NCBI GenBank assembly: GCA_964106915.2
Contig: OZ066919.1
Reading direction: 5' to 3' (one strand)
Source: Podarcis gaigeae
Lineage: Eukaryota
Length of the DNA stretch: 64,000 nucleotides
How positions within the stretch are numbered: the first letter of the stretch is position 1; each line of letters starts with the position of its first letter. Both the position numbers and the translations under genes were made by a program. A model generated the notes under the pieces. It was not told where the DNA came from. It did not search any database and saw nothing but the letters and a program-made list of their open reading frames with translations. Shown piece after piece: positions 1 through 64,000 of the stretch.

Positions 1-642
1 AGCACCAGCAACCACAACAGGGTATTCGTCCTTCATTCACAACCCCAACTCAGGTTCCAGTTTCTCCTGGTTGGAACCAGGTGCCTTCTGGAATAGTTCA
101 GCCTCCTCCGTCGCAAGGCACAATGGGCACATTGACAGTTAACCAGGGCTGGAAAAAGGGCCCTTTGCCTGGACAAATGCAGCAGCAACTCCAAGTCAGA
201 CCATCTTTGGCAACGGTACAAACACCCTCCCATCCTCCACCCCCATACCCTTTTGGAAGCCAACAAGCTTCTCAGGCACACACAAACTTTCCTCAGATGA
301 ACAACTCTGGCCAATTTACTGCTCCTCAGATGAAGAATCTTCAGGGAGGGCCTTCACGGGTCCCTACACCACTACAACAACCCCACCTGACCAACAAATC
401 TCCTGCCTCCTCTCCCTCCTCTTTTCAGCAAGGATCTCCTGCATCTTCCCCAACAGTTAACCAAGCACAGCAACAGATGGGACCAAGGCCTCCCCAGAAT
501 AATACTCTCCCCCAGGGGTTCCAACAGCCTATTAATTCTCCTAGCCGTAATCCTATGGTACAGCAGGGGAATGTACCTCCAAACTTCATGGTAATGCAAC
601 AGCAAAACCAGGGTCCACAGGGCTTACATCCCGGGCTAGGAG
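1..642 (+). CDS. NCOA6: NCOA6 coding exon (5'-partial, begins before the window), Q/P-rich; contains PPxY motif PPPY at 237-248
   Basis: Frame from nt 3 reads HQQPQQGIRPSFTTPTQVPVSPGWNQVPSG...SHPPPPYPFGSQQASQAHTNFPQM...QGLHPGLG, recognisable as vertebrate NCOA6. Donor AG|GTAAGT at 643, phase 1. Confidence 0.95.
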
Positions 643-1777
643 GTAAGTAATCATTTTATTGCAAAATATTTGTTCCTAGACTTTATAGCAAATTAATAAG
701 TTACCTATGAACACTGAATTAATATGCACTACCACGTGAATTTCCTGTTGATATATTAAAGAATTGAACTGCTGAATAATGTTTGTCTTGTTTTTCCTGG
801 ACAGGTTGCACATGTTTATATGTTTTGTATGTTGCCTTGCTATTACTATAAAAGCATAAGAATTGGAAGAAATATCACCTTGCCCAAACCAGTGCTTTGA
901 GACAAAATACTATAAATCTCTATTGCTTTCCTAACAGGCCATGTTTTGCTTGAAATCTTCCAAGGGAGGAGATACCGCAACATTATTAAGCCAATTGTAC
1001 AGTTGCTGAAATAATTTTATAAATGGGAACTTTCCCTGTAATGTAAATCTATTGCTCATGTATCCTCAGTTAATAATTAGTAATAAACAATTACTCAGTA
1101 GAAGGGTTTGATTATCATTTCTGGGTTAATAAGCTGAGATGTAGTGTTTTGGCTGTGTATGCAGCCGCTTTACTCCTCCCTTCATGCTGAGAGCAAACAA
1201 ACCAGGAATTTTTTTTGTTAACTAGTTTTCTGTTTCAAATGAACAAGCCAGGATATTTAGCCCTGGGCTTAATTTTGACACTATATCCTAGCTTGTTCTA
1301 AAGTTGTTAACCATAATTTCCCAATTAGGACAAAATGGAAAAATAGTCTGTTGAAGTCTTCCTGGTTTATTTTCTTGTTCATGCCTTAGGGTGCACGTGT
1401 AGTTAAAAAGCTTGTTATTAAGCAGTGATATGATTGTTCAAACATGGTTATTCTTTCTCTGATAGTGAAAAACATTATTAGCATTTCTAATCTTTTTTTT
1501 TCTAGGTTGGCCAAACAAGCCTCTCATGACTTGACATAGTCATTGAGTCCATAGACAGTTTCTTTATACATCACAATTTTCACAGATTTGTGCTTAGAGT
1601 GGTTTGCCGAAAATCAGCCCGAATGCAATAATACGATAATTACAATATGTAACTAAAATTACAATATTCCTATTGCGTTTCAACAGTTAATTTATTAAAA
1701 TTTATCAAATTAAATTAAATTAGCACAAAGTTTACTAACAGACTAAATAATATTCCATAGAATCTCTAAAGCTAATA

Positions 1778-1979
1778 CAGTCATACCTCATGTTGCATCC
1801 GCTTCAGGTTACATCTTTTCAAGTTGCATCCCGTGGCAACCCGGAAGTACCGGAATGGTTACTTCCAAGTTTCGCCACTCATGTGCAGAAGCGCTAAATC
1901 GCACGCTTCTGGATACAAACGCTTCGAGCTGCTGATGTGCCTCCGGGACGGATTACGTCCGCAAGTCGAGGTTCCACTG
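1778..1979. mobile_element. Tc1/mariner (Tigger-like) MITE
   Basis: TA|cagtcatacctc ... gaggttccactg|TA termini with TA TSD. Confidence 0.75.
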
Positions 1980-2227
1980 TAATAGTAGTAACTATTAACA
2001 GCCTTATCCAAAAAAACCTTTGCATACATAGAGTCAAAAGACAAGACCACCCCACTCCATTTCTTCTGGCTGCTGCTCACTTATTAAGGCTACTGGGGAT
2101 GGAGGGTGGAACATAGCCCCCCCCATTTTTCCTGCTTTATTATCCTCTTAACTGTATCATGATAAGAATATATTAATCAATGTTAATATACAATGCAATT
2201 AATAAACAAAGTTATTTTTCTGTCCAG

Positions 2228-2374
2228 GAATGCCCAAGCGTCTCCCCCCTGGCTTTCCTGCAGGACAGGCAAATCAGAACTTCATGCAAAGTCAGGTGCC
2301 TTCTACAGCACCAGGGACACCTGCAAATAGTGGAACACCCCAATTGCAAACAAGTCAAAGTGTGCAGCACACAG
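2228..2374 (+). CDS. NCOA6: NCOA6 coding exon (147 nt)
   Basis: Acceptor ttttttctgtccag|; reads (G)MPKRLPPGFPAGQANQNFMQSQVPSTAPGTPANSGTPQLQTSQSVQHT(G); donor |gtctgg; phase 1-1 joins both neighbours. This frame is not in the ORF track. Confidence 0.93.
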
Positions 2375-3366
2375 GTCTGGTAGCTGAATTTTAATAGATT
2401 ATTGGTCTGCTTTTCTCATTTATGGAAGCTCACTCTAAATGACAATACAGTGTTGTATCCAGCGGTGGTTTAGGAGTAGCTGAACTGCTTCCCCTAGTAC
2501 AAGATGACACACTCAGTTTTTGCCAATCCCCCATACTAATTATAGCACTTTATGCCATATCCAATCTTGAGTAGCCCCTAACCTTCAAGGGATTTTTTTT
2601 GGGCGTGGTAGTGGGGAACATAGGAGGGATTGGTGAAAATCTGGTGCCTTACCTTGTGCAAGCACAAAGCCATCATTAGAGACAATCCACATTACTTGCC
2701 AAATGATGTTGTATTTTCAATAGTAGTAATTTTTGTATGTGTAGAAACGTGACTGCTGTGTTAAATGACACAGAACTGTCAACATCAAAAGTTAAGTTTA
2801 TCTGAAAGGATAGTGCAATGAATTTAGTGCCATTTTGAAAAATTGCCGCCTTCTGTTTGCTGTTGTGGAGACAGTAAACAGCTGTCTTAGGTAAAGTAGG
2901 TGCAATAGAGACCTTGGGTTTAGAGAGAGAAACACTGGGAAGACCAATTAGAGCCTTTCACCCTTTTGTAAAAAATATTTTGTTCATAGACAATGCCCTG
3001 GAAACATTATAAAACCCTATTTGCCTTTCAGTAAAAGATTCTAAATATGACTCTGCTGAATAATATATTATGCTGTTAACTTCTATTTGCTTTGCCCCCC
3101 TGTTCTAGTCCACCACTGATCTGTTACCTCTTTCCTTTGCATGTTCTGATCATGTATGATTGGCAGAAATGCTGTTAGAGAATAATTCTTAGGATTTCCA
3201 ACATTCACAAATACTTTCAGACCATGTTTCAAATATTGGAATTTTGATAGTACAGTATTGTAAATGTTAAACACAGAGAAAATTTTCTGGACTAGTTTAT
3301 TAATTTACATGCTCTTATACCAATTCAGTTTACAATTGTCTAACCTGAACTATTAAAATTTTTAAG

Positions 3367-4486
3367 GTGGTCAAGGAAATGGTCCTCCTCAGAATCAGAT
3401 GCAAGTTCAACATGGCCCATCAAATATGATGCAGACCAACTTAATGGGTCTTCATGGAAATATGAGCAACCAGCAGACAGGTACCAGTGGAGTTCCACAA
3501 GTTAATATGGGCAACATGCAGGGACAGCCTCCACAAGGACCACAATCTCAGCTAATGGGGATGCACCAACAAATAGTATCCTCCCAAGGACAGATGGTGA
3601 ACATTCAGCCTCAGGGATCTCTAAATCCTCAAAACCAAATGATACTTTCTCGAGCTCAGCTCATGCCACAGGGCCAGATGATGGTAGCATCTCAGAACCA
3701 AAATCTTGGTCCATCACAACAAAGGATGACACCACCCAAGCAGATGATTCCCCAGCAAGGCCAACAGATGATGGCTGCACATAATCAGATGATGGGACCG
3801 CAAGGCCAGGTGTTGCTGCAGCAAAATTCAATGATGGAGCAGATGATGACCAATCAGATGCAAGGAAATAAGCAGCCGTTCGGTGCTCAAAGCCAGTCCA
3901 ATGTTATGACGGGGCCAGCTCAAATAATGAGAGGACCAACCCCCAATATGCAGGGAAACCTGGTGCAATTCACAGGACAGATGATGGCCCAGCAAGGCCC
4001 TGTGAACAGCAATCCTTCTCAGGTTATGGGGATTCAAGGACAAGTTCTGAGACCCACAGGAACTAACCCTCACATGTCTCAGCAACTGGGTGATACCACC
4101 ACTACTACAAACAGTGATGTGAACTTGACACAAATGCTACCTGATGTTTCTATGCAACAAGGAAACATGGTGCCTCCCCACTTGCAAGGGATGCAGGGAA
4201 ACAACAATACACCAGGGAGCCATTTTGCTGGGCATGGGATGCCTTTTAGTACTCCTTTTAGTGGAGCTCAGAATGGGAATCAGATTTCCTGTGGACAAAA
4301 TCCAGGTTTTCCTGTCAACAAGGATGTCACAATAACAAGCCCTTTGTTGGTAAACTTGCTGCAAAGTGATATATCTGCAGGACATTTTGGTGTGAACAGC
4401 AAACCGAACAATCAAAATGCCAATAAACCCAAGAAGAAGAAACCTCCAAGGAAGAAGAAAAATAATCAGCAAGTAGAACAAATTAA
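3367..4486 (+). CDS. NCOA6: NCOA6 coding exon, M/Q-rich; LxxLL-1 NR box (LVNLL, 4347-4361) and basic NLS-like KPKKKKPPRKKK
   Basis: Acceptor tttaag|; ORF 3399..4490 extends in frame to 3367; contains the hallmark SPLLVNLLQSDISAGHFG; donor AA|GTAGGT, phase 2. Confidence 0.95.
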
Positions 4487-7400
4487 GTAGGTTTAACATT
4501 TTTGTTTCCTACACAACTGAACCAAGTTTGTTTCTATTTCAGTTGAACATAAGGTTTGCATTTGCTAGCAGTTCTTTTAAGTAAATACTTTTAATTCACA
4601 AAGCAATGCCAGTTTTGCAATTTACACCTCCATCCCATGCAGAAATAAAGAGAAGATAATTAAAGAAGTAACTTTACCAACAATTCATTCTGTGTTTGTG
4701 TTAGTTGTTAAGTTAGAACCCCAAGTGTTGTCACTCTTCAGGTGAAAACTCTTTTTTAAAAAATAGGGCTGATGTAGAAGTAACTCAGAAAAGCAGCACC
4801 AGAAAGAAACCTCAGTGACAGGTTTTTAGTTGAATTATAGGCACAATAAATGATTGAAGAGCACTTTCAGACATGCTGCTACATAGTGTGCTTGTCACTG
4901 CTGAGGCTTTCAGTGCAGTCTACAGAATGATGAGAAATCAGGGCTGGCTATAGGAAGAGGAGTTTTTTGTATGGGGCTGTGCCTATGGACATTGCTGCCA
5001 AAATGCCCCAGACACAATTGGATCACAGCCAGCTAGTACTCTCTCTTAACTTTGCTCCCACTCCTCTTTCCTTAAGTGCACATACCAGCTCTCCTTTCCC
5101 CGTCACTTACCATGGTGTTTCACACCATTTTTGCAGGCCAGAAAATATGCTTGTATTGATAAATAGTATACTATTTCCTTGTCTATTTGACCTGGAAAAA
5201 GAATTGCCAGACCAGGCCACATGAAAGCCACACTGCTAATGAGAAGGAGGCCTTGAGCCTTGCCTTCCACTTGATGACACTTGCTGGATCATTGATGGGA
5301 CAAATGACTGTTGTCCTGTTACTACATTAGGTAGAACTATATAAAAACAAAGTGTCTAGACTGTAACACAAATAATAAAACCTCATTTTCACTATTGGTT
5401 ACATAACACTAACATGTTCATGAGTGGATTTGTTCAGTGGAGACAGTATTCCAGTATTAGAGTAATTCCTACAACAAAATGCTCATTCCATACAATGTGT
5501 TGAATTGTATGGTAGCTGTCCCAGAAATATTCTACTTACAGTAGGCCATAGGGCATTTAAGTGGGTCTCAGGATTGTGCTACTTGCCTCTGCACAAAGGA
5601 GTGAATTTGTGAGTCAAGATTTTCACAAATTTCCTAATTTCAGCAGTATTTTTCCTCCTAAAAGGAGCAGGAGAAAGTGGGGATCAAGTTTATGTCTGTA
5701 TCTGTGGATGCCCTGGTCACATGATTTCCTGCGTGCAGTGTTTAGTAGGCCACAGTTCCATAGTTCACTTTTCTACCTTATTACATGTAATGAAAAATGT
5801 TGTGATAGAAAGTATCAGTCATTAAAAATTGAGAACATTTAGATTTTCAGAATATAATAATAGATTGCAGTGTATGGCTTTTCATTATAACACATTAATA
5901 GGAAAAGACACAATTATAAGAAAAGATACTATTTTCTGAATTCTGTTGTTGTTATGACTTGGGGGGAAAAGCAAGGTTGCCTGTTTTTATAAATGGGTGA
6001 TGGTCACATGGCTTTTTCATGGGTGGCAGAGAAATGGCACAGCATCAATATTTAAATGTATCTTTTAAGTCCACAAGGCCACATGGACCTCTGAGATTTT
6101 GACCATAGTCAAACAGTCAAGCCTTCCTCAACTTTGTACTCTACAACTGTTTTGGACTACAGCTGCCATTAGTCCAAGCCGGCATAGTCTGTAAGCCAAA
6201 ACAGTCGAAAGGGACTTGGTTGGGGTAGGCTAGCTTAGTCTCTTGCAATGCAGGCAATGAATACAGCTGTTCATGTGATCATAACACTGTTGTCTGCTGT
6301 CTGACTTTTAAGTTGACTGTGGCTTTTACAAACTTCTGTTGCCTTCAGACTCCTTCAAAAACACCCTAACACTCAGTAACTTCCAGTGTTTGAAGTGCTT
6401 TGTGTATTGCTAAACCTTGGCGCACTTGTAAGATACACTAGTATTATTGCTCTTACTGTGCAAACTGTGGGGCAAACAATGAGAAATTAGGTACTTGACC
6501 AAGACAGGTCCCCAGCTATGTGATGTCAGTACAACTTAAACTTCCAAATAGATTACAAATATTTTTCAAGTTAGCCTCTAGTGTAGGTTGTGTTTAGTTG
6601 GGGGTCAAGAAAGGGAATAAGCTGAAGAACATGGAGGGGAGAGCTGTCTTTGTTATGCAAAGAGCTTGATTTTGTAAAGTTTCCTTATGCAACTAATGAC
6701 GTTCCTGACATTTATTCTCTGTAGCTTTTGAAAAGAGAGTCTAAAGTCAGTGATGTGTTAAACTTAGTGGCTTGTATTGTATTGTATAGTATGGTTTAGA
6801 TAGTAGTAGGCCTTTCTAAACCTTATAGCACTGGAAGGAATCATTGCTTTCTCAAGAATGACATCACAAGAACAATATAAGTTGCACTTCTTACATAGCT
6901 GTGTTAAGATATCACTCAGAGACCTCTGTATGCATTTCCCATATCCCCTATCAGTTCCCTTCTGCTTAATCACAGAATGCAAACTTGCAGCTCATGTTCC
7001 TTGACTGAATAGGAGCACAGCAGAAGAATATACTTAAGGCAGGGGTGAGGAACCTTCAGTCCACAGGCCAATCTCAGTATTTTATGGGTATCACTGCACT
7101 CAAGAATAACCCCAGTCACAGATGAGCTGCAAAAGCAGGTTTTTTAGTCACTAAAGATATGAAAGGTATGCATAGGCCTCCTATTTCATGTAGCAGTCTA
7201 GCGTAGGTGAGTGCCAATGTGAAAGCACTGGATCAAGCTTATAGTAAACAATACAAAAATTGTGTAGTTTTAATATCCTGTTGCTAATTGCTAATACGCT
7301 GTGCTAATGAAATTAGCGTAGCATATATGTAACAGTTCTGTAAGTTCTTTCTGGGTGGAAATACAAAAGTAGCTTATCAAGCTTTTTCACTCCTTTAGGA

Positions 7401-10400
7401 AACTTGTTTGAAGCAGAACATAGCAAAACAGTTATCTGGAGGGAATTGATTAGCAGTTTGTAGATTCTGAGACAAAAGAAAAATATGGTACAAGTAATTG
7501 AGATTATTAAAATAACTTGATAAAGAGCAATAATCTGTGGCAGGCATCATAGATATGATGTTGTTGGAGGTAAAGAAGTACAGTTGATGGAGTAAGAAAC
7601 TTCCAGAGTGATTTCTCCTTTCAGTTGAGACTTCTGTACAGTTCATTTATTGATTAATATGCATTAAACCAAGAAACCCATCCCCTTATAACTGATTGTT
7701 AACATTCTGGGTCTCCTGATTCTGCTTTCTTATTTCACTGGTACACTGGAAATTTTGATATATCATGAGAGCATTAGAACATATATTTGTGGGTGTTAAC
7801 AGCTATAGTGCTTTGTGCCTCTCTCTGCAAACTGGTAATGGCAACAGTAGATGACATTGCTAAAGCTTATTGGATAGGTTTGCTTTTGTAGATGCACAAA
7901 TGTTTCCCTGAAATAAGCAAGTTTGACAAGATTTGAACAATTATCTCAGAGGTTGTATGCTGCCCTTTCAACATAAGTATAATCAGAATGAGAAAACAGT
8001 CAGAGGTCTCTTTTCCGAGTTTTTAAGATAAGCATGTTTGTTTGTTTATTAAATATATATCCTTCATGTCTTCTGGATTGGAGAGGGTAGCACAGTGACT
8101 ATTAGTGGCAAAAAATATAGCTGTTTGGGGAAAGAAATTTCTCCCACCACCACTGTACCTGCTTCAGATGAAATACTATAAAATAAATAAATATAACACT
8201 CACACTTGAAGCGAAGTAAAACATTACTGAAAAAAATAAGCAACCAAGTTGCTCCACATTCTATTACCACACATTTATATAGGCACACACAGCCTCTACT
8301 TCCAGCCATGCAGCTTACACCTACTCTCCTAATGGGTTTCAGTCCAGAATTGGTTCTACTGCTTCTGGGAACAATGGCTGAGAGGGAGACAACAGAGAAT
8401 CGGAGAGTGACCCCAACAAGATCTGAGCAACGAAAGAAGAGGTCATAAACTTGAATAAAGTTAAATTTTCACACTTTGTTCTGAATTTAATTTGATCCCC
8501 TCCCCCCAAAAAAACCCCTGGAATTCATTGGCAATGATTTTGGTGGTGGCAGAAAAAAAAGATTGTGTGGATACAGGTGAAAGCTAGAGCATATGTATGA
8601 AGCTGTTGACAATTTCCAGTTCCTAATACTTTCCACACTTAAATATACCTGAACAGAAGATAGCACATTCACTGGAGTTCTTACCATACACAGAATTGAG
8701 ATTAAATTAGTTTTAAAGTTAAAAAACCTATTTTGAAGCATATGATCCCTTTTTTTATTTTATTTGTTTAATGTTTCCTAAGAAGTCAATAGTGTGTTTT
8801 AGATTGTGGAGGAAAACTACCAGAACAAAACTTTTCCATTTGGTCAGAAACCTGGCTGCGATTTCTACTACGGGAAACATGGTGCAGATATATACATAGG
8901 TAAATGTAAAGTGAAAGTGCCCTATACCCACCCCGCTGGCCAACTTTCTGTTTGGTGAGTATGGCAGAAGTGAAAAAAAATATCACTAGAGGAAAGTGAA
9001 AGAGTAAGAGAGAGAATATCTCAACCAGTATGTTTCAGTGTATGATGACAGTTGATATAGGATGGTGTGCATGTGAAGAAACTAATTTTACTAGCAAATA
9101 CAGCACACCCACATCTAATTCTGCACCCTTCTCCCTTTTCAGCCTGCTTAGGATTTCTTCAGCAAAAAAAATGTTAGCTGAAGAATTTTATGGAGGCACT
9201 AACTTTTTACTAACTCTTCCTCCCTTCTGACTTTGGAAGAGAAGATTATGGACATACCCTGTCTTCTAAACCTTTTCTATCCCTGTCCTTTTGGCAATCC
9301 ATAGAATCAAAGGACTTTCTGTCACTTTTTTTTTAAAGCAACCTCAAACCTAGCAAGGTTAAGTTTCAGTAAGATCACATGGCTATGTACTGATTAGGCA
9401 TGTCTTCTTTCGTTTTTTAAGCAAATCCTAAGCCATGACCAAAAATGTCCGATGTATAGCCCACTAATAATGAAAGGAGAATGCATTTACTGGTATGTAT
9501 TACTGAGTAAAACAATTAATGGAGATGGTAAGAGATAGAACAGTAGAGCAGGTTTGATGTCCAGTTTTAACCACAAATAAGTTGAAAACACTTAACTGGA
9601 ATTTTGCAAGTGTGTGATTTTAGGACTCTGACAGAGTATAGAAATCCATGGGTAAAAAACCTAGAGTTCATTAAAGTTATAGGGTTATAGCCATTCATGA
9701 AACAGACTTCCATGTGTTTAACAGAACTTCCCCTTGCTTTCCTGCAGCCCCTTGTACACCCTCAAAATCTGATTCAATGGGTTAGGGGACCCTGTGGAGC
9801 AGATTTAGGATGTGCATGTGGGGAGAGGAAGGAGAAGTCCCATTGTGTCAGCAAAAAAATTTCTTGAACATTGTTAGACACAACCCATATGGATTAGGGC
9901 AGATTAAATGTGAAAAAGCAAGGAACATTGTCCAGCACAGTAGCCTTAAAGATATGGGGTGATACTCAACTATTTTTTTCATTCAGAGTTGACTCATTGA
10001 AACTAAACCATGACTAAATTAGGTGTATTAATGTCAAACTCTGCATAAACGTGAGTGAATGCCAGCCCCAGTGTGATGCAAAGTTGCAAAGAGTACTGAG
10101 ACTCAGTTTTCAGAGGGCCCATGCTTGACAGCCATGTGGAATTTGGACAGGAGCACTGCAGTTAATGTTAGGGCAGGGAATTTGGGGAAGACAAAACAAA
10201 ATATCCATTTGGTGACATCTAACATCACTCACATGACAGCATGTCTGCTTCCCCATGGCTCTGCATTCCCATGTGCTCTGGAAGGTCTCTCAATCCTCAA
10301 ATAAATATTGGGGGAGCATGGTGCCAAGTTCGAGAGGCAGGAGAGCAAAAAAGTCCTGTTGCACAATCCCTCTTGTGCTGAGAGATTGGCACCCATTGCT

Positions 10401-12316
10401 TGCTTTTAAATCTAACAACACCTTAAAACATCTCATGTTTGTATTGTGCTTTGTTTGCTTCTGGAAATGATATGTGAATAAGCATTTTAAAAAACTAATA
10501 GATTGCAGCAGGAGCTTTCGCAAGTGAGAGTATTACTTCATCAGAGGCATGATGAAGAAACACTTGCTCCCAACAGCTTATAAAATATTGTGATGATGCA
10601 ATATAAGAGCCTCTCTTTTGGTGTAGTAAGGCTGTTTATAATCTCTGCTACAGCAGACTAATATGGTTAGTCTCCTGGAACCTTCCTTTGAGACAAATAC
10701 TTTATTTTGTTCAGGTTTAAACTTGGAAGATACTTTATCCAATAAATTCATGTAGAACTGGCAGTACATTTCTGTTACATTTATTAATGCATGGATAGCC
10801 TACATGGTACTCATTTTGGACTGCAACAATTGGCTAAGGCTGATAGGTGTTTTAGCCCGCAACATCTAGTGGTCACTGCATTTGCTAGCCCTGGATTATC
10901 CCATGTTTCAGAATTGTCTACTGAGCATTCATTCTGATTTGTTTGCAGGGAGCAGGGTCGACCCACCCATGAGATGAGGTGAAGCAGTTGCCTCAGGCAG
11001 CAGTTCTGACCTCCAAGGAGCGTGCCACTGCAGTGTGCCACCACCTATTCCTCTCCAGCCTCCTTTTACTCCCCCACTGCATTCAGCGTAGGGGGTGGCA
11101 GAGGAGGAGGAAGAGCCAGGTGGCATATTCAGTTTTGCCTCAAGGAGCAAAACATCCTGGGCCAGCCCAGGTAGGGAGGTTAGATACTGTTATGTCAAGC
11201 AAATCTTATTGCACAATTCCCAGTGCATTTTCCCATCACTTTCCTTATTGCAAAAAGTTCAGTTTTGGGGGTGAGAAAGCAGGTTTGTTGTGCAAGAACA
11301 ACATATCCACTTTAATTGTGCAACCTAAATTTCCTAGTCAGTATGTGTTTGAAAATAGTGGCACTCTGGAAGAATCCGTGGTGGATATGGAAATGGGGCA
11401 GATTTCTGTGCAATTGTGTTTGTATGTCACAGAGTGTCTGATAACTCTGTTCATTCTCAGTGGGGTTCAGCTGGTTTTCCTTTTGAAACCACTTCCTCTT
11501 GGTCCCTCCACATGCCTTGGGGTAGTCATTTATGTGGAATTTTGGGGCTAGTATCAAGTAGGGATTTCAGTGCTAATCTCTACCACTGATTTCCAAGGTT
11601 GCAGGAGTATAAAAGACATAGAGTATATGCCACTCTCAGTAATTGTGTTTACCCTAGAAATGCTCAGCATTTTTCTTGCTATAACAAATTTCCTGGTGTC
11701 TCCCCCCCCCCCCCACTTTTTTGTGTATTTTGCATGAAATGAGGAGGGAAGTTGTCCATAGAGATAAGACTTCTCAATTGTAACTTCCCTGGGTAACTTC
11801 TTTATCCAATTTCCTAGTTCTAAAGCAGAGCTACAAAGGATGTAGAAAGTTGGGGATACATGAGCTAGCTCTCTTAATAGACACGCTAAAAGTGAAATTT
11901 ACAGAAAGCTTGTAACGTGTAACATTGACATGCGAGTCAACATCCCTGTTGCTACATCAAAGGGCTTGTGATCAGTTTGCGGAGAGGCAGGGCTCAACAG
12001 CAGCTGTTTTATTTGCAGAGAAATAGGCAGTGATTAGAGTGAACAGGAAATTTGGTGGTGAGAGGTGGGGAATTCTCAGGCCTCACCCTTCCCCTGGATC
12101 AAAGGCTATATCAGTGGTTCTGTCTCACTGGCTTTTAAAGTCTAATTGGGAAAAACTAATCATGTCCTCTGCAGGCCATATCACACTGGGTCGGAAACTG
12201 TATTGCTGTAGCGTACAAGGCAGGAGATCTCTGGCTTACAGTGATTCTGTTGTGTGTATTGTTACTTCACTCCCAAATCTAAAAATAACAGCTTCATATG
12301 TGGTGAATGGCCTTCA

Positions 12317-12660
12317 AAGGGAAGATCCACAGCTCAGTGGATAGAGCTTGTGTTTTTTCAAGGTGTCAGGTCTATTATCTTTATCTGACATCTCTTAAAA
12401 GCAGCTTTCTCTAACCTTGAGTCCCCATATGTTTAACTAAATGCCTGTCGATTCCAGTCAGCGTTGCCAAGGGGCAGAGACGATTGGAATGGTAGTCCCA
12501 ACATCATCTAGGGACCCAAGGATTGCTTAAAGCTATCTTAAATGCTCATGGGTTGCAGAACTGGAAAACACCAAACATTTCTGCCTGAAACTGGACAGCT
12601 GCTGGCTTCATAGGCAATATTAGCCGAGATGGACCATTTTCTGATTCAAGACTGACTAAA
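12317..12660 (+). mobile_element. Degenerate tRNA-derived SINE (Squam3-like) interrupted by a hairpin MITE (about 12400-12535)
   Basis: Head cagctcagtggatagagc and tail cctgaaa...gagatggacc...ctgattc resemble the copies at 24.0 and 62.5 kb. Confidence 0.45.
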
Positions 12661-13471
12661 CATGGTGATTCTAGTCCAGAGTCTTTCAGTCATATTTGAT
12701 AACCAAATATTTTTATCTTTGTCATTTGTCTCATGATGGAAGGTTCTTAAAGATAACCAGCTTTCAGTAATTCTAATTTGAAGTGGTATCAGCCTCCCTG
12801 CTTCACCTGAGCGACTATGGCCGCAATCCTAAACACATTTACCAGGGCCTAAGCACCATTGAACATGTTGAAAGTTGCTTCTGAATAAAGTTGGGCAGGC
12901 TTTTGCCATATTCTGCATTACATTTTTTGTGCTTTGGCCTAAAAATGGGAGACACAGTTGAGGCTTGAGGGGAATCCTGAGGCTTGAGGTTGCTATAAGG
13001 TAGATAAAGAGTCCTTTTTGCTTCTTACCTGATATAAGTATTTTGAGATCTAGGGCTGAAAAATAACTCTGCCTTAAACTAATGAACAAAATAAGCAGTG
13101 ACCTTGGTTGTTAATACTACTTGTGTCCAGAGGTGGTTGTATGTTACACCAGCAACATATTTAGGGCGCTGCAGGTGACTCCTCTACACAGAGCACTGAG
13201 GCGAGGCGGCACTTGAGTTCCCACTATGTGTAGTGCACTTGAGAACATGCACAGAATGGAAGGAAAGAGTGGGGAAGGCACCAAATAAATATTCAGCCAA
13301 AGTCCGCCCCTGGTTACACACAGCTGGCTATAATATCAAAAGTATGGTATAAGAGAAATGCCATGAATGTGCTATGCTTCCCCCATTGTATAATGTAATG
13401 AATTTCAGCTTGCTTTCTTTTCTGTAAAAAAGAACTCAAACTGCATTAGTCATACACATTTCTGTCTTTAG

Positions 13472-13593
13472 TGCTTCAGAACCACGCCCGGCAGGCCTTG
13501 AGGAGTCAGATCAGCCACCATTACCAGGAGAGCAAGGTATAAATTTGGATAACACTGGACATAAGCTTTCGGACTTCACAAACAGGCCACCAG
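13472..13593 (+). CDS. NCOA6: NCOA6 coding exon (122 nt)
   Basis: Acceptor ttctgtctttag|; reads (N)ASEPRPAGLEESDQPPLPGEQGINLDNTGHKLSDFTNRPP(G); donor |gtgatg; phases 2 and 1 fit the flanking exons. Confidence 0.93.
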
Positions 13594-13941
13594 GTGATGA
13601 ACATGTTTTCATTATTTTTAATGTACTCTTTATATACAATATTATCATTTACTGTGCTTCACTCATTGCTTATTAAGACTGAACCTAAATTTGGTATTCC
13701 TACTACTTGTAGGTACACTGACAGGAACTGCATCACATGTTAGTTAATCGGGTCCATGTAGCATACCTTCACCCACTTCAAACTTATTTTATTGCTTTTT
13801 TCAACAAAACAAACATTACATTGTTATCCAGTATCACAACTTGCATTCCATATTTGCCATAACTAGACAATACAAAAGAGGCCAGTTTTAGTGACATCTT
13901 GCAGATTTTTGATAAAAGAATGTTTCTATTTATCTCTATAG

Positions 13942-16902
13942 GCTACCCAGCCCAGCCAATGGAACAAAGAGCTCTTCAGCAAATACCTCCTCAGCTTTTG
14001 CAGCATGGACAGCAGCAGCAGCAGCAGCCACCCACACCTCAACAGACACAGTCTCAGCAGCAACAGATGATGATGATGCTCATGATGCAGCAAGACCCTA
14101 AATCTGTCAGGCTTCCTGTTTCCCAAGGTGTCCATCAACCTAGAGGCCCTCTGAATGTAGACTCACAAAGAATGTCAATGCAGCAGGGGGGCAACATGTC
14201 GGTGATGGTTAATCTTCAAGGTCCTGGTTCAGTGCCTCAATCTCCTGACAAGCAAAGGATCCCAATGCCAAACAACCAGCCTCTTGTGAACAGTGCACGA
14301 AAGATGGTTTACCCAGATAATGCACAGAATCCAACCAGCTCTCCACTGGGAGAAGTTTCATCAGTGCCCTCTGTTTCAGAAGGAAATGGGCCTGAAGTCC
14401 CTTTAGCATCTGGGCCTCAAAATAATATAGCACCCCACTTAGTAGTTTCACAAAACCAGTTAATGATGGCAGGGCCAAAACCTGGACCTTCTCCAATGTC
14501 AGCTCCCCAAGGTACAAGCCCTCAGCAGCAGTCTAATTCTCTTACTGGCCCTCACCCGCATCATTTTCAGAATGTTCCTACCACATCACAAACATCGAGA
14601 CCCAAAACTCCAAACAGGGCAAGTCCGAGACCATATTATCCACAGACTCCCAATAACCGTCCACCAAGCACAGAGCCATCAGAAATAAGTTTGTCTCCAG
14701 AGAGGCTCAATGCTTCTATTGCAGGCCTCTTTCCTCCTCAGATTAATATTCCTTTGCCTCCCAGGCCCCATCTTAATAGAGGATTTGATCAGCAGGGTCT
14801 TAATCCAACCACTTTGAAGGCTATTGGGCAAGCACCCTCAAATCTTGCAATGAATAGCCAATCAAGTTTTGTTTCACCACAAGCACATAAGTTGGACTCC
14901 ATGGCTATTAATTCAGGAAAGCAAACCAATGCTTGTGGGGCAAAGCGTGCCAGTCCAAGTAACAGCAGAAGGTCCAGTCCTGGATCCAGTAGGAAAACAA
15001 CACCAAGCCCTGGGAGGCAGAACTCAAAGGCAACCAAGTTAGGTTTGACATCTCAGCAGAATCCAGGGCTCTTGCAAAACATAGATTTACAAAGAAGTAT
15101 GATGGTTGGTCCAGCCTCTTTGCAAATGCCTACGCCTGGAGGTTTTCAGAATAATGGTATGATAGCTGCCCAGAATCCTGCAATCCCTGTATCAGTCATG
15201 AGTGGTATTCCTGAGGATAATAAAGATGGCTTTAGCGCCCCCCAAGAGAGTGTGTGCCAGAATATGCAGGTTGCCCCAGTGAACAAAGATCAGCGCAACA
15301 TTGAGCTGAAAGGCGTTCCCAGCCAAGAAATTAAAATACTGGTCCATGAAGAGCAACAGAAGAGGGAGGTCCCTCCTATAGAATCCAACAAGCTTCCCAG
15401 TCTGGAAGAAAACAAGAATCTTATCTCTCCAGCTATGCGGGAGGCACCAACATCCTTAAGTCAACTTCTTGACAATTCTGGGGCTCCTAATGTTACCATT
15501 AAACCTCCTGGTCTCCCTAGCCTTGAAGTGCCTCCACCAGTGACTTATGCAGATGAATTCAAAAAGATTGCTGCCATTCCTCCTCCCCAACAGGAGCCTC
15601 CTTCTAGTAAAGACTCTGTCTGTTCCCTAAGTTTACCTGCAAATACTGAAGCCTGTTCAACTCAAGTGCAACAAGATCTGGGTGACATAAATTCAAGTGT
15701 TTCCCAGAATATTTCTCCAGTAATACAGAGGCCTGTTAGCTCTGCTTCTATTTCTACATCACTCCCACCCAATCAGATAACAGTATTTGTAACTTCCAAC
15801 CCTATTACATCATCATCTAACACGCCTGCATCATTGCCCTCTCATCTACAGTCTACATTAATGCCTGCTGTCGTCACCATGCCTAGTGTTGGCAATAAAG
15901 TTATTGCTTCTGAAGGACAAACAACAGTTCAGTCCAATGCTCGGCCTCAGTTCATTACGCCAGTTTTTATAAATTCATCCTCAATAATTCAGGTTATGAA
16001 AGGATCCCAGCCAAGTACAATTCCTGCAACCCCAATGACTTCTAATTCTAATTTAATACCACAGTCTGTTGCAGTTGTTGGCCCTTTGCATTTGTCCCAG
16101 AATATAAAATTCTCATCAGGGCCTGCTCCTCCTTGCTCGTCTTCTAATACTCCTATCTCAAGTATACCAACAAGTCGGCCAGTGGTTATTAATTCATTGC
16201 CATCTCCTCTTCAGCTTCCTTCTCCCTCATTAATGGCTCCTTCAAGCACTTCTCCGCATCCTTCCATTCAGCAAGTCAAAGATTTCAACCCAGAGGAGTT
16301 AAGTTCTCAGACGTCAACATCTGATTCAAATGCTGAAGCAACCTCACAGCCTGGAGCTGTGGTCTCCCCATCTGGTGATCAGAGCCCTGGATCTTCTGTC
16401 AACAGACGAAGTCCAGTTTCATCTACAAAGGGAAAAGGGAAGGTGGACAGAATTGGTCAGTTTTTACTGACCAAAGCATGCAAGAAAGTCACAGACTCAG
16501 TTGACAAAGGGGATGATCAATACGGTGTGGAAGGAGAAGTGGAAGGTCAAGGACAAGACATTTCAATCATCAACAGTCTGGAAATGGAACAGTTACCAGT
16601 AGAACTAGAAGACAATATAGTGGCCTCTCCGGGTCCCACTCTTTTGAAACAAAGCACTTCCGGAACTGGCCATTTAAGTGCTAGTACTACTGCCGCTGTT
16701 TCTGCCTCGGTATGTCTAAGTTTACCAGGTAACACTCCATCCACTAACGTTCTTTCAGTTGTAACCACTCCAGTGATCTCTGACATCCTAACCACAATTC
16801 CAAGCACTAATGGTAACACCTGCAGTTTACCTGCGGAGCAGGTTGGGATTGGACCAGAAGATGAGAAAACAGAAGACCATCATGAATCGCCACAGAATAA
16901 GG
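13942..16902 (+). CDS. NCOA6: NCOA6 giant coding exon (2961 nt); polyQ, S/T-rich region, LxxLL-2 (LSQLL, 15456-15470)
   Basis: Within ORF 13899..16916; acceptor tatctctatag|, donor G|GTATGT; conserved SRPKTPNRASPRPYYPQTPNNRPPSTEPSEISLSPERLNASIAGLFPPQ and REAPTSLSQLLDNSGAPNV. Confidence 0.96.
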
Positions 16903-17187
16903 GTATGTACTCATAAACATATTGAGCTGTTATTCCATTCACTCTGTCACCAAGAATCCAATTCTGCAAATATGAATTAAGGATGGGTCATGGTGAAGAG
17001 GAGGGAGTTGTGTGTGGGCATGTGTGTGTGTGTTGAGGCCTAGAACAGTAGAACTGGAACAACTGGAAGAAGGAATCTCTTACAATAAGCTCTGTTTCTC
17101 AAGTTAATGTAACAATACAATATTTAAACATTGCTTTAAAAAGCATTTTAGTCAAAGTATTGCAAATTCCTCTGATCAAAGATTGAG

Positions 17188-17297
17188 CAAAACAAAAAAA
17201 ATTGCTTCCAGTAGCACCTTAAAGACCAACTAAGTTAGTTCTTGGTATGAGCTTTCGTGTGCCTGCACACTTCTTCAGATACACTTCTTATCTGTAA
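17188..17297 (-). mobile_element. Penelope-like element 3' fragment with minimal hammerhead ribozyme (17245-17282)
   Basis: 11-bp direct repeat CAAAGATTGAG at 17177-17187 and 17298-17308; minus strand reads GTAT-CTGAAGA-A-GTGTGC-AG-GCACAC-GAAAGCTC-ATAC. Confidence 0.8.
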
Positions 17298-17996
17298 CAA
17301 AGATTGAGAGTTAGTAATGATAGCAGTGCAATAGCATTTGAATAACGTATTGAACAACACTATTCAAATGATGAATTCTGTTCTAGAGTGTAATCTGAGA
17401 GCGTTCCAAATTTATTGCTTCTGCAGCATAGTGGAAAGATAATGCCTCTGACTCCTCTGGTTTCTCACTTGTCTCAGGTTCATTTGTCCTCTGTAACAAG
17501 TAAAATAATGTGATGTGTATTTGAAAATACATACCTCTGATGAACAAAGTAACATATGAAGAAAGCTAATCCAAATGTTCCATAGATACTGGGGATATTG
17601 GAAATGTCTGCTTTTATACTAAATTTTGTAAATAAACCGAACACTATAATAATGGATCAAAGTGAAATCAGTGCATAGAATTGGCATTCCATAGCATCCA
17701 TGTTTATACAATAGCTTTTTCCCCCATTGCTTAAACAAGATACTAAGAAGGCCTTAAATGCTTTGAGGGGGGGGATTTTGTTTTATTGTTTTCAGATACT
17801 TTTGTCTCCTTGACTTATTGGGCTATCAATGATATACCTTTAGTTTTCTGCTTGGCATAGGGTTTTCCACTTTGGGGACATTCATATCTTGCAGTGTGAT
17901 ACAGAACAGTCTGTATTTTCCAGATATTTGTATTCCTTGTTTGTATTTCTTAACACTGAAAAGTGCATTGGTAGCTTCTTATCTATCTTGTTTCAG

Positions 17997-18050
17997 CCTC
18001 TTTATCCCAGACTCCAATTGCAACACCAGAAAGTAGTGTTCAAAGAACAG
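17997..18050 (+). CDS. NCOA6: NCOA6 small coding exon (54 nt)
   Basis: Acceptor tcttgtttcag|, donor CAG|GTATGT; reads (A)SLSQTPIATPESSVQRT; phase 1-1. Confidence 0.8.
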
Positions 18051-19217
18051 GTATGTTTTCCCTTAGACTAAATAGCATATATGTTTATAGGGAAATATAT
18101 ATATGTGCATAAAACTCTTCCCTGTATTTTATGTTACCTGCAAGATGGAGTTTTAATTTATATTGAAAGAAATACTGTATGTAGTCACAGTATTACACTG
18201 AAGAGTTCAAAAATAATGTATCACATGGACACTGTTTTGACACTGGTCAGAGCAAAGGGAGTGTACTGCAATAGTTTGCAGCTGTATTAGTTTTGGATTG
18301 TTTATGCACAAATTATTTTAAAATCAGCAATAAATTTAGGAGTTATGGGGATGAGATTAGAAGCAGTTTATCACAAGGTAAAGAAAAACCTGAATTAAGT
18401 TGGTTATGTCTGCTGTTTGGGGTGAGGAGCAATATGCATTCTGTTTTTCAGAGGATGATCTGGGGAACACTATCTGATCTCATCTCAAGTGATCAAGCTC
18501 CATAATAAAACTGGCAGCATCTAGCAATATGGACATTGCAGTTACACTCAAAATTCAAAGCTAAATGTAACAGTGATAAAACATTACAAGTTGAAAGCAT
18601 GCTTTCTTTTCTTTAAAAGTAGGTAAATGTATTCTAGTGAACCGTCAGCTTAACACACATTTAACTAGTGCACATTCAGCTTTAAGTGCGGGGCAAAAAT
18701 AAAAAATTAAAACATCAGGAAGGGGGTGGGGGTTTCAGGAAAAATGACTTTGGCAGTCCCACCTCCCCTTGAACCCAATGGGTTTTGACTATACTATACA
18801 TGATTTTGGCTTTAGGTATGATCCCTGGAACGTAACGCCTGCATAAGTTGCAGGCTTACTGTACTACACTTTGATTAAAAGTTGACAGGGTTGCACTTCA
18901 TCTGATCTCTGCTTAGTTTATAGCAGTTACTTAGACAGGGAATGGGAGTTGGTAGGGGCAGAAGTGTTGCAAAGATGATCTGGTGAATTGTGCATATCAG
19001 GCCCATTGAAGTCTGAAGTGACCTCCATTTCCTTAGATCAAGAATTATGTGATACATGATGAGGCTACTAATATCTACTTAGATTTTTCATGATGAAATA
19101 TTGCTAGTATTATACCTATCACTTATTCTCAGAGTAGCAGTTAGATTTCTTAATGATACCCATTTTCTTTTCTATATGCTTCAGCAGTAGAGTAACCCCT
19201 CCATTTATCTGTTTCAG

Positions 19218-19257
19218 AACTGGAAGCAAATTCTGCAATTATTTCTGGCCTGGTTAC
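19218..19257 (+). CDS. NCOA6: NCOA6 micro-exon (40 nt)
   Basis: Acceptor tctgtttcag|, donor |GTAAGT; reads (E)LEANSAIISGLV(T); needed to convert phase 1 to phase 2 before the 20116 exon. Confidence 0.85.
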
Positions 19258-20115
19258 GTAAGTAATTCACTATGGAATGATAGTAAAGGAGAAATAATTT
19301 CTGTTCTTGGTTTATGTAGAAATGTGTATTACATAACTTTAAAGCGTTATGTAATTTCTCTCTCCTTGGCCTTGTAGAAATCTGCCTAACACAGAGGAAA
19401 AGTGCAAACTGGTGGCTGATTCCTGCAAAGACTTGCATGTGAACCTAATTTAGCATCCTGCATTTATTTCAGTTAGTGACATAGGTTAGGGCTCCTATGA
19501 AAGCAAGAATGCATCTTCCCAGGGTGTGCTAATTGTATCCAACGTTAGTCCTACGCAGAGCAGATCCATTCAAGTTAATAAGCATGCCTTTCTTAGGTTC
19601 ATTAATTTCAGTAGGTCTACGAGTAAAATTTAGCTAGATAGAATCCATTCTGTTAAATAGCCTAACACTCATAATTATACCTTTCAGTCAAATGTACTGA
19701 ACTATAGAGTCTTCCCCTAGACTGGACCAAAACATCTAGGACTAAGGGCTGAACGTTCCCCCTTTGGTTCCTTTCTCAAAAGACCCAAATTCATCTTGCC
19801 TGGCTTTTCTGTGGCTTTTCTGTGGCAAGAGCATTTTGTTTCCAAATAATGATACTTGACATCCCTTCTTTTTAAAGAGGAATGTAGTTTCTGGACACTA
19901 GTCCTGGCACTGTGTTCCATATGTTCAAATGACCGGACCTATGTTTTTATTTATAAAAGTAGCTCTGTTCTTGGTTCCTTGTATTGTCACCTACTAATAT
20001 TTCTTGAAGCATACAAAGCAAGAAACTTTAGTGCTGATGTTGCAAGGCTATCTTCCTGTTTTTCTTGTACCATGAATTGTATGTTAACACACAGCTCTTG
20101 TATCACTTTTATCAG

Positions 20116-20264
20116 AAATGAGCCGAAGGAAAGCTGCGAAAAGGCTAAAACTCCAAGCAGAAGAAATTCAAGGACTGAGGAATCTTCAGCAGTACAGGAG
20201 ACTGTAGAGAATGGGCAGCGCAAGAGGTCCTCCAGACCAGCATCAGCATCCAGCACTGCAAAAG
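20116..20264 (+). CDS. NCOA6: NCOA6 penultimate coding exon (149 nt)
   Basis: Acceptor cttttatcag|; reads NEPKESCEKAKTPSRRNSRTEE...VENGQRKRSSRPASASSTAK; donor AAG|GTAAGA. Confidence 0.93.
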
Positions 20265-20873
20265 GTAAGATGCTCAGTTGCGTTCACCCAGTATGTTCCC
20301 TTTGGCTTAGAGTTAATTTAATGAGGTGTCAAAATTATAGAACTAGGAATGAAAAGGAAACAATTTTATTGCATCCATTTATTGTTTTTTTACCTTTCTC
20401 TTCTCCATTCTGAAGGTCTTCTAAAATATTATATGCAGTGCCCATTAACACAGCAAATACCTTGAAAAGTCACTTTGCAAATCTTAAATAGATGGAATAT
20501 TTAAGGATTAGAAGATATTTTCATTCTAAAATATGAAAGGCAGAAGACAGAACCTTGTCTCTCTCTGCAAAATTGGTTTTGCAGATGAATGAATTTACTT
20601 ATACTGTTCATGCTTGTCTGTAGACATCAGTATACATGAAAGCAAACTGTGCTGTTGCATCAGGTGTTCCCCAGCCTGGTGCCCTCCAGACAGGGCCAGT
20701 CCACCTGTGAGGCAAGGTGTAAGACCATTTTCTGAGAACTTAGTAGACTGACTAGACAAACCTTAAAACAGAAAATATTAGTATGAGTAATACAGCATGA
20801 TCCCCTTCTCCCTCTAGTTTATTTTTTATTTGTTTAATTAATAATCTTCCAAACTGCTTTCACCCCCCAACAG

Positions 20874-20920
20874 AAACAAATGCAAGTGTTATGCAGTCAA
20901 AAAGAAGAAAATCCAAATGA
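20874..20920 (+). CDS. NCOA6: NCOA6 terminal coding exon with stop codon
   Basis: Acceptor ccccccaacag|; reads (E)TNASVMQSKRRKSK*, matching the NCOA6 C-terminus QSKRRKSK; TGA at 20918-20920. Confidence 0.92.
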
Positions 20921-21481
20921 AGTACTGAGTGGATATTCAAGGCTTGTAAATGTGTGAATTTTTTTACCGATAGCAGTTCTGAGCTGTGATTTCTCACTAT
21001 ATATAAAAACAAACAAAAAAAAAACCTAAACAAAAACTCAAAAATTCTGTACAGTAATTAATTTTACTATGATCCTGTTCCCAGTAAATGCAAAGTTTCT
21101 TTTTTCTGAAGACTAAATGATGAGTTGGGGGAATCAGGTTATTTGTTAAATTCTCTGGTTTTATAAAGTCTATACATAGCACACTAGATTTAGCGTGTTG
21201 TAAAGAATCTGAGGAGATAATTGTAAATTTTTATCTACGTTTTCACTTTTCATAGGAGAAACTAGAGTACAGGGTTGTCATGTTTTTTTTAGATATAAAA
21301 ATGATGTATTGTGCTGTTGGTCAAGTACTGTATGTGAATAGCAGTTAAAAGGGTTATATATGGCCCAATCTTGGAAATGTAAATAGTTTTATTATATAGT
21401 AGGCTTGATGTATTTGTTGTAGAAAAGGACCAGTGGAAAAAAATGAGAGAGTTTGTGAAATGTGGATTACCTAGTGCTCTA

Positions 21482-21487
21482 AATAAA
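21482..21487 (+). terminator. Probable NCOA6 polyadenylation signal (3'UTR about 20921-21505)
   Basis: AATAAA after an AU-rich, TGTA-rich UTR (TGTAAATA at 21378), followed by a GU/U-rich tract tttgtattgtatgttattt. Confidence 0.7.
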
Positions 21488-21671
21488 TGTCATCGATCTA
21501 TAATTTGTATTGTATGTTATTTAACACCAGCATCCTTTTACATTGGGTATGGGTTACTGGGGAGTTCAGGGACAACATCAGTAAGAGAAGTGCTTTCTAG
21601 TTATGCAACCTCAGTAACTTGTTAAGCTATGTTTTTTAAAAATATGAAGCAGCCGAACTCCTTGGTATCAT

Positions 21672-21787
21672 TCTGTTGTTTGTTGTTTAGTCGTTTAGTC
21701 GTGTCCGACTCTTCGTGACCCCATGGACCAGAGCACGCCAGGCACTCCTGTCCTCCACTTCCTCCCGCAGTTTGTTCAAACTCATGC
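21672..21787 (-). mobile_element. RTE-BovB LINE 3' end, 5'-truncated
   Basis: tcgtgtccgactcttcgtgaccccatggac is the BovB 3' motif, with a (CAA)-type tail; TSD TGGTATCAT at 21663-21671 and 21788-21796. Confidence 0.85.
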
Positions 21788-23360
21788 TGGTATCATAGGG
21801 CAGATCTATTCAAATCTCTTGTCCTTCACTGTCTTTGTTACTCCTTCCTTTACTTGGTTCACTTTCAACCAGGCTTGTGATGTGTGGAACCAAGGATATA
21901 GGTCTAGAGGAATGTTTCCCAAACTTGGGTCTCCAGTTGTTTTTGGACTACAGCTCCCATCATCCCTAGCTAGCAAGACCAGTGGTCTTCAGAGTAATAC
22001 TGTATACGTGACCATTTTCTGTTGGTTGTTGAGTGTTGGAACACTAGCTGAGCTATATCCCGTGTTTTGAGAGTGGAGGCTCCTTCTCAGGAATCCTTTC
22101 TTTCTGGGAACATTTAAAGCAGTGGTGACCAATGTGGAACTCTCCACATGTTGTTGGACTATAACACCCATCATTCTCAGCCAGCATTGCCAGTAGTCAG
22201 AAATGATGGGAGTTGTAGTGCAACAAAGTCTAGAGGGCATCACATTAGCTCACCATGCCTTAAAAGTACACTTCAGGACTATGTGCCTCTGCTCCTCTCA
22301 CTGATCTTCCTGTCCTCATGCATGTAACAAAATTAAACTCTCGCAGTAGATGTGTTATGCTTTACTCCTTTATACAAATAATATCTTCTGCAAGAGTTGG
22401 AAACAGAATTGTAGATTATCATGGTCACATTAATTCTGCCTGTCTCTTGTCCCAGTTGGGTCTAACTCCATTTTGCTGGGTTTTGTAGTGCTTCAAGCAA
22501 TTCCTAGGGGAAACTGAAATAAATTCCCTGAAGTAGAACTAGCATTTTTGAAATGTATATGTGTACTACTCGTGTGTGGTTGTTGTGAGCATCTGCTGAG
22601 CAGTGATCATTGCAAGTTAAAAAGTCTCTCTTCCCCACCCAAAGCATTCTTAAAACTGTGAATAGAAGTGTGTTTAAAAAGGAAAAAGTGAAATCTTAGC
22701 ATATATCTGCTACTATCAAGGAATGTTCATGAATATTTTCATGCTTGGCACATGGTAAAGTACTCTTTGTTCCGTGGCAAGGCAGCTCACAACACATGGG
22801 AAAAGATAGCAAAGCAATAGAGGCCCATATGCAAATGGAAGGTGCGTGGAGGCAATGTGGAAGTAGAATGGTGTGCAAGGACTTGGCCATGTAAATATGC
22901 AGAGAAAGCTTTAGCTCAGGTTCCATTATTTTTAGATCCGTAGCCCACCCATTCAGAAAGGTTCATTTCATTTTGATCTCTATTTGGTTGGCATGTGAAA
23001 TCCTGCGCAAATTAACCAGTATGTATCTGCTTTCTCTTCCTGGGTCTCAATTGCCAAATGGCCCAATTGCCAAACCAACAAGAGAAATGTCAGCTGGTTT
23101 ATTCCAGCTGTAGCCACTAGGATTAAATTGGCTTGTATTGAAGTGTTTCCTCAAGTTTATCCCCTTTATAAAACCACATAACGTCTCATTCATGCAGGGT
23201 TTCAGATATCTCGAGAGTTTGCTATAAACACTGATAGAATGGAGGCTTTATTAAACAAATTTTCTTAAGTGGGGCATTTGACTAATTAGAAGTCTTATAT
23301 CACTGTGTCATGTATTTTAAGAAATCCAGTAAACACATCGGTTATGGTTTAAATATATTT

Positions 23361-23366
23361 TTTATT
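23361..23366 (-). terminator. Candidate distal polyA signal for TP53INP2
   Basis: On the minus strand: several TGTA motifs upstream, AATAAA, a CA about 15-20 nt downstream, then GU-rich gatgtgtttact. Other minus-strand AATAAA hexamers exist closer to the stop. Confidence 0.4.
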
Positions 23367-23996
23367 TCTTGTCCCACCCCTACCCCCAAAAAGAGGACAC
23401 CATTACAGTCTAACAATCAAAACCATATTACATACACACAGGCACACCACAGAACACTTTGAGGCAGTTGTGTCCTTTGCTCTGTCAACTCCTTGCAAAT
23501 GCCTAAACAGTACCCTACAAGCAATGGGCTTCCTCCTTCCATATACTTCTTCAGCAGGTAACAAACAAATAAGGACACATTTTGTTTAAACAAGGTATTT
23601 GTTCTATCATATAAGTGATGCGGAAAAGGTTGGTGGGCAGACTTCCATCTAGTCAACCCCTTTATTGTAAGGCATACAATAAGGATCATTGCTTAAAAAC
23701 CATGCCCCCGCTTCCCCGTCAGCAGAACAAAACAGAGAGAATAACCAGAAATGAATTTGCCTCTCTAGCATGTGCATTTGAAATGCAAAGGTTCCCCCTC
23801 ACACCTTTGGAAGTGGCATTATAACAGCAGAGAAGGGGGTAAGTGTGTTTGTGTGTCTAAAATAAAATAAATGCTTTAATACATTTTAATGGGTTTTTAA
23901 GACTAAAACCAAAACAGCACTTTTTGGTTCGAAAAGCCTTCAGAAAAGAAACAAAAGGTAGCTACCCTAATACGATTTTGACAAAAAGCTGGTGGT

Positions 23997-24152
23997 AGGG
24001 AAAGGGCTGTAGCTCGGTGGTACAGCCTCTGCTTTGCACTCTCCCAGCAGCTCCAGGTAGGGCTGGGAGAGACCCCCACCTGAAATCCCAGAGAGCCGTC
24101 AGTGTAAACTATACTGAGCAAGGTGGACCCAACAGCCTGGCTTGGTGTAAGA
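23997..24152 (+). mobile_element. tRNA-derived SINE (Squam3-like), internally deleted
   Basis: A-box head gggctgtagctcggtggta; body ctccaggtagggctgggagagacc...cctgaaa shared with 62464-62645. Confidence 0.6.
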
Positions 24153-24608
24153 ATGTGAGAATTTGAGAATGTAGCAAAGATTTTCCATGGGAAAGGTGGC
24201 TGGATCCATATTCTTTATGGTTCTATGCTGCAGAAATGTACCTAGCTCCATTGACAGGTTGCAGAAATCAGTGGTGGCTGCTTTCTACATTTTTTTTTAA
24301 AGCAGTCAAATGACTCGTTTTTGTAACCAAAATCACAATGTTTTTCTGTGACTTATGCAGGAGTTTCCTGGTTTCACAGTGTGCTTTTGTCTGGAAGCAT
24401 GATTAAAACATGGGTACAAATGGAGGAGGCCTAACCTTTCAGCATCTGGGTTTATGTATGTTCCAAGGTCGTGTAGAAGTGGAATTCCAGCAGGTATAGT
24501 TTATTGTCATGTCACAGTGCTGAAGGGGTCTAAAAACCTGCACTTGTTGAAATCCCCACCTATGTACTTGCTAAAGGTATAGATGACCTCATGTTGAAAG
24601 GTTGGCCA

Positions 24609-24646
24609 TGTATTGTATTGTATTGTATTGTTGTGTTGTGTTGTAT
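24609..24646. repeat. (TGTAT/TGTGT)n pentanucleotide microsatellite
   Basis: tgtattgtattgtattgtattgttgtgttgtgttgtat seen directly. Confidence 0.8.
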
Positions 24647-26214
24647 TTCATGTTTGTGACTCTCATCCTGAAAATTACTTATGCTGAGAACAAAGGAACA
24701 AAACTGCACCTTGCCCAAAGGCCCTTAGCTTGGTAAAATACAGTATTTATCAAATCAAGCCCTTAGTATGCTTTAAAAAAAGCCTGCAATTTTAAAACCA
24801 CCATACATATATTTGTAGCATTTAATCTGCAGCCATCTTTGTGTAGTAGGACATTAACTATGGTGGCCTGAATCAATTTGTGTCATTTCTTTGATGTATA
24901 TGTTCCTTAGAGAATAGTGAAGCCAAATCATGGGAAAGTGGGCGAGGGGCGTATGAAAGACAGATGCACAAATCTATAATAAATACAATGTGAAGATGTA
25001 TAATGCAGAAGTGAAGAAATATGAGTAGAAAGCAGGGCTGATTATAAGGAAATATTGTACCACTCAAATGCTACTTGACAGGTAAAATTAGGCTAAAATA
25101 GGAAAAGACTAGGAATGTGGTTGTTAGGTGAATAAACTATATTTTCATCATAAGGAAGAACAACTGAGGAAAGAGTTAAAATGCAGTTGGGAGACTTGGA
25201 GCCACAATCCAAATGTGGAAAGTAGTGCCTCTCATCTCTGCCTTAACATTCCCCTAGTAAATTCAGGAAAAGGGCCTAGACTAGAATACCCTTTTTGAGT
25301 CCTCTGGGTACCTTCCCCACCTTTCTTTGGCCTTGCCTCCAAGTTAGTAATCCCCTCTACCCCTGTTAACATTAATGAATCTGAAACATCCATTCCAACT
25401 GGCATCAGAAATGCAGTATATCACTAAGGAAGTTTGTTTCCTTGCACTTCAGGATGGAAGTGTGCATCCGCAACACTGTCAAAGACATATGCTGTGTCAG
25501 AAGTGTGTGCTGTTAGTTCCAGATTAGAGACGAAGTATGAAAATGTGTTTTGATGTGGACGTCCATACAGCAATGGCTCTGCAACTGTTGGGTTCCCAAC
25601 TCCCACCAGCCTCAGAGAGCATGGCCATTGAATAGAAATAAGGAGAGTTGGAGTCCAACAGCATCTCGGAGGCCATAGGTTTCCTGTCCTCACCATACAG
25701 GACACAAAGTTATGAGGGAGCTGGGTTAGGGCTGTTGTTTTTAATGGCAGTGGTGGTTCTAAATCTCTGAATGCTTTATCCAAAAGCATGTTACATGCAA
25801 CTACATGTTTACACATGGTACAGCAATTGTGATGATAATCGCATATCACAAAAAGGTGCTGTAATGTCAACACTATGGACACTCTGGGCACATTCCTCTA
25901 GCATAACCGTTTCAATCAGGTGTGTAAGATTTCCCTGCATAATTAGTAACTGGAGATTTGCCATGTGCAATCCACCTTAGACTGTTACATGGATAAGGAA
26001 CCAGATATTTTTGAACTCTGATTCCCATCATCCTGCAATCAGCATGACCAGTTGCTAGGGATGATGGGTGTTGTGCAACAATGTCCAATGCGCCACATTT
26101 CCCATCTCTAGTCTATTATTTACATTAAGATTTATTTCTTAGTTTCAGTGAGATGTCACTTTAAATAGTAAAAGGGGCGATATGGAAAATTATGTGGATA
26201 ATAATTATATATAT

Positions 26215-26481
26215 AGGTTTTGGTGTCCTCGGGTGTCTTCCCGTGTAAAAGTTGGGGTGTCTAGGCGACGTTTCGACGAGGTCTCACTCGTCATCTTCAG
26301 GCTGGTGCTTTCGGCCTCTTGTTACTAGTAGTCTACTAGTAACAAGAGGCCGAAAGCACCAGCCTGAAGATGACGAGTGAGACCTCGTCGAAACGTCGCC
26401 TAGACACCCCAACTTTTACACGGGAAGACACCCGAGGACACCAAAACCTGCATTCCCGTACCCGTGAAAATCTACGAAAGC
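26215..26481 (+). mobile_element. Penelope-like element fragment with inverted 5' duplication (perfect palindrome 26215-26449) and hammerhead-like core
   Basis: 117-bp perfect arms around T26332; CTGAAGA-T-GACGAG-tgagac-CTCGTC-GAAACGTC at 26364-26397; unique 32-nt 3' tail; flanked on both sides by TAATTATATATAT. Confidence 0.78.

Positions 26482-26485
<4 letters not shown>

Positions 26486-26530
<45 letters not shown>
26486..26530. repeat. (TA)n microsatellite
   Basis: Perfect TA run of about 45 nt abutting the palindromic insert. Confidence 0.95.
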
Positions 26531-26532
<2 letters not shown>

Positions 26533-29500
26533 ACCATGACCAATTTTGAGGATAACTTCAGTTCAAAATGGAGACCTGGATAATGTAAAGAACTAAAATA
26601 AAATAAAATAAAATAAATCACCTTCTCTTAAAAACAAAGGAGAGAGGACTGAAAAACAAGATGGAAGCATGCATCATGTCACTAGCAAAAACCAGCCAAT
26701 TATTCCAGCAAATGGGAAAGGGCTGTGTGTGTGTTTTATTGCTCTGGCTTTACTTTGTATTCTATCAATTTGCTCCTGAGCTATGCATGAGCTGAAATGA
26801 GCACAATCCACTTCTCTTGGATCTGTCCTGAAATGAATGGGTATTAAGCTTTAAGTAAGCAAAAGAATGGCATCTCTAGCCACCTGCTCTAGCTTTTTTG
26901 TGTCCTACAAATCAGTGCTGAAATCAGCAATTGGATATTGGCTGGCTGCCCGCAGTACGTAAGATTCACCCTTCTGTAAGAATTTAGGAACTGCCAGAAA
27001 ATAAGAGTGAAAGGGGAAACTACATTTTTCCATTTAGTGCATCTGGCTGCAAATTAACATGATTTTGTTTCTAAAGGGGTGGGGGATGAAACAAATGACC
27101 ATACAGAGCAGTTGTCATGGTTTATGTGACATTATGGTCAAATAAAGATTGCTCTTTTCAGAAGGCTTCTTATGAGCTCTGTGACAAGGTTACCAAACTT
27201 TCTCTGCAATGTATAACTACAGGTGGGGATTATTGGATATAGTCTAGAATTTACTCTTAGTTTGCATAGGTTGACTGGCCAAACAGGCTTCTCTGGCATC
27301 CATTGTGGGCCCTAGAATGTGTTCCAGAATCTTCTGCAACACTCACGTGTTCTGCATCAAACAAATCAATACAGAAAAGGTTTTCTGAGGTAGGAACTTT
27401 GAACTCCATTGGAATATTAAAAGGCATCACCAATTGTATATTTTGAAATTAAGATGTATGGATATAACAAAACCACATATTTAAATTTAGTTATCCTACT
27501 GTGTATCCTCACAGTAAAGATGGCCGCTTACTGTGTCAATAGAACTGATGTTTCCATTATATGTAGAACAGCAGTAGAACTGAGGTTTCCATTATATGTA
27601 GTTTGGCATCTCAAACTAAACCTTTCTTCCTATTATTTAAATTGGGCTTACTCATGTCTCTGAAATTGTACAGCAAAGACATCAATGAAACACTGTGGAG
27701 GCCTGTTTTTCCCCCTTTAATGTTTGAGATGGCCTTGACCATCCATTCCAAACAGAAACAAGTTTCTCTCAGTTAAATGAGACTTATTTTCTAGTTAGTA
27801 TGTTTCTTCTTTACTGCCTTAGTCAGGAAGGGTCTACAGCTGCTAGCAGTACACAAAAACAAAACTCATTTAAATGTGACTGGGAAAATAAATCTCTGTC
27901 ATGATGTATGGTTGCCATCGAGCGCTTTAGCCTTCCTTGCTTTTCTTTTTGCTTTTAAGTGCAACTGACTAATTACATTATTACTAAACAAATCAAATGA
28001 ATGTTGAGGTGTCCCTTTCCTATGCCATTTATTGCAAATATCCCAGAGTATTCTCTGCCAGTGAAATTCTACCTCATTCCCTTTGACTTCCAGTGGTGGG
28101 CAAGAGCTCCCTCATGGTTTGTAGCTCAGTGATAGGCTTGGCCATGGTTTTCTCCAGAGCACAGGCCTTGGCTCACTTTGCCTCCTCAGTGCCCCTCAAA
28201 ACACTTGGGGACTTCGACAAAAATATTGCTTAAATATATTTATATTATATAATTGTACGTATGTAACAGTATTTACAAGAGAATAGGTCTAAAAGAGGAA
28301 GTGAGTTACAAATGGCCACTCTCACTTTTCCAACTTGTCATCCACACCGTGCCGTGCAGGAGTACCGCAATACGGCTGTGCCATTGTTAAAAACGGTCAC
28401 ATCCCAAAGACTGGCTTTAATTCTGTTATACAGCCAAGTCAGTGGCAACCGAGTCCTTTTTCCTTGACCAAAAGGCAGCAGCTAGTTGCAGAGTATGATT
28501 CACAAATTATGCTAAGGTATATCTTTCTTTCTTTTTTAAGAAAAACAAAACAGCAGTTCTATCAAGTTTGTAAATTTCTTTAGGACATGCAAATTTGTAT
28601 CAACAGACTCATACATACAACGACAAAATACCCATCCAAATCAAACAGTTCTAAAACATGTGTTTTTAAGGTAACAACATTGTTTGTTTTGTCCCTGAGT
28701 CCATGCTGTAAATTTTCCTTATACAAATAAAAAAGAAGTTAGAACTCAACTGATCCCAGGACTAGCCAAGCCAACACAGTGCTTTCCAGATGTTTTGGCC
28801 CACAACTCCCATGAACTGGAGTCAGTATGGCCAATGGACAGGAATCATGGGAGTTGCAATCCTGCAACATCTGGAGAGCACTACATTGGCTGCCCCTGGC
28901 CTATCCCATAAACAATGCCATTGCAACACTCTCCCAGCCATTCATTCAGGAGCATTACAGCTAGTCACAACTTTTAAATGGTTGAAGTTTTAAAAAAATG
29001 CTTGCATCCTCTCATTGTTGTAACATATTTACAAATGTGAATGCATACCCACATACACAAACACTCACAGAAGTTATTATTTTAAGCACCTTTCCTTCGG
29101 CTTAACACAGGAGAGCACTATGTAGTTGGTATTTTTGAACACCGTTCTTGGGACTGATCACTGACTTGCCAGGTTGAGAATGTTAAGATGGCTTTCCTGA
29201 ACTGCTAGTGACAGCAAAAACAATGCAGACATTATACAGGTGTTTTAAATTACAGTGTTTATAGGATGTAGACAAAGAGCAGGTTAACATTTTATCATTA
29301 GACTTTGGAATTCGCTCTGCAGTAAGGAGGTTTTTGTGTTTACCATAAGAACACTAGATTCTGTTTTATTCTCAGAACATGGCTATGAGGCTCCCATTTC
29401 ACAGATGGGAACTAGATCCAGGTGATCTGAGAGAGAGAAAATAGCTTGAATTTCTGTTTTCAGCTATCGCACACTCAACCATTGCACCTTTTTTCCTTCC

Positions 29501-29742
29501 CAAAATTTGTACTGTTCTACGAGCTTAAGAAATTGGTTACATTTCTGCACCTTTGAGAGATTACCCCCTTAGCTTTGAAGTGATGTTGGATCATGGCCAG
29601 CATGCGAAGGAGAAAACATGGTTGAATGGTTTTTGTTATGAAACTGATCAAGTTTTGAAAGGGTGACAGGTGATGTCATCCAGCTCTTTATTCACCCTTC
29701 AGCAAAGCTATTTATTTTTCTAGGTAGCATTGTTGCCTCACA

Positions 29743-29774
<32 letters not shown>

Positions 29775-32700
29775 GCTTCTCCTGCATTGTAAGAACTGTC
29801 TTGCTGGATCAAACCAAGAGTCCTTCTAACCCACCGATCTGTCTCTGATGTTAGCCAGGAAAATCCCTCAGGGAAGCTCACTGGCAGGACATGATGCAAT
29901 AGCCCCGTTTGCCTTTAGCATGATGAAACTCTAGTGCTCCACTTGTCAGCATATTAAAAACATTAAAAACCTGTTCCAGCATTTTTTTAAACTAAGCCTG
30001 GGGCATGGATGGTGTCACGAATCTGGTCAACATAAACTACACAGGGCATATTTTGAGCTCAGGCTGAGCTCGCAATAGTCTTCAGAGTGGAAGCAATAAT
30101 ATTATGGGATAAGGACTTGTTAGGGCTGTGACTGCCATTAGGCAGAGTGAGGCGGCTGCTTCAAGCAGCTGATTTGGAGTATCATTAAAGGGCAACAACT
30201 TGTGAGCTGTTAAAGTATTTATCATCATCATCATCATCATTATCATCATTTTACACTCATTGTGAAAGGAATGCCACTACCCTAGGAGCCTTTTCGAAGG
30301 CCAAGTGCTCAAGAATAATTGAAAAATGGTGGGAAGACCTGCAAAATTGTGCCAGTACAATACTTCTTTTTCCTGTTAACCACTGCATTTCTTTGTGTGC
30401 ACTGCTAAGGCACCAAACCAGCAGAAACAATCGAAAGGTGCAAGTGCTCACATAATAAAGTCACCCAGTTATACGGTATCACCAGAGGACGGATTCACAC
30501 AACCTACTGTAGCATGTTTAAGGTTGTATTCAAAGATACGATGCTAATTTTAATGGGGTGCGAAGTAAGAAGCCAGGCCCCTTTGCTCAGAGTGAAACAC
30601 TGCCATAATTTTTGACCCCCATAGGAGGGCAACATCTCTAGAAGGAATCTAACACTGGGACTGCCCCCCTTCCCCGAGAACACCTGCAAGAATATCCCTT
30701 TGAAGTCAATATAATTTTTTCTAAGTGTGTTGGTTTTAGGCAGGGATGAGGAAACTGGCCCTCCAGATGTTGTAAGACTCAAAGTTCCATCAACTCTAGC
30801 CAACATAGCCAGTGTTCAGGGATTATGAGAGCCACAGTTCAACACTGGTTCCACATCTCTGTGTTAAGGTGTCAGAACCTCTTGGACATGTTGCAGAGAT
30901 GGGGACAGAAAGTGGCATTGGAGGCAAAGGTAAATAAGTGACCTAATCCAGTTTTTACTTAGAAAAATGGACTTTCTAATGTTCCTTTAGAGAGATGAAA
31001 CAGTTTGAATTCTTAAGGACATGGGGAAAGAAGGAAGGAGAGGCTCCAAACTCATCTACTCTTTGAAGCCACTGTTTGGAATACAGGTGTTTTCAGAAGT
31101 CTCTCTTCCTTTGCAAAAGTTCAATTACCATGTAAATCATGATTCACTGACAATGAAGCATAGATGGTGGGAATGATTTCACCTACAGCTTGTGAGACTA
31201 GTAAGAGGTGATGTCCACATTTTAAACGGATCGGGTCTTCCAGCCCTTTCAGAGCTTTGAGGTGTAGTTTCCCCATCACAACCAGACATCATGGTGTGTC
31301 ACAGGGCTGTAGAGCTGCAGACTTAAAGGGACAAAGGCCCTATTCTGGTGAGATGCCCCCTCCCAAAATTGATTTCTGCAGCAATGAAAATAAAGAGTAC
31401 CCAGTGAATCAAAACTAAAATCGCTAACATCAATCTCTTTCTCATAAATGACATTTAAAAAGCAGAGATATTCAATATTTTTGATTTTTTAGGGTGGGGA
31501 GGGGGATGTCAAAAGTCTTATTTCCAAAATTTGAATATTAAGCTATATAGACTCATCAACATATGAAATCCACCCCAAAATTAACTCCTAATGTTCCATA
31601 TTAAATTATCACATTCAAGATGCAGCTTTCAATATCTTTGAATTGTCAGATTCAAAGTGGATCTGGGCATTTGTGTGATAATTCCCACATGCAAAACTCA
31701 TTGAATTTGCACTCCCTGCCCCCCCCAATGTGTTTCAGCTCTTCAAATAAACCACCTTGATTTGTTCAAGAGCTGCTATAGTGGTAAAAGGCATTTAATG
31801 TGACATGACAGAGGCAAAAAGATGTAAACACTTCACAAGATTAGAGAAAGTGTTAATCTCCCTATTTTAATCAGACACAAATGAAACCAACATAATCTGT
31901 GGCCACCACCATACAGGTACATAGGACTCACGCTCAGGCCTGCCAGCTCTATCGCCTTCCTGGTAAGTTAAAGAAGAAGTGGAAGAATCAGTCATAAATT
32001 GAATTGCTCTGCTTTCCGTTCCAGGTCAAGTGCATTTGCCCCAGAACTAAAATTAAATCAATTAGCTTTGACATTCTCTATCTGATAGGTCGGCCCCATG
32101 GCTTTCTACAGAAGTGTTAGCACTCACACATAAAACGAAATTTGGGCAACTGTCTAGTGTTATCTTCAGAAATGAAGAACCAGGATTTTGGCATGTCTTT
32201 CTCAACTGCTACTCCTGGAGGTAACATGCAGCTGGTGACAAGGGATGCCAGCAACCAAGTTTTGAGGTTCTGACCTTGTTAAGGTGCTTGCCAAGTCCTC
32301 TGTACCAATAACTGGCTGAAACTGATGCCTCTTCAGCAGCAGTTAAAAGGCACAAAGGCTGATCCTATATGGGGGTTTTGCCACCAATTTCATAAGGACA
32401 AGGTGATGAACACCAGCTATTCAAGAGTCATGAAGACAGCAAATAGGCAAATACAGGTGGGAATGGCAGAAGAACAGGAAGAAGTCAACATTTTAGGTTG
32501 AGATCTGGTCTTTATTTACCTTCTTCGCCAGCAGGTCAAATGTATAGTAAATGTAAGTTTCCAACATCTGTTTGGATGAGTAGTTTAAATTTTGGAGAAA
32601 CATTTAGGGTGACCTTTTTTTGCTCAGCAGTGGAACAGGCAGACATTCAATAGGGGCAACTTTCCCAACATTGACATGGCTGACAAAGCTGGATTTCTGC

Positions 32701-33596
32701 TATGCTGTTCTGCCAAGGTATAGTGCCAGTATTGGGTAGGTGGAAGACAATTTTAGTCTGATTTGACCTCAGATGGAAATCTTCCATTCAGTTGTGTCAT
32801 GTGAATATAAAGCTATTGCCTTTAGAAACACAGCCCCAGGACCCCCAGGACCACACAGCTGATTCCCTTAGCCAAGAGGCTTTAGGCTTATATTTCTTCA
32901 ATAGCAGCCCCCTTCTCCAAATTTCACATGGTAAACCACTTTTGAAACACATGCAGAATGTGATATTATACAGTATAAGGGTTGGGTGGTTCTAAAACCT
33001 AGGGTTGCTCAACAACTTTATGGCAACCCTATAAAACCACAGCACTGAAATGCTACCTTTTTCTCCTTTCAGCTGAGTTTCAGTACATAATTTGCTTTCT
33101 TATTCTAAACATGTATCAAGCTTATTTTTTAAAATGTATATATAGACAGTACCAAATGATCATCATGAGGTTTTATATAGGAAATTCCTAAGGTCAGTGC
33201 AGATTAAATATGACAAAAAAATTGCAGATCTCAACCAGACTGAGCAAGTGTTTAAGAATCAATGGTCATTGTGACCATAATCAGGATGTGAACACTGTGA
33301 TTAACTTGATAGAAGGGGTGGGTGGGGAAATGAATAAGAATACAGTACAAATGTTTTTAAAATTACAGTTTTGTTGCAGGCATTTCATATGGGATTGTTT
33401 TTAACAGGACAATGCTTGTCTAAAATAATTAGAGTGAAACCCAGTTATTCCTGAAATGGTCTTGATCAGAGGAGACCTCCTCCATGCATCTGACTACCGA
33501 ATCAAAGCTATTTGTTCTCATAATCTATGTTTATTGGGTGCTCTAGATTGTAAAAGACTTTCTTCAAAGTGTGGGTACTCATGCTGTTCTCTAGAG

Positions 33597-33732
33597 CAGT
33601 GTTTCCCAACCTTGTGCCTCCAGATGTTTTTGGCCTACAACTCCCATCATCCCTAGCTAGCAAGACCAGTGGTCAGGGATGATGGGAGTTGTAGGCCAAA
33701 AACATCTGGAGGCACAAGGTTGGGAAACACTG
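33597..33732. mobile_element. Young hAT (Charlie-type) hairpin MITE, 136 bp
   Basis: Perfect 58-bp inverted arms with a 20-nt loop; 8-bp TSD CTCTAGAG on both sides. Degenerate relatives (ctacaactcccatcat motif) at about 6.1, 21.9, 22.1, 25.6, 26.0, 28.8, 30.7, 41.4 and 42.7 kb. Confidence 0.92.
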
Positions 33733-35809
33733 CTCTAGAGGGTATTCATTCTACTCTCCAGGGTCCAGACCTACATGTCTTTGGCTTACACCTGGTCAAC
33801 AACTTCAGATACCTTCTTCACTGACACGCAGCCTGAACCTATGTATCCACTGAATTCAGCGGTGCTTACTCTCGAGAAAGTGTGCATAGGACACTTTATT
33901 TTACCTTCTATCTTTGACCTACTTACTTCATCCCTCCAGCCTCATTCAATCTCTTATCTAACATCCTTCATTACTTCCTCCAACATACTTTATTACCTCT
34001 AAAATTATGTGTAAGCCCCTTTCTTTGCTGAGGTCCTTGGAATTAACATCAACACCAGAATAAGATAACATGAATGAATATGAAGTGCTCTGCTGTTGGC
34101 AAGGATCGAAAAATGATGTTTCCCCACTAAACATAATATTAAGGCATGATCCTGCCATCCCACTGAAATCAATGGAAGAAATGCGACTATTTACATATCT
34201 GTTTCCCATTGAAAGCAATTGTCACGGACTTATCTGGTTGGTGCCCTTAGAACTCAACCTGATAAAAGTCCTCAGAACAAGAGTCTCTGTCAAACATCTG
34301 TTTTTATTTTATTCAGATTACTTTTAATAATTTCCTTCATTAGGACAAGGAAATATTTTCATTAGAGGAAGTTTGCCATGATCAGCCTCAGGATAAAATG
34401 CATGGGGTAAAGATGCAAATTTGGGATTTTAAAATGTGTTGGTTTTTTTCCTTTTTAGAGGTTATTTTACACTTATACACATACGGATGTCCTTCTAAAA
34501 CGTACCACATCCAACTGTGATCTGTACACATGGGTTTAAACACTTGCTCATGAAGTTATGGGGCCATGAATGATATTGCAAGAAAAACTAGGATAGCTTT
34601 TATGCAAGTAATCAGAGGGAGGAAGAGCCCACTGCATTTCAAAAAGGCCATGTGTGATTAAAAACAACGTTAATACAAGCTTGACCTTTCAATATCTGTG
34701 AACCTCTGCAGCACCCACAAACCACTGCTGGCAGTTACAGCTGCTCAAAATGAACTTTCAAAGGGTCCATTTCACATCACATGACACTACTGAACTGAAG
34801 ATTCAGACACAATCCATCTTCTATTTGAAGTCAATGGCAAAACTCCCATAGATTTTCATGGGTCTTACAGCCCCAGTAAAATTAAGGATATGCCAGAATG
34901 CCTCATGACTAGCCACTACATCAGCCCAGTGAAAGGAACAAATATGCAATTTGTGTATTTTTAAAGGAAAGACATCTGTCATAAGATATAGTTTTAAGTA
35001 GTTCCATTGGGACTTGTTTGGTTTATTTGTTATTTTTGTGTTCCAGTTTGCACATGAACCTGGTATCTCAATTTGTGACACCACACTGTAGAGAGTGTGA
35101 TGTCATAAAGAAAGGCACTGATGTCATAGGCTCCCTAGTGCAACAACAAGGGACCAAAGGAAATGACAAGGCCATTTGGCCCTACTATGTATGTAACTCA
35201 CTGGAAAGAAATTGAAATGTGATATATTCACTGGAAGCACCAATTAGTCTAACACTGGTCATTTCTACAATAACCAGTGTGTGATTTCATGCCGCTTGGT
35301 GATCAAGAATATAACCAGAGATAAATGGCCTTTCTTGGTAACTAAGAGGCATGCCTATTTCTCCAACACTTCTTTAAAAACAACAACAACCCACATTGGA
35401 GTTTCAAAATAGACCTGCAGCCTAATTACTGGGACATTTTACTGGGTCATGTTGGGTTTCTCTCACCTTCAGATCCAAATCAAAATCCACGCTCGTGGAT
35501 GGAGGGATGGGAATGGGGAAGATTAAACCCAAAAAGAAAATGAAGCTGTAGATCAGAAAATGTATTTCTTGCTGAAAAAGGGGTGTGGGGTGGAGATATA
35601 AAGCCCATGAAAAGCCCACAAAAGAACAACTATTGAACGTTGCCAGTTCAGGAAGAATGTAGGAGGTTTTCTCAAAGGGGTGAGGGGAGTGGGTTTATTT
35701 CAGAAAATGGACGAAGATGACCCTCTTGGCTGAAGAAAGCATTGTGAGGAACTGGTGAAGCTGAAAGTTAAAAGGATAATGCCCCACAGTGTAGACTTCC
35801 TGAAGTAGC

Positions 35810-36059
35810 TTAGTAGTTGTATTGGCGCTGGCATGGCTGGTAGACAAAGCTGCCTTGGTGTTTGGCCCGTCGCGGGCGGCACTCTCTGGTGCGGTTCTGC
35901 CGCTGCATGACTTTCTGACTGAACTTGTGCTTCTCCGACAGCTGCTTTGCCCTCTGAATCCGACGCACTTGGTTGACCTTCTCCAAGATGGCGGCCTTGG
36001 TGGCAAGAGAGGTGGAGTGGTGAGGGGCATGACGCTGCAAACGGCGTTCAGGTACCTCA
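35810..36059 (-). CDS. TP53INP2: TP53INP2 last coding exon with stop codon
   Basis: Acceptor ttttgtttctgcag|; reads EVPERRLQRH...QRQNRTRECRPRRAKHQGSFVYQPCQRQYNY*. Spliced CDS is 124+346+250=720 nt (239 aa). Tail-to-tail position next to NCOA6 supports INP2 over INP1. Confidence 0.94.
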
Positions 36060-36796
36060 CTGCAGAAACAAAAGTACACAAGACTCAGGGTGGTTCAAGG
36101 CTCTTGGCAGGATTAGGCCTACTTGAGAGGACATAAAAGAGACTTCCCCTAAAGTTGCAAAAGGCCTTCTTCATCAAAGCTACCGAAAGCAGTCCACTCA
36201 TAAGTGTGGCGGGGAAGCAGAAATAGTTTTGCCCTCCCAATGCGCCTACCACAAAACATGGAACCAGTTGTATGCAGAGACAACTCATGCGATCTCCCTC
36301 CTCTCTGCAGGGATAGGGATGGAATGAACTGTCTGTGCATTTGAATATGTTACACATTACACTGTATACATGGTGGGAACATTTGAGCTTCACTGCCATC
36401 CTCCAGGTCTCAGGACTATTTCTACACCTTAGTCGCTTAAATAATAAAAAAAGTGTGTGTAGGAAATCAGCTATATTTGAATGCATTTGCATTTACAACA
36501 TCAAAACAGTCAGATGCAAGAATAACACACCCAATTCTTTTAAAATGAAGTTATCATGTTCAATGATGGAGGAAGTAGAAAAGGCACAAGTACAGAACTC
36601 ATCAACATTCTGCTTCAGTGGATGTTCCTGAGTTATTCTTATTTATTAAATTTGTATACCACCCTTCATACCAGGGCAGTTTACACTAGAAAAATGCAGA
36701 ATAAGAACACAAAATACATAATAAAACAAAAAACCAATAACCCCCTCTCTCACATAGTATTATGAGCAGGGGGGGACACTATTTTTTTCCACACAA

Positions 36797-37177
36797 GTAA
36801 AAAAAGGTAAAGGTAAAGGACCCCTGGATGGTTAAGTCCAGTCAAAGGTGACCATGGGGTGCAGCACTCATCTTGCTTTCAGGCCGAGGGAGCCGGCATT
36901 TGTCCACAGACAACTTTCCGGGTCATGTGGCCAGGATGACTAAACTGCTTCTGGCACAACGGGACACTGTGACAGAAGCCAGTGCGCACAGAAACGCCGT
37001 TTACCTTCCCGCCACAGCAGTACCTATTTATCTACTTGCACTGGTATGCTTTTGAACTGCTTGGCTGGCAGAAGCTCCGACAGAGCAACAGGAGCTCACC
37101 CCGTCACGCGGATTCGAACCAGCAACCTTCTGATCAGCAAGCCCAAAAAGGCTCAATGGTTTAGACCACAGCACCAC
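36797..37177 (-). mobile_element. Sauria SINE, near full length, in the last TP53INP2 intron
   Basis: (ACCTTT)n tail (aaaggtaaaggtaaagg on +), tRNA head with B box ggttcgaatcc, body tttaccttcccgcc...tacctattta; possible TSD CCACACAA. Confidence 0.9.
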
Positions 37178-37424
37178 CCACACAATACTTAATTTCATGG
37201 ACATCTGTATTTCTAAACATTGTGGCAATTGTCACTTTGGACACTATTTGTATATGCTCTTCAACAGTTAATGAATTAATTTTAGAATGATCCCAGATCG
37301 TTAGTCAAGACTCATTTGCCTAAATTATTTTTTATTATTATTATGGTAATGAAATCTGATAGTGGGTGAGGTTGTTCTTAGTAGCCAATGTCTTGGCCCA
37401 TTTCCCTGAAAGATCTAAGCTTAC

Positions 37425-37770
37425 CCTTCAGGGATGTGCTCCTCAGGATTCTCCCTTTCCACAATGATGCTGCTGCTGGTGACATAGACGGACATACTGG
37501 GATGTTCAATCAAAAGGTCCTCCATGGGGTTGCTCTCCATGCTGACGGGGTCAGGACCTTCTGCAGTAAAACAGGGGGGAGGGGTAACAAACCAACTCTC
37601 GTCCATCAAGCAGGGGTCAGGCTGAGAGGGCATGGACCTGCTGACACAGTCACTGAGGGAGTGGGGCGAAGACGTGGTAGGTGGAGGGGACCCACGGCGG
37701 CAACGAGAAGCACAAACAGAATCCTTCTCACCTACCCGCCGCTCCTTACTGGAGGCCGAAGCGTAACTAT
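37425..37770 (-). CDS. TP53INP2: TP53INP2 second coding exon
   Basis: Reads (D)SYASAS...CLMDESWFVTPPPCFTAEG...SNPMEDLLIEHPSMSVYVT, the DOR/TP53INP family signature; acceptor tctcattag|, donor GG|GTAAGC. Confidence 0.95.
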
Positions 37771-40262
37771 CTAATGAGAGACAACAAGAGTCACCACCCA
37801 CACAAAAACGGGAGGACAGCCAGAACAAGAGCAACGGCAGCAAAAATAATAATAATAAAAAATTCAAAACCAAAGCAAAAAAAAAAAGGTAGTTACCGTT
37901 GTTCAAAGCCATGCAAGGGTTGTGCAAGGCAGTGCAGGGGTGGGGAGAGGATTAAGAGGGGAGAGGTGGCACACACATTCAATATACAATGGGTGGGAAG
38001 GAAGGGGTGAGGGAGGGAGAAGAGAAAGGGGGCATTATTAGTACAAATGACACCCCAAATGCATTTTTGTAATTCATCCCAAAACCTTCCCTGAGGAGTC
38101 AGGGCTGGCTCAAGATGTTTTGCCACCCCAGGTAGCTGCGCCTTGCCACCCAAGCGGTGAGCCCCAGCAGCACTTGCAACTGCAGCTGCACCCCATCTGA
38201 GATTAGTTTCCCAGCATCCTTTGCAACAATGGCAGGGAACCTGGAAGTGCTCCTCTCAGAGTGTCTGTTGCTCCGTCAATGCCCCTAAAAACATGGCGGC
38301 CCCCAAGAGACGCCTGGGGTTGCTTGTACACACAGTCCAGCCTTGCAAAAGTGTGAGCCGCCATGCTGGTTGAAGGAGGGGAATCAACAAGAGTGACGAC
38401 CCACAAGCAAAGCAAGGAAGTCCTCCAACGGTGGGTTATCAAAGCGCCAGAGGAACGTGGAGGTACAAAGAGCGTTGCCAAATAGTAAGAGTAGCCTAGC
38501 TCTCCCCCAAGATGGTGAAAACCAGACATATCATACCCACATGTGCTAATATATTTAAATGTATGCATATTTAAAAGGAATTACTGGTTCAAAAGAAGAA
38601 AGAAAAGAAGTAACAGAAGAATGAAATGGATGGCAAAACAATAAATAAGGTACAAGAAACAGGCAGGCTGGAACAGATGGCATCCCTAGTGGAGAAGGAT
38701 AGAAGAAAGAGACCTCACCAGTTCATCTCCCTTTCCAATCTATCCCAAGAGATCCAAATCCAGACACAGTGACTGGGCAGAGGGAAAACAGAAATGCTCC
38801 ATTTGACATTAAGACAACAACCCTACACACAGTGATGTTCCACTAAGTCCCACTGACATACACACACACAAACACACACACACACACAATTTTAACACCA
38901 ATATTACCCACTTGAGTGAGCACAATTATCCACCAGGACTTCCTTTTGTCTATCCTAAATCTTCCAACTTTCTGCTTCGTTGGACAACCCTGGGTTCTCA
39001 TATTATGGGAAAGCGAGAAAAACATATCTCTAACCTCCAGGTAAAGGAGGAAAAGCAAAGCAGGTCTGGGTACCAAAATCTGTAGAGTTGGAATGTAGAG
39101 CAACTGCCAATCACTATGGAGAGAACTCACTAGTTCATGAGGGGCACAACAAATCATTGCTTCCTGCTGTCATAATTAAGGGGACATTGGCATACTCAGG
39201 AAACTTGGCAACGGGCTAACCACTAGGGGCTGTAATATGAAGCAGCAGCCTAGTCAAGAAGACAGCAGCAGCGTCACACTTTGGATGTTGTAACTCGGAC
39301 ACTGTTGTAACCTGTTCTGCAAATGCACAACCTTCAGAGAATGTGGAGAACATGTTCTGCAACTTCCCACTAGCTTACGGGAAACTGGCTTTAAAAAATA
39401 GCTACGGAGAAGCTCATAGACCAGTGATGAGCAATAGAATACCATGAAGGTCCATCAAGTTGGGAGAGCAGTAAGCACAAGCTACCAGCACCTGATTCTC
39501 CCATGCAGACTATAATCCCCTACTCCACACCCCAGGCCTTCGCTGGGGGTACCCTGATCCTTAGGAGATGCTTCGCAGGGCATGCAGGGGGGAAAGGTGG
39601 GGCATTTCCTTCGCACAAGCGCTGCATTCATGCAACCTGTATCAGCACACAGAAACATATTTGCACATATTCATCTCCTGTTACTCTTGCCTCTACCTTT
39701 CTCTATTGCCTCCTCTGCTTGAAACATAAACCAAGCAGGGACCCATGTGTTAACTTACATTATCCAGCAAAGTTTACATTGATGATAATGTGTATCACAT
39801 ACAAAGATTAATGTGTGCTCCTGTGCAAATTAAGGTTGCCATATGTTCTCTTTTTCCAGGACACGTCCTCTTTTTCATGGGTATGTAAAATGAGAGTCAC
39901 AGCGATCCATAGTTAAAAGTAGAAGCCGGCAAATGTGTCCTCTTTTTTGCTCTTCAAAATATGGCAAAATATGCAAATAACATTCATTTTAGTGGGCCTT
40001 AGGTCACAACCATACCATACATTTAAAGCACTCTTATGTCAGTTTAACAGGCATCCTCTTAAAAAATCCTGGGAGCTCCAGTTTGTTAAGGGTGCTGGGA
40101 AATGTAGTTATTTGAATTATCTCCTAATAAATCTTGACACCTTTAACAAACTAAGACTCCCATGAATTATTATTATTTGGGGGGTGGGAGCCATGACTGA
40201 TAAAGTCTTTTGAATGTATTGGTAGATGTGACTTCTGTATACAAGCTCCTGGTGCACTGTGA

Positions 40263-40263
40263 C

Positions 40264-40321
<58 letters not shown>
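40263..40321. repeat. (CTTT)n tetranucleotide microsatellite
   Basis: About 14 perfect units. Confidence 0.95.
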
Positions 40322-41751
40322 GCCAGTGTGAGTTACTCTGGCTATCCTAGGTCATCTCACAAAATATGACCAAAATGTCAAAAGGCATGCCTGCAAAGTG
40401 TTTGTGACAGACCTGAGTTAGCCTCCCCACACTGGGTATCATGCCCTCTGACACTGGATCTGGCACTATTATTAGATATGTGGGGAGGTACTGCCTGAGG
40501 GCTGCAAAATGGGTTAGAGAGCCAAAATGACATCATATGGCAGATCTGTGAGTGGATGTCCAAACTTTTTTTTGGGGGGGGGGTGAGGGTGCTACTTGAA
40601 CAATGTTGTAGGTCCATCCAGTTTAGATTAGCAGTTGCACTGGAGGAACATGTGTTTAACCCTTTTCCCTGTGCAGTTTCCCTGTTCTAAATCGCCCCCA
40701 AGCTGCTATTAGCTCTGCTAGGAGAAAAACACAATGTCCCTCTATCCAGCTTCTATTTGGCCCTCTAGAGAGGTCAATTAACAGAGCAACTCCTCTGATC
40801 AAAATCAGAGCTCCCAAGCAGCTACTTTAAAGTTAAAGGTTACTTGGGAGATCCATTGTTGAAGGTTAATTGAGGACTAATCATGGGGGAAAATAGTTTT
40901 AATAGTTTTTAAAACCCTTGCACACGTGCATGCGCGTGCACACACACACAGTTTTGCAGTGTTGCCAAGTTGGGGGTAGCTTGTTGTGAGAAAATTTTGT
41001 ATATTTCAGTATGAGAATGCAAAGTGTCTCATTCCTCTTATGGATGCCCCTTATTCATGCATATGTGCAAGAATTCTCAAACATTTGGCAACACGGCTGC
41101 ATCTCATTGGTCCAGCTAACTGGCCCTGTGTCTCATAGGATGTTACTCAATCTAGGCAGTATTAGCTCATCACCAAAGATATAATTCAGTGAAAGGTTCA
41201 CTGGGGCCTTGGTTAGGGCTTGTGCAATTCCAGTACCAGGAAGAAGGTGGCAATAATTAGCCCTGACTGACAGGAGGAATGCAGGATCTTAAAAAAGAAA
41301 AGAAAATGTAAACAGCATCGCTTCTTGGCAGGGTCTGTAGCTGAATGAACACACAGATCAAAATACCAACAAGCATGCTAAGTGTTATTAAAGCAGGAGT
41401 GGAGAATCTGCAGCCTTTTAGATGTTGCTGGACTACAACTCCCATTATCCCTAACCATTTACTGCACTGCCTGGGACTGACAGGAGCTGGAGCCTAACAG
41501 CATCTGGTGGACCACAGGTCCCCCATCCCTTGAACTGAAGTATTTTTAGATTTTCGAAACAAAGGGAAAAAGAAAAGAGTGGGGTTGTTGTGTTAAAAGT
41601 TTCAAAATGTGCCTCTAACCTAGATACATTAAGGAAACTGTTTTCCTTCAAGCATTTTCCTGATGTGCCCATCAGTCTCACTAATCCTGCTCATCATGCC
41701 ATCTTTTGCTAACAACATCATTGTCAACAACATGGGCTTATTGGAATAATA

Positions 41752-41993
41752 CAGTGGTACCTCGGGTTAAGAACTTAATTCATTCTGGAGGTTTGTTTTT
41801 AACCTGAAACTGTTCTGAACCTGAGGTACCACTTTAGCTAATGGGGCCTCCTGCTGCTGCCGTGCCGCGACGGCGCAATTTCTGTTCTCATCCTGAAGCA
41901 AAGTTCTTAACCCGAGGTACTATTTCTGGGTTAGGAGAGTCTGTAACTTGAAGCGTCTGTAACCTGAAGCATCTGTAACCCAAGGTACCACTG
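41752..41993. mobile_element. Tc1/mariner (Tigger-like) MITE
   Basis: TA|cagtggtacctcgggtta ... taacccaaggtaccactg|TA. Confidence 0.9.
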
Positions 41994-44525
41994 TACAGCA
42001 TAGCAGTTAAGAAGTTGGAGAAAATGGCACCCATGGTTAAGTGCTCAAAGAGATCTTGAATTAAGGCTCTGATTTTGGCATCAAGACTCTGGCAATGGGA
42101 CAGCATCCCTCACCGCACCTGAGAGCAACAGACTAGTTAGGGGCGGGCTGCATGGAGTGGCACACAAAGCTCTGCCCTCTAACCACCACCCAAGCATCTA
42201 CTGCCTGAGGTGTCCCCTTCGCTATGTCTAATGGCAGGCCCAGCCCAATTCCTTTCTTCTATTTTATAGAAGTGCGGAATATCAGTCAAGGCTAGAAGCT
42301 ACATCCTCTACCTCAGAATTTTTCTCTCTCTCTCTCCTAATCCCTGATGTGCACAGACTGACTGTCATTACCTTGTGTTATAAGGCAATGACAACATGTT
42401 GCTTCTCCTCCCAGAGGCCAGGTTTTAGAAATAGGTCCTTGGCCAAACCCTGGTTCAAATTAAGCTGTGCTTTAGACAGGGGTATCAACTTGAATAAAAT
42501 ATTGTGGGGGGCCCAGGTAAGCCCCGTCTGACATATTCAATCACATGATGCAGTGCACACACCTTGTTTGAATGTGAATGCCCATCAACTTTGTGGGGGC
42601 CTGCCTAGGAGTTGGCTCCTATGGCTCTAGATCAGATAAAGGAAACCTAAGGTACTTCAGATGTAGCTGGGACTCCAACTCCCATCAACCCCAGGCATCA
42701 TGGCTAGCTTTCTCTGTTTCTCCACCTTCTCCTGTGTGCCACATCTCAGTTTCCTAGCCAGGCCTTCCTTCTCTGCACTAGGCACCTTTGTATTCCAAAG
42801 CATGCAACGAATGAATACACCAGATGTATTTCTCACTCCAATACGGCCAGCCTCTTTTGTTCCCTCTCTGTGTGCAACAAGTTGCACTGCATACAGTAAA
42901 GGTGAGGACAGGAAGTGAAGCTGAAATCAGTGTTGCGGCATCTGTTGCCCGGCAGTATTGCTAGATGTGGTTTTCCAAGGTAATTGTGTTTTTCTTGGTG
43001 TGGAGCAAATGTCTTGGGACAGCCTTGTTTTGTTATTAGTCTGCGCTGTGGAAGCTGAGAGAGGGAGTGGGATGAGCAAAAACAGAAGCTGAGTTTCTGA
43101 TCACTGTAAAGCTTTGAGAAAGGAGCGAGGCCTTTTCAGATTATCAAGGATAGAATGTTAAACCCACTCAGAGAGTAATCCTAACTGAATACAGTCAGAT
43201 TATGCCCACATGTTCATTATTACTGTGCAGTGAACTAGGAGAAGAGAAATGCTCTTCCTGCCCCTTAACTCAACATTCACACATTGAGGGCTGACCATAG
43301 CTCAGTGGGAGAGCACCTGCCAGGTTTAATCCCTGGGATTTTTTGTCTCACTTTTGTTACACAAGAGCGCCCTTTCATTTGGCTATAATGCAGGAAAACA
43401 CTGGGGTAAACATCACAGAACTGGTAAATCAAAGCGATGTGTGGATAGTCAAGTCAATCCACCACTAATGTACTATTATTGTGTCAATGACATGTTGAAA
43501 GTACACCTGTAAAACAAAACAAAACACCTCAGTCTGCAGGGACCCTCAGGCAATCTCCAAACGCCAGGCAAAAAGCATTTTGAGGACATAACAAACAGGG
43601 CTTGCTTTCCAACTGATAGGTAGCTTTATTCTTAGCTCCCTCTTAGGCTATCTAAAAATATCTGTAACACAAGCATGAGCCTGGTGGATGTTTTTCCCCC
43701 CACATGGCAATGGATTGTCAGCAGGAACAGAAAAGGGTGGATCTGTGCGACGCAGAGCATTGTTTACTTGGGTTCTTTCTGCTAAATTTGCAAGCAAAAA
43801 GGGTCATAGATTGGTTGCCACTGGGTGCTGAGTCATCTGACTTCCGCTCAGCAAAATGGCAAAGGCAAAAATCAGTGACTAAGATGGAGGAGCTTTCACT
43901 TGCCTGAGAAACTAGCAGCTAGGCAGCCACGAAGACTTTCAAAGCGAAGGATGCAGCCTTAAACACACTTACTTGGGTGTAGGTTTTGAATAAACTTCTT
44001 TGGATTTGGTGAAGGAGACCTTGAATTAGCACTGATTCTTTAAAAGTGGTATGTCATGTGAGTTATCAACAATATCAAGCCAATCTTTTTAAAAATAAAA
44101 GCAAGCACAAAGTTCTCCTAGAGAAGTATTGGAAAGAATTGCTTTCAGAAAAAGCTGTTTTCTATGACACCTATGCAAAAACCAGCAGCTAAAGTTAACA
44201 TGGTCACCTGCTAGCTGCTCCAGATCAATCCAGTTTTAAAGGAACAGCCACAGAGGTGGATTCAAAAGCTGGTAACACAAAGCTGGAGCCCATGAAGAAG
44301 GCTGAAAGGGCAGAAAGCAGGGAGAGAAATACTAGGGAGAGCCAGAGCCAATAACAGGCACCGCCAAATAATTCTACTTTCCCCCCTATCCTCATTCCTA
44401 CTGAATTCTACAAGGGCAACACTTGAGACTAAGGAGAAGGAGATATAGGCAGTGCTATCCCTTGGACTGGTTGTAAGCAAGAAGTTAGGCAGGTGGGGCT
44501 GTCAGAGGGCAGACTGAGGTTGGTG

Positions 44526-44864
44526 CAGGGGCAGAGGAAGGGGGGCAGAGGGGTGGGCCGCCCCAAGTGCCACTTCGGGGGACACACAAGATGGCACCTG
44601 CCTCCCCCCAGCTGTAGAGCAGCCGAGGGCATGCACAATCCGTACTGCTGCCGCTCACACAGTGTCCGTATGGGATGTTGCTTGTGCAGCAGCCCATATG
44701 GACACCATGCAAGTGGCAGCCCATGTGGAGTGTGCATGTGCAGCATTCCGTACAGACTGCGCACACATGAAATGCCACACATGCACAGTCTGTATGGAAT
44801 ACCGCACATGCGCACTCCATACGGGCTGCCCCGCCCCGGGTGCCAGAGGGTTCCTCCGCCACTG
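44526..44864. mobile_element. hAT non-autonomous element with internal palindrome
   Basis: TIR caggggcagaggaa / ttcctccgccactg; perfect 8-bp TSD GGTTGGTG at 44518-44525 and 44865-44872. Confidence 0.88.
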
Positions 44865-44982
44865 GGTTGGTGGGGCAGTGCTTCATTTGCCCAAATGGAT
44901 CAACTTTCACTTAGTATGCTGTAGATGTAGAATCAGGTTTCATGTCTGGAAGTTTGACACTTCTGTGTATTTTGTTTATATA

Positions 44983-45221
44983 AAGTGGTACCTCCGGTTA
45001 CGAACTTAATTCATTCCAGAGGTCCGTTCTTAACCCAAAACCATTCTTAACATGAGGCACGCTTTCGCTAATGTGGCCTCCCGCTGCTGCTGTGTCGCCG
45101 GCACGTGACACGTCGCATCCCAGGGCAGAGTTCGCAACCAGGAGCATCTACTTCCAGGTTAGTGGAGCTCATTACCTGAAGCGTTCGTAAGGAGGACAGT
45201 AGGTAACCCAAGGTTCCACTG
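44983..45221. mobile_element. Tc1/mariner (Tigger-like) MITE, related to 41752-41993
   Basis: TA|aagtggtacctccggttacgaacttaattcattcc ... taacccaaggttccactg|TA. Confidence 0.85.
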
Positions 45222-47227
45222 TATTAAGGAATCAATAAAGAACTACAGCCAGGCTGCATTCAATCAAGGTAGATGATGCTTATAAATAGACCTCATCACT
45301 TAAAAAGAAGGAAGGACAGAGAGAGAGAAATACTTTTAGCCGCTAGGAAAAAAATGTCTCCAGCTATTCCATCACCAAATAACAAGTACTTGTGGCTTTT
45401 TTTAAGCATAAATCGTGTGCTCAAAAATAAAAATGCTGACTGCAGTTTGACTTCAAGAAAGACGACATGATGCTTTCAGATTTTATGAAATCAGCCTGGT
45501 GGATTCATTCATTGGTGCCAGCCCATTCATTGGAAGGCCAGGGCATTTGCTGTGTGAAGCTCTTGCAAGTGCTGCTATTGCCAGGACTGGGAAATGGATT
45601 AGGAACAATGGCACAACTGAATCCTGAACACAAGATCAGAGCAAAATTATAGCCAGCCTAAAGCCAAGGCTCCCTAATGGCAAGGATAGCCTCTATCACA
45701 ATTGTTCTGTGATGAGCAAGGAGGTAGCTCACTCGCCAGCTGAGATCCGCCCTGGAGCCTGGATCTGCCTGCAAAAGGCAGAGCTAATCTGCTGGCTGCA
45801 CTTGGCTGCCAACCCTTAACTCATTCTTTCTCTCTGCTTCCATTTTAGGCATATAGAACGGGCTCAGCACTGAGAGAGAAATACATGCTAAGTTGGGAAC
45901 AGGATAAGTCAAGAATAGCCAGCTAGGGAGTTTTGTGTTTGTTGCATAAGATGAGCCCAAGGGAAAAGCAACTGCCCAGATGCCTGCTTTCCTTCCCTTG
46001 TTTGCTGCTGTATCATGCAACCAATAAGGCCAGGATAGTTGGAGAAGAAGGACAGGCAGCTGGGCTGCCACATCACCGGAGCAGGAAAAGACAGGCAACA
46101 GGCAAGATAACTGACTCATAGAGCTACAAGAGTTCTAGCTTGGTTGAAAAGTGGCACTATACACCTGAGTGCCTTATTCAGAACCAGGTTTGTGAGACAC
46201 TCCAGCATCTGCAGGTAGCTGTGACTTCCAGGCAGAACAGAAGCACCTGCCACCCTAGGTAGTGTAGCCAAAATGAGGATACATTCACCTTGCTAGGCCA
46301 TAGCAAAGGGCCATGCAGTCCAGAATTTGGTCTCCAGCTGTAGTTAGCCACATGACCTTCTCATCGTGTGTGTGTGTTTAGAAATTTTTCAGTTATCCCC
46401 TGATCCAAGGAGGGCACAGTAACACCTTTTATTCCAAAACCTAGAGAACCAAAACTACTTAGAAAGTTCTGCCTTTTGTGGAACCTCTTAATCTACCCTT
46501 TGCAACCTCTTAAACTGATCTGAATTTTGGGAAACACTACCAAGGCCAAGGGTAGCTCAGCTTGCAGCTGAGTTCTAGTTTTAGTGCTCAGCGTTGAAGG
46601 TTTGAAGAAGCAGAGACTATGTGGGTGTGAGACAATAAGAAACAGGGGAAGGAAGAAGACAGAGTACGAGTTAGGGGTGGCAGTCAGCTAAGCTTTACTC
46701 AGAGTACACCCATTTAAAGTAGTGAACATGACTAAGCTTGGCCCATTAATTTCAGTGGGTCTACTCTGAGTTAAACATAGTTGAATACCACCCAGTACTA
46801 TTTTGTGGGAGAGGATTGGAAAAATGCAAACACAAATGGTAAGCTGCAAAGAGGGAGGCTGGGACAGACTTAAAAACTTGTTTGGGGAGGACTCTAGCCA
46901 CTAAGCAACCACACACCTAAATGGTACTGACCCCAGCCACAGCCTCTTTCCATGGCTCCCTCATGGCGCCTACCAATAGGGGCCTGGAGGCTCCCCACAG
47001 CTCCTGCTCAGGACTGGTGGCCTCTTTCTACCCCTTCCTGGCCAGTGCTGCCCCACAGGCAAATCTTGTCCAGACTGAGCTTCAGATCCTCCACACTCTT
47101 CCCACAGAAACAACTGCTTATTGTTGAAGAAAGCTGAGCTGCTAGCCCTCAGGAAGGAGCTCTATAATCTAGTAGCAACAAACCACAACTCCTCAATTCT
47201 CCAGTTTGAGAGTTATGGCTCTTAAGT

Positions 47228-47497
47228 CAGGGATAGGGAACCATTGGCCCTCTAGACCAGGGTGTCTAGTTGTTTTGGACTACACCTCCCATCTTCCCTA
47301 GATAGCAGGACAAAGTGGCCAGGGATGATGGGAATTGAAGTCCCAAAACAGCTGGAGACCCAAGGTTGGGGAAACCCTGCTCTAGATGTTGCTGAACTAT
47401 ATAACTCTCATCAGCCCCAGCAAGCATGGCCAACGGCCAGGGATGATGGTAGTTGAAGTTCAGCAACATCTGGAGGGCCAGAAGTGCCCCGCCCCAG
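47228..47497. mobile_element. Nested hAT hairpin MITEs (inner copy 47258-47379)
   Basis: Outer MITE is split at ctctaga, which is duplicated (CTCTAGAC / CTCTAGAT) around an inner caggg...ccctg element. Confidence 0.75.
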
Positions 47498-47543
47498 CAC
47501 CCGTTCTGGGTTGACCCTGATCATTCCCTCTCATATTTCTCAC

Positions 47544-47667
47544 CTGGAAGATCAATAATGAGCCACCCATCTTCTTCTTCTTCTTTAGAGACAAACGGCT
47601 TAGGTTCCTCAAGGTCCTCAGGTGCACTGGTGTCACTGAAGAAGAGGCTGGTGAAGCGCTGGAACAT
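47544..47667 (-). CDS. TP53INP2: TP53INP2 (DOR) first coding exon; LIR motif EEDGWLII
   Basis: ccagccATG; reads MFQRFTSLFFSDTSAPEDLEEPKPFVSKEEEEDGWLIIDLP; donor CAG|GTGAGA; in-frame upstream TAG at 47815-47817; probable acceptor ttccctttctttggcag| gives an exon start at 47892. Confidence 0.94.
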
Positions 47668-48338
47668 GGCTGGAGAATTATTTCGGAGGTGGACTTGGGA
47701 ATGAGTTTGTAGGCGCTGGCTTGAGCGTGTGGAAGCTGGTGTGGAGGCAGGAGCACGAGTTGGGGAGTGTTGGGTGGACGGATTCCTTGCCAAGGGCGGG
47801 AGCTGCTTGTTTTCCTAAGCGGAGTCTTATCTGAGTTGAGTTACGTAGATAGTGCAATCATAAGGTTCTTCACTTGGCTTCAGTGCAAAGGCCTGCCAAA
47901 GAAAGGGAAAATTCATTCAGGCCAAACACTGATGGAATCACGAGGAACTCAGATGGCCCGGAGGAAGGGTGAGAAGGGAACCCTTGCATGAACCGTCATC
48001 CCAATTCATCATGGCCATTTCCCTTTATTCTGCCTCCTACACATAGTGCCTTCTCAACTGCATTCCCACTGGGCTGCCTGATGGGCCTTCCTCACTTTTA
48101 CTATAGAAATAAACACCTCGCAAGACAGCTGAGTTGAGTTCTCTCACCCTATGGGTGCCCCAGGCAAGGAGTAGCCTGTTCTCTTTGATTATGGTTAACC
48201 TACTTCCCCTCACATGGGGAAGAAAACAAGTGTGGCTTCTCTTATGCCAACCTGGAGCCCTGCAGATGTTTTGGATGCCAACTCCCACCAGCCCCAGCTA
48301 GCTGGGGGGGCACCAGGTGGGCGAAGGAGGCTCTAAGG

Positions 48339-48648
48339 CAGGGGTCAGCAAGCTAAGGCCCATGGGCCACAAGTGGCCCTTGGGAAAAATTTAACCAGCC
48401 CATGGACCCCCATCACCTACTATGTCGGCTCCCGTGTGCCACGCTAAACCAGAGCAGAACAGAGTGGGGACTGCCTTCCGCAACACTGGCCAGCTTCCCA
48501 TTGGCTGCAGGAAGCTCCGCACGCCTCCTCTGCGCCAGAAAGAGCACAGGAAATGGCATTTGCGCATGCATGCGCGTGCACTCCAGCCCACCGTGGCATC
48601 TGTGGGACCGTGAACCGGCCCAAGCCACAAAAACTTTGTCGACCCCTG
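48339..48648. mobile_element. hAT-Charlie-like non-autonomous element
   Basis: TIR caggggtcagcaa / ttgtcgacccctg; degenerate 8-bp TSD CTCTAAGG / CCCTAAGC. Confidence 0.75.
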
Positions 48649-49162
48649 CCCTAAGCCTTGTGGTGCATGTGCTAAGCACCAGTCTGGAATACTGTAAGGA
48701 AAAGTAGATCACCATTGTGTGAGTTTCTGTGTGTGCCTGTCACAGCTCAGACAACTGCCCCTTTCCATATTCCCCCTGACCACAGCAGTGGGAGATAGGT
48801 GGCATGGTTCATTTATATTCAGATATATCCCTGCCTAAGATCTTTGTTCCTCCAGCTCTTCCATCCCTCACCATCTTAGGAGGTTTCTTGCTCCCTCCAA
48901 AGACTTTGCACTTCCTCCCTTGCTGCCCCCATGATATAGCATCCCTGAACACCTCTGTGATGCTCTTTCCCTTTCTTTAAATCCTTCCCCAAAGCCCACC
49001 ATTCTTCTAAAGCATTTGGCACAACACTGCCATTCCCTTGCTCCACTGTAATTCAGCTTGTAACTAAAGATGCCCTTCAGTCTTCCTTTTCATTGCACAG
49101 TCATGAGGATTTGTGCTCTTGATGCCATGGGAGTAGCTGTACGAGAGCCATACGAGCTATAG

Positions 49163-49290
49163 GAGAGCCAGTGTGGTGTAGCTGTTAAGAGTGCTGAATT
49201 AGGCCCTGGGAGACTATGGTTCAGATCTCCACTCAGCCATGAAGCTCACTGGGTGGTCTTGGGCCAGTCAGCTCCCCTCAGCCTAGCTTT
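49163..49290 (+). mobile_element. tRNA-derived MIR/L2-type SINE, 3'-truncated
   Basis: gagagccagtgtggtgtag...gccatgaagctcactgggtg...gggccagtca, the same family as 52179 and 62125. Confidence 0.7.
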
Positions 49291-50444
49291 GGTTTGTTCT
49301 GTGATGCTTCTTCAAATCCACCACATTATTGCTGTAGGGGCTATAGCACAACTAAAGGAGGACAACCCATACCCCACCCCAAGAACAAATGCTCTGGTTT
49401 TCATGGCTTGCTTTTGCTGCAGTATAGTCCATCTGGACAGCATAACTGGTAGCATTAAGAAGCATCAGAAGGACTGTTAATAAAGCAGAATAAATGCACC
49501 GCCCAGTACACTATCATTGTGCCAAGCGCATGTTGCGGAATACTATCCAATATTCTTAAACCCTGTGCTATGCTGGCTCTGAACTTGTCAAAACTCAGTG
49601 AATGAGGTAAATAGCTTGCTTTCTTGGACTCAGCTATACAGCTGCAAATAAAACGTTTTAAATGTGCTGTAAAGTGCAACATACAAATGTGACACTAGAT
49701 GGCAACAGTGAGCTTTGCCAAATTCAATGTATTTTTCAAAACTTTTTTTTCAAAAAAGCATTTTCACACCGTTTTTTATATGTGTGTAGATTCCACCCTT
49801 TTGTCTTTTTAAGTATTTGAAAACTGGCAGCACGTTCATCCAGAACCAGAGGAGAGACATCAAGATCCAGTTTTTCTTTTGGGATCTTAGACTGTGATGG
49901 ATCGGATCTCCAAGAATCCTTTAGAAGAGGGAACATTTGGATTTGTTTGTCAGAGAAATTCCTTCCTATCACTTTGCCTTTATCTGCTCAGCTTCCATCT
50001 GTTCCTACAGCAAAGGGCTTCCATTAATCAGCGCAGCCTATTTAATCAGCACAATGCATCACTAATAACTGCACCCACTTATTACAAAGCGCTGTCTGGT
50101 CAGACCCGTGGGCAGGGCTATAGCAAATCAATCTGACATGCAACCACCCCATGAGGGATCTGCTGGTAGTCTCAAGACCATAGAAAACAGCATTTTCATG
50201 GAGGAACAAAGTGCTCCTATGTTGTTGTCACAACAATCCTGTGACGTACGTTAGACTAGAAGAGAGCGAGTGGCCGAGCAGTGATTTGAATTCAGAACCC
50301 TACTATATCACATTATCTTTCCCCAACTCAGTTGCCCATGGAGGCTAGCCTTAAGGCTTTCTTATGTGCCCAGGAAAGCTTTCAATTAGGGACTTCAGGG
50401 ATGAACCTACTTACTCCATTATGCTATACGGTTCCTTTCCCTGC

Positions 50445-50600
50445 ATATCAAAGAACATAAATGCTCTGTTGGATCAGGCCAAAGACCCATATAGCTCATT
50501 GTCCTGTTCTCACAGCAGCCAACCAGATAGATATTGGAAGCCCACAAACAGCACTTGAACACATCAGCACTCTCCACACTCATGTTCCCCAGCAAATGAA
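50445..50600 (-). mobile_element. CR1 LINE 3'-end fragment
   Basis: aagaacata...tggatcaggcca...tcctgttctcacagcagcc; reverse-complement match to 59120-59200 and similar to 29790-29900. Confidence 0.6.
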
Positions 50601-52178
50601 GTTCAGAGGCACTAGTTGTACCCTTGCCCTTACCCCACACTTTTCCCAGGAAAACCCCCACTCTTTAGTGCTAAATCAGAGCAAACGTCAATCCAGGGAA
50701 AACACAGCTGGTGGAATGTGATTTCCCAGCCAGAAGTGTCAATACATCCTGACAGCTTTCCAAATAGGTTAATACTTGCCCCACATCTTATTGAACTGAT
50801 GCCTTTTTCTCCTGGTTTTCCTCCATCCCCTCTGCCTAACTATAGAAGTTATCTCGCCACATCCCACTGATTCTGTCCAATTGGATTTGCAAAGGACTAT
50901 GATTTGGCTCAAAGGCAGATGGTTGCTCCTTCCTCCTTCATAATGACCCCTTTCCTATCCAGAGCCTTTAGTTCAATGCCTTTTGGGGCCTACACACGAC
51001 AGTGATGGCTTGCTGCAATTACCTAGGCAGGGAGCTGCAGTGGAAGCCATTATGATGGCAGCAAACACATATACAACTTGGCACCAATGGATGGACCCTG
51101 TAGGCATGGCAGGCAGCACAGGAGAAGCCTGGTAGGGTAGTTTATCTCAGAGATCTGTGAGACAAGTAAGTTGGCATTCATACACAGCATATAGCTGGGA
51201 CTGTATTTGTTTCCTTAGAAATGTGTCTGACTTATTTCAATGGAATTTGCTTGAGCTCATTGCCTTTTGCAGTGGTGAACTTCTGTTACATTGGGACCTG
51301 CTGGTCAATCTCTAATCATTTGCAGTAGATGTGCAAGGAATTATGTTTATGAATTGTTTGACAACAACAGAATCATCCCTCTCCACCTGAAATTATACTA
51401 CTTGAAATGAAGAAAGATTGGGGGTAAACTGGAAAGGGTGTTTGGGTGGAAGGACTGTGAGCTCTGTTCGGTTCCAGTACTCAAAACAAAGTCCTGGACT
51501 CAGAATTATTTAATGTATGTCTTTTGCACCAGGCACTCTCTCAGTGAATCTTGGGGGTCTAATTAGAAACAAAGTAGATCCCACTGGAAGTGGCTCATGG
51601 GGTAGAGCAGAGCTGCTATTCCAGCTTCCCAGCAGGTGGGTCACTTCATCTTTCAGGATGAGGAGGGGAAGGCAGTGAGGAGGTCAGCACAGTGTAAATG
51701 CACTGGCGGAGCCAATCTAGTGGCACTGCTGGTGTGTTTGCACCATGCTGACATCCTCACCACCTCGTTCTCTCTCCCTTTTCCTTCTGGTAAGCAACAG
51801 TGTCTTATCTGTCACTAAGCTAAGATAGCAGCTCTGGTGAGGTGGGGCAGGGACAGGCAGGGATGAAGCACACCATTTATTTCACAGCAGTGCTGCTGCT
51901 GTTAATATCTGCCAGTCTCTTGCATGCCAAATAAATAAGATCTTCCCCCCAACAGAACCCACCAAATAAACTAAGAAGAGGAAGGGATAGGTTACATTTG
52001 CACAAATGGCTAAGGATTAAATTGTGGTGTGTAAAATTTTTGAAGCCACTTTATTATGACCAACCAAAACGCTGCAAAATGACAAGCAAGCTTTTGAGTC
52101 CACCAGAACGTTCCATCAACAACATTTAAATAAAGTATCACACCTGAGAGTCTTTGCCAAATGGTTCTTACTGGTATA

Positions 52179-52415
52179 AGAGCCAGTGTGGTCCAGTGGT
52201 TAGAGTGCTGTTTTAGGCCTGGGGAAACCAGAGTTAAGATCCCCACTCAACCATGAAGCTCACTGAGTGACCTTGAACTAGTCACTGCCTCTCCGCCTAA
52301 CCCACCTCACAGGATTGTTGTAAGAATTAAATTAGGAGGGGCAGAGGCATGTATGGCACCTTGAGCTCCTTGGAGAAAAAGATAGGATATAAATGCAATG
52401 AATGAATGAATGAAT
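52179..52415 (+). mobile_element. tRNA-derived MIR/L2-type SINE, full length
   Basis: A box tggtccagtgg, B-box-like gttaagatcc, core atgaagctcactg, (TGAA)n tail. Confidence 0.8.
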
Positions 52416-55400
52416 CTGATCTTTTTATAATTCTCATTGTAGTACTGCGTTTTCTGTCTGTAATCCACCTTGTGACAGAATTACTGATAGAACTATGTGA
52501 AAACCAGCAAGGGGACTTAAAATACCGGTAAATAAATAAATGGTGGGATCTAATGTGAGCCTTGCAATGCTCTGGGCTCTTTCAAAGCCCACTCGGCTCC
52601 AGCCTTGAGCAGAGTCCTTCACAAACAAGCTCAGCTGTGCTCTTAGGGGGGACAATGATGGATTTTCTGCCTTTCAACCAATCAGCACATCCATCCTGAA
52701 ATTCAGTCACATTAGTGACATTGAAAAGAGGATTGTATGGGGCCGGGGGAGGGAGTGGGAGGGGATTGTATGTTCATGTTGCAAAGAACTGAGACAGCTG
52801 AGAACAGGAAATGTGAGCAATGCAGATGGAAAATACACAGGAGGTGGGGGTCGGGGAGACAGCAGTTCATCCAGAGAGCACAGGGAATATTTGGGGGGCT
52901 TCCAGCTGGCAGGTCTGCCCATGATAAGACATTGCCTGTATCTTGCCATTCCCTTATCACAGAAACAAGAAGGGAAAGGATCTTTAAGGGGGGCGGGATG
53001 TTCATCTGGGGGAAATGTAATCTCTGCAAAGTAATGAGAGGCTGCCTGATCATGAGAGATGGAAGAATTGGCTTTCCCTCCAAGAACTTTTGGGAAACAA
53101 CACCATCATGCCAGACCATTGGCCATGCTTCCTGGGACTGATGGGGGGGGGGTGTAATCCAAAGCTTCCGGAGGAAGGATGCCAAATTGGTGGAGGTTTG
53201 CTTTATATCCTGAAGCCACTAGCTATCAGAGATGTTGCTGGATCAAAACTGATCCATCCAGTTTGGTGTGCATGTGGCCTAAGGTTCTGTACCTTTGATA
53301 TATAGGATTCCAGTTTTACAAATTATATGGGTTATATCCTAACTTTTTTTTGGGGGGGGGGGGAGTATTTCACTCACTTGCAAAGATCCTGATGCTCAGT
53401 ATGTATTCTTTTTCCTGCCTATGCATTGTTTGTTGCACACCTCAACTTTTCCTCATCCCTGGATTGGCCTGTCATAGTCTTAATTATCAAATAATGCACT
53501 GTGTGCACAAAATGATTTTGCATGGTATCACAAACCTCCCTAATCAGATTTGGGGGGGGGGGAAGACCACCGAAATCAAGACATGCCCCCATGCCTTTTG
53601 CAGTGGATGTGTTGCATGTGCATTGTGCACTCTGGGTAAAATGGGTAAACAAGATTCCATCCCTGAATAATCCTCTATTGGAATATTCTGACACTTCCTT
53701 TGTTGAAACCAAAGAGCCTAGCATCTACTTATTCAAATACTTTTTCAAGAGCTTCTCAGGGGGCAAAAAGAGTTGCATTGGTTGAAACTGGAGAGGCCAC
53801 AGTCATCTCTCCTCCCATCCCATCACGAATTTCAGCATCATCTTTCAGCTCTTTCTTCACCTCCCACAGTACAATCCACAATTCAGAAAGGCTACAGTAT
53901 GGACCAAACACATCTCTACATCATCCACTTCCTAGTGGAAAATCAAGTTGTGCGGCCCACACTGCCTTATTCTCTGTCTGTTCAAAGTTAGTGTGGGAGA
54001 AGCCCAAGTGTCACAAAGGTGCTTTACATTTGAATTAAATATACAGTGTGCCATACCATCTGTGTTTGGCAACCTTTCATTATATACATTTTTACACAAC
54101 CACAATATTTGAATTATCAAAGAGTTTATATAAATCAATTCCTACTATTGAGCTAAAAAACATGGTCTGCTCTGCCGTTCTTGGCAGAAAATGAAATGAA
54201 CAAAATTTCTATCTGTTTCTCACCACACAGGCCATTGCTTTGTTTTACACTAGCCAGAGTGTAAATCTGCAGGACCTCTTGAATTTCATGGGTGAGATCA
54301 GATTAGTATGAATGTATGTTATTTGATCTAGTTATCCGATTAACTCATTTATACAGTGGGTGAGACACCAACCCTGCAAGGCATAACACCGCAGGGGTAA
54401 CTTCAGTTATAGAACTAGGCACCTGGCAGGGGGTGTAATGAAGTAAGAAACCATTAGTCTCATTGAACTGCTCGATAAACAGAATACAGAGGCCCAGATT
54501 TCACTGACTCAGAACCACCAGAATAGCCACATGCTGTGGGCATGATTCAGAGAGAGTGCGAAAGAGAGCCCGCATGTCCTACCTTACAGAGGGGAGTCCT
54601 CTATTTGCAGGTGCCCTCCAAGTTTAGTCCAAGTGTGGTTTAAATAAACAGAACTGTAAAGAGGGAGAGCAGGGCCGCTGAAGCTGCCCATCAACAGCTC
54701 TTGAGCTGCTGGTACACAGATCACCTGTTCACAAAGCCTTCTCCATTATGGTTAAGGGTGGAAGAATCTGACCATTGCCATCCTCTCAGTTCCTCAGGGT
54801 TCCAATCTTAAACTTGTTTCTCCATGTTTCTGCAGCAATTTGAAATTTTTATTTGTTTTCTTAAAAATCCTCGTGAAAATTCTTAGTTATTTTAGTGCAA
54901 ATTTCTCTAGATGAAAACATTTTTGTATACCGTTTTGACTAATGTATACATTTTTTTGCAAGCAATTTCTCCTAACAAAATGCATTATGTTATGTTCACA
55001 CATATATATTCATTTTTATGCACACTTTTACCTAATATAGGCATTTTTTGTAAACATTGGTCACTTAGAGAACTGTATCACAAAATTCAGATAAATGCAA
55101 TTTTTAAAGGATGGCTATGTTTCGGTTCTCAGACCATCAAAATTGAATCAAAAATTCAATTTGATAAATTTGGCTTTAAATGTGAACTGAATCAAATTTC
55201 TCCCCCATCCCCAACAATGGGAAGATGCACTGAATTCCTATTTAAATTATAGACATTATTTCTAAATTTGCATCTATATTTATTCATTAGGAATTTTTTG
55301 CCCAATGTGGGGCTCAAACCCATAAACCCTGAGTTTAATAGTTTCACGCTCTACCTAATGAGCTATCCCTGCTAAAGACGTGTGCCCAATGTTTGGTGTA

Positions 55401-56885
55401 AGTCCATGAAAGGTGCACTACTAATAAATTCTTTTCCTGTTTCTTACCTTTGTGGCTAATACCCTTCACAGAAAAGGCACTAAAAGCCATCAATAATCCA
55501 AGCTGACTTTCAGAGTAGTAAATATGATGGCAGATGCCCATAGCAGAAGTTCACAGGATTACATCATGAAATGTCCAGTAACATAGCCCTGAAATTTCAC
55601 CAGCTCTTTTTTCACAACATCCTCCTAAATGACTGAACTGTGAACAGAATCTGCACCACTCTGACCCATCTTTAAAGCCCTTCTATAAACACACAGAAGG
55701 CTAGTAGTTCTATTGATTTTATTAACCAAAGCTTTTAAAGCAAGAATAATGTTTGGCGTTTATAGGCACTAAGTGACTTATCCCTCCTAGCCATATTTAG
55801 AGCAGCCCTGCTCCCTAATGTATATTAACCTCCCCATGTATTGAAAACACCAAGTAAGGCTTTCCTTTGGGTGCCCTTGCCACCTCCAGAAAGGTGGGTG
55901 GTCAGTGGAGCAAGGGTCTTCTCAGTGGCGGCACCCTGTCCTATCTTGTGAGCATTGGGGTTGGAGAGGGAGACTGGAATGGAACAGAATATCCCAGTGG
56001 GGCAAGGGATGAGGAGAGGCAGATATCACTGGCTGGCTTGAACACGGATCAGAAGCTCCCTTATTCTTGAAAATAATTAAGCGTGCACAGAATTGCTGCT
56101 ATAACCATTGCGTTATGCCAGATCTCCCTTGAATATCTCAGTAATACCTTTTAAACAGTGGGAGTTGGCAAGCCTTACTTGCTTTGGGAACTGACAGAAA
56201 AGTAGGAAATGTGACCGGGGGAGAAAGAAATTGCAGTGGGACTTGAGGAGGTACTCACTACTGAGCAAAGCAAGCATGCTGGGATGTTGTATCCTGTGTG
56301 TCTTGATGTGACCCAGTTCTGCAGCAGTTTGGCCCAGCATAATGTGGGAAATAGGGGGTAACTGAATGACCTCCCTGCCCCCACTTCTCCCCCCCCCCCC
56401 ACCTTCGTATAAATAAGAAAGTGACATGATGCAGCTCAGACTGTATGCCAGTAAGCCTAGCAGGGGCCATCTGCTCACAGTGAGAGGGGATTACACTTTC
56501 AGGCGACAAAGGCCTTTCCAACCCCCTCCTCCAGCACAAAGGAAGAGATGGCTGGTGCCACCAAGCTCTGCTGGGGGAATCAACCTTCTGTGTGCAACTG
56601 CCCCTCTCCATTCACCGACAAAGACTCCTGGTAATCTCAGCTTCTTGCCACAGGGTGGTCATTCCCAAACAATGCATAGGAGAAACTGCTAAGGCACAGT
56701 GAGGTACTCTGTTCTTCTGATGAACAGCTATCAGAGGGCTCTTTCTCCCAGTGTTTAACTGGAAGATTTCCACACAGCCTCTGCTGGGGGAAGAACATTC
56801 AGGGACATCTCTTGTAATAAGAGTTAATCCTCATGGGTCAATAGACAGGGATGATGGGAACCTAGAACACCTAGAGGCCCAAAAC

Positions 56886-56945
56886 TCCCTAAAGGGTAGG
56901 TAATTTTTCCCTAAAGGGTAGGTAACATCCCTAAAGGGTAGGTAA
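56886..56945. repeat. Three copies of TCCCTAAAGGGTAGGTAA
   Basis: Copies at 56886, 56908 and 56928 with 2-4 nt linkers. Confidence 0.9.
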
Positions 56946-57112
56946 TTTTTATTCTTATGTATTCTAAAAGCAAACCTTTTTAGATCCAAGACTGAAGTGT
57001 GCCTCCTGTTTTAACTGGGGCTGTGCATGTCCCGGTTACAGTAATTTGGGAAATGCTACAATATGCAAAGGGTGGTGAGAATGCAATATCAGCTGGTGTT
57101 TCCTATCAAAAA

Positions 57113-57530
57113 GTTGTTGTTGTTGTTAATAATAATAATACCCCGCCCATCTGGCTGGGTTTCCCCAGCCACTATGGGCTGTTCCCAACAGAATATTAAA
57201 AGCACAATAAAACGCCAAACATTAAAAACTTCCCTAAACAGGGCTGCCTTCAGATGTCTTCTAAAAGGCAGCAAGTTGTTTATTTCTTTGACATTTGATG
57301 GGAGGGCATTCCACAGGGTTGGCACCACTACCGAGAAGGCCCTCTGCCTGGTTCCCTGTAACCTCACTTCTCGCAGTGAGGGAACTACCAGAAGGCCCTT
57401 GGAGCTGGACCTCAGTGTCCAGGCTGAATGATTAGGGTGGACACGCTCCTTCAGGTATACTGGGCCGAGGCCGTTTAGGGCTTTAAAGGTCAGCACCAAC
57501 ACTTTGAATTGTGCTCGGAAATGTACTGGG
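57113..57530 (-). mobile_element. L2-clade LINE 3' fragment
   Basis: ORF 57089..57556 RAQFKVLVLTFKALNGLGPVYL...LRSS...RAFSVVVPTLWNALP is a typical L2 ORF2 C-terminus; simple-repeat (TTA/ACA) tail. Confidence 0.85.
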
Positions 57531-57653
57531 AAGGAAGCTTGAGATGCTATTGGCATAGATGGAATCTAGCTTAGCACCAACACTTTGAATTGTGCTCGGA
57601 AATGTACTGAGAAGGAAGCTTGAGATTCTATTGGCATAGATGGAATCTACCTT
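57492..57653. repeat. 81-bp tandem duplication (2 copies, 3 mismatches)
   Basis: agcaccaacactttgaattgtgctcggaaatgtactg...ggaatcta(g/c)ctt at 57492-57572 and 57573-57653. Confidence 0.92.
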
Positions 57654-59119
57654 AGCCCTAGTTAATAATAATTTCCTTACTCTGTCTTACAATGCACAGG
57701 GATTGCATTTTTGCACACCCTTTGCACTGGATGGTAACTGTTCATGTTTTCACAAAGGGAAAATAAACACACACCATTAACATCATCTTTCTTCTTGTTA
57801 CCAGGACTGTGTGTACTTTGCAATAATACAGTATTTTTTGGGGGGAGGGAACTGCCTAAGGAACCTAAATTCTGCACCCGAAAGGCTGAACTGCATAAAA
57901 ATTATACATTTCAGAATTTCTATGTGTGTATAGGTTTAGATTGCCTGGGCAGATAAAGTTTCAAAAAAAAAAAAGTTATGACGAAGTACACACTGCCCTG
58001 TGACTGAGAAGAAAAGAGGATAATGTTAATTGTTCATTCTGTTCACAAAGAAAAACAAACACATAAATAATGAATCATTAATATACTATATATAATATAG
58101 CAATTATTATAATGTATGAAATTATTATACTGTATATAATATAATATGCAACATAAAGATGTATACTAGGTAACTGATACAAAGCAAGGTAATTTGTATA
58201 ATTCTTGCCAAAATAAGTTTTATTTTCAAATTTTGCTATATTGCATAATTTAGGAAATGGGTGAAGAGCTATGCTTCAGCTATGCTGAAGCCTGGCCTCC
58301 ATCCTTTGGAAATCTTGTTCAGCAAAACTCCTGACTGTCAATAAACACCTCCTACATATGTTCAAACATACATTCAAAGCCATGAGGGCTAGGAACTTGA
58401 AGAAGGTGAAGAAGATGAAAACCAAAACAAAAAATCTGAGATTCTCTGGATCCTGAATCCAGCATAGTGCTAAGGCAAGGATTTTTGTTTGCACAGCATA
58501 ATGCTCTTCCCATCTCCTGCCTTTCAGTGCTCCCTAAATCTGTTCTGGGAGTTTCCCTAACCATCTGGAGCAGATTTGGGGAGGGGGAAATGGGTGCACG
58601 CAAACTGGGTGGGGAGTACAAGCCAAAATCCTTGTGTTGACAGGACAAGGTATTTGAATTCTGAGTCCAGTCGGGTACTGAGTGCTTTTTCCTTCTCTAC
58701 CCCAATGGAATTGCAACATAATTACTTGCTGTCAGTGCCAATGGGATGCTCTTCAAGGCCTTAGAAGGTTGTGCCATTGGCTTATGGTTTATCCATTTGC
58801 CATATTTATAGTGTGTGTGTGTACATATATACACATATATATGTCTGTGTGTAGCATAACTGCAAAAATAAGATGAAACTGCATGCCCAAATGAATATCA
58901 GTGCTTTGACCAATATGTTTGAAAGTCAAATGTTAAATTTGAAAGTCAAATGTTAACCTTTATGAGATATCGGTTTAGTCCCAAAGGAGAGCAGATCACA
59001 CTCAAGTGTGATTTTGATCCTCCAGCGCCAGGATTAAAATATGGCACCAGTCTATTAAAAAAATTCTGGGGGTTTGGTGAGGAGGTAGTGGATGTGGCAG
59101 CAGGGATCCCCCAGATATC

Positions 59120-59200
59120 CGTGTGGCCACTGTGGGAACAGGATGCTGGACTAGATGGGCCACTGGCCTGATCCAGCAAGCTCTTGTTAGCTTCTTATGT
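59120..59200 (+). mobile_element. CR1 LINE 3'-end fragment
   Basis: tggccactgtgggaacaggatgctggactagatgggccactggcctgatccagc...cttcttatg. Confidence 0.7.
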
Positions 59201-60040
59201 ATTTCTCCTTCCTGGAAACTGGATATTTTTTTCAGTTATCTTCTGCATATAGTGAGACTGCTTTCATGATGTCAGGTGGCTGCACATTATTTTGATAATT
59301 CCAAGTGAACTCCGGAGAGGTTTTTGTTTGGCAAAAGGAAACTAAAACCAGAAAGAAAATGAGCTATTCTCCTTCCTCTCAACCTGGCATATATTGTTAT
59401 CCTTCTTTTGTGAATCACTGGCTCTCCATAATAACCCTGTTAGGTAAGACCAGGAGGGAGGGAGGGAGAAAGCACAATTGAAACCAAGACCAATGAAGCA
59501 CAAGAACATTACAAAATAGGCAGGAAGGAGTGGGCTGCTCTTGTTTTTGTAATTAACAGGGACAGGACTTCCAGAACTGTTACGAGCTTTGCAAATACCT
59601 ATTTAGAATCAAGACGTTGCTCCCCCAAAATAAACCCTTTCCAAATTCTTTGGAGCCAAATGCCAAGACTCGCCAAGGAAAACATTCCAAAATAGATCTA
59701 AGAATGCCTCCACTGTCATCATGACACTGTAGAATGGCAATATGTGCTTATGATGCTTGAGAATTGCTATCTTCATCACCTCCTACTCAAGAGGGGATGG
59801 CCATTGTGGTTGGGAGGGTGGAAGCTTCATCTGTCACACTGGTGTTTATACTGCAGATTTAATGTGTCACAGTTTAGTATTAGATTGCACAATCTTCACC
59901 CCAAACTTCAGAATGCATAAAGGCACAAAAACTCCCATTTCTTAATGCAGTGGGCTTACCCCATAACCTTCAAGGACAGTGGCTGTGTACTCATACAGAT
60001 GGAAGCTGGATTAGAGGGAAATTCACCAAACCTCAATGTT

Positions 60041-61365
60041 TCATAGAATTATAGACTCATAAAACTGTAGAGTTGTAAGGGACCACAATGCAGGAATCTC
60101 AACTGGGTCATACATGAGAGATGGCCATCTAACCCCTGCATAAAAGCCTTCAAGGAAGGAGAGTCCACCACCTCTCATGGAAGTCTCTGTCAAATAGCAC
60201 TTACTGTCAGAAAGTTCTTACTGTTATTTATTTGGAATCTCCTTTCTTGTAACTTGAATCATTGATTCAGGTCCTATCCTCCAGAGCAGGAGAAAATAAG
60301 CTAGCTCCATTCTCCATGTGACAGCCCTTTAGATATCTGAAGATGGCTATCATATCTCCTCTCAGTCTCCTCCTTTCCAGGCTAAACATACCCAGCTCCC
60401 TCAACCATTGCTCATAAGGATGGGTTTCCAGATCCTTGATCATCTTGTTTGCCCTCCTCTTCACACCTTCCATATTGTCAATATCCTTCTTAAATTGTAG
60501 TGCACAGAAGTGGACACAGTACTCCAGGTGTGCTCTGACCAAGACAGAATTAGAGCAGAACTATTACTTCCCTTGATTGGGGCACTTCTTGTTGTTTAGT
60601 CGTTAAGTCATGTCCGACTCTTTGTGACTCTATGATCCAGAGCACCAGGGTATAAGGTTTCTGTTAATGCCACACTGTTGACTTATGTTAAGCTTATAGT
60701 CTATAAGACCCCCAGATCCTTTTCACATGTACAACTGGCAATCCGGATGTTCCCCATCTTATATTTGTACAGCTGGTTCTTCATGCCTAAGTGCAGAACC
60801 TTACATTTGCCCCTATTGAAATTCATTTTGCTGGTTTATAGCCAGTTCTCCAATACGTTAAGGTCATATTGAATCCCAATTCTGTCTTCAGTGGCATGGG
60901 TACACCTCCCAGTCTCATGTCACCTGCAAATTTGATTAGCATCCCCTCAATACTTTCATCCACGTCATTTATAACAATGTTTAACAACCCTGGACCCAGG
61001 ACAGAACTCTGCAGCAGTATGCTGCACCCCACTTTTCTCCAGGATGACAAGGAACCATTAGCGAGTACTCTGTGGGTTTAGTCAGCCAACCAGCTACAAA
61101 GCCACCTGACAGTTACCTCATCCAGTCTACATTTTATCAGCTTCTCCAGAAGAGTATCATGAGGGACTTTGTCAAAAACCTTACTGAAATCAAGATACAC
61201 TACGTCCACAGCATTCCCCTAATCCATCAAGTCTGTAACTCTGTCAAAAAACAAAGAAAACAATGAGATTTGTCTGGCATGACTTGTTTGTGAGGAACCC
61301 ATGCTGGGTCTTAGTAATCACAGCATCCTTTCCTAAGTGCTCATAGCCCTTTCCTGGTATTGAGG
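60041..61365 (-). mobile_element. CR1 LINE, 5'-truncated, decayed reverse transcriptase
   Basis: Peptides SVLGPGLLNIVINDVDESIEGMLIKFAGD (FADD-like) and VRAHLEYCVHFCALQFKKDID...SLERRRLRGDMI; (ATTCTATG)-like tail at 60041-60070; frameshifted. Confidence 0.93.
60589..60649 (-). mobile_element. BovB 3' fragment nested in CR1
   Basis: gttgtttagtcgttaagtcatgtccgactctttgtgac matches 21672-21787. Confidence 0.8.
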
Positions 61366-62124
61366 ACCCACAAACCAGGTTTAATAAGAAATGACAGGAC
61401 AGATACAGCTAACATCTGCGACTGTATACCATTTCGCAAGCCTACGGCAGCAGCACACTGGATGCAGAGTAAATGGGAGTGTGTACACAGCTGCATCATA
61501 GCTTCCTGTCACACAGCTGTAAAATGAACGGTCATAGATGAATATGGTATCTGCAACTTTGCAGTTTGCTTATGCATTTAATCTGCAGAGTAGCTGATAT
61601 GCAGGAGTCTGTCACTTGTAGTCCTATGGATACAAATGAACATCTAAATCTTTTCCCTAGAGCATGCGACTACAGGGGGTAAAACTCAGAGCGGTGACTA
61701 CACTTCATTTTCATTGCAACAGCCATCAACTTTAACACACAAATCAATAAAGGACCAGGCACTTCAGCTCCAACACTGGTGCCTCTGGCCTTTTTGTCAC
61801 CCTGCAAATCAGGTTTAATTATCACTTGTGAAAAACAGACACCAGACCAGCTGAACATCAAAAGGGAATGTGATAAACTTCCTTACCATATATATTGTCA
61901 GTGTCAGCATCACTCCTCTTGCAAGTGATCCAAAGCTGCACTAGTCTAAGGCCCCCAAAAGAACAGATGTTAAAAGCAGCAAGCTAACCAAATTATTGGG
62001 CATGACTGCATGTGTGCTGCATTAATTACAATGGAGGGGGCTCTAACTGTTTAAAAAATCTCCATAGCAAAGCAAGGCCTTTCATGTACTAATATGGAGG
62101 AATGAACAATGGTTTCAAATGCTG

Positions 62125-62340
62125 GCTAGGTGGTTTGATGATTAGAGTATTGAACTAGGGCCTAGAAAACCAGGGTTCAAATCCTGAATTAGCCATGAAG
62201 CTCACTTGATGGCCATGGGCCAGTCACTGTCTCTCAGCTTAACCCTACCTCACATGGTTGTCGTGAGGATAAAGTGGAGATGTGAAAAAACACCTTGAGC
62301 TCTGTGGAGGAAAGGTGGGACATAAATGTAATAATAAATA
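62125..62340 (+). mobile_element. tRNA-derived MIR/L2-type SINE
   Basis: B box gggttcaaatcc, gccatgaagctcact core, (TAAA) tail. Confidence 0.7.
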
Positions 62341-62463
62341 CATCAACACATTTTCTGTTGGGCTCACACCCTGAATTCTCCACAAGCAACCCATCATTCT
62401 TTTGCACATTTGGCTATTCTGCTTTAATAGTGCGTAAAGAATTTTGCTTTAATGGGAAGATAT

Positions 62464-62645
62464 GGACACAGGAAGCTGCCTTATATTAAGTCAGACAACT
62501 AGTCCACCTAGTTCAGCATTGTCTATACGGACTGGCAGCAGCTCTCCAAGGTTTCAGGCAGGGGATCTCTTTCAGAGGCTGAGGCTTTAGCCACAGCCCT
62601 TCTGCAAGCCAGGCCAATGTTCCACCACTGAGCTACTGCCCCTCC
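62464..62645 (-). mobile_element. tRNA-derived SINE (Squam3-like)
   Basis: Reverse complement begins ggcagtagctcagtggtgga and ends aaggcagcttcctgtgtcc. Confidence 0.65.
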
Positions 62646-62989
62646 TCTTCTCAGCTACGCCCACAATTAAATTATGTGTGTTAAAATATAACATGCTGAA
62701 TGAGCCCAAAATCCAAACTACCACTCAAAGCTATAAAAAAAGATGATGAGTAAAGTGGACCAAAGGAGAGGCACACCGAGCCCTCGTCATCCTTCCCTTA
62801 GGTGCTTTATTTGCTGTGACACCGACCCTACGAGCTTCTTGCTCGGCAGTGCAAATACAAAATAACATGACATTGCTCCATGCAGTCCTCTGCCCACCGA
62901 ATTATCAAAGAAATGCAATGCACCGAACTTCAGCGCTCTCCACTATATGGCAGCCTTCCACACAGCAGGTCAAAAGAGGACAACTTCAA

Positions 62990-63700
62990 TACGCGCGGGT
63001 GGGGAGCGGGAGGGAAGGATTAGAAAGGGCCGGCCTTGGTGACGTCTCAATGTCATATGCAAATGAAGGCGACGTCACCCCAGGCTTCCAATCCCAGGCA
63101 GCCAATGGGGGCGGGGGTTGAGATCAACCTTTAATCTTAATCCGCTGGTGGAGAAACAAGTAACAAAAGAGGCAAAGACAAGGGAATGTGAAGAATCAAG
63201 CAGGGCCGTGAAACTGACTGAGCGCAGAGCGGCGACTGGTCCTCCAGGTTGAGGAAACGCGACGCCTTGTTTGTCGTTTCAACAGCTCTGCCTTTTGTTC
63301 CCTTTTACCTACGTCAAGAGGAGAGACCCGGGCCCCGATCCTGCCTCCTGCAAGCCTGACGAAGTGGGGGGACTCGCATAGGTCACGAAAGCTTGTTGTT
63401 GTTACGCCACAACAGCGCATCCGTTCGCCCTTTGCGCTTGGCGCGGAGATACATTTCCATAGAAGGCCGGACGCTGCGGGTTCTCGCCTTCCCTGCCCTC
63501 CACCGCACCCCGATCCACAAGTGCACGCTCGGTTTATAAACTATAAGTCAAGAGGCGATCCAATAAGGCACGTTCGTAGTTCGCTTGCAAAGAGTCACAC
63601 ACAAGTCAGAACTCTTCCCGTTTTTATTTTTGAACAAACACCCGGCGGGAGTGACGCCAAGGACAACAAATCAAGTCCGCATTTTGCATTAGGAGCCCAT
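62990..63700. promoter_or_regulatory. CpG-rich promoter/enhancer-like region, probably the TP53INP2 5' regulatory region
   Basis: Local CpG enrichment; CRE-like GGTGACGTC (63038) and GACGTCACC (63071), octamer ATGCAAAT (63057), CCAAT (63088, 63102, 63560), GC box (63107), TTTATAAA (63533). Confidence 0.6.
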
Positions 63701-64000
63701 ATGCAGCGGTAGCTGGGAGGATTGCAGTGGGTAACAAGAGCTTGCTCTCAAGGAAACAGCTGAGCGAAAAAGCAGGCAGCCAACCCACCCCACTGATCTG
63801 CAGTTGATTATGATGAACATTTTCCATTCGCCTGTTATGACCTCAATGAGACAAGCTCCACACAAACAAGGGGATGTTTTGCCTTCTTTCCGCTCCTCCG
63901 CCTCTCCCTCCCCACCCGCATCACCTTCCCAGTGTATTATTAATATCTGCAACATTTGGTTGTTGTTAATAACCGAAGACAGTCAAGACAAAAGGCTCTT

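What the first reader, a model, noticed from the sequence alone, without database searches (positions are those of the whole stretch)
26215..26449. Perfect 235-bp palindrome carrying a hammerhead-like core on both strands
Seen: 117-bp arms with no mismatches, a 1-nt spacer and intact CpGs, so very young or homogenised. Each strand has CUGAAGA-U-[GACGAG/CUCGUC stem II]-GAA-ACGU-C, again with a palindromic tetramer in place of helix III, and a GUC triplet. This is a different family from the 17.2-kb element. Stem I is only 2-3 bp here, so activity is uncertain. Known: Penelope-like elements often have an inverted 5' copy of their pseudo-LTR, a unique 3' tail and AT-rich targets, all matched here. 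Inference: any transcript from either convergent gene crossing it meets a ribozyme motif and then folds into 117-bp dsRNA that sequesters it, a potential kinetic switch and ADAR/Dicer substrate. In DNA it is a cruciform-prone site.
Basis: partly seen in the sequence, partly recalled or inferred. Interest (0 to 1): 0.72.

Follow-up and report, generated by a model that had tools for sequence, protein, structure and literature searches.

The report
Double-primed lizard Penelope retrotransposon stub
This perfect DNA palindrome is one of thousands of very young, gene-less stubs of a known kind of jumping gene (a Penelope-like retrotransposon) in a lizard genome, likely made by copying the element's RNA onto both cut ends of the target DNA, and its two ribozyme motifs are predicted to stay switched off rather than act as a regulatory switch.

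Summary
The palindrome and both hammerhead cores are real. They are a 266-bp, 5'-truncated, head-to-head insertion of a very young Poseidon-type Penelope-like element: 7,020 core matches genome-wide, an intact 988-aa RT + GIY-YIG ORF in another copy, a 14-bp target duplication and a one-sided tail. This architecture is published.

The copies constrain how it forms. 99 of 109 two-armed insertions pair one long end with one short end, at positions matching the two RT start sites reported for Anolis Poseidon. In an unbiased sample the tail-less arm reached further 5' in 21 of 41 pairs, which simple fold-back cannot produce. Arms usually share lineage markers (20 of 24 against 9% expected), but 4 differ. 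Arm 5' ends pile up five-fold just inside a predicted start site. The best reading is two separately primed cDNAs joined head to head.

The proposed kinetic switch is not supported: the complement is transcribed before the ribozyme, stem II probability is 0, and the site lies 5.3 and 9.3 kb past the neighbours' stop codons. The scan reached similar readings on other genomes.

The parts
26202..26215 (+). Left copy of the 14-bp AT-rich target-site duplication
   Evidence: Sequence
26216..26326 (-). Left arm: element from 32 nt upstream of the ATG to ORF nt +79/80 (short-end class, no tail)
   Evidence: Mapped to the natural unit in L078
26267..26300 (-). Minimal type I hammerhead core on the minus strand
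   Evidence: Descriptor scan; the end coordinate mirrors the plus-strand core
26327..26337 (.). 11-nt non-element junction, itself an inverted repeat; likely a templated insertion made when the two ends were joined
   Evidence: Absent from the native upstream sequence of longer copies; origin inferred
26338..26481 (+). Right arm: element from 32 nt upstream of the ATG to ORF nt +112 (long-end class)
26348..26348 (+). Rare A>G variant present in both arms (mirror position 26316); only 4 arms in the genome carry it
26364..26397 (+). Minimal type I hammerhead core: CUGAAGA, extra U, 6-bp stem II, GAA-ACGU-C; predicted cut after 26397
   Evidence: descriptor features from PMC4209133
26370..26481 (+). 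First 37 codons of the Poseidon ORF (ATG at 26370, overlapping the core and stem II)
   Evidence: Full 988-aa ORF in L078; same layout reported for Anolis Poseidon
26450..26481 (+). 32-nt one-sided tail between the two end classes
   Evidence: tail described in PMC11167929 and PMC8557442
26482..26495 (+). Right copy of the target-site duplication, running on into a (TA)n tract to about 26529

Best explanation
This is a gene-less, head-to-head stub of a very young Poseidon-type Penelope-like retrotransposon, likely built at this site when both 3' ends of a staggered cut each primed a short cDNA on the element's RNA. Shown: element identity, copy number, two fixed end classes, the one-long-plus-one-short rule, the target duplication, marker sharing between arms, and the pile-up of 5' ends. 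Inferred steps: (1) the RT-endonuclease, probably a dimer, cuts AT-rich DNA with a stagger of about 9-14 nt; (2) one end primes at ORF nt about +112 to +118 and the other at about +80 to +84; (3) here both cDNAs stop 32 nt upstream of the ATG, about 10 nt short of a predicted transcript start 42 nt upstream, as expected if the start sites nearest the RNA's 5' end were used; (4) host end-joining links the two cDNA ends and adds 11 templated bases. The template is usually the same RNA or the same source locus, and sometimes two different RNAs. The hammerheads are passengers, predicted to be locked in the 117-bp hairpin in any read-through RNA.
For: [quoted passage not shown] Ends: of 146 anchored ends, 61 lie at +84, 41 at +113 and 31 at +118; PAc starts reverse transcription at +111-118 and at a second site one tail-length away, on both strands. 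Long-plus-short rule: 41 of 45 pairs in the unbiased sample (p 5e-9) and 99 of 109 overall. The tail-less arm reaches further 5' in 21 of 41 pairs, 12 of them by more than 50 nt, so it cannot be a copy of the tailed arm. The short end also occurs alone, in 4 of 13 single-arm loci. Marker -546T (476 of 2,855 arms) is on both arms in 20 of 24 informative pairs against 9% expected, and the 4 mixed pairs point to two templates. 5' ends per nt: 35 and 32 between -5 and -43, against 6.3 and 5.6 further upstream, with TATTTATA 30 nt upstream of the edge. Junctions (n=109): 57 with 1-5 nt overlap, 11 blunt, 41 with insertions; 12 of the 19 insertions longer than 5 nt match sequence near a break over 10 nt or more.
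Against: No biochemistry or RNA data exist for this family, so the transcript start is inferred from DNA ends and a TATA-like motif only. In this particular copy both arms end at the same base and share a rare variant, which a local fold-back or later arm-to-arm conversion would also give. Arm 5' ends lie within 20 nt of each other in 12 of 41 pairs against 1.7 expected, which suits a fold-back step in some events. 10 of 109 pairs break the long-plus-short rule. One RNA versus two RNAs is not resolved: among same-class pairs 4 of 5 informative ones still share markers. The mixed-marker pairs could reflect ectopic conversion. Overlap lengths at junctions come from BLAST ends and include chance matches. 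Both samples come from the first 100 listed matches, and the second was selected for one marker.
Confidence: 0.75

Rival explanations
1. Fold-back (self-priming): one cDNA, or an antisense RNA as proposed in PMC3846280, folds back and copies itself, and the endonuclease trims the tail from one arm on resolution (as suggested in PMC8557442).
For: Both window arms end at the same base and share a variant seen in only 4 arms genome-wide. There are 12 locus-private variants shared by both arms in 53 kb of overlap, and near-equal arm extents are in excess. An ATT, the cleavage preference of PAc, lies at the short end. Inverted flank duplications occur at L048 and L060.
Against: Without trimming it fails for the 21 of 41 pairs in which the tail-less arm is the longer one. 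With trimming it still cannot give arms that differ at a lineage marker (4 of 24 at -546 and 1 of 3 at -430) and does not account for single-arm insertions with the short end (4 of 13). Shared variants often recur at other loci (28 of 40), as source variants would. PAc primes at two RNA sites on both DNA strands in vitro.
Confidence: 0.17
2. One reading: a host-relevant kinetic switch or ADAR/Dicer substrate in transcripts of the convergent genes.
For: The two genes do converge on the site. Stem II forms with probability at least 0.98 in an isolated arm, and the full insert folds into a -248 kcal/mol hairpin.
Against: The complement is made before the ribozyme on both strands, and stem II probability is 0 in the nascent and full RNA. 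Single minimal hammerheads were inactive. The site is kilobases past both stop codons. Flank contigs from 3 of 4 runs stop matching at 26200-26215 without entering the element, which hints that the insertion is not fixed. Thousands of sister arms carry the same motif.
Confidence: 0.04
3. The palindrome is an autonomous-acting small unit (retrozyme- or MITE-like) copied whole from another locus, or an assembly artefact.
For: One junction recurs among short copies: 16 of the 50 loci listed have the same perfectly symmetric centre.
Against: The search with the right arm found no second locus with this centre, and the arms' variant is found in only two unrelated single arms elsewhere. Junctions vary across the other listed loci, and the recurring one sits at the predicted RNA start. 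The unique flanks, tail and target duplication argue against an artefact.
Confidence: 0.04

Closest known systems
Poseidon of Anolis carolinensis (PAc; PMC11167929)
   Same: RT plus C-terminal GIY-YIG ORF starting at hammerhead stem II; tandem units; AT-rich targets; two end positions 30-40 nt apart with the outer one at ORF +111-118; 45% identity to the matching Anolis protein.
   Different: A distinct family: 988-aa ORF that runs through the pLTR and stops 11 nt into the next unit; predicted cut 28 rather than 26 nt from the ATG. In the parts read, the paper does not link the two start sites to the two arms of one insertion.
Inverted-pLTR-plus-tail insertions of endonuclease-positive PLEs (PMC3846280, PMC8557442)
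   Same: Head-to-head 5'-truncated copy, palindromic junction, tail often at only one end, target duplication, microsatellite bias.
   Different: Those papers ascribe the inversion to self-priming on an antisense template and the tail to endonuclease resolution; the copy statistics here fit two separate primings better.
Minimal hammerheads of metazoan PLEs (PMC4209133)
   Same: Long helix II, extra base before stem II, G10.1-C11.1, palindromic tetramer in place of helix III, and dual motifs close together on opposite strands, as that paper noted.
   Different: Helix I here is 2 bp against the usual 4-5 bp; no same-sense partner lies nearby.
LINE-1 twin priming (recalled, not looked up)
   Same: Both 3' ends of a staggered cut prime cDNA, and the products are joined by microhomology.
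   Different: In L1 the inverted piece copies a different, upstream stretch from a variable internal site; here both arms copy the same stretch from two fixed sites.
Non-LTR retrozymes (bioRxiv 10.64898/2026.07.22.740005)
   Same: Small hammerhead-bearing sequences related to PLE pLTRs.
   Different: Retrozymes occur as monomers or same-sense tandem arrays; this is an inverted pair with a centre not seen elsewhere.

Membership tests
Endonuclease-positive PLE, Penelope/Poseidon clade | Single ORF with RT and C-terminal GIY-YIG endonuclease | tested here: met
   988-aa open frame in L078; RVT_1 E 7e-16; GIY-YIG E 7e-4, 20.2 bits, just under Pfam's 22.6 cut-off. The window copy holds only the first 37 codons.
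Endonuclease-positive PLE, Penelope/Poseidon clade | DKG motif and CCHH motif with two cysteines between GIY and YIG | tested here: met
   Read from the translation against criteria in PMC8557442
Endonuclease-positive PLE, Penelope/Poseidon clade | No CX2-5CxxC linker between RT and endonuclease (present in Neptune and Nematis) | tested here: met
   Absent from the translation
Endonuclease-positive PLE, Penelope/Poseidon clade | Placement in the clade on an RT tree | not tested
   No tree was built; only pairwise similarity to the Anolis protein
Endonuclease-positive PLE, Penelope/Poseidon clade | pLTR from partial tandem copies, inverted 5'-truncated copy, 30-40-nt tail at one end | tested here: met
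   Tandem 2,965-bp unit in L078; 99 of 109 pairs have the tail at one end
Endonuclease-positive PLE, Penelope/Poseidon clade | AT-rich or microsatellite target with duplication | tested here: met
   A/T runs follow nearly all ends; duplications of 9-14 bp at 6 of 7 loci examined, and 19 bp at one locus inside a repeat
Minimal type I hammerhead (PLE min-HHR) | Conserved core boxes, extra base before stem II, G10.1-C11.1, palindromic 15.2-16.2 tetramer | tested here: met
   Descriptor scan against PMC4209133; no Rfam hammerhead family matched at E up to 1
Minimal type I hammerhead (PLE min-HHR) | Helix I of 4-5 bp | tested here: not met
   Only 2 bp adjacent to the core; PMC4209133 also describes a 2-bp helix I in the D. 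virilis variant
Minimal type I hammerhead (PLE min-HHR) | Self-cleavage (as a dimer or protein-assisted) | not testable with these tools
   Needs a bench assay; folding predicts sequestration at this locus
Non-LTR retrozyme | Unit copied whole, often as same-sense tandem arrays | tested here: not met
   Single inverted pair; centre not found at a second locus

The most novel reading that the evidence does not exclude
Poseidon elements insert by asymmetric twin priming: the two active sites of one RT dimer are set on two fixed start sites, so every two-armed insertion gets one tailed and one tail-less arm. One RNA is usually copied twice, but two different RNAs can feed one insertion. About 15% of arms, including this palindrome, are run-offs to the 5' end of the transcript from its first pair of start sites. 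This would replace the self-priming and endonuclease-trimming explanations of PLE inversions and tails.
Probability: 0.5. Interest if true: 0.55.

Novelty: new member of a known kind. Interest (0 to 1): 0.3.

Why it matters
The locus itself is ordinary transposon debris. The family is useful for two reasons. About 7,000 arms at more than 99% identity, with an intact ORF, give a clean record of how Penelope-like elements insert, which the papers read call undefined. The long-plus-short rule, the mixed-marker arms and the sharp 5' edge turn that open question into simple in vitro tests. The burst has also left many long near-perfect inverted repeats (12 of 41 sampled pairs have arms ending within 20 nt of each other), which could matter for genome stability and as insertion markers.

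Tried and rejected
Rfam found no hammerhead family; its miRNA and antitoxin hits are below their gathering scores and reflect the hairpin only. My first idea, that the arms' common 5' end (26338) is itself the transcript start or a splice acceptor, was dropped: listed junctions cluster about 10 nt further upstream and vary. Ribozyme cleavage as the cause of 5' truncation was rejected: only 1 of 110 arm ends lies near +29. RNA editing as the source of shared variants was rejected: none of the 12 shared private variants in the pairs is A>G, though the window's own is. De novo telomerase-like addition of (AT)n was considered and is unresolved; readable duplications and the flank contigs fit a pre-existing AT-rich target. 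A mixed model in which same-class pairs come from two unrelated RNAs was not supported, since 4 of 5 such pairs share markers. The structure of the empty site across both flanks was not obtained. A sequence look-up in the scan's notes and a look-up by genome returned nothing.

Full report
Observation. The palindrome is as described: 117-nt arms at 26215-26331 and 26333-26449, fully complementary, with a 1-nt spacer and 8 CpG per arm. Each strand carries a minimal hammerhead core (+ 26364-26397, - 26300-26267) with a 6-bp stem II and a 2-bp helix I. The inserted unit is larger than the palindrome: 26216-26481, with a 32-nt tail on the right, between two copies of a 14-bp AT-rich duplication. 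The central 11 nt are not element sequence.

Setting. The large plus-strand exon matches NCOA6 proteins, with a stop near 20918. Two minus-strand exons match the DOR family, with a stop at 35810; that NCOA6's neighbour is TP53INP2 is recalled. The insert lies 5.3 kb and 9.3 kb beyond these stops. The closest homologue of the element's protein is a Podarcis muralis protein at 94%, so the host is probably a lacertid lizard.

Identity. The 23-nt core has 7,020 matches in the genome with up to one mismatch, and the reversed control has none. Locus L078 holds a 2,965-bp tandem unit with an uninterrupted 988-aa ORF that starts at the ATG inside the hammerhead. [quoted passage not shown] It is 45% identical to an Anolis carolinensis protein whose N-terminal residues fit the PAc RNA text in that paper's supplement. 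Copies differ from the reference by 348 substitutions in 219 kb, many of them at two marker sites, so the burst is very recent. No tree was built.

Samples. Sample 1 was all 54 loci defined by the first 100 listed matches. Sample 2 was 72 loci from the first 100 of 476 matches to a lineage marker, leaving out 5 already held. Positions are counted from the ATG, with 0 as the base before it.

Two fixed ends. Of 146 anchored ends, 61 lie at +84, 41 at +113 and 31 at +118, nearly all followed by an A/T run. PAc starts reverse transcription at +111-118 and at a second site that bounds the tail; it extends both target strands and is predicted to be a dimer. In sample 1, 41 of 45 head-to-head pairs join one long and one short end (p 5e-9). 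In sample 2, 58 of 64 do. Thirteen loci of sample 1 have one arm only, 9 long and 4 short, so either end can start an insertion by itself.

Against simple fold-back. A folded-back copy cannot reach further 5' than its template, and a tail-less template cannot supply a tail. In sample 1 the tail-less arm reaches further in 21 of 41 pairs (12 by more than 50 nt), the tailed arm in 18, and 2 are level. In the selected sample 2 the split is 40 to 17 of 58.

Template sharing. Marker -546T is in 476 of 2,855 arms. Among strict pairs that cover it with at least one T, 20 of 24 have it on both arms, against 9% for independent draws. Three further loci with T on both long arms were left out because extra pieces lie between the arms. 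Over all variants seen at two or more loci, 28 are shared by both arms and 10 are not; 5 of those 10 are at sites seen in only two loci and may be repeat mutations. Locus-private variants are shared in 12 cases and unshared in 28. So the arms mostly come from one RNA or one source locus, while the clean mixed pairs (L117, L140, L147, L057; L152 is more complex) suggest that two RNAs can contribute. Ectopic conversion is not excluded. The window's arms share a variant found in only 4 arms genome-wide, which fits a rare source, a local fold-back or later homogenisation.

Why this copy is short. Arms are lost at 35 and 32 per nt between -5 and -43, but at 6.3 and 5.6 per nt further upstream. In sample 1, 23 of 110 arms end between 0 and -41 and none between -42 and -69; a TATTTATA lies 30 nt upstream of that edge. 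I infer a transcript start at -41, and that short arms are run-offs from the start sites nearest the RNA's 5' end. The window's arms stop at -31. This step has no RNA support.

Joining. Of 109 junctions, 57 overlap by 1-5 nt, 11 are blunt and 41 carry insertions; 12 of the 19 longer than 5 nt match nearby sequence over at least 10 nt. This resembles polymerase-theta end joining (recalled). Arm ends lie within 20 nt of each other in 12 of 41 pairs against 1.7 by permutation, and in 7 of 32 against 1.05 when short arms are removed. That excess fits a shared RNA end or a fold-back bridge in some events and is the main result that my reading explains less well.

Ribozyme. An isolated arm forms stem II with probability at least 0.98. 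In the whole insert, and in a nascent RNA ending 20 nt past the GUC, the probability is 0, and forcing it costs about 29 kcal/mol. On both strands the complement is transcribed first. Single minimal hammerheads did not cleave; the PAc motif cleaved only with protein and was not needed for insertion in vitro. A switch function here is unlikely.

Presence in other samples. A stretch holding the left flank and 85 nt of the arm was laid on four runs, all kept as contigs. Flank contigs of X1 (organism A), X4 (B) and X5 (C) stop matching at 26200-26215 with letters left over that do not enter the element; X3's contig ends at 26097 and is uninformative. This hints at an empty site, but contigs do not prove absence.

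Literature. Seen: PMC4209133 parts 1-2 of 4; PMC11167929 parts 1-2 of 4 and the text of two supplementary figures, without the images or the sequence file, which may bear on the exact second start site; passages of PMC3846280, PMC8557442 and bioRxiv 10.64898/2026.07.22.740005. The architecture is described there. Eight searches listed no paper whose title or abstract start proposes twin priming for PLEs, but the library lacks most subscription papers, including the older Penelope reviews. The scan's own notes hold similar readings for other genomes; I had stated this reading beforehand, and the notes are not independent support.

Verdict. A real feature and a new family member of a known kind. 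The host-function idea is not supported. The value lies in what the copy set says about the insertion mechanism. Interest 0.3.

Noticed in passing
window 26216-26300 in run X4: Organism B, whose flank differs from the window at only 7 letters, shows summed contig depth of about 5-8 over the element, against 340,000-840,000 in organisms A and C (C differs at 20 letters). A hint that the burst is missing in a close relative; contigs do not prove absence.
   Followed up: no
window 33589-33740: Second perfect inverted repeat (66-nt arms, 20-nt spacer) from a repeat family whose other copies in the window are 72-88% alike; weak mir-5408 match below threshold. Either a young copy or a sign that hairpin arms are homogenised in this genome.
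   Followed up: no
window 17278 (-), 10544 (-), 63356 (+): Three other minimal-hammerhead-like motifs with an AGCU tetramer and different stems, probably older PLE families.
   Followed up: partly
L048 flanks; L060 1594-1660: L048 has about 170 bp of flank duplicated in inverted orientation on the two sides of the insertion; L060 has a flank hairpin centred on a TA run at its 5' junction. The element may create inverted duplications of host DNA.
   Followed up: partly
L043, L047, L057, L059, L068, L079, L103: Clusters of several insertions joined tail to tail through (AT)n, suggesting repeated insertion into an earlier target duplication.
   Followed up: no
L078 4039-7005: The 988-aa ORF runs round the whole 2,965-bp unit and its stop lies 11 nt into the next copy, inside hammerhead stem II, so a complete reading frame needs a tandem junction.
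   Followed up: partly
Element positions -5 to +1: A second cluster of 5' ends (10 of 110 arms) sits at the start of the hammerhead core and is unexplained: a pause site or a second RNA end.
   Followed up: no
L053 about 1300-1317: Ten bases of (AT)n lie between a truncated arm and a new short end where the element sequence has none, a possible case of de novo repeat addition.
   Followed up: no
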